Below, piece by piece: positions 1-64,000 of a stretch of 64,000 nt of DNA. Both the position numbers and the translations under genes were made by a program. This DNA is from Auanema rhodensis (Eukaryota > Animalia > Nematoda), in contig OZ059899.1 in NCBI GenBank assembly GCA_964057225.1, positions 6,510,001 through 6,574,000 on the forward strand. The letters are read 5' to 3'. The notes beneath the pieces were generated by a model that was not told the origin of the DNA, searched no databases, and was given only the letters and a program-made list of their open reading frames with translations. Each line of letters begins with the position of its first letter. Position 1 is the stretch's first letter.

Positions 1-1614
1 CGAGCAATTTCAACCTGTAAATCAGTACAAATTAGTAACAATTGTTAAAAAAAAATCCTAAAAATTACGAAAACTAATTAATAAGAGCAACCGAATTTTA
101 AAACAAAGTGTTTAAAATGATTACCAAACAAATAGATATAACTAGGAACAACCCCCATGCTAAGTCTACACTTTGACCATCTACGGGGGGATTCTCTGCG
201 AATGATACAAGTCCTGTAAATATAATATTGTAATTAAAAACAACAGTAAAAAACATACCACGAATGAAACAAGTGGGACCGATAAAACCGAAAATAAGAC
301 AAAAGAAGAAAACACAACAAGCTGCTAGTAGGCGAGTTTTAATAAATCTGTACACCGCCTAAATATGTGAAAATACACATAAGCAATGAGAATTGAAAAG
401 TTGTACCTTAAAAAGCGATGGAGACTCGGGATTACTTTTTACTTCTTCGTCCCATAAAACCTTCATTCGAGCCATGTTTATATTACTGGCGTCAAAAATA
501 CTACAATTCCAAACCTGATCCTTATCAAGTTTACCCTTCAAATTCGAAATACATTTTTGAACAGTTGACTAATGACTTACTCGAAATGCTGAAAGTAGGT
601 ATTCAAATACCCAACTATAAGTTACAAACGAGAAAAGACCAGACTCATCAATTTTTGCTGATCCTTTCAAAACACTAGGAAAGCACATAACTTCATTGCG
701 TTAAATAAATACTAACCTTTTACTCGTTCTAATGGGCTGCATGTTCCGTAATGTAGACGAATACCTACTAAGGTCTTTGCTGGGTCGGCCCGAGGTATAC
801 CGATCAGCTGGATCGGAGCCCATCCTATAAAAATGTTTTATTGTTTTATTATTAAAAAAGAACTCAAAGACTTCACATGTCTGTATAATAAAGAAGCATA
901 GATAAAATTTATAGTAAAAGACAGTAGCAACAAGTGCATACGATATGACTACGAGAGCATAGTGATGAAGATAAAATCTTTTGCTAATGAATTAATGCTA
1001 TAATTTAAGAGGGGTGATAAAGAATGACTATTCTATTAGGAGACACGAATGGGATATAAATCACACTATTGTGCATGATAGGTGATAATTACTTAAAGAT
1101 AATAACTATGACTGCTTGGATATATAATATAGATAAATCGAATTTATTAAAAGTTTAATGTTGCAGGTTGCCAAAACGGTAAGCGATTGAAAGCATAATT
1201 TTTGATCGGTGATTTAAAAAAACAAAAATATCAAGGACAACTCTTAAGCAAGAATCGTAGAGAAGAATTTGACAAAAAAAGTCGATAAGGTATGAAACTA
1301 TCGTGAAGTTCTTATCCATATAAGTACAAGATATTTTCTATCAGGTAAAAATTATCGGAGAACAAATACAGAACCATCAGAGCAGAGCATATGATGAAAT
1401 ATTTTTCAGGAGATAAGAAGTAGTATAAGAACCAGAAAAAAGTTAGATTTTGAACTTATTTAAAATTATAAATAAAATCATCTTTGAAGTGAACTAACAA
1501 GTGAACTCACCTCTGATGTTTTGATGATTTCATATACACGACTCTTGGATAAACATCCTCTTCATCACGTTCACCAGGGTCCAACTGTACCCGTGCTTCA
1601 TCCACACCCTTCAT
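1..1614 (-). CDS. mrp-5: ABCC5/MRP-5 ABC transporter, 5' exons (gene continues beyond the left window edge)
   Basis: Spliced exons: MKGVDEARVQLDPGERDEEDVYPRVVY (ATG 1614, after acceptor ttacag); GSDPADRYTSGRPSKDLSRYSSTLRNMQPIR; KGKLDKDQVWNCSIFDASNINMARMKVLWDEEVKSNPESPSLFK; YRFIKTRLLAACCVFFFCLIFGFIGPTCFIR. This matches the lasso/L0 region and first TM helix of short (TMD0-less) ABCC5-type MRPs. Confidence 0.85.
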
Positions 1615-2638
1615 CCCTGTAACGAAAATGAAGATAGAAAAATAACATAATGGAAGCCATGTAAAAAAAAAGAGAAAAATTATTTTTGAAGGGCAAAGAA
1701 CACTGAAGAAAAGATGGCATGATTGAATAGACTGTAATCTCACTGGTTTACTCTAAACATTAGAAATTAAATAAAAACATTAAATTGGTAATAGCAAAAT
1801 ATATTTTAAAATAGATTGAAGCTTTTCTTAACTATAAAGTATAAAAACAGCCAACTAGTAGTTAATTTCAGTCCTATTGATACAAATGCACTGAAAGACA
1901 TCAATGAACTAATACGAGAAATCAACAGGAAACGTTCGGTTTAACTAATTTTTATAAAGCTCAATAAGAAATACAAATGAAGATAGCAAGTTCATTTCAA
2001 TTACAAAGATTACTTTCATTTGTATGAAAATCAGTTAACAAATTTAATTTAAATTGAGCATAATAAGTAGTTGATCAAGTGTGCAAACATGAAATACTGA
2101 AATATAAGACAAAGTCAAGAGCAAAGACCTATGAACTGAAAAAATCAAAGTAATACAGCATATTTAATCCTCCCGGAAAACCGGCCCGGAAAACATTTAA
2201 AATTAACATGGTCAGAACTATATGAGCATGGCCGCTCGCTGACCGCAACGCGACTGTTATGAAGAGCAATGGTCCATTCAAAAGAAAAAGTTATACTACC
2301 GGTTCACAAATGTATAAGATTCAGCCAACACAAGTATGGCCTACTGGCAGATGAAGCCATAGTTCAGGTTATCGAAGATGAAAGGAAGGAAACAGAATTG
2401 CTTGTTGTAGTGACACAATATCTCACCATACTACTTCATCTATCTTATATTCTCTCTCTTTTCACCCCCTCCCTCTTTCTTTTCTACCCCTCTCTCCCTC
2501 TCTCTGTCTTTCTATGTCTCTTTTCTCTCTTTTTGCTTTCTTTTATTTCAATTTTTACATTGCCTCCCACTTTTCAGTCCTTTTTCTTTTTCTCTATCTG
2601 AATCACAATCTCTTTATCTCTGTATACATCTCAATTAC

Positions 2639-2641
<3 letters not shown>

Positions 2642-2699
<58 letters not shown>
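2642..2699. repeat. (CT)n microsatellite within a pyrimidine-rich tract
   Basis: Perfect CT dinucleotide run. It explains the spurious SLSLSL ORF at 2514-2942. Confidence 0.97.
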
Positions 2700-2707
<8 letters not shown>

Positions 2708-3161
2708 TTCCCTCTCTCTCTATCTATCTCTCTCTTTCTTTTTCTCTCTCTTCAAATATTGCTTCTCCCGTATTCCATCTTTTATATTATTGTTTCGTTT
2801 TCATTATCATAGTCCTATTCATCCTTCTCTAGTTTTTCTCACATTTTCGCAGCCATTGTTGTTTTGCTATTTCGTCTTCTATTATTATTCGGTCAGTTCT
2901 ATTCTGAGAATGTTTCTCTGTTATGTAGCTCAAACCTATTAACTATTGCTAAACGTTGTATAACTAAAACATTATACAACGTACCATAAAGGAAGTTTTC
3001 GTTTCCGAGCTTCCGATTGCAATGTTTCTGATGGTTAGAGGTGAAGACTATCCTATGTAATTCATTGAGAATTTATCCCGTAATCTGTTTGTTATCGAAT
3101 CATTGAACTTTGGGATTTATACGAAAAAAAATTGAAAATAAGTCGTTGTTATTAGATTTAT

Positions 3162-6100
3162 TCATTCAAAGAATATAGAATCATTAACTTGAACAGGTTC
3201 ATTTTGATCTCCTATCTCTTGCAGATATATTCCAAAGGTCATCTGAATAATTGAGATCAGAACTCGTGAATATTTATTTTTACTAACCCGTTCTCTGTTT
3301 CTCATGCTCCTAAGAGCTATTATCATAGCCGGATTTTTTTCTCCTGTCAGCTGATCTACACAAATCATTTCGCATCGACTACATTTCCCTGATACCTAGA
3401 CAACATATATTTCATCTAGTATATGTTTTAAAATTCATTGCACTCACTCGAAACTTTGTATTATTCACTGTGACATATTTCGCTTGATCTTCAATGAATG
3501 GCGGTAAGCCTTTCACTACAATGTTGGGCCGGAATCTCAAAATAGCTTCTTCAAGAGATAATCCTGAAGTTCAACATAGCTGTATCATACGATTATCATT
3601 GTAATACCTATTTCTTCTGCTAACAATAGTACTGACGCTTCATTTACTAAAAGATAAGGTGCTTCGTTGGAGAGACTACGAGAAGAATCTGAACGAATGA
3701 TAAGAAAAAGAAACCTTTTGCAATATTGTACCGTGAGTCACGCGCCTTAGATGACAATCTGTTGCGTTTAAAGCGCTATCAAGCCAATTTCCAACTTCTT
3801 TCCCACAATCTTCAACGGTAATCCTGAAATAGAAAATAGTTAGATGAGGACGGAAACTAACAAAAACGAGGAAATAAAAAGAAATAATTCACTGACGCAT
3901 CAGAGCACACAATATTATTTATAGGTATTATGCCATTCATTTCCAATGGAATATTTACAGAGTTTAGCATATTTTCAGAAGTTAAAACCAATGAATTGTT
4001 CTCCATCTGTATAAAAAATAATTATGTATGTGAAATTGTTATAAACATACTTTTGTTGATAGTTGACAAAGTTGAGGATACTTCTTCTGTGACAATGTTA
4101 TATCATTTGAAATAATCATGAAATTTCTATCATGTAGAATACCCGTGGAGGTAAACTGGGTTCTAAAAACGAGAAGAAGTATATTCAAATTAGGAGTGAT
4201 TAGTTACGTTTCAGTATAAAAGCCTCGACAACTTTTTATCGGATAACAAAATAAACGTGATATAGTTGGATTGAAGCTTGTGATAGGTAGTGGATGCTCT
4301 ATGCTTGAATGCTTTTGGGCTCCCAAGAAGCAAAAATCTATCATTTGCTCAAGAACTTCTATGTCCTAATTGTATTTATAATGAAATGTTTCTTTTATCG
4401 TAAAATACCTTAGATTTAGACGAACGTCCAAATGAAATTCGAACCGCTCCTGTCGGTTTTCCTTCTAATATATCAACCTGATCCCCACATTCTTTTCCCG
4501 ACTAAAAAAATAAAAAATGTAAGTAGAATATATGTATAATTCAAAAGTTCGCTCTCTTTACCTCCATATGAGAAATTAATTCGTTTGTTGATAATCCCAG
4601 AAATTTTTGACAAGCTCCTATGTTACAAAAACATCCGGTTCTTAGTTCAATTCCAAATAAGTCAGCCATTTTAGAAACCTACAATTAGTTTTATAATACA
4701 TAACAATTTGCGTTGAAGCGAAAAACATAATGACTAGTAGGAATCTGCTTAGAACAAAAAGTGCATCACTATAACATATAAAGATTTACAAATAACCTCA
4801 GAATAGCCGATAAATTCTCCTTTTTCGTTCAGTAGATTGAATGAAATGATAGGACCCTGATTGCTAAAATTATCCTAAAATGAAATATATAAGTTGCTGA
4901 TTACAAGCGCTAAACAAACATGATTTTCCAAATAGAGTTCAACAGCTTTTTGCCCATTCCAATGAAATTTACTCTTAAGCATAGATATTGCTTCTCTAGT
5001 TAAAGAAGCCGTTAATTTCTCAATTTCTGATATACCTCCTAATGATAAAATGTTTTAAAGTAATGAACATACTCTTGTGTTACCGTGCTTTTCTATGTCA
5101 TCAAATCCCTTTTGAAGTGCAGCTATTCCATAGAAGTTTTGAGTACCATCCTCAAATCTTAAAAAATAATTGAATAATTAAAGCTTTTTTAAACGTACTT
5201 CTCTTCGATCTTAGATCGTTGAACGATAAAAAATGTTTCTGGTGCTAAAGAAGCCACTGTTCCACCAGAAAAATAATGTTTGTGTAGATATTGCGCTGAG
5301 TCTAAATTGATATTTCTTTAGATATTGTGTTGAATTCAATCTGCATTGACCAATAAACAATATCTCACCTTTTTTTACTAGAAGTGCTCCTAATCCTGAT
5401 GGATATCCAAACATTTTATAAAATGAAACAACCAAAAAATCAGGTTGAATATCAGATAAGTCCAATTTTGAGCAGCTTACTAAAGCAGCAGCATCTAGTA
5501 AGACAGACCAGCCTATCATCAAAACCATTATATATATACATATATATATTTAATCACACCTTTTGCTTGAAGGGTTCTTACAATTTCCAAGTTATATTTA
5601 TGCCCAGAGAAATTGCTCATGGCTGTTACAGCGAATAAAGAGTTTGATGATATTTGAGGGATGTCTTCAGGAACATCTCGTAAGCATACTATTGTATCTA
5701 CCTAAAACATATGATTTGATGTTCAGTTAACAACCTAAACTAACTTTATCTCGCACTAGCTCTCGTAATCCAACAATTGAATTATGAGAATCCATCAGGT
5801 AACCAAAAGAGGCTCCTATGTAACAAAGTATTATATATGTAAATATGATCTTTTCAAGATTTACCACTGTAAAAACATTTTGCCATTTGACTGCTAGTGT
5901 TTTGCTTCGGGCCGAAGTTAAATGATTCAGCTACTATTTTTAAGCTATGAGTTGCATTATGAGTAAAAATCACAGCATATTCATCGGAGTTAGTTGAAAA
6001 AAAATTGAGGACTCTGAAGAAAGGACAATCTAGCACGTGTATAAACAATATTCATAGAATTTTTTGAAAAACAACATACCTTTGCCGCGAATTATTAATA

Positions 6101-6234
6101 ATATTGTTTGTAATTCTGCTAGTAGCGTGATGTGAATGCGGATTCGAAAACGAAACAGTTTCAAGTAACTTACATATCTCTACTATTTGTTCCTTAGAAG
6201 GAAGGGTAGCTCCAGCGTGATCCAAATAGGGCAT
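3162..6234 (-). CDS. mocs-1: Molybdenum cofactor sulfurase (NifS-like domain + MOSC domain), multi-exon
   Basis: [12 protein letters not shown]...SNPHSH; [18 protein letters not shown]; VLLDAAA; PLP-lysine motif [18 protein letters not shown]; [12 protein letters not shown]; [11 protein letters not shown]; MOSC motifs FRPNIVV and [14 protein letters not shown]. Stop at 3162. Confidence 0.95.
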
Positions 6235-6975
6235 GTCAAATGATAAATAACTGTTTTGGCACACCAGTTCAGTTTAATAACTTATTAAAGAATATATGAT
6301 TCTCAATTCAAGGTAGTCTTGTAGCCGCAGAAAAGCTATCTTATCAGCTTTGATAACAAACTACAGTAAGGATGACCCCACAGCCATCAAAGAATCATGC
6401 CTCTAGAATCCTTTCGTTGAAGGCAATAACAAATATTTTACAGGAGAGTGTTGTAATTTCTCCTGACTTCAGTTATTCTGCCGAAGAAAAATGTAGAAGA
6501 CAATATGTCTATTTAATACCGGTTGTGTATCTATTTCTAATGATTGTTATACCTACTTTCCGTTCTTGTTAGTTAATTATTGATTAGAACTGATATTTAT
6601 AATTGTTGAAAAATCAAGTAAGATTATTATGGAAATATGATATATCTATAATAAGAATATTCTGAAAACAGGAAACAGGCACTCCAGTGTACAGCATGAA
6701 AAATTGCATTGCTGAAAACGATTTATTACTATGCTTAGTTATTGCAATGTGATAATAATAATTTTTGCTCCAATGTTGCACATACATTATACAGTAATAC
6801 TATTTTTGATACTTCCATATAATTATTAGTATATAATATATAATACTAAAATGAACCCGAAAACATTGGTATTATAATTTTTTGGTCCTATCACGATTTA
6901 AACATTCAAATCTGTTCGTGTTATTGGAATATAACTTGAAGTATTTAATTTCTTTAAGCTTCAACGTTTTATGAT
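6235..6975. promoter_or_regulatory. Divergent (bidirectional) promoter region between the sulfurase and TAF1B genes, with clustered TGATAA/TTATCA GATA sites
   Basis: Head-to-head ATGs at 6234 (-) and 6976 (+). TGATAA motifs occur at ~6241, ~6341 (reverse), ~6351 and ~6749. Confidence 0.5.
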
Positions 6976-9900
6976 ATGGATTTGTCTTGTACAATATGCC
7001 AGTCAAAAAAGAATGAAATTCGAGATGGTCTTCTTTATTGTTTAACATGTAATTCCCAAATTACTGTGAGTTATTGAGATAGAAAATCAGCTCCACGGAC
7101 TAGCTTTATAGACATTCTTAGAGTATGAAGTAGATGATAGCTCCATCGCTGCTACAGGTCGATTTAAAGTGAGACAGAAAGTAATTAGAAATGTCGAGCA
7201 ATTAGGTATTGATGATACTGAATTACAAACGACTGGGGTACAGAAAATCAAAAAAAGAAAGGTACTTGTAAACTTAAAGTTCTTCAATCTTATCGTTTTT
7301 CATTCAGGGTTTCCGAGGAGAAATTGAAATTAGCAAAGAATTTGAAAGTAAAAGCAAAACTGTTTCTCGACTAAAGTGAGTATGTTGTAAATGTGTCCAG
7401 AATTAAATTTCATATTAAAGAAAAACAAATTTACATTCGAAATCTGAAGTAGCTGAGCATCTAGCTAATATTGGAAGGAGATTGCTCACTGTTACCAAAA
7501 TTATAGTGAAAATAACTCGAACTTTAGTAGATGAGTATAATTTTCCAGCTGAACTACCTGTAAACTTTAAATTATGATATATATTTACGTAATTATTCAG
7601 GAGACCTGTCTAACGTATTGGCAGTTGTATCTACAACATTGCAAAATAGCTTTCCATGATGAAGAGTACGAATGTGAATTAGATAATATGTACCGAGCCT
7701 TGATTGAAAGAAAAATCAGGTACCCGAAAAATCAGGTGTCTTTTTTTTAATATATAGGGATGATTTTTAGTGAAGGAGAACAAAAACGCACTAAACGTGA
7801 GAGAGACAAACGCAAACAAGAAAGAGGTACTGCTAAATTTTATTCAATTCCTTCAGCATTTATTTCTAGCTAAAACGGCTTTCAACAAAAGTTCCAATCC
7901 GCTAGCACTCTTATTAAGTACGAACATTGATGAAAATCTTGGAATGTCATCTGATGAAGAAAATACTGATGATATGAAGAAAATAAAAAAGGTAATATTT
8001 AATTGAGATACTAACTTATGTGAACTATTTAGCCTGCAGCTGAACAATACACTATCGATGTTCTTCCAACTTTTATCAATGAAGAGGCATTTCGACATGT
8101 TAGTTCATACTATTCTAGTATAGTATTTGTGCTATTATCTTCAGATTGACTCAGTCTATCTACAGATGGATTTTATTATAGCAATGGTTCATGCTTCTTT
8201 ACTTTCTGTCGGATGTCATTGGGTTATGTTGTCAGATATTGTGAGGTAGTTTCTTCTCTATCACTAATATATTAAATTTTCGCATAGATGGATGAATGAA
8301 GATAGATTCTTTATTGGAAAATCCGAACTTGCTTCAACAGGAAGAATGAACAAGAAAAGAGCTATGGTCCAAACTTCAATTCTCGGGGTTTTTCTTGTTT
8401 AGATCAGCTATTTAATTTGTAATTTGATAGGGCATGCCACTTTACGAATACACCCGAATGTCGTTATGGTTCTGGCAATCAATTGCTCCTCCTGTTCCTA
8501 ATTTTCGATTAGATATCACTAAGGTTTTGTTCATGTTTTGTTAAATTCCAGTATTCTTGTTTTAGTTGTTTTCGAGGTATCTCTTTGATTTGAATCTTCC
8601 CACGGATTTTATGGAGTGTATAACAGTTCTTTATGATTTATTTCCTCTGAACAACGAAATATCTCAAGAATCTCTACGTTGTCAAGGAGATATATTAGAG
8701 GTTATATTGTGATTTCTTTGCTTAAAAATTTAGAAAATTTTTTAGGGATTCCCTTTATGTCAACTTAAAAAGGATAACAATGTTCAAAATTGTTTCAGAC
8801 GAAATATGAAATCTGCTATCAATGAGTATTCTAAAATTTTAAGTCAATTGACTTTTCTTGTTTTTTCAGCATTTTTTTCTCTCTTGAAACCAAGATTATG
8901 GCATACATTCTTCTTGCTTTAAAACTACGATTTTCTCTTGATGATTCTGAAAATGTTATCAGGATAGTATTATAATTTATTATATTTAAATTTAGGAATA
9001 CGAACCTGGAACCTTCAATATTCCCTCTTACGTATATCAATTGAAGCTAAGATTGCTGCACATGGACGGTCATAATGCAACAGACATTCTTCAACGAAGG
9101 TGTTTTGTTCACATGTACTAATACTGTTTTAATGCTGATTTCAGTGAACCGTTCATAGATCATAAAATTAAACCTGAGTTTGGGCATGGTGGTAATGTTC
9201 GTGTTAGGTAAGTCAAGTATTTTAGTGCAATATCCTATTTTCCATCAGTTCTAAACAAGATGTATATGTATTCAAAAACAAGGGTAGGGATGCCATGTTC
9301 TGGGATTCATGCCCAAGTGTTCAAAATCTTGAACAAGTTTGTTTCTCCTCATATATCTCCTTTTTCATTTTTTTTAGTTTGATATGCTACCTCCTTATCT
9401 CCCACCTGAATTATGCAAAAAACCAGATCGTAGCGAAAGAGGAAACAGAATATTATTCTGTAAGCATACGTAGTGCTTGAAATATTTACTCTTACATTTT
9501 CAGCACCTTTACGGTATCAGACTAATGCTATGAGAGACTACTTAGGAAAAAATAGGACTCCCGAAGAAAAAGATGAAATACGAAAAAGGATTGACGACAC
9601 TTGCTTGAAACTTTTTATGGAAGATTTCGGGGTATTTTATTTAGTTATAACTTTATAAATGTACGCTCGTAAGCTTATAGATGTATGATCTAAACTCTTC
9701 GGGAAATTCCACTTGGAATCGGTGCTTTCCCAATTCTAATGAATTCAAAGTTTGTTAACCATATCATACTTCCTTCGATTAAATTTTGTTTAGCGTTATC
9801 CTCGACCACTTTGGGCTCAAGGATGCATATATACGTACAACACTCGCCACAATAAAAAGTTCAAGTCAAAAATAGATGTGGTATTTGTTTCTGTTTTTTA

Positions 9901-10795
9901 TACAACAATCAAAATTTAATTAGAAATGCTCTAATGGGCCCTGCTCTGTTTTTGTTTCACGTAAAGCATGTTCCGATGCATTTACTGCTGCTTCTCCTTA
10001 CATGAGTAATACATTCAAAACATTATTAAATTCCTTCGCAACACTGATAGGCTCGTTTTGGAAAATATAACAAATTTTAATATTTTCATTTTAAGGAGAA
10101 TTGGATATAGTATTATACTCATGTTATATGATGCTCGAATTGATGGTTGTTGATCACGGCAGGTTGAATTTTTATTGAGTAGCATGTTTTTATAATGAAT
10201 AATACAGATACACTGAAATAGCGAATAATCTTGTAGAAGGAAGTACGATCCCCTTAACGTATGCTTTATTCGAAAATTCTGGAGTCTCTAGAAGCTATAA
10301 CGGAAGAATAAGTGCTTACCATGAAGTAGATTCTGTCAAGGAAATCAAAATGTATAAATTGGGAATAGCTGAAACTTATGGTGCAATTTAATGTTTATTC
10401 AAGATATATAACAACTCTTTTTAGCTGATCCAAGTACTGAAAGTCTTGAAAGCACTGTACATACAGGTTTCTCGGCATCTGATAGCAGCTCCAATAGTAG
10501 TAATGATAAAACGTCTGACGATTCATCATCTGATACTGAAAGTAGTTGTAGTTCTCAGGACATACCTATAAATGTAATTTAGCAAATTTAATTTTAGTAT
10601 TTACTTTATATTCAGACAACCTCACAGACCGTACCTGTTTCTCTCACACCAGATCAAATTATGATGTCGTCACGTCATCAGCGTATGCTATTCAGTGTAA
10701 GTTTTAATTTTTCTAATTGATATTCTGACATTTTTAAGACGAGAGCATATGATTGGGACACAGTTTGGCATATACTAGCTACAAAATATTGGTAA
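6976..10795 (+). CDS. TAF1B: RNA polymerase I TBP-associated factor B (TAF1B/Rrn7 family), multi-exon
   Basis: N-terminal Zn ribbon MDLSCTICQSKKNEIRDGLLYCLTCNSQIT, of the Rrn7/TAF1B CxxC..DG.YCxxC type; later GCHWVMLSDIVRWMNEDRF (cyclin-fold LSD..RW motif). Many short introns. Probable end TRAYDWDTVWHILATKYW*. Confidence 0.8.
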
Positions 10796-11049
10796 TTTTG
10801 AACAGGTGTGTAGGTTTTGTTTTCAATTTTCAAAATATCGGGTGAGAGTTATTCTATTTTTTCGAATACTCTATTTTTGTGATAGTCTTATTTCTTTTGT
10901 TAATGTTTTTTATTTTTTGTAAATGATTTTTATTTTATTTTGTTAGATATTACACATTTTTGATCTCATGTGTTAAGTTTAAGTACATTGCACATTACGA
11001 TTACAATAAACCTTTAAAATTAAATTTAAAGTATGGATTTGACTAATTA

Positions 11050-13950
11050 AAATTTTCTTTTTGCTTAATTGTTGATTAAGACCTTTGAACATCTCGGAGT
11101 TTGTGAAAATTCAGGATGAATGAATAGCTTTTTGAACTTGTTTTAACTAGAATTAAAGAATGCCGTTTGTGATGATTTCACTTCCGAATTTATCTCTTGT
11201 AACGGTAGGTGTATATGCTTGTCAGAGTGAATTTCGTTTTCTCTTGCTTTATTATATCGTTTATTGTGTTTCACTTTTCTCTCTTATTGAACGTTTTCAA
11301 TTCGTTTTTATTAGCCAATTATGTAACATATTCGTTTTTCCCTTCTGTAAATATCTGGTAAGTAGGTTTTGACATTGATAATTAGTGGTGACGTTAGGTT
11401 TTTATCGGCTTCGTTTCGTCTGGTGATACTTCTGTCTTGTTCAAAGAAAAGCTTTCCATATAGTGTATAAAACGCTGTTTCTGAAGTGTCAGTCTGTTTC
11501 TAACGTGAAATTGACGACTGGCACAAGTATATGTGGAGAGAGGACGTCGTCGTTCTGTCTCCTAAACCAGGCTGGTTTTTGTAGGGCAATCTTGGTTGAT
11601 CGTCTTTTCACGCTATTGAATCGATTGACCGATTCAACTTCGTAGACGGCTATTCTTAATCTTGACCACATCATTGTAGGGATTGAATCCGTTTGGTCGT
11701 GTATGTGAATAGGTTGATGTAACCGTAAGCAGTTCCAATAACTTTGTAATTTTTGTTTTTCATTTTTTTTATTATGCGTTGCATGCTACAGTGTAAAATT
11801 CTCCAGTATAAGATTTGCTTGTCAGCTTTATTTTCGTTATGTTTTTCGTTTTAAGTTATGATATAATATCTCTATGTTAATGTAGATTCCGTTCTTCATG
11901 GTCGACATTTTCTCGCAGGTTTCCTACTTTATTAGTTAAGGAACAGCCATTCTGCCTACGAGTTATTCAGTTAATTTTGCCTGAATGACTATCTCTTATC
12001 GAGAGTGTGTCAGTATCTACATTGGCATGAATCATCTGTCATAAATGGCTTGTTGTTTCCTTGCGGCGTTTTGTCACACATGAGTAATGACGAGACTCAC
12101 AGTATTCTGTTAATTACCTGCACACCCGGTGTTCTCGATATGAAAACGTATGGTCTCTAATGTCTTCGTTGCCTTGTTAGAATCTGTTTACCTTTTTATT
12201 CCTGTTCTGGCTTTCTTCAACCTCTGCAAGGCTACAGAGGTGAATGTGCATTACACGCATTACAAGATCTTTGTGATGTTGTCTTGTTGTTGCTGACATC
12301 AAAAAGGAGAAGACACTTGGCGTAAGGCAGCCGTATTGCCGTATGCTGTCACCTTGAGCTTTGTGCCATATCTGTCACTTGGGATTTCGCCATTTCTTCG
12401 CTTTTCTGCGCCCAAGGCTGCTATCTGGTTTAGCTTCTCTCCGCTTGCTGTGTATCCTCTTCTAGAACAGGCCATGTTCTATTTCTCTTTTCAGCCAGCT
12501 TGTACCTAATAGCTGTTGTCTTTATATTTTCCGATTGCCATTTTCACCAATCCCCCCTTGTCACAGCTAATAACCCAGTTCTTGCCAAGTTCGCATATGT
12601 ATCGTTTTTCACACAAAAACAAGTGATTGGCTTTCTTTTATCGAATTTCTCCTGATCTCTATCACCTATTTCATATACGTATTTACGGTATCCTCAAATG
12701 TGATAGGTGTTATCTATGTGAAATTGCGCGATGGCGCTTAGCTCCGTATACGTATCCTGTTTCTAGATTAATGTGTTGTTCCTATCCAGGTCTTTTTTGT
12801 TCTTTTTTTCACCGTCTTTCTGTGTCTAATTTAGAGATTTTCAATTTCTGAAAAAATAACAAAAATTTATATTTATGTTCTATTTTGCCCCATTCGCCTA
12901 CATTGATGTTGTACACTGAGATCAAACGCTTAATGTCTACTGTCGTGTGACAGGGGTCTCGTTTGGTTCTTAATAGAGTTTCCAACTTTAAAGCTGACTC
13001 GTTTATGTCGTCAAGGTGTCTTATTTGGATTACACTGAATAAGATTTGGATTTATCACTACACTGTTGTTCACCTTTTTAATGTTGTTGAGTGATTTCTT
13101 TTCAGAACTTAAGTTTTTACATTTTCTGAAAAGAATATTAGTGAGAAGCTTTATCAGAATAGGTCAAGTCCTGACTATTAAATCATATTCCCACTGTAGA
13201 TTGCATTCTCATGTCATGCCATAATTTCACAAGGCCACAATACCATGTTTTTTGTTGTTTTTCTCCAAGACTGTAAATTTATTACACTCCTCATTTGTCT
13301 TTTTTCTTATTTCATTCATTCACTGTGATCAAAGATCTTGAATACTTTGTATTCGTTTCACCACCTATAAAGGTGGAGGTAATTCATTCAGTTCATTTGT
13401 TTTTACTCGAAGGAACTCTACTTACAAATTACCTTAAAAACTTTCTCCATTCCGCTTTAAGAACTGCAGCATAATTCAAGCTTAAAGAATGAACTATTTG
13501 CTTATTACTTTCTCAAACTGGTTGATAAATCGTAGCATATCTATATCTCTCATTTTTTATCGCATGTTTTCTCACCAGCATAAGCTCTTCACTTGGTTTT
13601 CACTTGGCATCTATGAGATTGAAGGTGTTCGTGAAAGGGATATGAAAATTGAAGATTGTTAATCCGTCCAGTTCTTTTCTGGTTGAACGTTTTTAGCACC
13701 ATTAAGCCACTGCTTCACTCTTCATCCTTTCACATACGGTCTAGCCCCTTCTGTTTTAGTGGATATAATGTCTGAGATATTCCTTTATAGTCTGACTAGC
13801 AGAGTTTCATAAGACTATTGGCCTAAAGTTTTTTGAACCTATTTGATGATATATTGCTCCAAACAATATCTTTATACCTTTCGTTTATTTTATTGACGGA
13901 CTTAATCTACTTTTTTAATCGTGTTTCTTATTAGAACGTTTATTACATCT
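11050..13950 (-). pseudogene. Decayed coding-like sequence, probably a transposon or viral relic
   Basis: Lacks the short-intron texture of the flanking genes, is A-rich on the minus strand, and carries Cys-containing reading-frame fragments broken by stops (e.g. LFLCEKRYICELGKNWVISCDKGGLVKM, ACSRRGYT, YGTKLKVTAYGNT). No RT, integrase or transposase motif was recognised. Boundaries are approximate. Confidence 0.35.
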
Positions 13951-14313
13951 TCTATTTCCTGCTCCTTCTACAAGTTTTGTTATCTATTATCATTGTTATA
14001 AGCAATAAGCCAAACTAGTTCATAAAATGATGGCTAAACGAAGTCGTCGTTCATGATTTTATAGCGCTTAATGACATTTTTGTATTCTCAATATTTCTTG
14101 AATATTTTCCTCACTGCATATTTTCCAAAGATGAACATGTCGTGTTCATTCTAAAGAAATCTCGTAAATTTTCCACTATCCGGTTATCTAATATCGCATT
14201 CTCTTCATTGTAGGCATCTGTGATTTATTGATTAGATAGACCAGAATATCTTATAATCGAACATTTTCACAAAACTTTCAAAAAGACCATTTTCCAGGAG
14301 TTAAGTCAGAAAA

Positions 14314-16459
14314 ATGTTAAGGATATTTACTCTATTCTATGTAACGGTGGCGATATCTTCCCAAAGCTTAGCCAGTGAGTAACCTAGAAATTACTACTCT
14401 AAACATCTTATTAGCAGATTCTTTCTTCGCCGAAACTGGAACCTACCCAGGATTCATTACCAGAATTAATCAGAAAGGTCTTGACCTACTTTCCTCTCAC
14501 TTAAGTGATAGAGTTCTCCGCTTTATGAATGCTGGTGATTTACCTTTTAATATTTCTACATCTTTGAGTGATGAGGTTTGTCTGAAGTTGTTATCAAAGT
14601 GAGACATTCTGACTTTAGACTCACTTTAACTTAGCCGCTGCTCGAATTCTGAGCTTTGATAGTAATTCCTTCAGCTCTCGTATGCTAAGTACTCCGGGAA
14701 AAGGATTATCTTGGACGGTAAACGATAAAAGAAAATCATTTCACAGATGTATTTCAGGGCTCAAATATCAATGCTACGGTCAATTCTCACTTTACTCTTA
14801 ATACTCCTCAAGGGGAAATCAGCGGTTTTGTTCCTTTGTCTTTTGATAGGTACCAAATATAATCGTATCGTAAACATCACATTTATAATTTTCAGAACCA
14901 ACGTAGAACTTTCTCTTTGGACTGGAGTTAACACTGATGGACACCTAAAGACAGATCTAGTCACTTGCAAGGTTGGTTCCAGGGAAAAAGCTTCAGTTTT
15001 GATCAAGTTTATGCCCTCAGGTTGCTGCTAACAACATTCAATTGCGCTTTTCTCCATCTGATTCCGCTCTCCTTTCTAATTACTTGCCACACATTATGCA
15101 GTTCATCAAGGAACACATGGAACAGGTTATAAACCAATAAATTTCTTAATGAATTGCTGTTTAGGTCATTTGCCCTACCTTCCATGCTGAGCTTGTTCCT
15201 GTTATCTCGAATAGGCTAATGAACACACCAATGAGCGCAGCTCTCTTTGAACAATACTTCTTGAATTATGGTCTGATCTCAATGTTGATTTGTGAAAGTT
15301 ACCTCATTCGCTTTCTAATTCAGGTCTTCTTGGTCCAGTTGATTTCCGTGAGAATGAAATTGTCTTAAGACATCGTGGAAACGCTTTTGGAATCCTCCGT
15401 CAAGGTGATAGACATCTGGTGGTTTTCATCTGTTCGTATTTTATTCAGGACGTACCAGATTGAATGACTTCCGTCTTCCCTTCCGTAGCGTTCCATTCAA
15501 CGTCGATGGCCCACAAAGTGGAAAAATGGTTGATTTTTATCTTTCAAACTATACTGTTAGCAGTTTGCTTTTCTGGATGGATCAATACAGGTTCTTATAT
15601 GAATCTAATAGTCAATTTTAATATAATAATTCAGAAAATTCGATTACGAGATCAGTCGAACTGCCCAGAACAATTCTGCTATAACAGGATATCTGAAAAC
15701 AAATTGTCCTTCCGATGATATTTGTGCTGGAACACTCTTTCCCGGTATTTGAATATTACAATCATACATCTTAATTATATTTAATATTTGTAGCTCTTAG
15801 CCAACGTTTCCCCGATGGAGAAGTTGTAATCAAATCTCATACTGTGTCTTATCCAAAGATGGTTATTAAAGAGAATAATGCCACAATTTACATTGATTCT
15901 AAAGTTGATGCTTTTGTTCAGGTAATATAACTTAATGAGCTATCTGAGTAATTTTCGAAATATTTTAAGCAAGGAGAGCGTAGTAGACGTTTCTTGACCG
16001 CTGGAATGAATGCTGAAATCAAGCTTGACAAAGTTTCCTTTGACAATTTCGTGCTAAATGCTGATATGCATATTGAGAAGTTCAAGATTGAGGAGGCATT
16101 AAGAATTAACTCTTCAACAATTTTATGTTATATGTTTTAGGTTGCCTCTCTGGTTGATGGTATTGATGAAAACTCTTTGGAATTCCTGGTTAATGCCCTT
16201 ACTGAATTGATCCTTAACGAAGATATGGCAAAGAAGCTAAGAGGAGGTTTGTTAAACAGCAGCTGTAGGTTGTAACCTTGTCCTTTTAGGAATTCATTTA
16301 CCAATCATCTTTGACTTCGAACAAACCACCTCCGAAGTTGCTTTCGAGAATGATAGAATACGAATTTCCGCTGATTATTGTTATGGAGATAAGTGTAAAT
16401 CATCCTTGGCGGAAAGCAAGGATGCTAACATTGATTACTATGACGTAGTTCAAGGTTAG
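14314..16459 (+). CDS. BPI/LBP/CETP-family lipid-binding secreted glycoprotein (NRF-5-like), multi-exon
   Basis: Signal peptide MLRIFTLFYVTVAISSQSLA; PGFITRINQKGLDLL (BPI N-terminal G..RI.QKGL motif); GHLKTDLVTC; MVDFYLSNYTVSSLLFWM; YLKTNCPSDDICAGTLFP..SQRFP; GIHLP. Trans-splice-type acceptor ttttccag lies just upstream. Stop at 16457-16459. Confidence 0.88.
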
Positions 16460-16936
16460 GATGCTAGAAATTCTTAAACTCCGTATAATGTATTCGGCCT
16501 TAAATAATCGTTTTAATTTGTATATCAATCTATAGACTCTTGATCACGTAGATTACAGTATCATATATCGGTCAAATTTATTTTTTTTACTCAATTCACG
16601 CAGATCTTCAGCGGGTAGCGCATATCGTTTCACGACGATTTCACTTTCTGTACACAAGTGTTGTCTTTATACATAATCCTGTCTTTCTTTTTTTTTGTTT
16701 TTTTTTTTACTTGACTGACTATTATTATATCATTTTTATTGTAAATACTTTGTCAATAAATAAAGTTGGTTTAAACTTTATTAAATATTATTAATGATTA
16801 ATATAAATATTAACAATATAATTATATACATAATTCTCATTTCAATCATATTCATCTTTGTTTAATGAGGAAGGAATAACGGATTGAAGCAAAAGAAACG
16901 TTTAAGATTTCTGATTCTTTTTAATTCTCTTCATAT

Positions 16937-19881
16937 TTAATATGTCGGAGAGAAATTATTATTTGTGTAGAAGGGATATCTATAATATGGAAAATGGCAA
17001 TTAACGGGGAGTGGAGAAAGTAATGGCGATGTAGGATTATATGTATCCATGAACTTAATTTCGTCGAAATTATTATAATTATTTGCTTTCAAATAAGCAT
17101 TAAAACCGTAATCGTCTATGGATTCGAAGGAATTTATAGCTCTTGGTACGTACATCGGTTGGAAGTATAAAGAGCGTAAGTCATATGGTGAATACGACAA
17201 CTTCGGCCATTCCTGCATTTGATGTGGATAGTAGTTTTCCCATAAAGACATTGTTTCCTTTTGTATTTCCTCCATTCTGAGTTGTTCAAATACTTTTCTT
17301 GGAATAGTGATTGACCTTTCATCACCATCCTCCATCAGATCATACGTTTTTGGACGTCCAGGTACTCTTGATTTGTACAATTCTGCTTTTGGTTCGAATC
17401 CTTTGGCAACATGTTCTCCATATGTTTTAGCATTTGATTCACTCTGCCATACCTAAAAACAAACAGAAGATTTAATCGATTCAAAAGATGTAGGGGGGGG
17501 GAATAGAGAATTTCAGTTTATCCTTTCTTGTGTCACTGATGGCTAAATCAGCTGTCGTTGAATTTTCTTTTCATGGGTCAAATCACGATATCTCTTTTTC
17601 TTTTTATAGAAAATTGTAAATCGAGCTTCATAACATCATCGTTTTAGTTTTGAAGTATAACCATGGACCGATAACAATCTGTAAGCAGACGTTGGATGAG
17701 AGAAATGTGGCTGCGATACACAGCAGCACTATAACATGCCCAGATCAAAGTGCAAACTAGTCTTTGGAAAACCCATACGAGATACGATGCAAGAATGTTA
17801 TACTCGCAGGCGCGTGTTTCTCTCGTTGTCTTCAGTCAGGATAATTCTGATTTGCAAAGCTGACAATGAAGAAAGAAAGTAATGATTCTAAGTGAATTAG
17901 AACCAGCGGTAACCTAGGACCGCAACTCCTGGTGTTTAACCAATTCTGAGTCAGATTTTATAAAGAAAATTAAAGTGTTTTAAGAAATATAAGTGTATTC
18001 AGAGGATTAGAATGTTGTGATTGATTAAATATATGCTTCCTTGTGTTTCGCCTAACAGGGTTGTACGTCATCATAAATGATGCAAAAAGGGTCATAAAAA
18101 CTGCCAGTGATTCATATCTAATTGAAAAAAGACTAGAAAAATCCTTTTTTTCGAACTTGATCGGAAGTTTCAAAAACTTTGCTGCAACTTTTGGAAGTTT
18201 CATCATATATAACCCAAATAATGTTTAAGAATCGAACATCTTTTTGTCGGTGAATCTCAACTAAGAAAAAGGGAAAATGTTCAGATTCAGAAAAGGCTCA
18301 CGTATAGACTACAAATCAATAAAAACGAATATATGAATGGAATTGGTTTGAATAGAAAGATTTACAAACCTTCTTTGAAAAACTAATCTCTCTCTTTGAT
18401 CTTGGAATAGCAAGACGGGGATCTCTGAAGTTTTGGTAATCAAACAAAGAAGAATACGGATTGATTGGATTAAGATTTTGACCATATGTAATAGTAACAT
18501 TATCACGATCTAAATAAGAAATAGTATATCTTGTAAATTTAATCTTTTCATTATACCGTAGTATATTTTTCCAGAAAATGGAAAGCGATAAGCGATTCCT
18601 TTGGAGATAGGAAGAGGTACATCAATATCACCTTCCACTCCATCATTTCCTCCTACGTCATGTTCAACCTGAAACAAACTTATTTTATCTGCTTTTTTCC
18701 TGAAAAATGTCGTACGCCGAATCCAAATGTTCCTTGGTAAGGATTACACATTGGAGGTTTACAGCTGATGGGGGAATACGTTTTGGCCAGTTTACCAAGA
18801 GGTAATGTTGGTTGAATATCTAAAAAAATATTTAAAACGTTCTATATATCATTAAGTATATTAGATAATATTAAAAAATATATATAATGTTTCTATAAAT
18901 ATATATATTTAATCTTACTTCTATTATAATGAAGTGATGGATCACTCATTAATTTAACAAAATCATTTTTATCCAAATCAAGCATATTGACAGGTTGTGC
19001 CATATAACCAAACTTTGTAGTTGTGTCATGAATTCTGAAATACAAAATAAATAATCTGTATTTATTCGAAAAATAAAATAAAAAATAATCTGCGTTCGGG
19101 GGGAATCGAACCCCCGTCGAATGCTTGGAAGGCATCCATGCTGACCATTACACCACGAACGCTACATATCGGAAAGTTCAAATTAGTTTTATATCAAGAT
19201 AATCTCTAGTTGAAGAATGAACGCTCAAAGATTTAATTTTTGTCTGCTAAGTGGTTGCAAAGAGACGTCAAATAATAATAGTTATTTTTGAATATTAATT
19301 CGAAATGAAAGTAACCTGTTGAAAAATCTTCCGTAAATATCTAATATACCCCATGATGGGACAGCTATGTTTAAATCTCCTCCGATATGCTGAAATGATA
19401 ATTCAGTATTGAATTGATGATGAAAATCCTTACTCGAGATATAGATGGATCGAGGTCAACACCTCCACTATATTGATTATGGAATGGGAAAACTGGCCAG
19501 TAGTTACCAGGATGAGATCGACCCGGCAATGGTTCTTGTGGGCCTAGAGGGGATTGATATGATTCAAATGGTTTACAAATATGTCGTTTTACCTGGAATG
19601 GAGTATGGAGTTGCCTTAAGAATAGGTCGTTTCCGTGGAGGCTCAGCATCAGTATCAGCTGCTTGCTTCATACGTTTATAGAGAAAATCATAATAACTCT
19701 TGTTATTGTCGTCGTTGGGATCTTCATCATCATTATTTGTCTCTTCCTCATCTGATTCCTTAATAAATCCCTCTATTTCATCTGCTGATCGTTTGTTTCG
19801 ACTGAGAGCAGCATCAACGTTTGCAAAATGTGAATGTGCCACATTCAGAAGAACAGCAAGCAGCAGCAACGAATGTTTCAT
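16937..19881 (-). CDS. Uncharacterised secreted nematode protein, paralog A (signal peptide, furin sites, Tyr/Pro-rich tail)
   Basis: In-frame splice chain: MKHSLLLLAVLLNVAHS..RNKR..; GPQEPLPGRSHPGNYWPVFPFHNQYSGGVDLDP; HIGGDLNIAVPSWGILDIYG; FGYMAQPVNML..SDPSLHYNR; QPTLPLGK..CKPPMCNPY; DGVEGDIDVPLPISKGIAYRFPFSG; TITYGQNLNPIDP..RSKR; last exon 17452-16937 joined in phase 0. Exon-by-exon similarity to paralog B supports the model. Confidence 0.85.
17860..17959 (+). ncRNA. Candidate box C/D snoRNA-like RNA, antisense within the last intron of paralog A
   Basis: Terminal stem CTGAC (17860-64) / GTCAG (17950-54) encloses box C-like ATGAAGA (17866-72) and box D CTGA (17946-49). Internal hairpins are present, and TTTT follows at 17956-59. 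Confidence 0.45.
19091..19162 (-). tRNA. tRNA-Gly (anticodon TCC), intronic
   Basis: GCGTTCGTGGTGTAATGGTCAGCATGGATGCCTTCCAAGCATTCGACGGGGGTTCGATTCCCCCCGAACGCA: complete cloverleaf, A and B boxes, and a downstream oligo-T terminator. Confidence 0.98.
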
Positions 19882-21422
19882 AGACTGTATGAAAAATATT
19901 CAATTGAAAACATAGAATATTCAAAAGCTTTATGGCAGAATGAAAAGAAACTTAAGCAAAAACTAGAAGAGGATAAATATAAGCATATGACTGTTGTTGA
20001 AATCCATAATGAAATTAAAAAGTGGAAGTTCATCGATGAAAGCCTACGAAAGCCAGATTTCATTATGTTGAACCGGATAAGATAACAACGGATGAATTAA
20101 TTTCACTTTCGAAAACGGGGTCAGGTTTGATAAGGGTAAGTCTGTTAAAGGCTTCTGAAACGATTCATCCTTTTTTTTTATAAATGTTGAGTACAAAGAG
20201 AAATTTCCTTGAATGTCCAATCCATTATGATATTTTCAATATCTTCTATGTATATAATACAGATGTATGTATATACATACATGCGAGACTAAGTACTGGG
20301 TTCAAATTAATATCGAACTTTCTTCTTTAATTGATGCACAATAGATTTCGATTTTTTATCCGGATGTATGATGGCATGTAAGAATACAACAACAAAACAA
20401 ATTTTTCTAATCCAATGAATAGACCTAATTGGAATTTCTAATTTTTTTGTATTGTTACTTGAATGCTTTGATGCCTTCAGATCTACAAGTAAATAATCTG
20501 TCAGGATGTATGGAAAAAATTAAAATATTCCTTTATATAATCATCAATATATACTAATATGGTCAATAAAACCATTTGAGAGCTTAAAAATTAAAAATTA
20601 AAAATTAAAAATGGAGCATTTTTTAATTCGTTTTATTACGAACAATAGTACATGTTTTATTTTAATACATTTATGTTAATTTAAAACTTATTTTTAAATT
20701 AAAAATTTCTTAAATTAAAAACAAGTTTCAACTTTCGTTCAAGCTTCATCTTCAATGGTAGTGCTCATAGATTACATGGGAAAAATTGTAACCATACGAA
20801 GCATACGATGGTTCTCCAATTCTGATTAGAACCACTGACTTCAGAGGCTAAAGCGTAAACAAACAAATCTTAGTTTTTTTCTTTTTGTTATCTCAGAAGC
20901 TAAAGACTAACTGTTAACTTTTCAAGCTCTCAACTTCTCAATATATAAAAGTTAAAAAGTTTAAAAAAAAGTTATAACTTTTTATTTAATTTTTGTTTAA
21001 AGTTAATATATATTCATGCTGTTCATATTTAGTTATTTTATTTAATATATGAAATCTACAAAAATCTAATTAATTCTATCATTAATTTGTTTGAAAAACG
21101 TTACATTAGCTTTGTTATATTTTACTAATTTTGAGTTACAAACTGTGAAGAAATATAAATAAAAGTCTATTATATTCAGTTTTTCATATTTCTTTACTTC
21201 ATTTTTGTTTATATATGTTGTTTTTATATGCAAAAATTTTGGAGAGATGTGTTCATGAAAATAATGTGCTGAAGTTCATTATAACCGAAGCTTAGTCTTC
21301 CACATCGCATACCAATATTTTAAAAATTTGTATATCTTTCATCCATTTTTGTTACAAATTATTATTCAGACTGATTTTACTGCAAAGAGTTTAGTTTTGC
21401 AACACATTTACCTCCCCCTCCT

Positions 21423-21423
21423 T

Positions 21424-21497
<74 letters not shown>
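21423..21497. repeat. (CT)n microsatellite
   Basis: Near-perfect CT run. Confidence 0.95.
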
Positions 21498-21500
<3 letters not shown>

Positions 21501-21899
21501 TATTTATGCATTTCTCGCGCTCATTCTCTTGCTTGGATCTCTTGATGAGTAAAATGTAATTCGCAAAATTCATGATTACCAAAAGGTTACTTGCAAACAT
21601 TAAACATTTCCTTATTATACAAAAAAATGCCTTTATATTTGCATTTTTCCTGAACAATTTATTCCTCTAGAGTTTTTTTATTTATTTTTGAAATAACTTA
21701 ATCTTTGTATTAGAAGACAAAATTTATCTAATTTGCATATCTTCTTTTTTATTTCTTTTTCTTTTTCAATTTCTTTTTTTTATTTTTGTTGTTTCCACAC
21801 AATTTTCTTTATTTTTTCACTTTTTAATTGAAAATTAAATCGCAACGTTACACATGGAATAGAGCATCATGGTCTTTACAACGAAAGGGCACAATGTGT

Positions 21900-22045
21900 G
21901 TCCGCCTAGCCTATTAAAAGGTGGCGCCCCTTCGCTGTGAACTCGCAGGTTCGAGTTCTTCTAAAGCGTGCCCAATGACGATATAACCATGCACCACTCT
22001 GAAGAGCTGTGTGGATAAAAAATGGAACACCAAAATACCGAGGCT
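21900..22045 (+). mobile_element. Possible degenerate tRNA-derived SINE fragment
   Basis: GC-richer patch in AT-rich intergenic DNA with an A-box-like TAGCCTATTAAAAGGTGG and a B-box-like GGTTCGAGTTC (~21948-21958). It does not fold as a tRNA. Confidence 0.3.
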
Positions 22046-22466
22046 TTCTTTTGCCTTTGCGAACTTATCTCATTAATATTGAAATTTTCCTTTTTTGCAT
22101 TGTTTAATCAAAAACAGAAAAGCTAGCCGAATTGCAATCAGTAATATTTGGTGTTATTACAATGCTAAGTAACATCTATCATGATATATTCATTACAAGA
22201 TTTTATTGAGTATTTGTTGTATTGTTGTTGTTGTTGTCTTTTCGATTTTTTATAAAATATATTTCAAGCGTAGTTTGATGTGTACCTAACAAACCTTCTT
22301 ATTTTTGATAAAAAAGAACGTCATTGAAATTTCATTTTAGATAACATCGTTTAACGATTTTTTTTCTTATCTATTAATTATTAATCTTATATATATATAC
22401 ATTTATATAATTATTAGAATTGTGATATAATGACGTTAGCGCTGCATATCATCTTCTCGTTTTTAC

Positions 22467-24128
22467 TCATCCATGGCCTTCTCTTAGTGCTTCATGGTTT
22501 CCTTCTACTGATCCTCCATGTATTATCCCTCCTGTTTCTCCGTGCATTCCTCCTTCTGATCCTTCATGGTTTCCTGATTCTCCATGGTTTTCCCCTTCTT
22601 CTCCATGTTGATGACCTTCTCCTTCCTCATGTTGAACATGCATGCACACTCTAAAAATAAAATAAAAGTTAATATTTTTCAAAAATGGAACAGTAAAATG
22701 AGAGAATAAATCATGCATAATATGACACATAAAATGCTTTATATTTTAATTAAATGAAATTAGAATTTTGATGTAGATGAATTGATTTAAAAAAAAAACA
22801 AGAAAGCAGTTTTATGAAAATTTTCGTATTTATTTTACGATGGAAATTCGTTTTAAGATGTTTTTTATATTATGTATTACATACTTTATCTTATATGTAT
22901 ATATATAAGTATGTTTGTACATTCTTACACATATGTATAGCAAAGAGGAAATTGTCTAATGATACTTCTCTTGTTTCTTAACTATTCTTTAAGACTAATT
23001 ACCATAATCATAAGCTCATTTTCATCATTCTCATTTATATTTTTGACTCATAATCTAATTTATGTAATGCAGCACATATATACATGCTTACATGTTACTT
23101 TTCTCCCTTATTTTCTTAATTAATTTCATGGAATTTGCCTTTTTTCACCATCAAAACGTTTTATATATTTAATATTACTCTTTCAAGAACATAAAATAAC
23201 TATTTATATTTTTGACAGAATCGCAATGAAGAGAGAGATAAAACCTTAATATCTTTTTCTCACATATATTCATATATACTTTTGTCTAATTTCAAAGTCT
23301 CAACTTGTGTGGATCAAAACACCTTAGCTTTCAGCTTCTTTTTATTAAATTATTTCTAATGAAATAAATACTTCTCTTCTTATACAATTATCTACATGTA
23401 ATCTTTTTTTTTACTAACGAAACAATTTGTATGTAACATTTACTTTTGATGTTACATGTGTTCGATGTGTTCGACACTTCAATTTTCTAAATGATGTAGA
23501 GCTTTTCATCAACTTTTTTTTTTAACTAAATCACACTTTGAACAGCACATCAAACACAGAAATATTGAAAAACAAAAAAAAAGAACTGGAGGTAGTAAGC
23601 GAAAATATTCATTTGATTTTTCATTCATTTTGTTGTTTTACCCTTCTTAATTGACTAAATAAATAAAAATAAAACTTTTGTTTTTTTTTATTTATGTTTT
23701 TGACGTATTTAATTGAAACTTAGTAAACAGTATTTGCAACAATATTTTTTGAAAATTCGGTCTTGCTTCCATACTGCATCATTATTATTTTCTTATTATA
23801 GTTTAGAAACTATCATGACAGAATGACTTTTTTTAGTTATTTTTCTAGAAAAAAACAATTTGTAGTGATTTAGCAAGAATTAAATTCGTTTCAAATATAT
23901 TATGGATAGCACAACTAAAGGGTTTCTGTAGCCGGAATCGTCAGAAAGCTTTAAAATTCTGTTTTATACTGAACAATTGAAGAGCCGAGACGTAATGCTA
24001 TGACCATTTTAAACATGGTTATTAGCCTTTTAAGAGCAAATAGAGAAGGGTTGAGGGCAAAAGATATTGTTTCGCTACATTCAAACTTAGATTTTAAAAA
24101 TTTGTTTCATTTCAAAAAAAGTTTTTAA

Positions 24129-24163
<35 letters not shown>

Positions 24164-27100
24164 AAATTATTTTAGTTTTAGTCTGTTTGTAGCAACTTAA
24201 CCCCCCCGAAATTCATAGTTTTCAGTAAAATAAAGATAAATAAGGAAGTTTTTGTCCTGGCAGCTCTCAATACTTTGCCAATTTCTTCATGATTCGTATG
24301 ATGACAACTCTTCCTAAGTTTCCACAAAAATTTCAGCATTTTTCATTATTTATTTTTCTGTTCATGTGCATACTGAATACTTTACCCTATATCTTCTTGC
24401 TCATCTAACCATCAGATTTGAATCTGATTCATCAATGAGGTTTCTGTTAAGACAAAAAAAACATATTAATTGATTTAATTGAAAGAATTTAATTAAAATT
24501 CTTCTTTAAAATATCATAAAGTATTGAAATTCAACACTTTAACCTGATTTTAAGTACATTTTAAAACGTCTTACCACTCATATTCTTTAAACTATGAGAA
24601 TAATGTATAAGTTATGCATATTTGAGATCTAACTTGCAAGTTTTCAATGATATTAAAGCCAAATAAAGTGTTTTAGACTTGAAAATCTTGTTTTTGTTAT
24701 GATGAAATAGCATAATATTTAAATAATTCTCTCTTTTTTTCACTAATTTCAAATTGTTTTCTTTTCAAATGGATATATGGATTCAGCAACTGATCTTTTC
24801 TTTTGAGATAAATCCCGTTATTCAGTTTTAAACGCTCTTTTTGTGGACATAATGTTTTGCGATGACAAAATGTGTAGACAGAAAATATAATAGAGTATCG
24901 GATTTGTTTTGAAATCTAACATCAGGAGTTTCATTTTTGCGTTGTGTATAACAACAAAATTTTCATAAAATTACTTCACTATTTCTTAATCTATCTAAAT
25001 CTTTCTATTGCTTTCCTCTATTTCTTTCCTAAGTATTGATAGTTTAGAAAAAAAAAAACAAAAACCCACAAATAGGGATGTTCGTTTCCTTCACCTCCTT
25101 CGATTTCTTCTTCAGTTATTTCTTCATTTCTTTCATTTAGCGCTTCTACAGCAAGGTTTTGAGCATGTACATGAGCATCAATCTCATCACGAATGAGAGA
25201 ACTCTGGAAATTACACTTGCTAAGTTAAATGAATTCTTACTTTAACTCTTCAACGTTTAGAAAGTAATATTTTGTTTTTCTCAATTTGTACTCCTTAAAA
25301 CATAAACTAACTGTTTGACGTTTTCGACGTCGTAGGTTTTTTGCACTTTTAGTTGGCCAAATCGGTGCAGTTCCACCAGCCACAAGTTTGAATGGATCTA
25401 TTGGACTTAAATTTTGGCCATACGTTATAACAATATCATCAAGATCTAAAATAGAATTTGATTTCATTTATCTTTTAAAACATTTTGGAAATTTTGTTCT
25501 TCAGTTTTTATTTTCAGTATATTTGACAAGAGATTTATACTTTTTCGATGCTTTTTTCCGATGGTTTTCAAATTCTAAAAAAGAAAATATTTTTTTGAAG
25601 TTTCGATTGCACTCAACACTAAGATATTCAGATATCAGTTGAAGTGTTGAGCTTTTTGTCTGTCTATGTCTGTCGCCAATAAGAGTTCAGCAAACTTTTT
25701 TTCTCATTTTGAACTCCGCTCCCTCAGGACATGTATTTCTTAGTTATCATTCAAATGTCAAACCTAACTCAATCTTAGAACATACAGCATTTTAAGTTTG
25801 AACCGCATTCACTTCAATTCTTTCATTTGAACCTGTTACTGACAAACAAATCTAATCTTCAAATTACCGCTACTACAACAACAGTCTTCACGAGCTCTTT
25901 TCAAGCTTCACTATTTCAAGTAAACTTAAATAGATAACAATAGCAAAAAACAGCGTTATAACTAATTGTTATATTCATTGATACCCAAACAGTAGCTTTT
26001 TTACTAGAAGTTTACACTATTTGTATCAACTAAATGATGACATTTGTGAGGCATTCTTGATGATTTGAGCTGTCGTCATACAAATCCGCCCGGAAACGGG
26101 TAATGGTCGCTTTTTCGATTCAAATATTTCATTTGAGAACTTTTTTTATGGATTTTTTTTCCATTTTCCTTTCTTTTTTATTGAAAAAAGCAGTTAACGT
26201 ACCACAATGAAAATTACCACTTATAGGTACTCTATAAGCAATATCTTTGCCAATCGGAATAGGAAATTCTAGTTCACCTTCTACACCATCATTCACCAAA
26301 TGATTGACTTCAACCTTAAAATCAAGGAAATCATTATAAACTTTAATAGGCGGTTTAAAACTTAATTGCATCATTAATATTCATTCATATAATGAATAGT
26401 ATGCTTAATACTTACTAAAGTAAGAGGTCATGTGCTATACACGTAATTTCATTTGTTGACGTGAAATATATTTGAAATGAATTTCATTTCATTTTATTAG
26501 AAGCAACGAGAGGTTGCATACTTTTTTTTGGTTTTTCTGTTTACTGTTCCAAAAACAAAAGCATTCAAACTTACTCCCACAGCAACTTGAGCTTGATAAG
26601 GATTACATAGCGGTGGTTTGCACGAGGATGGCATAAAATTCTTCGGAATTGTTGCCATCGGTAATGTGGGTTGATATGCTGAAAATTACATTTTTCATTG
26701 GCTTTTCATTTGTTGCCTGTACATTGAAATTTAAGATAGAGCAAACAATGCCCTTCTTCCTTTCTATTTTTTAAATTCTCTATCAAAAGAAAATAAATGT
26801 ATATTACTTGACTTGCTGTCTCATTAAGAATATTGTAAACATTTTATTTTTCTTCATTAATTCATCCGTAACCTAACTTATACTTTAAAAGTTTTATGTA
26901 TAGAATTGTCTGTTGCCTTGAATACTGAAGAAATAACAACTCTACTTGTATAGTATCCCCATATTATACAACTCTGTACTATATACAATGTCTTAGTGAA
27001 TATATACATGTTATTAGATCTTCAGGCTTCATCTTACCTTAACGTTTTTCAGAATTGTTTTCGACAAATTTTCCTCCTCTCCCCTTGTATTTCCTTGAAA

Positions 27101-29145
27101 CAGAGAAAAAAATTCTATTGAACTAGCCAATTTGTTTTTTTTAGAGTTTCGTGCTTTTAAACTTAAGCTTCAACTACTCTAAGATTGCTTTTTTTCTCTA
27201 ATACAAACTTCTTTTTTTCTACAAAATTCAATTCATGACTATCATCAATTCTCAATTCGCTATTGGAAAATTTTTATAGAAAATACAGCAGTTTTCTTAA
27301 ATTTTTAGCAGCACCTGAATACATTTACTTTACGAAAATATCTCTTTTAGGGTGGAAGTTTCTCTTATTCTACAATTCGGCTTCCTATCCAGCTTCTAAT
27401 CTTTATTTTATTGCTCATGACATATATATATTATACCTATATACATATATATATATATATAAACCGAAACTTTTGTCTAAAAAAGAAAGAAGAAAAAAAA
27501 GATTATTTTTATTTCTTTCACATTCGCTCAAAATGCTGCAATTAATACTTTAATTTTTCTATATTTTTTGTTTGGAAATATCTCTTTTTTTGGGCTGAAA
27601 CACACTTATTTCAAATTTGCAATACAGCCATATGCTTTTGATATCGAAAAATATTTGAATTTCTAATTTCCTCTTCATTTTTTTTTAGTTTTTTATATTT
27701 TTTCTTCTTATTTCTTCTATACATTCTATACATTTGTACCTTTTTGTCATATTAAAGCTAGATCATTAATGGTTTCCCTTTATTTCATTCTCATTCTTTT
27801 TATCGAATAGATTATATTGAAATTAGCAATCCAAACTATTTAGACTCTGTAAATTAACTATAATTTCTTTTTATCTCTCCTTCTAAACTTCAAAAAAGTA
27901 GACTTTTAAGGGATATTTTTGCTTATCGAACTATCTGACTTCTGTAACAACTTCATGACTCTTTACAACTCTTATAACAAATGCTTCTACTTCCTCTCAC
28001 AATTTCTCATTCAAAATATAAAGATATAGTATAAGAATGAATTTCTTTAGTATAGTAATAAAAATAATAATTATTATTATTCTCTTTCTGTTTCATTTTT
28101 CTATTATCGTTTTGATATAAGAATATAATTAAAAAATAATATGGAAAATCACCTCGATTATGAGCAAGTGATGGATCAGAGATTATCCTTATAAGTTGAT
28201 CTTTCCGTAAACCCAACATATTAACAGGATTATTCATATAACCAATTTTGGCCCAATAATCCTAAATTGATTTCTTGACTTTTATATAAAATATTTTGAT
28301 ATTAAAAGCATTTAAAGAAACAATGAGAAATAGAGATGTAGAGAAAGAAAGATAAAAAGAGAGGAAGAGGAGAGATTACATTATTTTCAATTTATCAGCT
28401 TTAAAGAAAATTTGAAGCGAAATGTGAATTCTTAAATATGCGGAACTTAATTGATTTTTGATCTGTTTACCAACTTATTTTTTGATTTTAATAAACTTAC
28501 TTGAACTCGTTCAATATAATGACCTCCAATATCAAAAAATCCCCAGCTTGGAATTGGTATAGCTATATCTCCTCCAATTTGCTATAGTTATAATATATAT
28601 ATATATATATACTAATCTAAATATAAGTAATTTATACCTTTTGAAAAGATGGGTCAAATGTTAAAGCAGCATGATATTGGTTACTGAATGGGTAAAGCGG
28701 CCAATAATCACCATTCGACGATCTACCCGGTAATGGCTGATAATTTCCTGAATCATAAATTGAGTATTTTTGCGGAAAAACTCGAAGAAACCTGGCAATT
28801 TCACTGGTTCACTACCAACTTTATGTTCAAGTGTATGATGATGTTTATGTTCAGACTCTGATCTTCGTATTTCTTGATCTTTCTGAAATAACACAAGACA
28901 CAAGATAAATTGATTTTTACAATATCTTAGTATAAAACAATATATTATACCTTCATGTTATCATATAAGTATTTATAATATCCTTCATCATCATCATTAT
29001 CATCATCATTGTGATCTTCATCATGCTTTTGATGATTATAGCGGTTATACTCATCAGAATCCGTATATTTATACGATTCAATAATACAAATTAGATAATT
29101 GAAGAATAAAATTAAAAAAAGACACTTTCTGCTGATCATAGACAT
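22467..29145 (-). CDS. Uncharacterised secreted nematode protein, paralog B (tandem duplicate with a His/Gly/Glu-rich tail)
   Basis: Signal peptide MSMISRKCLFLILFFNYLICIIES; acidic stretch with YYKYLY; GNYQPLPGRSSNGDYWPLYPFSNQY; QIGGDIAIPIPSWGFFDIGG; IGYMNNPVNML..SDPSLAHNR; QPTLPM..CKPPLCNPY; DGVEGELEFPIPIGKDIAYRVPISG; VITYGQNLSPIDP..RRRKR; acidic exon SSLIRDEID..EGGEGNEHPY. The His-rich last exon 22650-22467 joins in phase 2, and this final join is less certain. Confidence 0.8.
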
Positions 29146-29689
29146 TTAATTTGAAGAATGAAAGCAGGTCAACATGATGATCTTCCCCCAAATAAATGTC
29201 TTTGTCATCTTATCCAATCAATCATTCTTGATACATGTCTAAAAGTAAAAGTATCGAAGATAAGGATACTTTCAATTTTTAAAAAACAAAAGGAAATTGC
29301 CAAATGATGATATTTTGACATTTTTTTCAGATAAAACTTAGGTAACCATAGTTCAAAATGAATCATGGTAAACAATAATCTATTTTTGTTTCTTAATTGA
29401 TGGTTGTTTGGGGTTTAAACGTAACATTTTAAATCTATAATAAAGAGTAATTTAAACATATGTTAGCTACAAATCCATTAAATGTATAAGTTCAAATCTA
29501 TTTTTATATCAATTCTCGTATCAATTGTTATATAAATTGATGTATAAATTGATATATCTTCAAACTGATCTGAAAACAAGAAAAACCTTTTTATCTTTTC
29601 TTATATCATGTATTTGTCTTTTTTCTTTGTTATTTGCTTTTTTTTTCTTATTTTTCTTTGTTTTATTGGACTTCCTTTTAGAGCTCAGA

Positions 29690-32600
29690 ATGTTTCGTCT
29701 TATTCTTCTAATTTCTGTATTTCTTCCTTCAATTCAACAGAGAAATGCATTTTCAAATGTAGAGAAACATCCTAAAATTCATAAAGTACCAACTATTCAT
29801 GGACCCTTAGAAGAAGAGTCACACGGTAAATCTGATGTTTTTTATTTATTTGTATAATAATTTTATTAGAATATGAACTAACTCCTGCTCAAAGACTTAT
29901 GAGATATGTTATCAACAAGCGTGGACCAGATATTGTTAAACCAAAACGTAATAACAGTGAACCTGTACATATAACATTTAAAATGGAATTATATCAAATT
30001 ATAGAATTGGTTAGTTTATTAAAACTATATGAATATTAACATTGATTATTCTTTAATTATATTTATAGAACGAAAGACAACAATTTGTAGCTGTATCAGC
30101 ATGGGTTATTGAACGATGGTATGATGAGTTTTTATATTGGAATCCAGCAGATTTTAATAATATAACTGAAATTAAATTACATCATAGTCATGTATGGATA
30201 CCTGATACAACATTATATAATACGTTAGTTTCTTATTATATAAATAAATAAATAAAATCTATAGATTGGTTATGAAAGATGATGATCAAAGACGATTATT
30301 ATATGTTAAAATTACTACTGATTATTCAAAAAAAAGAGCTTATATTGAATTCTTATATCCAGCTATATATAAATTTTATTGTCGACTTTATTTACAGGTT
30401 GGAACAAAATTTTGTTAGAAGTAAAATATCAAAAACATATTTCAGTTTTTTCCATTTGATTCACAAACATGCCATATGATATTTGGAAGTTGGACATCAG
30501 ATAACACTGATATCGACTATACTTCCTTAGCTAAAGCAGTTGGAACTACAAACTATTTGCCAAATGAAGGATGGAGTTTAATGGCAACTGGAGGTAAGTG
30601 CATTCTATTCAAATTAAAATTTTAAATCAGAAAAATTTCTATAATTTTAAATATGATTTTGAGATATCATATTGTAGAAAGTATGTTTTCTTTGCTAAAT
30701 CCTCTGAACTCATATCATTGTGAAACCTTTTTTTTCTTATTCTGCTCACACGCTTATCTTAATAGGTCCTCCTGTAGGAAAGGAAATAGATGACAGTGAT
30801 CAGACGTTGCCTTTAGGAACAAACAACTACATTCCTAATGAGGAATGGGAACTTATGGGGTCTTTAGGTGAGAGATTCTGATTCCTCTGATTCCGTGAAC
30901 GAGAATGATTCGAAAAAAACAATGAAAATTTTTACTGATCATTGTAAAAATCGTTCATGAATATGCTTGCATGCATGCCATTGCAATCTTCGTTATTTCC
31001 ATTTTTTTATTTTATTTTCCATTGCAGTTTTTTTGCTTCTTTTATGTAGCTTGTACTGTGCTTTTTACTGGACTGAACTTCTTCCCATAGCTTTAAACAT
31101 ACCATGAATGCTTCTTTCTATGTTCCACACAATACTAATACCTTTTTCAAATTTCTATTTTTTCTTCTTCTTTATTTCCTTTTTTGTTTCATAAACTTAG
31201 CTTTGAAAGTAGATAATTTAAAAACTTAGTAGATGTTTAAGTACTCCTCTCTTAGATTGTAATACTTTGCCGTGCTTTTAGAAAATTTAATTTAAATAGC
31301 AAGTATAGTTCTGAAATGTTAAAAAATTCTGTTTTGTTTTGATAATTATTATTAAAATATTTTAAATATTAAACATTTAAAACTGTACAGAATTTTATGT
31401 TTCTTTTATTGTTCTTCTACAGCCTTTGTATATGAATTTCCTCTTACATTTTCTTAAGCAATGCTAGGTGATGAGATTTTTTCAAAGCATGAAGGAAAAA
31501 TGAAGACAAAAATTTTGTTGTTTTTTCACGTCATCCTTTCATTCCGGATAAAGAGGTTTTCAGGAATCTTGATTATGAATCAAAAATTGGTTAATTTTTA
31601 TTAACAAACGGCAAAAAAACTAATGAATCATAAGGTCCTCCCTGTATTCAAACCATACCCATCACCCAATCCCTCCACAATATCCTTTCCCATACTTTTA
31701 TTACAGCATGAGTGCATGTTATGCTCATTAAATGGTCTTGCGCATCTATTTTCTGATTTGTTTGTTTTGTTCAGAGATCGTTTTTTGGTCAATTATGAAT
31801 TTTATAACATCTTCATATATTTCAGCAGTTTTATATATATATATATGTATATATAGTATATATATATATAAATATAAATACATATACTAACTATATTTTT
31901 GAATCTTAATTTATTAAATAATTATAATATAATATATCAATAACGTTATACAACTTATAACTTAACACTATTATTAGTTTATAAATGTTATGATTGTCTC
32001 TCAATCAATCAAACATGAACATGAATAGGAGAAATCCATAATGTTCATATTCGTGTGCTTTATGCTATGCTTTTGCTATTTTAAATTAACAATTGATCTC
32101 AAAAAGATATTATTTTTTTCAATAATATTTGATTTTTTCTTCTTTTTATTTCATAATTTACAGCTAAGCGAAAAGAAGTTAAATATGTTTGTTGTCCAAA
32201 TAACTATACATTATTAGACTTCACATTATATTTAAGGTGATATCGTATTATTCGTATATTTTATATTTCATTATTCGTTTTTTTTTGCAGACGTAGACCA
32301 TTATTTTATTTGGTTAATTTAGTTATTCCAACATTCATCATAACACTTATTGCTATAACTGGATTTTTCACAACAAGGTAAAATTTAAAAATTTAATTTT
32401 AAAATATACACAGATAGTACTTATACTTATAAATATATATTTTTTAAGATTTATTAATTTATTTAAAATTATCATTTGAACTGAAACGTATATTCGTAAA
32501 CGTTTAAAGAAATTTCTTTGATAAATTTATATATTTATCACATTTCTTAATTATTTTCAGTTCAACAACAGGAGTTCGTGATGAGAAAATTTCATTATGC

Positions 32601-35414
32601 ATTACAACATTACTTTCAATGTCTATTTTGATGTTAATGGTCTCAGATCAAATGCCATCAACAAGCACTTTTATACCATTAATTAGTAATATTTTATATT
32701 TTTTTAAAATTTTTATAAAATAACAACTTAAGGTTGGTTTTATATGTGTGCTATTTTCATAATTTCAATAGGAGCATTAGCAGCATCATTTGTTATAAGG
32801 TATAAATTATAATTATTTTAAAAAATACAATAAACATCTATTTTAAGTGTTCAAAAGTTTGGAAAAGTTGGTGAACGGTTACCTAAAAAAGCTGTAGGAA
32901 TTACAAGATTTTTTTCTTCTCTTTCAATGACAAGAATTCCTCCACATATTATTCCAAAAAAGGATAAATTATTAGAGGTAAATATAAGTTAATTAAATTT
33001 AAATATAAAAAAAACATATACAAATATTATAAATAAGTTTATCTAATACATTCTTAGTATCAATAGATTATTTTATAATCTTTTTGTTGGTTTGTATTCT
33101 TATTTTTTAGTTTAACATTTACAATTAACTATAATAGGAAGAGTATAAGAAAAACTAAATTATATTGAAATTATAAATTAAATTTGAATATCAAATCTTA
33201 TAGTCTGCACAACTATTTCAAAATTATTTGGAGGTATATACTATGTATATGATTTGTTTTTTGTGATACTGTTCAAATTCATTGAATCATTTTCTAACAT
33301 AACCGCATGAATTAGACTCGTTTTTCTTTGTTTTAAATATAATCGTTTGAAGCTTAGCTTAACCATTTTATTTAGAAAATGCAAACAAATGGTCGAAAAA
33401 ATACAAAAGAACCTGAACGCAAAGGAACAACAATCGCTCAATTCGCAAAATATATATTTACGGCAGGAAACGAGGTTAGTTTGTTGTATTGAAACATTGG
33501 AAGACTGAAAAGAGGATTCGAAATGAATTACATGAAAGCAAACCAGTGTTGTGTCCAACACCACTTTTCCAGATTGCGTTATATCCTCCTTATATGAATT
33601 CTTGTGTAAGATACATATGTATATTTAGTAATATTATACTAGTTGTACATGTTACTTCTATAATTGTCGTAGAAAATAATGCTAATAATGCTTTATATAT
33701 ACATATTAATGTATATATATATATTTATATATATATATATATAAATATAAATATATATAAATACATGCGTTTTGTAAAATTCACTTTTTTTAATTTGCTT
33801 TTTTTTTCTGACACATATACACTCTTCTCCTCTTATCTTGGCATGTGTGATTCACTGTGAAATGCTTAAGCACAATTCAAATTCAACACGTAGAAGTGTG
33901 AAATCACTAGCTTTATTTATATTCCCATCTAGTTTTATTACCAAATTTGCTTGTAATATCAAACATAGATTTATGCTTTCAGATGCATTCATATCCTGGA
34001 AGTCAACCAAATGGATGTGGTAATAGCACAGAGACTTTAATGCAAAACTGCACGGGTACACATATATTATATTTACATACATATATTGAAAAAAAAATTT
34101 TTTTTTAAAATTGTTTGAAAATAAAAAAACTTTTCAATTTTTCCGAATTTTATTTCCCCATTTTCAGCAGATGCAACCAGAATAGTGGCAAACTTGAATA
34201 ATGCAGTCCTTGCTTCGTAAGTATTCATAAGTTTCAAACTTTAACTATAATTAATGATTTTCAACGATTTTCTCGTAATATTACTATGAAATTATTATAT
34301 GAGAATATTAAGATAAAACGTTAATAAATATTATTTAGAAAACGGAATGATATTAGGAGAACAACTTCTATAATGAGTGATCTTGGAGATGAGGAAGTGA
34401 TGTAAGTACATGCTTTATTTTCAAAAAAGCGTATCTCTTTTTTTCATCAGATAAATCCCTCATTGTTCAGAAAAATTTTTTTCAAATAAAAAGAAAAGTT
34501 GTTTAAAAAACGCAAATTATCATCACTTGTTTCAAAACGTTTTCGTACGTCCGTTCCCTCTGTTGCGCTTTGTTCATATCTCTTTTCTGATGTTTTTCTC
34601 TCTTTCTCTTTCTTTTATGCTCACTCCCTTCATTCCCTCTTAATCATCTCTTTTTTTTTTCGGTTTCTTTTCTCTCCTTTTCAATATTTATATCTGATAT
34701 TCACATTTGACTCTCACAGAATGTTCTGCTTTCTTTCACATCTCTTCTTCCATCTCTTTCATATTTCATCTTTCTCGAACATTCCGCAGTTGCATTATCA
34801 TCTTCCTTAAAGCTAATAGCCTAGCACTATTGTGAAAATGTGTAATACTTAACTGGCACAATGAGATTTCAGGCCAAAAGTCGTCTATAATTCTATATTA
34901 ATATTCTTAAAAGCCGAGATAACTGTTCCGCATACATCTTCCAAACCATATATATATAAAATTTCAAAATTCTTTTTGGAATCTTATTTTTCATGGTCTC
35001 ACCTTCACTTTCTCCTCGATGGTTTATCAGCTTAAAGCTAACAAAATTCAACAACAAATAGCTTCTTTAGAAAACAACATCTTTATAAGACAAGATGCTG
35101 TCTTGTCCGTCTTTTCTTTTAAATTTCAAAGAAACTAATAAACTTAAATCTTTAGCAAACACTGCTTTTATAAAACAAATAATCGTTTGTTTTCTTCTTT
35201 CATATATATAAATATATATTCTTTATTCAGGTCAACGCGGCATTTGGCTCGAATCGAGTACGACTGGTTGGCAACAGTTATCGAAAGATGCACATTTTTG
35301 GTGTTTCTTATCGTCTTCTTATGTTTCAGTCTTGGAATTAATCTAGTCGGAGTTTTCCATTGGCTTAACTCACAACCACCACCCAATGCAGTTCGAGTAT
35401 TAAATACTGTTTAG
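29690..35414 (+). CDS. Nicotinic acetylcholine receptor alpha subunit, nematode DEG-3/DES-2 group (DES-2-like)
   Basis: Signal peptide; ELYQIIELNERQQ..AWVIERWYDEFLYWNP; WIPDTTLYN; LVMKDDD; Cys-loop CRLYLQFFPFDSQTC; FGSWT; loop C YVCCPNNY; TM1 RRRPLFYLVNLVIP; TM2 RDEKISLCITTLLSMSILMLMVSDQMPSTS; TM4 EYDWLATVIERCTF. Confidence 0.95.
30766..30867 (+). CDS. Candidate symmetric cassette exon of the nAChR gene duplicating the loop F/beta9 segment
   Basis: aatag|GT CCT...TTA G|gtgaga; 102 nt, phase 1 at both ends like the host intron. Encodes GPPVGKEIDDSDQTLPLGTNNYIPNEEWELMGSL, versus the constitutive KAVGTTNYLPNEGWSLMATG. Confidence 0.7.
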
Positions 35415-35770
35415 TTATATATTAACTTTGTATAATTTGTTCTATTAAGACGGGATTGATCTCATTCAACAATTAATATGTACAATTTAACAACTAATCT
35501 TGATAAATTTCAGTAAAAGATTTTATGTTAAAAATATAATTATACATTATTTTATATTACAATGTAAAACGTCTCAAAACAATTGACGCATTCACAGCAG
35601 CACCAATAAAAGGAAAAAAAAGAAAAATGACCTATAAATCATCACAAAAAAAAGAAGAAGGTATATAGTTAAGAAATATAATTTGCGTAAAACATAAGAC
35701 CTGAGCATCCAAAGGTACCGTATAGAATGAAGGCAATAGATATGGTGCATCCGTTTCCAATAGATTCGAT

Positions 35771-38314
35771 TTATAACAGTTCGTTATAAGGAGTACATTG
35801 AATTTCGTCGTCATCTTCCAGATGTACTTCACTAAAAATATATTTAATTATTATAATTATCTAAAATTTATTTATTTCTTACAAATTTTCTACTCCATCC
35901 TCTTCATTAGCGGCATCCATGAGAGCCTCGTATTCCTCAATACAGTATCGATCCCAGTCAGTAAGCTCACGGCCACTTTCATCTTCTACACGAGCCTCAG
36001 AAACTACAAACAAATATTATTATTTAAAAAATATGTTATACTCAATACCTTCATTGGTTTCTTGATGATAGAACTTTCTCCAATTCACTAACGAGTTGAA
36101 GAACTTCGGTGCCATTTTGTTTCCTTTCAAGTCCGATAGCTTGAAAAGAGTTTTATTTTTTGGGTTAACTGCGTCAATTAACTGAAATGTGAAAATTAAA
36201 TAATTTGAGATAATTAACTATTATTTCTTACATGACAAACAACGTCTTCAAACTTTAAAGTTTCAATTCCTTCCTGAGATAAAGCTTCAATGATAAAATT
36301 ATGGAAATATTCCATATCGTAGAAAGAAATTTGTCCATCCCCATCAAGATCAAGGACTCTGAACCAGTATTCAGCACTGAATTAAATTAAAATTACAAGA
36401 TTTAATTAATAACACGATAAGTTATTACCTCATAGGATGAGTTTTATCCTCATCAGCAAGTAAAAAATTAGTATATTCACTAATATCAATAAAATCTGGA
36501 GATTTCTTAATTTTTGAAGAAGGTCTGATAGCTCCCGAAAAGATACGGTTAACAATAACACGTGGAATAGCTAAAATAAAATAAAAATAATAATTTAATA
36601 AAATATTTATAAAAGATTACCGTATTTGCCATGTCTCTCCATATCAGCGCGGCTAATTAGCATATCATGATTACTATCAAGTTCCCAGAAATTACAATAT
36701 ATAACATAAAAATGTTCATAACTAAAATTAAAATTAAATATAATACAGATAGAATACAGTATATTAACCTGAAGTAGCGGAAACTTTTGTTAATATCTTC
36801 ATAAATTTGGAGATCACGAATTTTTTCTAGGAGATCAGATTTTCTAATATCTTGTGCTGTGATTGAATTAGCCCACGGCCTATTAACATTCCAAAAAATT
36901 CGAGAAACAACCTGAAATATTAAAATGATGCTCAAAGTTTTAAAGAAAAAAAAACAAATGTTAACATACCACATCGCAATATTTGTCATGGAATTCAATC
37001 GAAGAGCGATAAAACTCCAAACCAGGATGACTATGAATAACATCCATGACAAGTGGAACGAAATGGCTTCGTGTTAACTGACTTCCAGCACCAGCAGTCA
37101 GTGTATACACAAATCTAAGAAAAAAAATAGTTGTACGTATTCTAAATTAGTGTTCGATTACCTAGCTGCTTCATCATGGGCTATTCCCGTCATGGCGCGC
37201 CAGAAGGCTGTGAAGTCCATTTGAGTAGCTGAGCGATTCTGAAGCATATGTATATAACATTTAGAATATGGTTATATATTTTATACCTCGTAACGAACTA
37301 AAGCATCAAAAAGAGGTTTCTTCCAGAATAAAGGAATACCAGCAGCTTCACAAACATCTCCAATATTTTCAAAATCACACTGAAACAAGTATGCTCAGAG
37401 TATGCATATCGGAAAAGATTCAATTTTTTTTATTTCCCTCTTGTTCATTAAAATGATCAGTGGACTAATATGATCAAAGACAACAGACACTAGCATTGCC
37501 AGTGATCCACCACATGTGTGTAATAACAGCAGAAATCACAAATCTCTGCTTAGAGGCTGATCGATGATTTCTCAATGTATATACTTCATTCTTATTTTTC
37601 ATATTGTATTGTTCTACATCCACAAAAGGACAATGTTAAAGATTAAATCCAACTTACAACTTGATTAGGAAGCGACCTGAACACTTCACAGACCCGTTTA
37701 AGAGCAGCATCGTTATCATATTGAGAAACTGGTTTTCCTTGAGGGAAATGGAATCTTTAAAAGATATTCGTTTAAAAATTGAAAAAGATTAAAGTTACTT
37801 TGGATAATTGATTAATGAACGAGGCTTTTGAGATCGTGGAATGAATCCATCATATTCCTTTTCAGGTTCAGCAGAACTATAATATTATACATAATAAACA
37901 TAAGCTTTACGACGACTTACAGAGATTCGTCTAATAGTCTGAAGCTCTTACTTGCATTCAAACCTCTAGCTAGTTTAGAGTTATCAAGTGAATTAGAACT
38001 ATCAGATGTTCCAGAAAAGCTGTCTTCTAGACACAGCTAAAACAAAATAAATAAATATTATAAAAACTATAACGTTAACAAAGTTACCTTTGCTATATGC
38101 CCATTCGTATAAGCTTCATCCACGGAATCATTAAGAAGTGAGCTATAAATTAATGATTTACTGTATATTTTTCGTATATATTAAATGAAATTTTAGAAAA
38201 AAAAAGATTATCCTACTTTGACTCATCTTTCGAAACTGTAAAATATGCAAATGCTGAATTTGGATCAAAAAATATAGCATTCGTAGTATATGGAGGAGGA
38301 CATACTAAGGTCAT
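35771..38314 (-). CDS. PP2A regulatory subunit B'' (PR72/PR130, PPP2R3 family), EF-hand core, multi-exon
   Basis: RFHFPQGKP; [15 protein letters not shown]; HDEAARFVYTL; HPGLEFY; [13 protein letters not shown]; EEDINK-like YEDINK; FWELDSNHD; [11 protein letters not shown]; [23 protein letters not shown]. Stop at 35771. The 5' start of the shortest isoform is uncertain. Confidence 0.92.
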
Positions 38315-39905
38315 TGACTTTCGGCGAGCCACCACAGTCTGTATGTCTAGACGGCGTGGTTTTCGCCTCCGATATGGCGGACGACGAGAATATTTATGGT
38401 AACCAACCAGCTTTTACTCGTCGTATATAGATCAGATCACATGTAGTGTTGGAGATTTGAAAAAATTATAAATGCAATTGGATTATGTTATATTGGAGAG
38501 TGGAATATCATTCAAATACCCGTCATGAAACTTTTTCAAAAATTTCAAGAGGAATATGGAACAGATTCAATATGTAGGCTTGTTGAACTATACAAGCTAG
38601 CTGGTTTGATAATAACGGCAGCGAAGAGGAAACTGGGCAGTTCTAACAAAGCTATCGAAAGCATGAGGCTGTTCTTCAGCGATTAGGCGCTTAGTTTAAT
38701 GTATGTTTTCATTCGTGCACCTAGTGACGCCATTTGTCAGTTCCTTTGTATCTCTTCTTCTCTTCTACCTATCGTCAGCCTGTGATCAACTCTATCGACC
38801 TACGCTTCTCGGTTGAGCAGTCAGCAAATTATCACCCACACATCTCACAGAAAAAAATAAAATATTCCGTGCATTATCGAAAAACAGTTTTCATGTTATG
38901 ATTGAATTATACAGAAATTGTTTTAAAAAAATATAAAAAGGAAAATATTCATGAGCAATCTTTTTCAAAATATTCATATTGAAACATACCGATTATTGGC
39001 ACTGTGCGGTGAATGTAAAGCAAGCTTCTTGAAATCACGCGTAAGACTAAACATCAAAATTTGCAAAACAATATTCAGAAAGGAATCATCTTACTTTGAA
39101 ACAGGTGTCGCGTTCAAATCAGCAGTTTCATTCCATGACTGATTACCCTGAAAAAGAAAAAAGAAGTAATATGTTAAATGAAAGGATAGTCAATATCTCA
39201 ATTTTATTCAATTTATTATATATTATATTTATGATTGTGAGCTATATTGAAGTTAGTATTGGCTTACGTATTTCCGTCTTAATAATTTCCAGACACGAAT
39301 ATTGCGTGGAGGAAGAACAAGCTCTCTAGTCATAGTTCCCATTATATGAAAACCGTTCTCACGTAGAGCATTGCCCATGAAGTATTGGTCAGTAGTACGA
39401 CAACAATCAACACTTTTCAGAATCACAAAGCTTGATTCGCCAGTTTAGAACATTAATTTTGGAAATATATAGCTAAAGGACTTATTGAAATTCATAAATG
39501 TCAGCTAGAAACAATAGAATAAAGCCCAGATACAGCTGAAGCAGCAAAACAACTGCTTTTCTCAAATCTGCTTCATTTAACCATGCTCCTCCCATCTCGT
39601 TTTCATGATGCTTTGGTGATAGATTTAAGGAGGGTGGAGCTATGTTTTTCCACACAAAATACCCGAAAACAACAAGCAACGTATAGTGTAATAGCATACT
39701 CTCCTCATCTAATAACATTCCAGGTTTCGTCCAGCTGTGTGACCGGCTGACGGACTCGAAGGCGGGAGCGAAGACAAGGGAAAGAAAAAAAAAGTATAAG
39801 TTAAAAAATATTTTTTTCCACTCATACTTATACTTTTTCTGTCGACCGATAGTCATTGATTGATTAGTTCTCTTTTCCCTCTAGGCATAAATGAAATAAA
39901 CTCAC

Positions 39906-40085
39906 ATTTTTTGATTTCCTTTGACTGTCAAATACTTTACGAACAATAGTTTCTAAAAATTGGCCAAGTGAGCGTGAACGATTTTCCGTAGCTTGAGCCT
40001 TTTTAGGAAATCGCTTAGGCTTCCGTGTTGCTAGCATAGAACATTCACAAAGCACCGCATCAGGTGGACGGCCGACGTCCTTCAT
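39906..40085 (-). CDS. Candidate alternative first coding exon of the PP2A B'' gene (60 codons)
   Basis: MKDVGRPPDAVLCECSMLATRKPKRF...SQRKSKN ends at a consensus phase-0 donor AAT|gtgagt. Confidence 0.55.
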
Positions 40086-40300
40086 TAGAAGGACAATTCT
40101 ATATCGGAGTACCGAAACACTAGATAAATACTTTTGAATATATGCAATGAAGCTGAGAAGTAAGTAAAAAAAGAGCAAAAGAAAAACAAACGATGAAAGA
40201 GATAGGTAGCGGAAAGAAAACGAAAGTAGGAGAAAAAACAGTCAAATGAGGTCTCAGCTAACCTAAGTAAACAATCTCGAGTCTAAACTATCTAATTACT

Positions 40301-40338
<38 letters not shown>

Positions 40339-43300
40339 ATACAATATACTAACTACATGTAGAAGATGAATTATTCTTATTGACGACGTCATCGGATAAA
40401 AGAATCAAAACTGGTCAAAATATAAAGATGCAGAAGCAATCGAAGAAGATGATGATGACGATGATGAAAAAGAAAAGGAAGGAATGATAGTCTGAGACTG
40501 TTGTCGTATATTAGCCATCGGTTGGGCCTTTTGCTGCTTAGATGATGGTCAACAATAGATATATAAAGAGAGATAGAGAAGGAATAAGTGAGTGAACACA
40601 AAAAATAGGAGAAGAAAACGAAGGATTGGAAAGAAACAAAAAAAAGAAAGAAAAAATCAACTACAACAATAAAAAGAAAAAGCTGGAGCATAGAATCGAT
40701 TAGCTAAACCGGGAGTGTAAAATGGCTTATCCTTACGCATGTGGCATCTATTAAGAGCAAAAGATTCAGGAGACCTAGCTATAGTGTTGATATTACAATA
40801 GGAAATAGGGAAAAAAGAAAAAAAGAAAAAAGTCTTGGAGAACATGATCCTAATCATGGTATGGTAGCAAATATAGACTTAGTTTGTTCCGTATATGAAT
40901 GATTAAAGTATTTACTGAATTTTATAGTAAATGATAGGAAAAACCATACGTTGACCTATGCTATAATAATCGTATACGTATGAAACATCTTAAGAAAACC
41001 GGAGTTGTATGTGTGTAGAAATGAATGTATTGTCCTCTATGCTACTCCACCCCTTTTCCAACATCGCCATTTCAACCCTATACCACACATATACCAAAAG
41101 TGAGACTAAGAAGTAGATAGAATAGATATACATACATATAATAAACAAAAGTATTCTCTACCCCAGTAAATATAGTATTTGAATAGAGCGCCTGTCCGAG
41201 AGAAGAGCTTTGATGAACCCAATATTCATATTATTATACGGAAATATCTATAGCAAATAGGTAATGTCTCAAAAACTATTTTCAATTTCCTAAACATTAT
41301 GTTTAAGGTTTGATTAATGAACATTGTTTTTCTACAAATTACTATTTCTAAACAAGTTTCCCTTTTTTGATGAAAAAACCGCTGCATATGGTGAGTAAGT
41401 CTAAATGGATAACAATAGTAAAGGAAATGGAGTTCTATTTAACTATTTTAAAAGCAACCATTTCGAGCATGTTCTATAGAATTTCTACCAAAAAAAAACT
41501 TTAAAATGTATTGTAGAAGGAGAGAGGTAAAGATAGAGAGAGAGAATCGAAACATTCCCATTATTATGACTATTTTGAGTCAAAACTTAAGATATGGAGA
41601 AATACAGATAAGAAATGGAAGATTGAGTGAAAAAGAAAAAGAGAGAGAAAGAGAGAGGAAGAGAGAGGAAAAAGTGTTTATGGAACATTAAAATGTGTCT
41701 CAGTACAAAAGACGTGTTAAACTTATATCTATGTTTTCATGAGGATACATATAAAGGACATTATTAAGATTATTTTAAAATAATAATAGTGTAGAATAAA
41801 AAATGAAAAAAAGGACAAAACTACAAGGAAATAGCATTGCAAAGAGAATGAAGAATAGGGAAGAGAGGAAAACTAAGAAGAAGATCATGAATGTAAAGAA
41901 CAAGGGAATCTAGCCAGGTGAAAGTGAGAGAGATATTAGAATATAGCAACAATAATTGAGAGTAAAATAGAAAGAGAGGAAAACAGAATGGAGGGAAGGA
42001 CAGTGGGGAAGAAGATGTGCACAACAGTCTCGTTCTCCTCATTGTCATCATCATCGACGAATCGACACAACCGGCTCCTTTCTTCGTTCTCTCCTCTGGA
42101 GTCAACTATCTTTATCTATCTCTAAATGTTGCTCATCCAAAGGAAGAGAGGCTCATTGTTTGCACAACTTGCACTAATCACTAATATGCTAATATCAGAG
42201 AAGCAGAAGCGAGACTGCAAAGACGATTCAGGTAGAAGAAATAAATGAAAAATGACCATTTTGTATGAAAAGAATACACAGAAGACATCCTCCCCACACA
42301 CATTCATATAGGTCTCCTGCATAACTCATAGCCAACGACTCACCGTTTCAAAAGAAAATGTAAAAAAGAAAAAGTTATTCAATACAAAGGAAAAATATTT
42401 GAAAACAAATAAGCTTCCTATAATATCGTTTACCGAATATTTCGAAGAAAACCAAAATTTCAATAAATTTAAACTGATATTCATCAAAACATAATATTTT
42501 TGGAATCACAAAGCTTCAGTACAGATAGTTTCAGAAAAAAACGATAAGCGTAACCAAGTTTAAAAGATTGTTCCAAAAATGATAAAAGACCTTGAAAGAC
42601 GAAAAAACACAATTATCACTCAGCAGGCTTCAAATTGTTTATAGCTGTGATTACGAAGAATAGAAATGGTTGAGACATGAATGTTGCGATTCCAGTTATA
42701 AATAGACAGAACGTTTTATTAATATTTATGGTATTCTATTGATAAAAAACGGCTTTGGATAAAAAAATATTTTTGATAGCAGTGGTCAGAAAAAAACAAT
42801 TTTGATTTCATGTTGACAAACGCTGACAAATCAATTAAATAGAACATCGACCTTATTTAATTAGGAAAAATGGCAACCCCAAATTAACTGGCCACACACT
42901 TTCAAAGTAAAACATCGCCATTTCTGTATATTAAACAGGAATTAACTTTTGCAACATAAAATAGTACAAGAGAAATTAATTAAGATGTTTTAACTCATTG
43001 CTATCAAAATAAAGTCAGAACAACAAGCTTTTTAAGTTACAAGCAGAAGTGCAAAGCCAATTCAAGAACAATAGCAATGAATGATTTCGACGATTGGGCT
43101 GGATAAAACTTAAGCGGTGTTTGGCTGAGGCTAATTGGCTTTCTAGCTAAGGTTCATAAGCCTTGCGCACATCAAATGCTAATAAAATCATTAACAACGC
43201 TATGAAAAGACGCCTGTTCACGAGAAAATGATAAAACAAGAACTAGTGGAGGAGAATAGATTGAAAACTTCAGAATAGTAACTAATCAATTAACTAATAT

Positions 43301-44553
43301 GCGATCACATGAATTAACTATCACCTAGATAGTATATATGTTTTTTTAATTATCATACTTAAGTCATGTTATACAAATAAAAAGAAAACCAATGAAAGAA
43401 TAGCAAAAAGGACAAAGAGCTGCCGTACGACGAAATCAGACGCGGTTCTTCCATACTGTCGAAAAAAGTTAGTCTCATTCATAGTTACTCAGTCGCTTTC
43501 TTGACATTCTACAGCTATTCTGACTCTTACTCTCTCTCTCTATCTTATTTTTCTTTCTCTTCAAACTTCGCCTTCTACAATCTCTCGATCACATTCAGTT
43601 TCTACGTGAAGAACAATGCCACAGCTGCCTATATGAAGGAATACCATGGTATCATATCACAAAGAGTGAAAAAACGAGAGAAAATAAAAGAATATGATCA
43701 ATAATGAAAACTGTCTTGTCCAGCTACATCATGGCTGCATCAGAATAACCCAATACGCGAAATACATAAAGATAATTCTTCAAAGAGAAAGGACGAGACA
43801 AAAAGAAGTGAGCGAGATGCGCTCCTACTAATGGAGTGCAAATACTTGGCTGAAGCTTTAGGAAAACCACATAGCTATAGTTCTTCAGCACAGAATAATT
43901 ATTAGAAATATGAGAAATAATTATCAAAACAACATTTAATAAAATTTTTTTTTAATCATATCATAGATCAAAATGAAGCTGATCCTTTTGAACAATGATT
44001 AGAATGTGAGCATATGATGCCATTAGAGTACAAGTATCAATGCATCTTTTCATTCTCGCTTCATCATTAAGGCACACAAGCTCCATTCTATTATCATATG
44101 GAAGTAGGTAGTAGAAAAGACAAACATATCTGTTATGCATTTAATGTGAGACCTAATGTATCTTTAACGCATCTATTCAGATGTAACTTTCGCGAAAACG
44201 GTTTAATTTTCACATAAAATTGCGAAAAATTCGAATTGATCAGAAGGTTCAAAATATCAGAAAACAAAAAAAAGAAAAGAACTGTTCTATATATTACGCG
44301 GGTTTTATTCTCATGATATTTAGCTTTATTGAAGATGTCTTTTCTCGCAAATCTTGAGATTACTTATTGTAAATTCAAACAATAATGTGAAAAGCATTAC
44401 CCATTCTTGTAAAAAAAACATGTATAGATTTGTGTAGCAATTTTAAAGTTCAGAAAAAAGAGATCAACTTCTATATATCCCGCTTTTTCCGCATTTTCCT
44501 GAATGCTTAGAGGGAAAATATCTAGATTACTAGAATCTCATTCAGTTGCTCAC

Positions 44554-44742
44554 GTTCGACGAATGAGAACACGACCAACCAGAAAACGGGACTGAAGTCA
44601 TTGACAAGCAAAAAGCACAAGACAGGGCCTCTTCGAATATCTCAAGAGCAAAGCGGACAAATTGCTTAGATTCTTCACAAAATATTCTACATAGGCAAGC
44701 CAATTTTCTTCCAAACCTTTCACGAGCCAGCCCCATAGTCAT
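44554..44742 (-). CDS. Candidate alternative first coding exon of the PP2A B'' gene (63 codons)
   Basis: MTMGLARERFGRKLACLCRIFC...SHSSN ends at a phase-0 donor AAC|gtgagc. Confidence 0.45.
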
Positions 44743-45512
44743 TATTAACGTGAGATTACGCAGACCAAAGGGCAGGCGTCTTCATTTCGGAAAAATTTTC
44801 CCTTTTTTTCATAAATTCGCTTCCTTTTTCTTCAACTCAGACATTTCTTAGCCGATGCTACATGTACTTTTGGAAATCATAAAAGACCATTACAGGTCAT
44901 TGTCGTCGAACTCGAACAATTCAACAGATCAACTATTGATATGAAAGGCTTCAAATTCTAGACAAGTTGAGATGGGGATATGAAGCTGATAAAATACATA
45001 GACGAACTCTCGTTTTTAAACTATTTCACAAGTTGAATCAATTGCGGACAGACACCCACTCTTGAAAGCCATGTCACTAATAGTTCTTTAAACGATCGAG
45101 TGTCCAACTGAAAAGAAAAAGGAACAGCTGCCACCTGCAGCATCATATATATAAAAATATATATATACATATGTATATATGTATATATAAAATATATTAA
45201 AGTCATTTTCAGACTATAAACGTTAATATATAATTAATTGCAAAAAAACCAAATATAAAATAGTTATAGTTATAATAAATATAGAATCTATAGAAATACA
45301 TGAATTCGCTATATGGATTTTCTACACATATTGCCCATTGCGATCTCTTCCTACAGGCTATTATCATAACAAGTTTCTATCAATCTCGTATTCGTTCAAG
45401 AATTTTATAAACCTTTGCATTCAATATAGTTAAAGTAAATCAACTCGCTTTTTATATATTAATCATATATAGTATAAATAGTCCAATAAAGTATACATAT
45501 AAATGAACTAAC

Positions 45513-47858
45513 CTTTTGTTGAATTTCAAAAACTGTTGTTTCGTGGTCTGGTGTCTTGGTATGATGAGAACCCAAATCGATATGAATAACAGGTTTAGCA
45601 CGGAATACAGAGCTCTTAGGGCTCATAGAATTTACAGTTGAATTATTAACAGTTTCTTGAGGAGTCACATTCAGAAGTTGAAGGGTTGGTGTTCCCGGTC
45701 GTTTTTCGAATTCTGTAATTCGGGAAGCAACACTTCCGGTTGAAGGAACTGGGAAATTAGGAGATGTACGTAAAAGTCCTGATCTGGGATACAATCCGTT
45801 TACTTGTTGCTGTTGCTGCTGAATTTGGTGAAGCTGTTCTTTAATATTATGTTTCGGTTTTGGATGTGGAAGTCCCGTAGGAACTTGATAAATTGAAGAT
45901 GTTTCACTTGCAGAATCCGTGGGGCTAGGTGAATGCAAAACACGATAATGGGCTGGCAAAGTTGCAGAATGATATCTTGGTGGACTAAAAGCATGTTCAT
46001 CTGTTGGAAAACGAGCGCATCCACCAAGCCGTCTGGCACTGTGAGAATATCCTGTCGACCGAACACCACTATTACCAGCTAGCTCACGAACAGCATTATC
46101 TAATTCTGAGAAATTAGGTGAAGAGACAATTCCTGGTCCAGAAATGAAATGTGTTGTATTTCCACAATTGAAGTTAGAATTGGCTTCATTCATATAAATT
46201 TCTCTGCGTGCGGCAAGTGTTGTTCGTCCATCGTTAAGCAAACTCTCGGAAGCGTTTCTAACATTCGTCGAACCGGTAGTAGGTTCTTGTAACATTTGCA
46301 ATCGTTCAGCAGCTGTTAAAGATGGAACACGTTGAATTGTAGGAGATTGTGGTCTAGAAGCCACTGTAGCAGACCAAAAAGTATCAATGGCACCAGAGCG
46401 ACGATGATCAGGTGCTTCAGATGCACGTCTTTCTACAGCTTTAGCTAAAATAGAAGACTCAGGAACATCATGATGACTGGATGATTTCGATAGCATAGGT
46501 CCTCGACGAGGCAAAGTAGGGGCTCCTAAACTGGTGAAACCATTATAGTATTGAATACCTTCTGTTTCTGAAGGCAAGTTGCGGAATTTTTCCTTCATTT
46601 GAGCAAAGGAATTTCGCCATTCGTTTGTAGAACGATTCATGTCAGCGTCTTCATCCAGATCAAGTACAGAATTCAATAAAGAATCTAATTGAGATATATC
46701 AGTAGAATGAGGCCACTGCAAGTTGTTGCGTAAGTTCGAGGGCAAGTGATTGTTATTCGTCTCAGTGTTGCTGCTCAAGGTTTGATATTGAACCGGATGT
46801 CGATAATTCAATTCGGAATCTTGAACCAAGCCTGTAGGAATGTTCTGGTAGTAGTGAGCAGCAATTGCTGGCTGCGAATTGACAGAATTCGCTGGGGCGT
46901 TGATCTCGTTAGCCTGAGGTGGGAGAACACGTTGGAAATTCTGAGCCTGCTGCTGTTGCTGGTGATAGAACTGATGCTGTTGCGGCTGCTGCTGGGCGTG
47001 AGAAGGGAGAGGACCAACGGACTGTGGCGATTCGTAAAACGTTGGGCCAACAGGTGACGATCGATACTCGCTGTGATATGAGCTGCTTAGCCCAGCCTGT
47101 TCCCTGGAGGGGATACTCCAGGCTTCAGTTGTAGGAAGAGAATAAGTGCGACGACTAGCAGCTGGTGATGGCTTAGGCAAAGTGCCAGTGCCGGTTGCAG
47201 AGTTCTCGTGAAGAGGAGCACTACTGCCAGCTGGATATGATGACGATAAGGTTGATAAAGTTCCAGACGAAGACGCAATAGATGTGAACGATCTTTGAGG
47301 ATTTGAGGATGAACCCTCCGCCTGTGTCGCGTCGGTCTTGAGATGCTTGTTAGCTTCGTTGTAGACAGACTGTCGAGCCGAGGGATATCGTTGTAGGAGA
47401 TTCAGAAGAGCTGAACTACTGGAGGGGGAGCGCTCTCTCAGGTGCTGTGTGAAGTTGTGGGTGGAGCCAGGCGAACTAGAAGATGGTCCAGAAAATCCGT
47501 TATTCTCACGTATACTTGAAGGAAAATTGATGTAGTGAGACTGTTGCCTTGGAGGAGGTGAGGGTTGCTGGATCCTATCCAATTTTGAATGACCAGTCGG
47601 CTCATTATTCATTCCGATATTTGTTGTAGAATATTCATTAAAATGCTGATCATCTACATACGGTCTTCTTCGATAAGAAGTAGACAAGAATTCCAACGGC
47701 ATTACTCTTCTTGTGTCCGCACTCTGAGATCTCGGTCGATACTCATCTCCTCCTAAGTTATAATTTTGACGAACTTCTGACGGAAACACAACCCCTGAAG
47801 GAGCAGCGGGCGGAACATCATAAACACCTGTTCCATACGGCTCCGCTCGATGATACAT
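45513..47858 (-). CDS. Large first coding exon (782 codons, disordered S/P/Q-rich), probably the N-terminus of a long PR130-like PP2A B'' isoform
   Basis: Uninterrupted ORF. The ATG at 47858 is preceded by an in-frame TGA and a trans-splice-type acceptor ttttccag (~47899). The exon ends at a phase-0 donor AAG|gttagt. The next recognisable minus-strand coding exons belong to the B'' gene and accept phase 0. Coding status is near certain; the gene assignment is inferred. Confidence 0.75.
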
Positions 47859-48774
47859 TCGATATCAGTCGGATAACCTACAGGATTATGGTTTCTCTCT
47901 GGAAAAAATTAAAAAGTTGCAATCCTCGAATATATGTGAAAAAGACGAAAACAATGGATAGTAATAACGATGATGATCAAGTTAGAAGGAAGATAAGCAC
48001 ATGTTGTGAAACCTATCAAAACCGCGACACTTCAAACACTTGAAAAACATAAGTGGAAGGACTAGCTGGCAGGAAATCAAGTCATAGATATATGCTGTCA
48101 ATATTTGAAATAAAACGAAAAAGAACTTAGGCTAATAATGATTACTAGGTAAGAACAATTCCTTTCAGAATTTTAAGAAAAAGAAAATAATTGCAAGAAA
48201 GCAAATGATATCTAGGTTGTAAGGAAAGAAAACTGAATACTTAAATCAATGGAATGTAGCATCACTTGTGTTCAATAGTTATATTCTCGAACTGCCGAAC
48301 TGATACTACTCAGAGAAATTTAAAATTAGACGAAATACAATGCACTTTACATAAGAATTCATAGCTATATTATTGTTCAGTGTTAAAAAAAAGTATTAGA
48401 AGAAAAAAATTTAAATTTCAAATGATACAATGATTACTAGTTTTCATATAATTTTTTCATTTGATTATCAGAAACAAAATCCAAGTTTCGCCCGATAAGT
48501 AGCCTAGTTTTCTATGAGAAATTAACAAGCGCCATTATCGATTAAAACAAAAAAAAGCAAAAACCCAACATAGAAAATCAGAAAAATCAACAAACGCACG
48601 GGTGATTAGCTATTATAAAATGCTCAAAAACCACCCTAAATAGTGAAAATCTAAGAAGTGCAAGAAAAAAGAAGTCAAATGAACTACAATCAGACATTTA
48701 GATAAATGTTGAAACAAAAAAAGAAAATAAAAGACGTGGGAAGGATATAAAACAAGGTCTTGAAGGAACATCTG

Positions 48775-48970
48775 AGATCTTTCGGGCTCAATGGGCCCAG
48801 CCTGTCTTAGGCCTTATGCCTCTCCTATTCGCCACGACCGCGAGGCCCTGAGCCCGGACAACGAGACTTTCCATAGGCCGGCCGGGTATTGTTACAGCGT
48901 GCCTAAGGCGAAGAAAGTGTCCGCTGTTTACGCTGGCCGGCAGGATAGGTCGCGCCAGCTACTTGCAAAG
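48775..48970 (+). ncRNA. Candidate structured non-coding RNA of unknown class
   Basis: GC-rich island in very AT-rich DNA, with TATAAAA at 48746-52 about 30 nt upstream. Several nested stems are present and their G-U pairs work on the + strand (see findings). Confidence 0.5.
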
Positions 48971-49346
48971 AAGATGGGAAGAGAACAGAGCCAACAGCCA
49001 AAAGTTGATTACAAGAGCACAAAAACAAAAAATTGTTGAGATTTAAAGAAAAAATACTCAAATTTAAAGTTAATATGAACAACAAGTTTGAAAAAAGGAA
49101 AAGAAAGAGAATGAGTAGAGAGATGAGCAAAAGAAAAGGAATAAATGAATCTTTAACATGAATTACTAGTACATAATCCTAAAACAAAATTCAAATTTCA
49201 GAATTAATACAACTCAGTCTATCAAAAATCATTTTTTTTCTACAAAATATGAACTTTTAACAATTAATTTGATTTGTCGACAGTTACGTTAATCGCTATA
49301 GGTGTAACAATTAGATTCTGGCCCTAAAGTCACCTTGACCAATACT

Positions 49347-50144
49347 TCAAATCATATTACAACTCTTTGTCAACTATTTCAGTCCAATAGCCATATGATT
49401 AAATGTAGAAATATAAATACATAAAAGCATACTAACTAACTTGCTCACATTTTGAAATTAAAAAATAAATTAATATAAACAAAAATAAACTAACTATGAA
49501 ATGTACAGGTGAAAGAAGACTGCCATCTCCATCAGATCCTGGGCTTCGCAATGATTTAAAAATAGGAGAAACGAGTAATTTAACTCTAAAATAATAAAAA
49601 TATAATTAAGGAGTTAAATATAAAAAACCTTTTATGCCTTATTCTCTCTTCTAAAACTGGTGTGCTAGTAAGAGATGTCTCGAATTCCTAGATGGAAAAA
49701 ATTAATTGCATATCAAAATAAATAAAAAATCAACTAACATCTACTACATGTCGCCATCTTGTACGACCAGGAGATTTTGGAGGAACTGTTATATACATAA
49801 AATTAAAAAAGAAATGCTTCTAAACACTTACGGGATGTTTGACCCTTACAATTGTCTCCATTAGGAAACATGATCGTCGTATCACAGTTTCTGAAAAATA
49901 GATATAATTTAGTTTAAAATTTCTGAAATATACTTACTTAGCTTCAATATTTATACGTAAAAGATGAATGATTGAAATCTCCTCCTCGAACACCTTAATC
50001 GAGTCAGGGGTGATCTGAATAATAGAAAAAAATAAAATAAATATTCAAAAACTTTAGACTGAAAAATGATAAAAAAGGAACCTTAAAATAAGACTGTCGT
50101 AGACAATCATTTTTAATTTTTCCCGCGTTATCCATTATCGACAT
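49347..50144 (-). CDS. Small hypothetical protein (~150 aa, 6-7 exons)
   Basis: In-frame splice chain MSIMDNAGKIKNDCLRQSYFK|ITPDSIKVFEEEISIIHLLRINIEAK|NCDTTIMFP..|LPPKSPGRTRWRHVVD|EFETSLTSTPVLEERIRHK|RVKLLVSPIFKSLRSPGSDGDGSLLSPVHFI with canonical splice sites. The last exon is uncertain. Confidence 0.65.
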
Positions 50145-51288
50145 TTTTGAGGAAAGTACTTTGATCCGTATTAACAATGATTCGTTTTATGTCAAGAATA
50201 TTTGTTTTCTTAGCTAAAACGAAAAAAAATTATATAAATAGTAATAATATGATGAAAAAGCATAATATTTGAAAAATTCCTTAAAAATCGTCTAATGACG
50301 ATCGAACAATAGAAAGAAACGCGCAAACTAGCGGAGCGTGTGAGAAGTTGTTACCATGGATACGAACGGATTATGCTTACCCCCGCCCCATGGCCGTAGA
50401 GCATTGACAGACCGAAGAATTGCTCTTGTCTTATATGTCAAAAAAGTATTTACCAACCTTTCTTTATTTCAAAAATCAATTATTATGCCATTCAGAAACT
50501 TTGATTTTCTAAAAAAAAATCAAGAAAACAACCACATATTTATATTGACGTACGAAAAATGAAGCTTATTCAAATGTATATTTTATTTAGAATAGTATGT
50601 AATAATACTGAAAATGTTCATTTTAGTTGAAATTTATAATAAAAAAGAAATTTTATAAAATATAAATATATGATATAATTACTTTCTCATATAACAAAAT
50701 ATATTTTTAATTAGCCAGTTGCTAACTGTAAAACTATTTCTTGATTAATAGCTAATAACTTTTTTGTGCATTCCAAGAAAATTATGTCTTTTCTATATTG
50801 TTTTGAAAAATAAAGAAGAATTTTCTATATCAATTCTTTTAAATTAATTTATTCTGAATTAATAATATAACATTTTTATTTTTCTTTTTTTTTTGGAAAT
50901 AGAAAAAATTAAATATTTGTTATACCTTTATCACCTCACATCATTTTTAATTGTAATTAACAGTTCTTATATATTACATAAATCATGTATAACAATATGA
51001 AAAGAAAAAATATTTTATTTATAATTAAACTTGCATAAAGTTAAAAACATTTTCGTATAAACAATCATACAGTTTGTTTCGAGTATCACAGTAATTTGAA
51101 AAACATTTAAAAAATGAAACAAAATAAAATAATTTGAATTTGAAAATTGCATAGTATTTGATCTAAAAATTATTTAACATAAAAAAACTTATACATAGGT
51201 CTCGTGGGGATTAAGTGCTGCGAAAAAAAACAGAAAAAACATCTAGGAAAGCATTGTGGGAACAAAAACAAAATAAATGAAAGAAAGA

Positions 51289-54200
51289 TTAAAACTGATA
51301 TCTACTGTTATAGTTAGCCCCATATGAGTTATAGTTATTACCACGATAGTAGTTATTATCGTAATCATCACTTCTATTTGAAAGAATTATAATTATAATT
51401 ACTGCTATAATGGCTAATATAATAAGCGGAATGATTAAAAAGAAGACAAAGTTCAGACAGCAGTCTCGAGGATTTCCACATTCTTTTGGACTCCAATTTA
51501 AACACTGAATCTGAGCTCTTCTTGGTGTTCGCTTTCTGTAAAGCATGGTTAATGTGCAAGCATGGCCTTAGTTTAGCGTGAAATAAGCTATCATCATACA
51601 TATATAATATTTTTTAAATTGTTAGTAACAGTTACATATAGCTGATATATTCTATTGTTTGATTTAGTGTAAAAATTATTTTTTTTTCTAAAAATTTCTA
51701 TGACATTTTGCGCTGTTCCTAAGTTATACACATTAAACTTTTGTTAAGTGCTGGTATAAGCGCCAACAAAAATATATCAAAAGTATGGTGGCTATAGCCA
51801 ACGGAATTATAGTGACTAGCCAGAATTTCAACAACCAATGTGGATATTCATTACCATAATACGATGTACGATTCCGCATTCGAGTGAATTTGCTAGAACT
51901 GAAAAAAAGCTTCAGGCTTTTTGTTTCCATGCAATAAAACCAAAATAAAATTGAAAATTGCAACAGAAATAAACTTAAAACAGCATGCTTTTAGCTTCCA
52001 TCACCATAATATATGAATAATATACAGTCAAAGTACTTTGTAATATTTAAAATATAACTGATATTTACCAAATAACGGATTCTATAAAAGAACCTACGAA
52101 CCTGGTTGTTACTTTAGTCGCTTTCTGAGGAGCTTTCGTAGGCTTTCGTTTTGGTGATTTTCTTTGGTTTCTAGTATTCTTTCCTGGTCTTAAAGGTTGG
52201 CGTTCAACTTGATTTTGGCGCATTCCTCGATCTAAATCGTACTATCAACGTATTAAAAATTTTACTAATTTAACCATCAGGATATCCAGGATAGGGTCGG
52301 GTGGCATCTAAATATAGTAACAATAAGTGAAGAATTCAAAATAAAAAAAACATACAAGGAGGAGGAGCAGGTGAGCGAGGATCATTCATTTCAGTGAGAA
52401 AACCTCCAGTTCTGTGAGTTGTTTCTGTAATTCGTACTCCACCATCTTGTACAACTCCATATCCATGACGTCCATTGTTCGCTGCTCCGTTTGGTACAGC
52501 ACCACTGCCGATATTGAGATTTTCCGGGCGATTTCGTTGTAACTCTTGATGCTGTTGCTGTCGTTCCATCATCATTTGCTGTTGCTGTTGTTGTTGATAT
52601 GGTTGAGCTTGTGGCTGATTTTGAGAAGGTTGCATAGGTTGAACTTGTTGTTGAGATCCAGGTCGCATTTGTTTCTTAAAAATTATAAGTTTTTAAATAT
52701 TCAAGAAAGCTTGGTTAACCTGTTCAGCAGTATGTGGTCTATGACCAGAGTCCCAGTTATCGCCATAATCAGTATCTTTATATCCATGAGCCGGAAGATG
52801 AGGTTCATTCTATAATTCAATTATGGTTTTTGATAATTTTCAGAAATATTTGTACATCTACTTGTGGTGTATTCTTTCCCTTCATATCTACATTAATTTG
52901 GAATGGCTGGCCATTTCTCAGTTCAATAGGAATCATAACATCGTTCCGATCTGGATAACCTGAATTGATTATGTTTTTCTTCGTGATGACTGTATATTGT
53001 ATGAACCTTGTTGCGATGGCACAACATCGTACTGATTAGGTTGTCCACCATTTTGAATAGGAACATTCTGATAAATAGGAGTTTTGGATACAGGATAAGG
53101 ATAGGAATCACGGTTAACATCTTCTCTTGTTTTTCTATATTAAAAAAAAATAAAATTAGGAGAATTAATACTGAATACTTGAGCATTTTATCACGTTCCA
53201 ATAGAAGTGCATTACTATTTCGATTTGGATTAATGGAATATGAAGGTACATTAGTTGGTTTACCATTGCCTGAAATAATTAATTCGATAGGAAAGTTTAA
53301 ATTACAGCTTAATTAGTATGCAACATGTATTTCCTTTTATTTATAACTTTATCAAATAGATATGAAGTTTCTTATCTATATGCATACATATATTTACATT
53401 TTTTAAAACTTGAGTAAATCATAAGATATTTTAAAATGTATAAAACATTTAAAATATATTATAACATATACATAGATATACTTACCATTTCTATTATCAG
53501 ACTCATAAGGTCTTTGATTTTCTTTATAAGGATCATACATTGCATATTCAGGTCTAAAGAATTCTGTTGATTTCTTATCAAATATAAGTAAGTATACCGG
53601 CTTGAAATTGGACTTCTATAATCAATAAGAGTCTCTTTTGGAACTTTAGATGTTGGGCGTCCTCTATCCAAATAAGAATATTTATCTTCTGAATGAATCT
53701 AAATTTTATTATTTTATATTATAGAATGAATAATAATCTAATAACCAGCTCAGGAATTCCACCAGAAAGTCGATTGAGCGAGGTAGCTGAACGACGATTA
53801 GGTGATCTTTGACGAACTTGTATGACTCCACTCGCAGAATAGAATGGTTCTTCTTCAGGTTGTGAAGTCCTCATTGGCTCTAATGATCTTGAAAAAAAAT
53901 TAAAAATTAGTTAAAATATAAAATTGTAATATGTCAGTTATTAGTATATATCAATGTTAATTTATAATATATAATATATTGAATTTATAAATTATTACCT
54001 GGATTCACGTTTTCTTCGTTCAAATTCTCGGCCTTGTCGTGAATGACTTCGTTGTCCAATTGCGTATGGAACATAGTTTCGAGATGCTGTTTCATATACA
54101 TATCTATACACAAAACATTTATTGAAATATTAAAATAGCTTTAAACATACCTAATAGGATTAGTATCAGTATATGAAGACATAGGCATATCCTTTCTCAA

Positions 54201-57200
54201 ACTATAACCACGTTCTAAACTTTCCTTCTCATATTCTGTTTTATGATAACTATGGCGAGGTAATGAGTCTGAATTTGTAATCATAGCTGAATATGGAAGT
54301 GTTTGATAATCAGGTAATTTTTGAGAATTGTCTTTCTTGTCTTTAAGTTGACTAGTTAAAGAAGTTGAATACGGTGATGTTGGACTCGTTCTATTTAACT
54401 AAAATAACACAAAATATAATTGAATAGATGAACATTTCTAAATGATAAAACCTGAGAAGTGGTTGGGTATCGGTCAACATTCTTTGTTGTATTGCTTGGT
54501 GTATACGTTTTCAAGTTATCTGTTGTATAAGTACCATTGTCGTTCATAAATACCAGAGTCGAATAGGTGGAAGACACATTTTTAGTGATAGGAATAGTAC
54601 TAGATGGTGGTGGAGGTGTAGTCTCATCGCTATATCTGAAATTTATTATTTTAAAAATATTTTCAGATTCATATTTCTACACTCTGATTGTATCCTTATT
54701 GGCTGGTGATACTGGTATTATACCAGAAGGTTTTACTCCAATTCCAATCGTACTACTTCCAGAAGTGATTGGAGGACGTCGAGGCTTCGCACCAGAAGGC
54801 GGAAGGTCATACGGTCGTGATATTGGTGTCATGGGAGGAGGAAAGTCTGGTGTCTTCGGTGGCGTGTGATCAATGGGATGTGGCCTCAGCTCATGTTGAG
54901 AATATCGTTTTGATACCGTTTCGGTAACAGAATGATTAGCTGTTTGGGTTTGTGGACTATGGTTGAGAATAACAACTTCTGGATCAGCATCTTTGTAATC
55001 GACAACAATCACATCTTTCATTTCCATCAGAGGCCTAATGAAAATCATTATTGTCGTTAAGAAATCGATAACATTACGTTTCTTTTCCGATGGCTCTGGA
55101 GGAATTACGAATCTCTTCTAAGAGGTTTGTAGGCACACCAGTTTTAGACACACTAGAAACAAGACTAAATATAGTTTTTTTCAAGTCAATGAATGAGAAT
55201 ACTTTAAAAATATACAATAATGAAGAGAAAAAAAGTTGCAACTAAGGTTCAAAAGGCAACTAAGTTGTATCTATAGCCTCGAGGCAATAAACCATGGTTC
55301 GATTCTGTGTATTCTTAGGACATGAATCGATAATGTTATGTCAATATACATATACCAACTGATACGGAACATTTCTCCATGTGCCATATAAGCTTCGTAT
55401 GAATCACATAAACACCTTTTGGACCAAATAATCATTTAGCTCTTATACATAGATAAGTTTATATTATTTGTTTTGAAGTGTGACTACTGATGGAACAACT
55501 AATTGTGGGAGCCAGGAATTGTTGTTTTTTACTATTATTATTAATTAATCAACTAACCTTTCGGAAGGGATGATAGTTGATTTTGAACTCGGAGGTAATG
55601 GTGGAGGAAAAGGCGGTGCTGGAGGTAATTGCGGAGGTCTCGCCGGAAGTGAGCTTGAAGGAGGAGACGGTGGAACAACTTCTCTTATTTCAGAAGATAA
55701 TATGGGAGGATAACGTTTTGTCGTTTCTGTTGTAGATTTATCGTTTCGTTCATTAATTGTTGTGGTAATGGTGATCTGTCGGCCGTCTTTGATGATCTGC
55801 TCGGAAGTTGTTGCAGTTTTTTCCATGGTTGGTTCACGAGTAATAACCGTTTGAACACTAGCTGATGAATCAGGTGGAGAGGCAATTTGACTTTCTGGAC
55901 TTTTCGTCCCGCTTCCCGAGTAAAATGGCTCACGAAAACTTCCTTGTCGGGAAGAAAATGTGGATGAAGCTTCTGATCCACTATCCTTCATACTTCCAGG
56001 AAAACTTTTTTTTTCGGGATCTTTCCCAGATATCGTAACAGGCTTAGTTAAATGAATATATGTGAATAATTCATTTAAACTAGCATAACTCATACACCAT
56101 TGACTTTCCCGTAAATTTTCTTTCAAGGTATCGTCTGAAAAAATGAAATTGTACTTGATTTCACTTAAGGAAAAAAATGTATTGAATTCTAAATCTTATC
56201 TATATTTCTTCTTCAAATGATTATTCTATTCTTCAATAGTTTATATTTTTCTTATCGTCTTTTTTTTTTGTCAAAAACGAGGAAAAAGATAAGATATTTA
56301 AAGAAAAAGAAAACTTACTCGAAGGTGGTTGAAAGAGACAACCAGTATTAATTTTATACACTGGAGCTTCTTCTAGTTCAAGTCTATAATAATTTTATAA
56401 AATAATTTGAAATAAAAGGGAGAATATATTTAAAAAAATGTTTTGTTTGAGTGATGAAGCGAAAGTAGAATTGTTTTCTCTAACCTTCGCAATAGAGGAC
56501 GTGAGGGAGGTGAGCCATCACTCTCTGTCACAATGACTATTACATTTGATCGAGCATGAGGTGGTAATAATCCTAATGTCTAAATATAGAAATATATAAA
56601 AAAAATAAGAAAAACATTCTACATATCCATATTGCAATGACTAACTTTTTGAAGTTGGCTTTCTTCTTGTGTTGTTAATCTAGTGACAGATGATAGTACA
56701 ACAGCTATAATGTCAATTCGCATTCGATCATTCTCGGTGAAATAACTTTTGATGAAGTTGACATCGTCATCTCCGCTACAATTTTAATTAACTATTTTAT
56801 TACAAATAGATATAATTAATTAAATAATTAATAGATAAATGTATATATTACCTTTGATTATCTGTACAAGGTGTATCAATAATAATAGGTCTGTGTTTCA
56901 TTTGGGTGTTGTTGAAGATATAAGTTGATATAAGTTTTTGTGGTGAGCTTTCATTAAATTGCTATAATTATATATTTTATTTTAATATTTATCATATTAT
57001 AAACCTCGTTAGCTATATGATATCTTTTTTCATTTTCCACAGAAGCTCCATAAAAATAACTACAGAAAAAATCAATAAGATCAGCTTTTCCTGATGTTTT
57101 GGGCCCAATTAAAACAATAACACGATGATCTCGTTTCTTAATATCTAATAAAAGTAAATAAATAAATAATTATGTCAATATGATTTCTTTCGTACCATCA

Positions 57201-57304
57201 GCACCTCCTGCATATATTGTACGTACATTTGCTAATTCATATCCTTCCCCAACAAATTTGTTGATTCTGGGAAGTTCCGATGTCCGTGATGGACCGGAGG
57301 ACAT
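51289..57304 (-). CDS. Septin/AIG1-like P-loop (pseudo)GTPase domain + long Pro/Ser/Gln-rich region + C-terminal transmembrane anchor
   Basis: MSSGPSRTSELPRINKF..; VIVLIGPKTSGKADLIDFFCSYFYG (G1-like); RPIIIDTPCTD (G3-like); IDIIAVVLSSVTRLT; NVIVIVTESDG; YKINTGCLF; WCMSYASLNELF. Disordered exons follow, then the TM exon CCLNFVFFLIIPLIILAIIAVIIIIIL. Confidence 0.8.
51733..51898 (-). CDS. Alternative terminal exon encoding a second transmembrane anchor of the pseudo-GTPase gene
   Basis: Acceptor ttttttcag, in phase 2 like the distal last exon. Encodes SSKFTRMRNRTSYYGNEYPHWLLKFWLVTIIPLAIATILLIYFCWRLYQHLTKV*. Confidence 0.7.
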
Positions 57305-60112
57305 TGCCCTACAAATTTGAAAAAAAATTATTTGAGAGGCTTAGCATTTTATCAATAACTAATAGTGCATTTGATCTCAAATACGTAATTCAAAATATAT
57401 GAAGAAATACAACAAAATTTAACATAAAATAAGTTTTAAAATATTAGAAACTAAATAAATCAAAATTAGAAATAATCAAAATAATCAAAATAATAATTTT
57501 CATTGTATAGTAATTGATATTGATAAGAAGTTAAAATTTAAGGAGAACTTGAAGCGTTATTTAGAGCTTCTTATCGTGTCAAGTTCTATCTATTATAGTC
57601 ATTTAAAGCTATTAACTTTCATTTAAACTTTATGCTCATTATGAATACAGTTTAATTCATTATAGGGACAATAATTATAATTAATAAAAAAATAAATAAT
57701 ATGATAAAGATTCAAAAAATGAATAAAGAAATCAATATGAAAATATTATTAAACTATCCTCATATGTTTTTCTTTTTATTTTGCCTGTTTGGTAAGGTAA
57801 AACGAAATCGATTTCGTTTTGCAACATAAAAATCACTTAAATGTTTCTACTATGTCTATAAATACATAGAATGTATATATAAGAGTTATAAACTTAAATA
57901 TTTTTAATTGCGTACCGAGAAACAAGTTGCAGATTGAGGGTAATCATCAGCTTAGACTAGGTCTAATTTTTTCACGTGAAGTTTAGTAAAACATTCAGTT
58001 TAGTTTCAGATTGAAAGAGAGATAGAATGCTATTTCTGTTTTCTTTTTCATATAACTCATGATGATGAAAAACATGATATTCTGACGATAATCGGTATAG
58101 ATGTAGAGAATAATTTATGTTTTTTTCTCAAATTTAAAGTAAAATAATTTTTCAAAGAAGTTCTTAAGCATTTCTTAAGTTAACTATATATTTACATAAT
58201 GAATATAGTTAAAGTTGAATAAAATAATTATTGTTTGCAATATAGATGGTTGTAAGCTAAAATTGAGAAAGAATCAGGTAAAACGATGTGTTATCAACTC
58301 GACACCAATAACATAAGGAATGAAATGTTTACATAATTTACGTATAGTAGACGACAATAATTTCAAAATTAATTGAATAGATTAGAATAATTTCTTATAT
58401 TTATGTTTTTTATAATAATAGAAATGAATATGTATGCATTCAGTATGACACAATCATTGAAAAAAACTGTTTTGACTGATGAAAAAGTTGAGATAAGTAC
58501 TCAAATCAAACTGATAAGATGACCAACCAAGTAAAACCAGAATAAGTTGGCTGAAGGGATCATCGTCGAAGCAGTTGTAAGGGAGTGGCATGAGATGGTT
58601 AGAAGTGATTTGACAATTTGTAGATGATTGACTATTAGTTTGTGTGTCCCCTTAGGCTTCATGCGTATGTGTATCTCTCTGACTCTTCTCATTCACCCCC
58701 CCCCCCTTTCTTTCTTTCAATCTCTACTTCCTTTTCTCTTGGTGTCTTCGTTCTCCTTCTACTCCCTACTTTTCTTCTACAGTGTTGATAAGAATGAGCC
58801 GACGAAAGATATGATTCAGATGAAAATCAATATACACACGTTTAAACATGGTCATCACCTTCTGCTCAAAGCTTTCAAAAATTCCCTTTTCTCTCAAACC
58901 ATTGCCTCTTTTTTCTCTCTCTATCTCAAATACTTTTGCTTATTCTAGATTTGTTTACTTAGGAAAACACGTGAAGTCGACAATCATCATCTTATACTTA
59001 TATGACTATCAGCTTTCCAGAAGAATTATATATGAAGTAAAATAAATATTGTAAGCAATACTGATATTATTCCAAAATATTTCGTCTTCAATAATAGTTT
59101 CATGACTTATTTATTTATTTACTAGTATTGATTAGTATTCTTAATTATTCAACTATATCTATCAATTTATTAGAATTTAAAAAAGATATGTGTATAATTA
59201 AATAAATTACATTATCGTTTTATAAAAAATTCATTTGTCATGTTAGTTAACAATACAAAATTACTGACCGTATTACCATACTTCCGTTTGTTTTGATATA
59301 AATATATTTTTTTAATTTCAAATACACATCTGAAACGATAATTATATTTATAGTTCATATAATGAAATCATGTATCTTTTACAAAATAATAAATTTATTT
59401 CTTATTATATTTCAATATATACAATAGAGTAAGTATAGGAATAAATAATATTAAGTAAATAATAAGAAAATAATAAGTATATTATATATATATAGAAAAA
59501 GAGAGAGAGAGAGACAGAGAGAGAGAGAGAAAGAGTATAAAAATAAACTTCTATAATGCTTATATGTAGATGAGCATATGAATTTGAATATAAAAATATT
59601 TCAAAAATTCATAAAAAGCAATAAATAATAGTTACAAGACGGTGATGAAGAAAAAAGAAAAATGATACTGTGAAGAAAGAAGATTTGTAGATCGTTAATC
59701 AAGTTATGAAAAGAGAAAGCTCAATGTATTGCCATATAGAATTATATGAAAAAGAAAAAATATAAAGAAAAAAGAGAGAGAAAACTATAGAAAGATCAAA
59801 GAAAGATAGAAAATAGTAAAAAAAAAAGAAGAAAGAAAAGAATTTTTCGTAAAAGGCGTTGTCGGCAACATATGAAAAAGAAGAGAGGTGTTCTAGGTAA
59901 CGTCGATTATTGGCAGTTTCAAATGATATTAATGATGATAGTTTGTTAGCAGAGAAGCATCAGCAACATGATGCTGATTGAAGTCACGCTTTAGTAGTCC
60001 ACCCCCCCCCCTTTTTTTTTTCTTCTTTATTCTGTATCTGCTATTTTTCATATAAAACAACTATCACATGCTACTCTCTTCATCTTTTTCTTTTATTTTT
60101 CATGATTCTCCT

Positions 60113-60137
60113 ATCTCTCTCTCTCTCTTTCTCTCTT

Positions 60138-60168
<31 letters not shown>

Positions 60169-60178
60169 TTCTCTCTCT
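60113..60178. repeat. (CT)n microsatellite
   Basis: Imperfect CT run. Shorter (AG)n and (AT)n runs occur at ~59500-59530, ~24134-24159 and ~40308-40335. Confidence 0.93.
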
Positions 60179-62842
60179 TTCTATCTCCATATTCATGTCT
60201 TCGTTGATTTTTTTTTCTTGTTTATGTGCATTCCTTCCACTCATACTGTTCATCTTTATATCGTCTTCGCCTTCTCCTGTTTAGCTATCAAAGCATGGTC
60301 GATTGTCATTTAGTCATTTCATATAGCTAGCATCAACTCGAATCATGTCCGATTTTGTTGTCGAAATTTTGTTGACTGGATGAATCGCCAGAACTACAAA
60401 ACAGTGGAACGCATGATTTGAAGTGTTCAGGCACACGGACTTTAATCAATTCTGTAGCTTATCAGCCCCCCTCTCCTTATAACAAATAAAAATTTATATA
60501 AGTTTGTATTATTTTTTCTATACTTTAAGACTTAATTTAAAAAAAGAGTAGTATTTCAGATAAACATATAAATTCAACTTATCAATCTTATTTCCCAACT
60601 AGTAATAAATAGAAAAAAGCTATAAAAATATTATAACAATTTGTTACCTTTGTTATAATTAACCACAAAGTTTTTCTAAACTATAAAAAAACCGATATAT
60701 CAACTACATATGTATAATATGACGTCAGAAATGCATGTGAAACAGATGTATAGTTAGAACATACATACGCAATGTGTATGTATGTGAATCTATTTCAAAA
60801 GAAATATTATAATTCATTAAAGATTCTAAATATAAGGTAAAATTAAGCTTTTTGAATCGTATTGATGAGCACATTGACAGGATGTCAATGCATGTTAACA
60901 TAGTCGTCATGTAAAATGAAAGTATCTGTCTGAAAATCATTCTATGTGACACAATTTTGCGCGAGCGGCTGCATTCCAAGTTTTTGGGAAAAAAACTTTT
61001 TCACATCAAATATTTACTTATTTTGATTTTTGTATTTACGTTATTGGACTAGTATTAAACATGAAAAGCATTTTAGAAAAGGATTTACTGATTCTTAGTT
61101 CATTGTTTTAGGAATTCAGTTGCAAAAGAGGTTGGGAGAATGGGAGGGTATGAATGCTTACGTTATTGTAATTGTATGACAAGCAAATATACAGATTTAT
61201 AGAAATCATTTTGTGTTTTTTACAAAGTGAATTCTGCTAGAATGAATATTCTTTGATTACTTGAGTAGTTTACAACCAGAATCTTCTTTTATTCATTTAT
61301 TCTATGGTTGTGTAAAAAATCCAAAATTCAAAAAAAGAAAGTATATACACACACACTTCTATAAGTATGATTGTTTACCTGCTTTACAAAAAAAATTATT
61401 CTTATTCAAATTAACCTAATCCATTTTGAGAAATATAATAAATCCGAATTTGATATTAGTATAATATTCAATAATGAATAGAGAAATAGTATTCAGTTTC
61501 ATTAAGATATTAATCTTCAAAATGGATGTCGTCATATGTATTTCCTTTAGTATATAGAGTCATAGGAGTTATAGCTTGGATCCAATATCAATTTCCGGTT
61601 AAAAAATAAGGAACAAAGTTGTAGCATACATACATGCATACATACATATTTATTATAAATCTAAAAGTTCCATTATATTATACTCCAGTATAGTGCAATT
61701 CATGAGTTTTTTCAATCACCCACGTATTAATTCAGAATATGGAGTATAGCAAGAGTTTGTATACAATGTCTTAGCGCATGATTAAAAATTAATATGATCT
61801 ATAGAAATATTTTGTACATATATACATATATCTATATATATATATAGATATATATTTCAGATCTAACACACTATTTTTCTAAATCTGAAAAATGGTTTTT
61901 TTCCCATCCCACATTTAATATTGTCCTAAATGTCAGCACTATGAGCTATTCCATTTCTTTTTTATCTAATTGAAACTAAAAGGTATGTATGTAAACTATA
62001 TAAAATATGTATTTATTTATATTTGTATAAATATTTTTGTATTTAAATATGTATATACGTATATATTTATAATAATTTATAATTGAAAATTATTAATATT
62101 ATTAAAAATGACATGAAGTGAGTTGATGGCATAGAATACAACTCTTTTGGTCTAATGATTCTCATTACGATCTCATTAGTCAAAAATGTAGAAATAGTTA
62201 TGACTGGCTCCACATAAAATATATTTTTATTATTTTTTTTTTCTTTTTCAATATTTCATGTCCTGAATTTTTTGTTTCCAACGTAAAAAATTTAGCTTCA
62301 TTTTTTTTATATTGAACGAACTAACCGAATAACAGTAACTTTTTGAAATAGTCAATTAAATACTCATAAAACTTATTTTCATATTATTTTTTTCGTTTGT
62401 TTTCCTGCGAAACGTTTCGCATTTCTTCGCCACGCTACGACTTCATAGTTGGTTATTTAGATGGAAAAAACATTGAATGATTTGAAACAAATCCATGAGA
62501 TACTTTTCCAAAAAAATTATTATTTATTCAAAATGTTGATTCATATAAAATTACTTTAATGCTATTATAATGAATTTTACGTTTTTAGTTTCATTCAAAC
62601 TTATATACAAGCCTCTCTTTTCTTCTATATTAGTAATATACTTTATCTCAACGTCATCCAAATTACTTGTTGTCTTTTGTTTTACCTAATTGTAAAAGCT
62701 ATTACTTGATCTTCATATAATTCACAAGCCAGAGCTCGTTGTTTTCTTTCATATGGGAAAGCCACTCCTTCTTTTTTTCTCAGACTATTATTGAGCCAAT
62801 ATTCATATAAAGCGTTGAAGTCATTTTGCCACTTTCAGCGCA

Positions 62843-63119
62843 ATGAGCAACCAGTTCCGAGTTTGTGTTATATTATTCGTTATGATGACCATCTTTGTCT
62901 TAACTGAAGCATATTTTCCAATATATGGAACCAGTAACAGCGATCGTCGATATGCAGTTGTAAGTAATATTCTAATATTTTTAATTATTTTCTTTATTTT
63001 CTCACAACCAATTATAAGATTACATTGATTTTCAGTTCCGAGATCTGGCAAAGATGAGACAACAAGCGCAAAAAAAAGGATATACCTTACAGCTTGATAA
63101 TAGCATTCCTACTTTCTGA
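62843..63119 (+). CDS. Small secreted neuropeptide-like precursor (two exons, ~66 aa)
   Basis: Acceptor actttcag lies 4 nt before the ATG. MSNQFRVCVILFVMMTIFVLTEA-YFPIYGTSNSD-RR-YAV|FRDLAKMRQQAQ-KK-GYTLQLDNSIPTF*; the intron is gtaagt...tttcag. Confidence 0.75.
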
Positions 63120-64000
63120 TATATTATCGTCAACGCCCGTTGTTTCATCCTAATGAATTTATATTTAATATTACCTTATTGTTCAATATAAACTACATAA
63201 ATGTCTGTTACAATAAAAAAAAAGAAGATATGAATAGTAAAGTTGATGATAAGGTTGAAAAAACGATGCATTATCCTATCTTCATTGACAGAAAGCTTCT
63301 ATCCGGTAATAAAGTAAACTATTAGTTATTCATACTGATAAAATTAATCGAATTCTTAGGAGGATAAGAATGTGCTTAATGCTGCTCATCTTCTTAATTC
63401 CTGATGCCTCTGCTATTTAGTTCTATTTTCTTTTCTTTTCTGTTGCAGCATTCAATTAATAAACTAAGTCTTTTTACTTTTAAGCAAAAGACCTTTTATA
63501 GAATTAATTCTAAACTTTTTGCAAAACAAAGAAATATCTATATGTTATCCTCATTATTATTTGTCTCTTGACTTAATATTAAATATGTATTATAATACAT
63601 TAAACTTTACATTTAACTTTACAAACAGTTTTCTTTAAATAATAAAAACAATATACAAATGAAAACAATCACTGAATGTATTAAGAATTCTCAGAAAAAT
63701 AATATAAATCATTTAGTATGTAGTATTTTTTTTCTTTTTGATTATAATTTATTATTTCATTTTCTTTTTCCCAATCCCTCTTGCTTTTAACTCGTCCTAC
63801 TCATCGTTATTTCTTTCACTAACGATTAATTCTCACTAATGAAGTGTACAGGCTTATCAATCTCCATGTCGTTCGACCTGAATGATAAGAGGACTGTATA
63901 TAGTCATCATATGAATACAGTATATATTGATTAAACGAAGTAAAACTATGATGAAATCATATTCTTAGAGTTCTCTCTTCAACCAAGCTTTGAACACATA

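What the first reader, a model, noticed from the sequence alone, without database searches (positions are those of the whole stretch)
48746..48970. TATA-preceded, GC-rich, two-domain structured RNA candidate with a pseudoknot and a telomere-template-like motif
Seen: a ~200-nt GC island begins ~30 nt after TATAAAA (48746-52). Domain 1 is a multibranch hairpin: TTCGGGCTCA 48781-90 pairs with TGAGCCCGGA 48849-58, GGGCC pairs with GGCCC, and there are sub-hairpins GCC..GGC and TCGC..GCGA. Domain 2 can fold as an H-type pseudoknot: TGTCCGCTG 48918-26 pairs with CGGC(A)GGATA 48938-47, the U-rich loop is TTTAC, GCTGGC 48932-37 pairs with GCCAGC 48954-59, and the domain is closed by CGGGTA 48883-88 / TACTTG 48960-65. 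GCCTAAGGC (48901-09) is left single-stranded inside. G-U pairs fit the + strand. Established: the order closing helix - template - P2 - U-rich loop - P3 is the telomerase RNA core topology, and GCCUAAGCC would template nematode TTAGGC (8 of 9 bases match here). Inference: this is an unannotated ncRNA, and a telomerase-like RNA is one hypothesis. Against that, no CR4/5 or H/ACA domain is visible downstream, the pseudoknot has no A-rich strand, and the perfect template match is only 7 nt.
Basis: partly seen in the sequence, partly recalled or inferred. Interest (0 to 1): 0.8.

Follow-up and report, generated by a model that had tools for sequence, protein, structure and literature searches.

The report
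Conserved regulatory element, not telomerase RNA
The GC-rich island is a species-specific hairpin insertion lying next to a ~140-base non-coding element; the element's 15-base core and nearby TATA box are kept across many nematodes upstream of a PP2A B'' gene exon, so it is most likely a locus-specific promoter or regulatory module and not a telomerase RNA.

Summary
The island (48781-48965) is real, single-copy and GC-rich (0.61 against 0.31 for the window). The genome is a nematode's: it has TTAGGC arrays and 43-51 nt introns.

The telomerase reading fails:
- GCCTAAG reads GCCTTAG in the closest orthologue (Auanema sp. JU1783).
- None of seven orthologous elements has a template-like 7-mer.
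- The window itself holds 24 such 7-mers.

The proposed fold also fails. Domain 1 (48781-48858) is absent from every orthologue, so it is a lineage-specific, strongly folding 78-nt insertion. In Auanema the pseudoknot's P2 and its closing helix break. Only the P3 hairpin survives, through G-U pairs.

What is conserved is 48858-48996 (79% to Auanema). Inside it lies an invariant 15-mer, GGTATTGTTACAGCG (48885-48899). It occurs in 8 of 9 orthologous loci (Auanema, Caenorhabditis bovis, Haemonchus, Necator, Dictyocaulus, two unnamed species). It always has the same orientation and lies 0.8-2.3 kb upstream of the large first coding exon of a long PP2A-B'' isoform. A same-strand TATA-like box sits about 50-60 nt before it.

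There is no Rfam match, no snRNA-type promoter and no thermodynamic signal. One low-depth RNA contig covers 48854-49041.

Best reading: a locus-specific TATA-plus-core promoter or regulatory module, possibly firing a short + strand transcript. An independent ncRNA gene remains possible.

The parts
48746..48752 (+). TATA-like box (TATAAAA). It lies 139 nt before the conserved core, or 61 nt if the 78-nt Domain 1 insertion is discounted.
   Evidence: Strict [TA]ATAAA[AT] hits on the same strand lie at -58 (Haemonchus, Necator), -54 (L024) and -49 (C. bovis) from the core.
48781..48858 (+). Domain 1: a lineage-specific, GC-rich, imperfect hairpin (about 23 bp of stem, 18-nt loop). It is an insertion relative to all orthologues.
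   Evidence: Fold z -3.65. Absent from Auanema and all other orthologous elements. Single copy in the genome. Present unchanged in a DNA run of a closely related organism (X9 contig 47975-48856).
48858..48996 (+).
   Evidence: 78.7% identity over 141 nt to L010:8636-8500 (Auanema sp. JU1783) in collinear position. Indels of 3 and 2 nt rule out coding.
48885..48899 (+). Invariant 15-nt core GGTATTGTTACAGCG.
   Evidence: Exact in 8 of 9 orthologous upstream regions, always in the same orientation. It is the only k-mer of 11 nt or more shared by at least 4 of them. Single copy in the own genome at up to 2 mismatches for the 18-mer.
48901..48909 (+). Template-like GCCTAAGGC. It is not conserved.
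   Evidence: Reads GCCTTAGGG in Auanema. No template-like 7-mer on this strand within -200..+500 of the core in any orthologue.
48932..48959 (+). It is the only proposed helix kept in Auanema.
   Evidence: 10 pairs; the three C-to-U changes all give G-U or U-G pairs on the + strand. It is not kept in L023.
48854..49041 (.). The only RNA-run contig over the island (188 nt, depth 2.7, strand unknown).
   Evidence: run X10 only; absent from X11 and X12.
49245..49375 (.). Second non-coding block shared with Auanema. It holds TGTAACAAT (49303-49311), the inverted complement of 9 nt of the core.
   Evidence: The inverted 9-mer at this distance is seen only in the window and Auanema.
45513..47858 (-). 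Large first coding exon (ATG at 47858, GT donor at 45512) lying 1026 nt from the core. Its orthologues are often annotated fused to PP2A B'' EF-hand domains.
   Evidence: An acceptor-like TTTTTTCCAG sits at about 47900, where the RNA contigs end.
49494..50016 (-). Five small 5' exons of a highly expressed transcript. They splice across a ~10.3-kb intron to an exon ending at 39146 in the B'' gene, so the island lies inside this intron.
   Evidence: Joints with CT..AC ends that skip 43-51 nt. The loose end maps to 39118-39146. B'' EF-hand_13 is found at 36660-37052.

Best explanation
The island is a composite. Its left half (48781-48858) is a young, lineage-specific hairpin-forming insertion with no conserved role. 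Its right half (48858-48996) is a locus-specific cis-regulatory module of the PP2A B'' locus. The module is a 15-bp core (GGTATTGTTACAGCG) held at a fixed distance of about 50-60 bp from a TATA-like box. It sits in the first intron of the short isoform and about 1 kb upstream of the large first coding exon of the long isoform. Proposed mechanism: a sequence-specific factor binds the core, TBP binds the TATA-like box, and together they form a small promoter. The TATA orientation points transcription into the core on the + strand. That would give a short, low-abundance non-coding transcript antisense to the short isoform's 5' exons. The useful output would then be control of promoter or isoform use at this locus, not a trans-acting RNA. 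Shown: conservation, synteny, orientation, core-to-TATA spacing, single-copy status, and absence of coding, Rfam and snRNA-promoter features. Inferred: the start site, the binding factor and the regulatory output.
For: The core is exact in 8 of 9 orthologous loci, in one orientation, 772-2255 nt upstream of the exon, and is the only shared k-mer of 11 nt or more. The locus is collinear with Auanema. Strict TATA-like hits on the + strand lie at -49 to -58 in Haemonchus/Necator, L024 and C. bovis, and at -61 in the window once Domain 1 is removed. There are only 1-4 such hits per 800 nt and none on the opposite strand at that place. Conservation footprints differ between lineages: -109..+44 and -38..+33 in strongylids against -27..+111 in window/Auanema. 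That pattern suits a cluster of binding sites around a fixed core. No stable or conserved RNA fold appears outside one species pair: single-sequence z runs from -1.4 to +1.2, and the strongylid alifold z is +0.4. There is no Rfam hit in the window or in six orthologous loci. The own U6 and MRP genes have a PSE-like box at about -60 plus a TATA at -30, and the element lacks such a PSE. The first run of 4 or more T's downstream lies at about 49233. The RNA contig is of low depth and occurs in one of three runs.
Against: No start site is mapped, and the strand of the RNA contig is unknown. A sharply bounded, invariant 15-mer is longer than most single binding sites, and invariant cores flanked by fast-evolving sequence are also the hallmark of RNA guide or functional sequences. 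The 12-mer from the core is not enriched in the genome (13 copies against 13 for the control), so no known recurrent factor motif is implied. In the window/Auanema pair all 8 substituted paired positions keep + strand pairing, and the consensus fold beats column shuffles on + (z -2.7 to -2.9) but not on -. The left edge of conservation (48858) and of the RNA contig (48854) coincide about 30 nt before the core, as a transcript 5' end would.
Confidence: 0.5

Rival explanations
1. An independent non-coding RNA gene on the + strand. It would be TATA-driven, start about 30 nt before the core, and be roughly 150-400 nt long. The invariant 15 nt would be its functional sequence (base-pairing or protein-binding), and Domain 1 would be a species-specific 5' hairpin expansion.
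For: TATA orientation and spacing. The conservation edge and the RNA contig edge both lie at about -30. The + strand-specific wobble-compatible changes plus one compensatory G-C to C-G change, with alifold z -2.7 to -2.9 on + against -0.5 to -0.7 on -. The invariant core flanked by variable sequence.
Against: No Rfam family. No PSE like those of the genome's own U6 and MRP genes, and no nearby terminator. Thermodynamic z-scores are unremarkable in all eight species. No structure signal in strongylids, and no common fold across seven species (-2.5 kcal/mol, no covariation). RNA evidence is one 188-nt contig at depth 2.7 inside the intron of a transcript with exon depth 145-192, so it may be pre-mRNA. 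The structure test rests on only two sequences.
Confidence: 0.27
2. An RNA element acting in the host pre-mRNA on the minus strand. It would be an intronic signal within the 10.3-kb intron of the short B'' isoform, or within the leader of the long isoform, that controls splicing or isoform choice.
For: The island lies inside that intron. The element's orientation relative to the gene is fixed in all species. The minus-strand reading CGCU|GUAACA resembles a weak 5' splice site (read from the sequence).
Against: The minus strand shows no structural signal, and the Auanema substitutions would give A-C mismatches there. No spliced contig uses the site. Ten invariant intronic bases after a weak donor would be unusual. 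The TATA-like box reads correctly only on the + strand.
Confidence: 0.1
3. Telomerase RNA, with GCCUAAG as template and an H-type pseudoknot.
For: The genome has TTAGGC arrays. A 7-nt template match lies 3 nt after the conserved core. According to PMC12921731, telomerase RNA is not yet known outside part of Caenorhabditis.
Against: The template is changed in the closest orthologue, although the flanks are invariant. No template-like 7-mer lies within -200..+500 of the core in any of seven orthologous elements, including C. bovis. The 7-mer is at chance frequency in the window. P2 and the closing helix are not kept. No H/ACA domain is present. The element is antisense to its host intron, unlike terc-1 (PMC12921731). 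A better template word (UAAGCCUAA) exists in another intron 385 kb away.
Confidence: 0.01
4. No function. On this reading the island is a neutral GC-rich patch or the relic of a mobile element (MITE or SINE).
For: Domain 1 has 8-10 bp inverted ends, is lineage-specific and could be such a relic.
Against: Both halves are single copy. The right half is conserved in synteny from Auanema to Caenorhabditis and the strongylids.
Confidence: 0.03

Closest known systems
Caenorhabditis telomerase RNA (terc-1 / TR_C2, in an nmy-2 intron; Takeda et al. as cited in, and Klapproth et al. 2026, PMC12921731)
   Same: A nematode with TTAGGC telomeres. The candidate lies inside an intron of an expressed gene, is a few hundred nt long, and has a template-like word near the 5' part.
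   Different: The terc-1 template core TAAGCCT is kept in nearly all species, whereas here the word is only 7 nt and is lost in every orthologue. terc-1 is sense to its host intron, has no TATA box and ends in an H/ACA domain. This element is antisense, is TATA-linked and shows no H/ACA fold.
Conserved non-coding elements and TATA-containing RNA polymerase II core promoters of nematodes
   Same: A short block of invariant sequence in syntenic non-coding DNA next to a regulatory-type gene. A TATA-like box sits at a fixed distance, the flanks turn over between lineages, and no stable RNA fold is present.
   Different: The 15-bp core is unusually long, sharply bounded and invariant over the Caenorhabditis-strongylid-Auanema span. 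It is not a recurrent genomic motif, and no factor is known for it.
snRNA-type small RNA genes (U6, RNase MRP) of the same genome
   Same: A TATA-like box about 30 nt before the presumed start, and a GC-rich body in AT-rich surroundings.
   Different: The own U6 and MRP genes carry a PSE-like box near -60 and end in a T run. The element has neither, and it matches no Rfam model.
Promoter-associated antisense or divergent non-coding transcripts
   Same: A low-abundance transcript overlapping a regulatory module, antisense to the host gene, with no coding potential.
   Different: Such transcripts are usually not conserved in sequence. Here the first ~140 nt are 79% conserved between genera, with hints of + strand pairing.

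Membership tests
Telomerase RNA | A template of more than one telomere repeat (at least about 8-10 nt of a permutation of GCCUAA) | tested here: not met
   Only 7 nt (GCCUAAG, 48902-08) match; the next bases break the repeat. Words of that length occur 24 times in the window.
Telomerase RNA | The template is the most conserved part in orthologues | tested here: not met
   GCCTTAG in Auanema. No template-like 7-mer within -200..+500 of the core in seven orthologous elements. The conserved core itself contains no telomere permutation.
Telomerase RNA | A template-adjacent pseudoknot supported by covariation | tested here: not met
   P2 has 2 mismatches plus a 2-nt insertion, the closing helix loses 3 of 6 pairs, and there are no double changes. 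No common fold across seven species.
Telomerase RNA | A metazoan or nematode 3' H/ACA domain | tested here: inconclusive
   By eye only. ACA triplets occur at 48985-87 and 48994-96, but no two-hairpin H/ACA arrangement fits and nothing comparable is present in strongylids. No snoRNA predictor was available.
Telomerase RNA | Association with TERT and a requirement for telomere maintenance | not testable with these tools
   Needs RIP and genetics.
snRNA-type / RNA polymerase III type-3 small RNA gene | A proximal sequence element at about -60 together with a TATA box at -30 | tested here: not met
   The own U6 and MRP genes have a PSE-like ..ACGG.. box and a TATA. The element has the TATA only, with AT-rich sequence where a PSE would be.
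snRNA-type / RNA polymerase III type-3 small RNA gene | A T-run terminator at the end of the RNA body | tested here: not met
   The first run of 4 or more T's lies at about 49233, roughly 350 nt after the core. No conserved T run in orthologues.
Any curated RNA family (Rfam 15) | A covariance-model match | tested here: not met
   No hit at gathering score, and nothing relevant at E<=10 over 48600-49150. No hit at the core in six orthologous loci. RNase MRP lies elsewhere.
Conserved cis-regulatory / promoter module | Conserved sequence in syntenic position and fixed orientation relative to the gene | tested here: met
Conserved cis-regulatory / promoter module | A core-promoter element (TATA) at a conserved distance | tested here: met
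   -49 to -58 in three independent lineages, and -61 in the window after discounting Domain 1. No strict match in Auanema; variants only in L022 and L023.
Conserved cis-regulatory / promoter module | A mapped transcription start or factor occupancy | tested here: inconclusive
   One unstranded 188-nt contig starting at 48854 in one of three RNA runs.
MITE / SINE | Many genomic copies | tested here: not met
   One copy each of the whole island, Domain 1 and Domain 2.
Protein-coding exon | Reading frame kept between orthologues | tested here: not met
   Indels of 3 and 2 nt inside the conserved block, and no conserved ATG. The 82-aa ORF has only a sub-threshold Pfam hit.

The most novel reading that the evidence does not exclude
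The conserved half is the 5' part of a so far undescribed non-coding RNA shared by rhabditid and strongylid nematodes. It would be TATA-driven and antisense within the PP2A B'' locus. Its invariant 15-nt core would act by base-pairing or protein binding, for example to set the isoform choice of the B'' gene or to act on another target in trans.
Probability: 0.25. Interest if true: 0.6.

Novelty: new member of a known kind. Interest (0 to 1): 0.3.

Why it matters
Telomerase RNA is still unknown outside part of Caenorhabditis, so a true candidate would have been important; this one can be set aside. What remains is a sharply bounded, invariant 15-base core that is tied to a TATA box and kept at one locus from Caenorhabditis to the strongylid parasites. 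Nematode non-coding DNA normally evolves fast, so this degree of conservation is unusual. The core gives a precise handle for mutation or reporter tests on how the two promoters and isoforms of a PP2A B'' regulatory subunit gene are controlled. It is a modest but concrete lead, not a new class of system.

Tried and rejected
- **Rfam.** Searched at gathering score and at E<=10; nothing found.
- **tRNA-like Domain 1.** ARAGORN found nothing.
- **RNase MRP or P idea** (the GAAAGUC-like word on the minus strand). MRP is elsewhere in the genome, and the word is absent in strongylids.
- **miR-124-like seed on the minus strand.** It is exact only in Auanema and lost in the window and in strongylids, and no pre-miRNA hairpin is present; rejected by reading.
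- **SRP-like words** (GCCUAAGG, CCAGCUACU). No Rfam support.
- **H/ACA and C/D box snoRNA readings.** No boxes in the right arrangement.
- **Coding exon or small ORF.** Frame not kept.
- **Recurrent transcription-factor motif.** The 12-mer is not enriched.
- **Complement of the core elsewhere in the genome.** None at up to 2 mismatches.
- **Metagenome scan for the 18-mer.** Seven hits, all chance matches without flank similarity.
- **Literature search for the core.** Only an unrelated primer.
- **Long-range pairing of the core with TGTAACAAT at 49303-11.** Present only in the window and Auanema.
- **Failed look-ups.** For the Nippostrongylus, A. duodenale, C. briggsae and M. belari loci, no record was found.

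Full report
**What is there**

The window is AT-rich (GC 0.31). The stretch 48781-48965 is a GC island (GC 0.61, CpG observed/expected 0.94). The island, and each half of it, is single copy in the 181-Mb assembly, so it is not a MITE or SINE.

The genome carries TTAGGC arrays. Its spliced transcripts have 43-51 nt GT..AG introns. The neighbouring protein is closest to Auanema sp. JU1783 (68% overall, 76% in the conserved part). It is therefore a rhabditid nematode.

**Context**

RNA-run contigs show a highly expressed minus-strand transcript. Its five small 5' exons (50016-49494) splice to an exon ending at 39146. That exon belongs to a PP2A B'' gene, with EF-hand_13 at 36660-37052 and collinearity with the annotated Auanema B'' gene.

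The island lies inside this ~10.3-kb intron. It sits 1026 nt upstream of a 2.3-kb open exon (ATG 47858, donor GT at 45512). In several nematodes the orthologues of that exon are annotated as the N-terminal part of long B'' proteins. The fusion in this genome is therefore inferred, not shown.

**Is it a structured RNA by itself?**

- The 200-nt fold is not better than shuffles: z -1.64 on +, -1.17 on -.
- The conserved half alone has z -1.28.
- The orthologous pieces of seven other species range from -1.44 to +1.17.
- Only Domain 1 alone is exceptional: z -3.65, 0 of 200 shuffles.
- Rfam gives nothing at gathering score or at E<=10.
- RNase MRP is elsewhere in the genome.

**Comparative test**

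I fetched the orthologous loci through the neighbouring exon. In Auanema the whole locus is collinear. Within the island, only 48858-48996 aligns (78.7% over 141 nt). Domain 1 is simply absent there and in all other species, so it is a lineage-specific insertion of about 78 nt.

The template-like GCCTAAGGC reads GCCTTAGGG in Auanema, although the 21 nt before it are identical. No template-like 7-mer lies on that strand within -200..+500 of the core in any of the seven orthologous elements, C. bovis included. The window holds 24 such 7-mers and even four 9-mers elsewhere.

The known Caenorhabditis telomerase RNA also differs in kind. It is sense to its host intron, lacks a TATA box and ends in H/ACA boxes (PMC12921731).

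- The closing helix loses 3 of 6 pairs.
- P2 gets two mismatches and a 2-nt insertion.
- P3 keeps 6 of 6 pairs, with two G-U.
- No helix shows a double change.
- Across seven species RNAalifold finds only a 7-bp hairpin on the invariant ACAGCG, at -2.5 kcal/mol with no covariation.

**What is conserved**

The 15-mer GGTATTGTTACAGCG (48885-48899) is exact in 8 of 9 orthologous upstream regions: the window, Auanema, Haemonchus, Necator, Dictyocaulus, two unnamed species from Logan assemblies, and Caenorhabditis bovis. It is missing in Pristionchus mayeri. It always has the same orientation (antisense to the gene) and lies 772-2255 nt from the exon. It is the only k-mer of 11 nt or more shared by at least 4 of the 9 regions, on either strand.

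Its borders are abrupt. It is unique in the own genome, and its inner 12-mer is not enriched (13 copies against 13 for the control).

A strict TATA-like word lies on the same strand at -58 (Haemonchus, Necator), -54 (L024) and -49 (C. bovis). In the window TATAAAA lies at -139, which becomes -61 once the 78-nt insertion is removed. Such words occur only 1-4 times per 800 nt, and none lies on the opposite strand at that place.

Among strongylids conservation spans -109..+44 and -38..+33. In window/Auanema it spans -27..+111.

**RNA or DNA?**

In favour of a + strand RNA:
- The TATA orientation and spacing.
- The coincidence of the conservation edge (48858) with the start of the only RNA contig (48854-49041).
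- The window/Auanema consensus fold, in which all eight substituted paired positions keep pairing: six wobble-compatible changes and one G-C to C-G change. It scores z -2.7 to -2.9 on + against -0.5 to -0.7 on -.

Against it:
- That test has two sequences and a structure chosen to fit them.
- The strongylid trio gives z +0.4 and +0.2.
- No species shows thermodynamic stability.
- There is no PSE like those of the genome's own U6 and MRP genes, and no nearby terminator.
- The contig has depth 2.7 in one of three runs, inside the intron of a transcript whose exons reach depth 145-192. It may be pre-mRNA, truncated at the stable Domain 1 hairpin.

**Verdict**

The telomerase RNA, pseudoknot and two-domain readings are refuted. 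The right half is a genuine, deeply conserved, locus-specific non-coding element. I rate a TATA-plus-core promoter or regulatory module of the B'' locus as most likely (0.5). It may fire a short + strand antisense transcript. Next come an independent ncRNA gene (0.27) and a minus-strand pre-mRNA element (0.1). The read tools were exhausted after one call each, so strand and transcript ends could not be settled here.

Noticed in passing
These are longer than the match in my island and contain the TAAGCCT core kept in Caenorhabditis telomerase RNAs. I did not identify the host gene.
   Followed up: partly
window 45513-47858 (-) with 35500-40130 (-): The 799-aa ORF is really a large 5' coding exon with a GT donor at 45512. 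Its last ~20 codons are intron read-through. Orthologues in C. briggsae, C. japonica, Parascaris, Loa and Mesorhabditis are annotated fused to B'' EF-hand domains, which suggests a long B'' isoform with a disordered N-terminal extension.
   Followed up: partly
window 49494-50016 (-) to 39146: Five tiny exons (48-92 nt) separated by 43-51 nt introns, with no obvious reading frame. They are very highly expressed (contig depth 145-192) and splice over a ~10.3-kb intron that contains the whole large exon.
   Followed up: partly
window 49245-49375: A second non-coding block shared with Auanema (73%). It contains TGTAACAAT (49303-11), the inverted complement of 9 nt of the 15-mer core. This arrangement is seen only in these two species.
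   Followed up: partly
G000:C1:6375156-6386113: A tandem array of at least 48 identical U6 snRNA genes with a 226-bp period.
   Followed up: no
G000:C8:26.31-26.93 Mb; C72:19747-19890; C104:13122-32906: TTAGGC arrays occur in both orientations, scattered over 0.6 Mb of contig C8, and on two small contigs. These may be interstitial or subtelomeric repeat clusters.
   Followed up: no
window 19091-19162 (-): A tRNA gene (68 bits), the only Rfam hit in the window.
   Followed up: no
window 42033-45160: Several short non-coding blocks between the large exon and the B'' exons are 75-84% identical to Auanema (for example 44077-44170 and 44583-44678). They may be further regulatory or UTR elements of the locus.
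   Followed up: no
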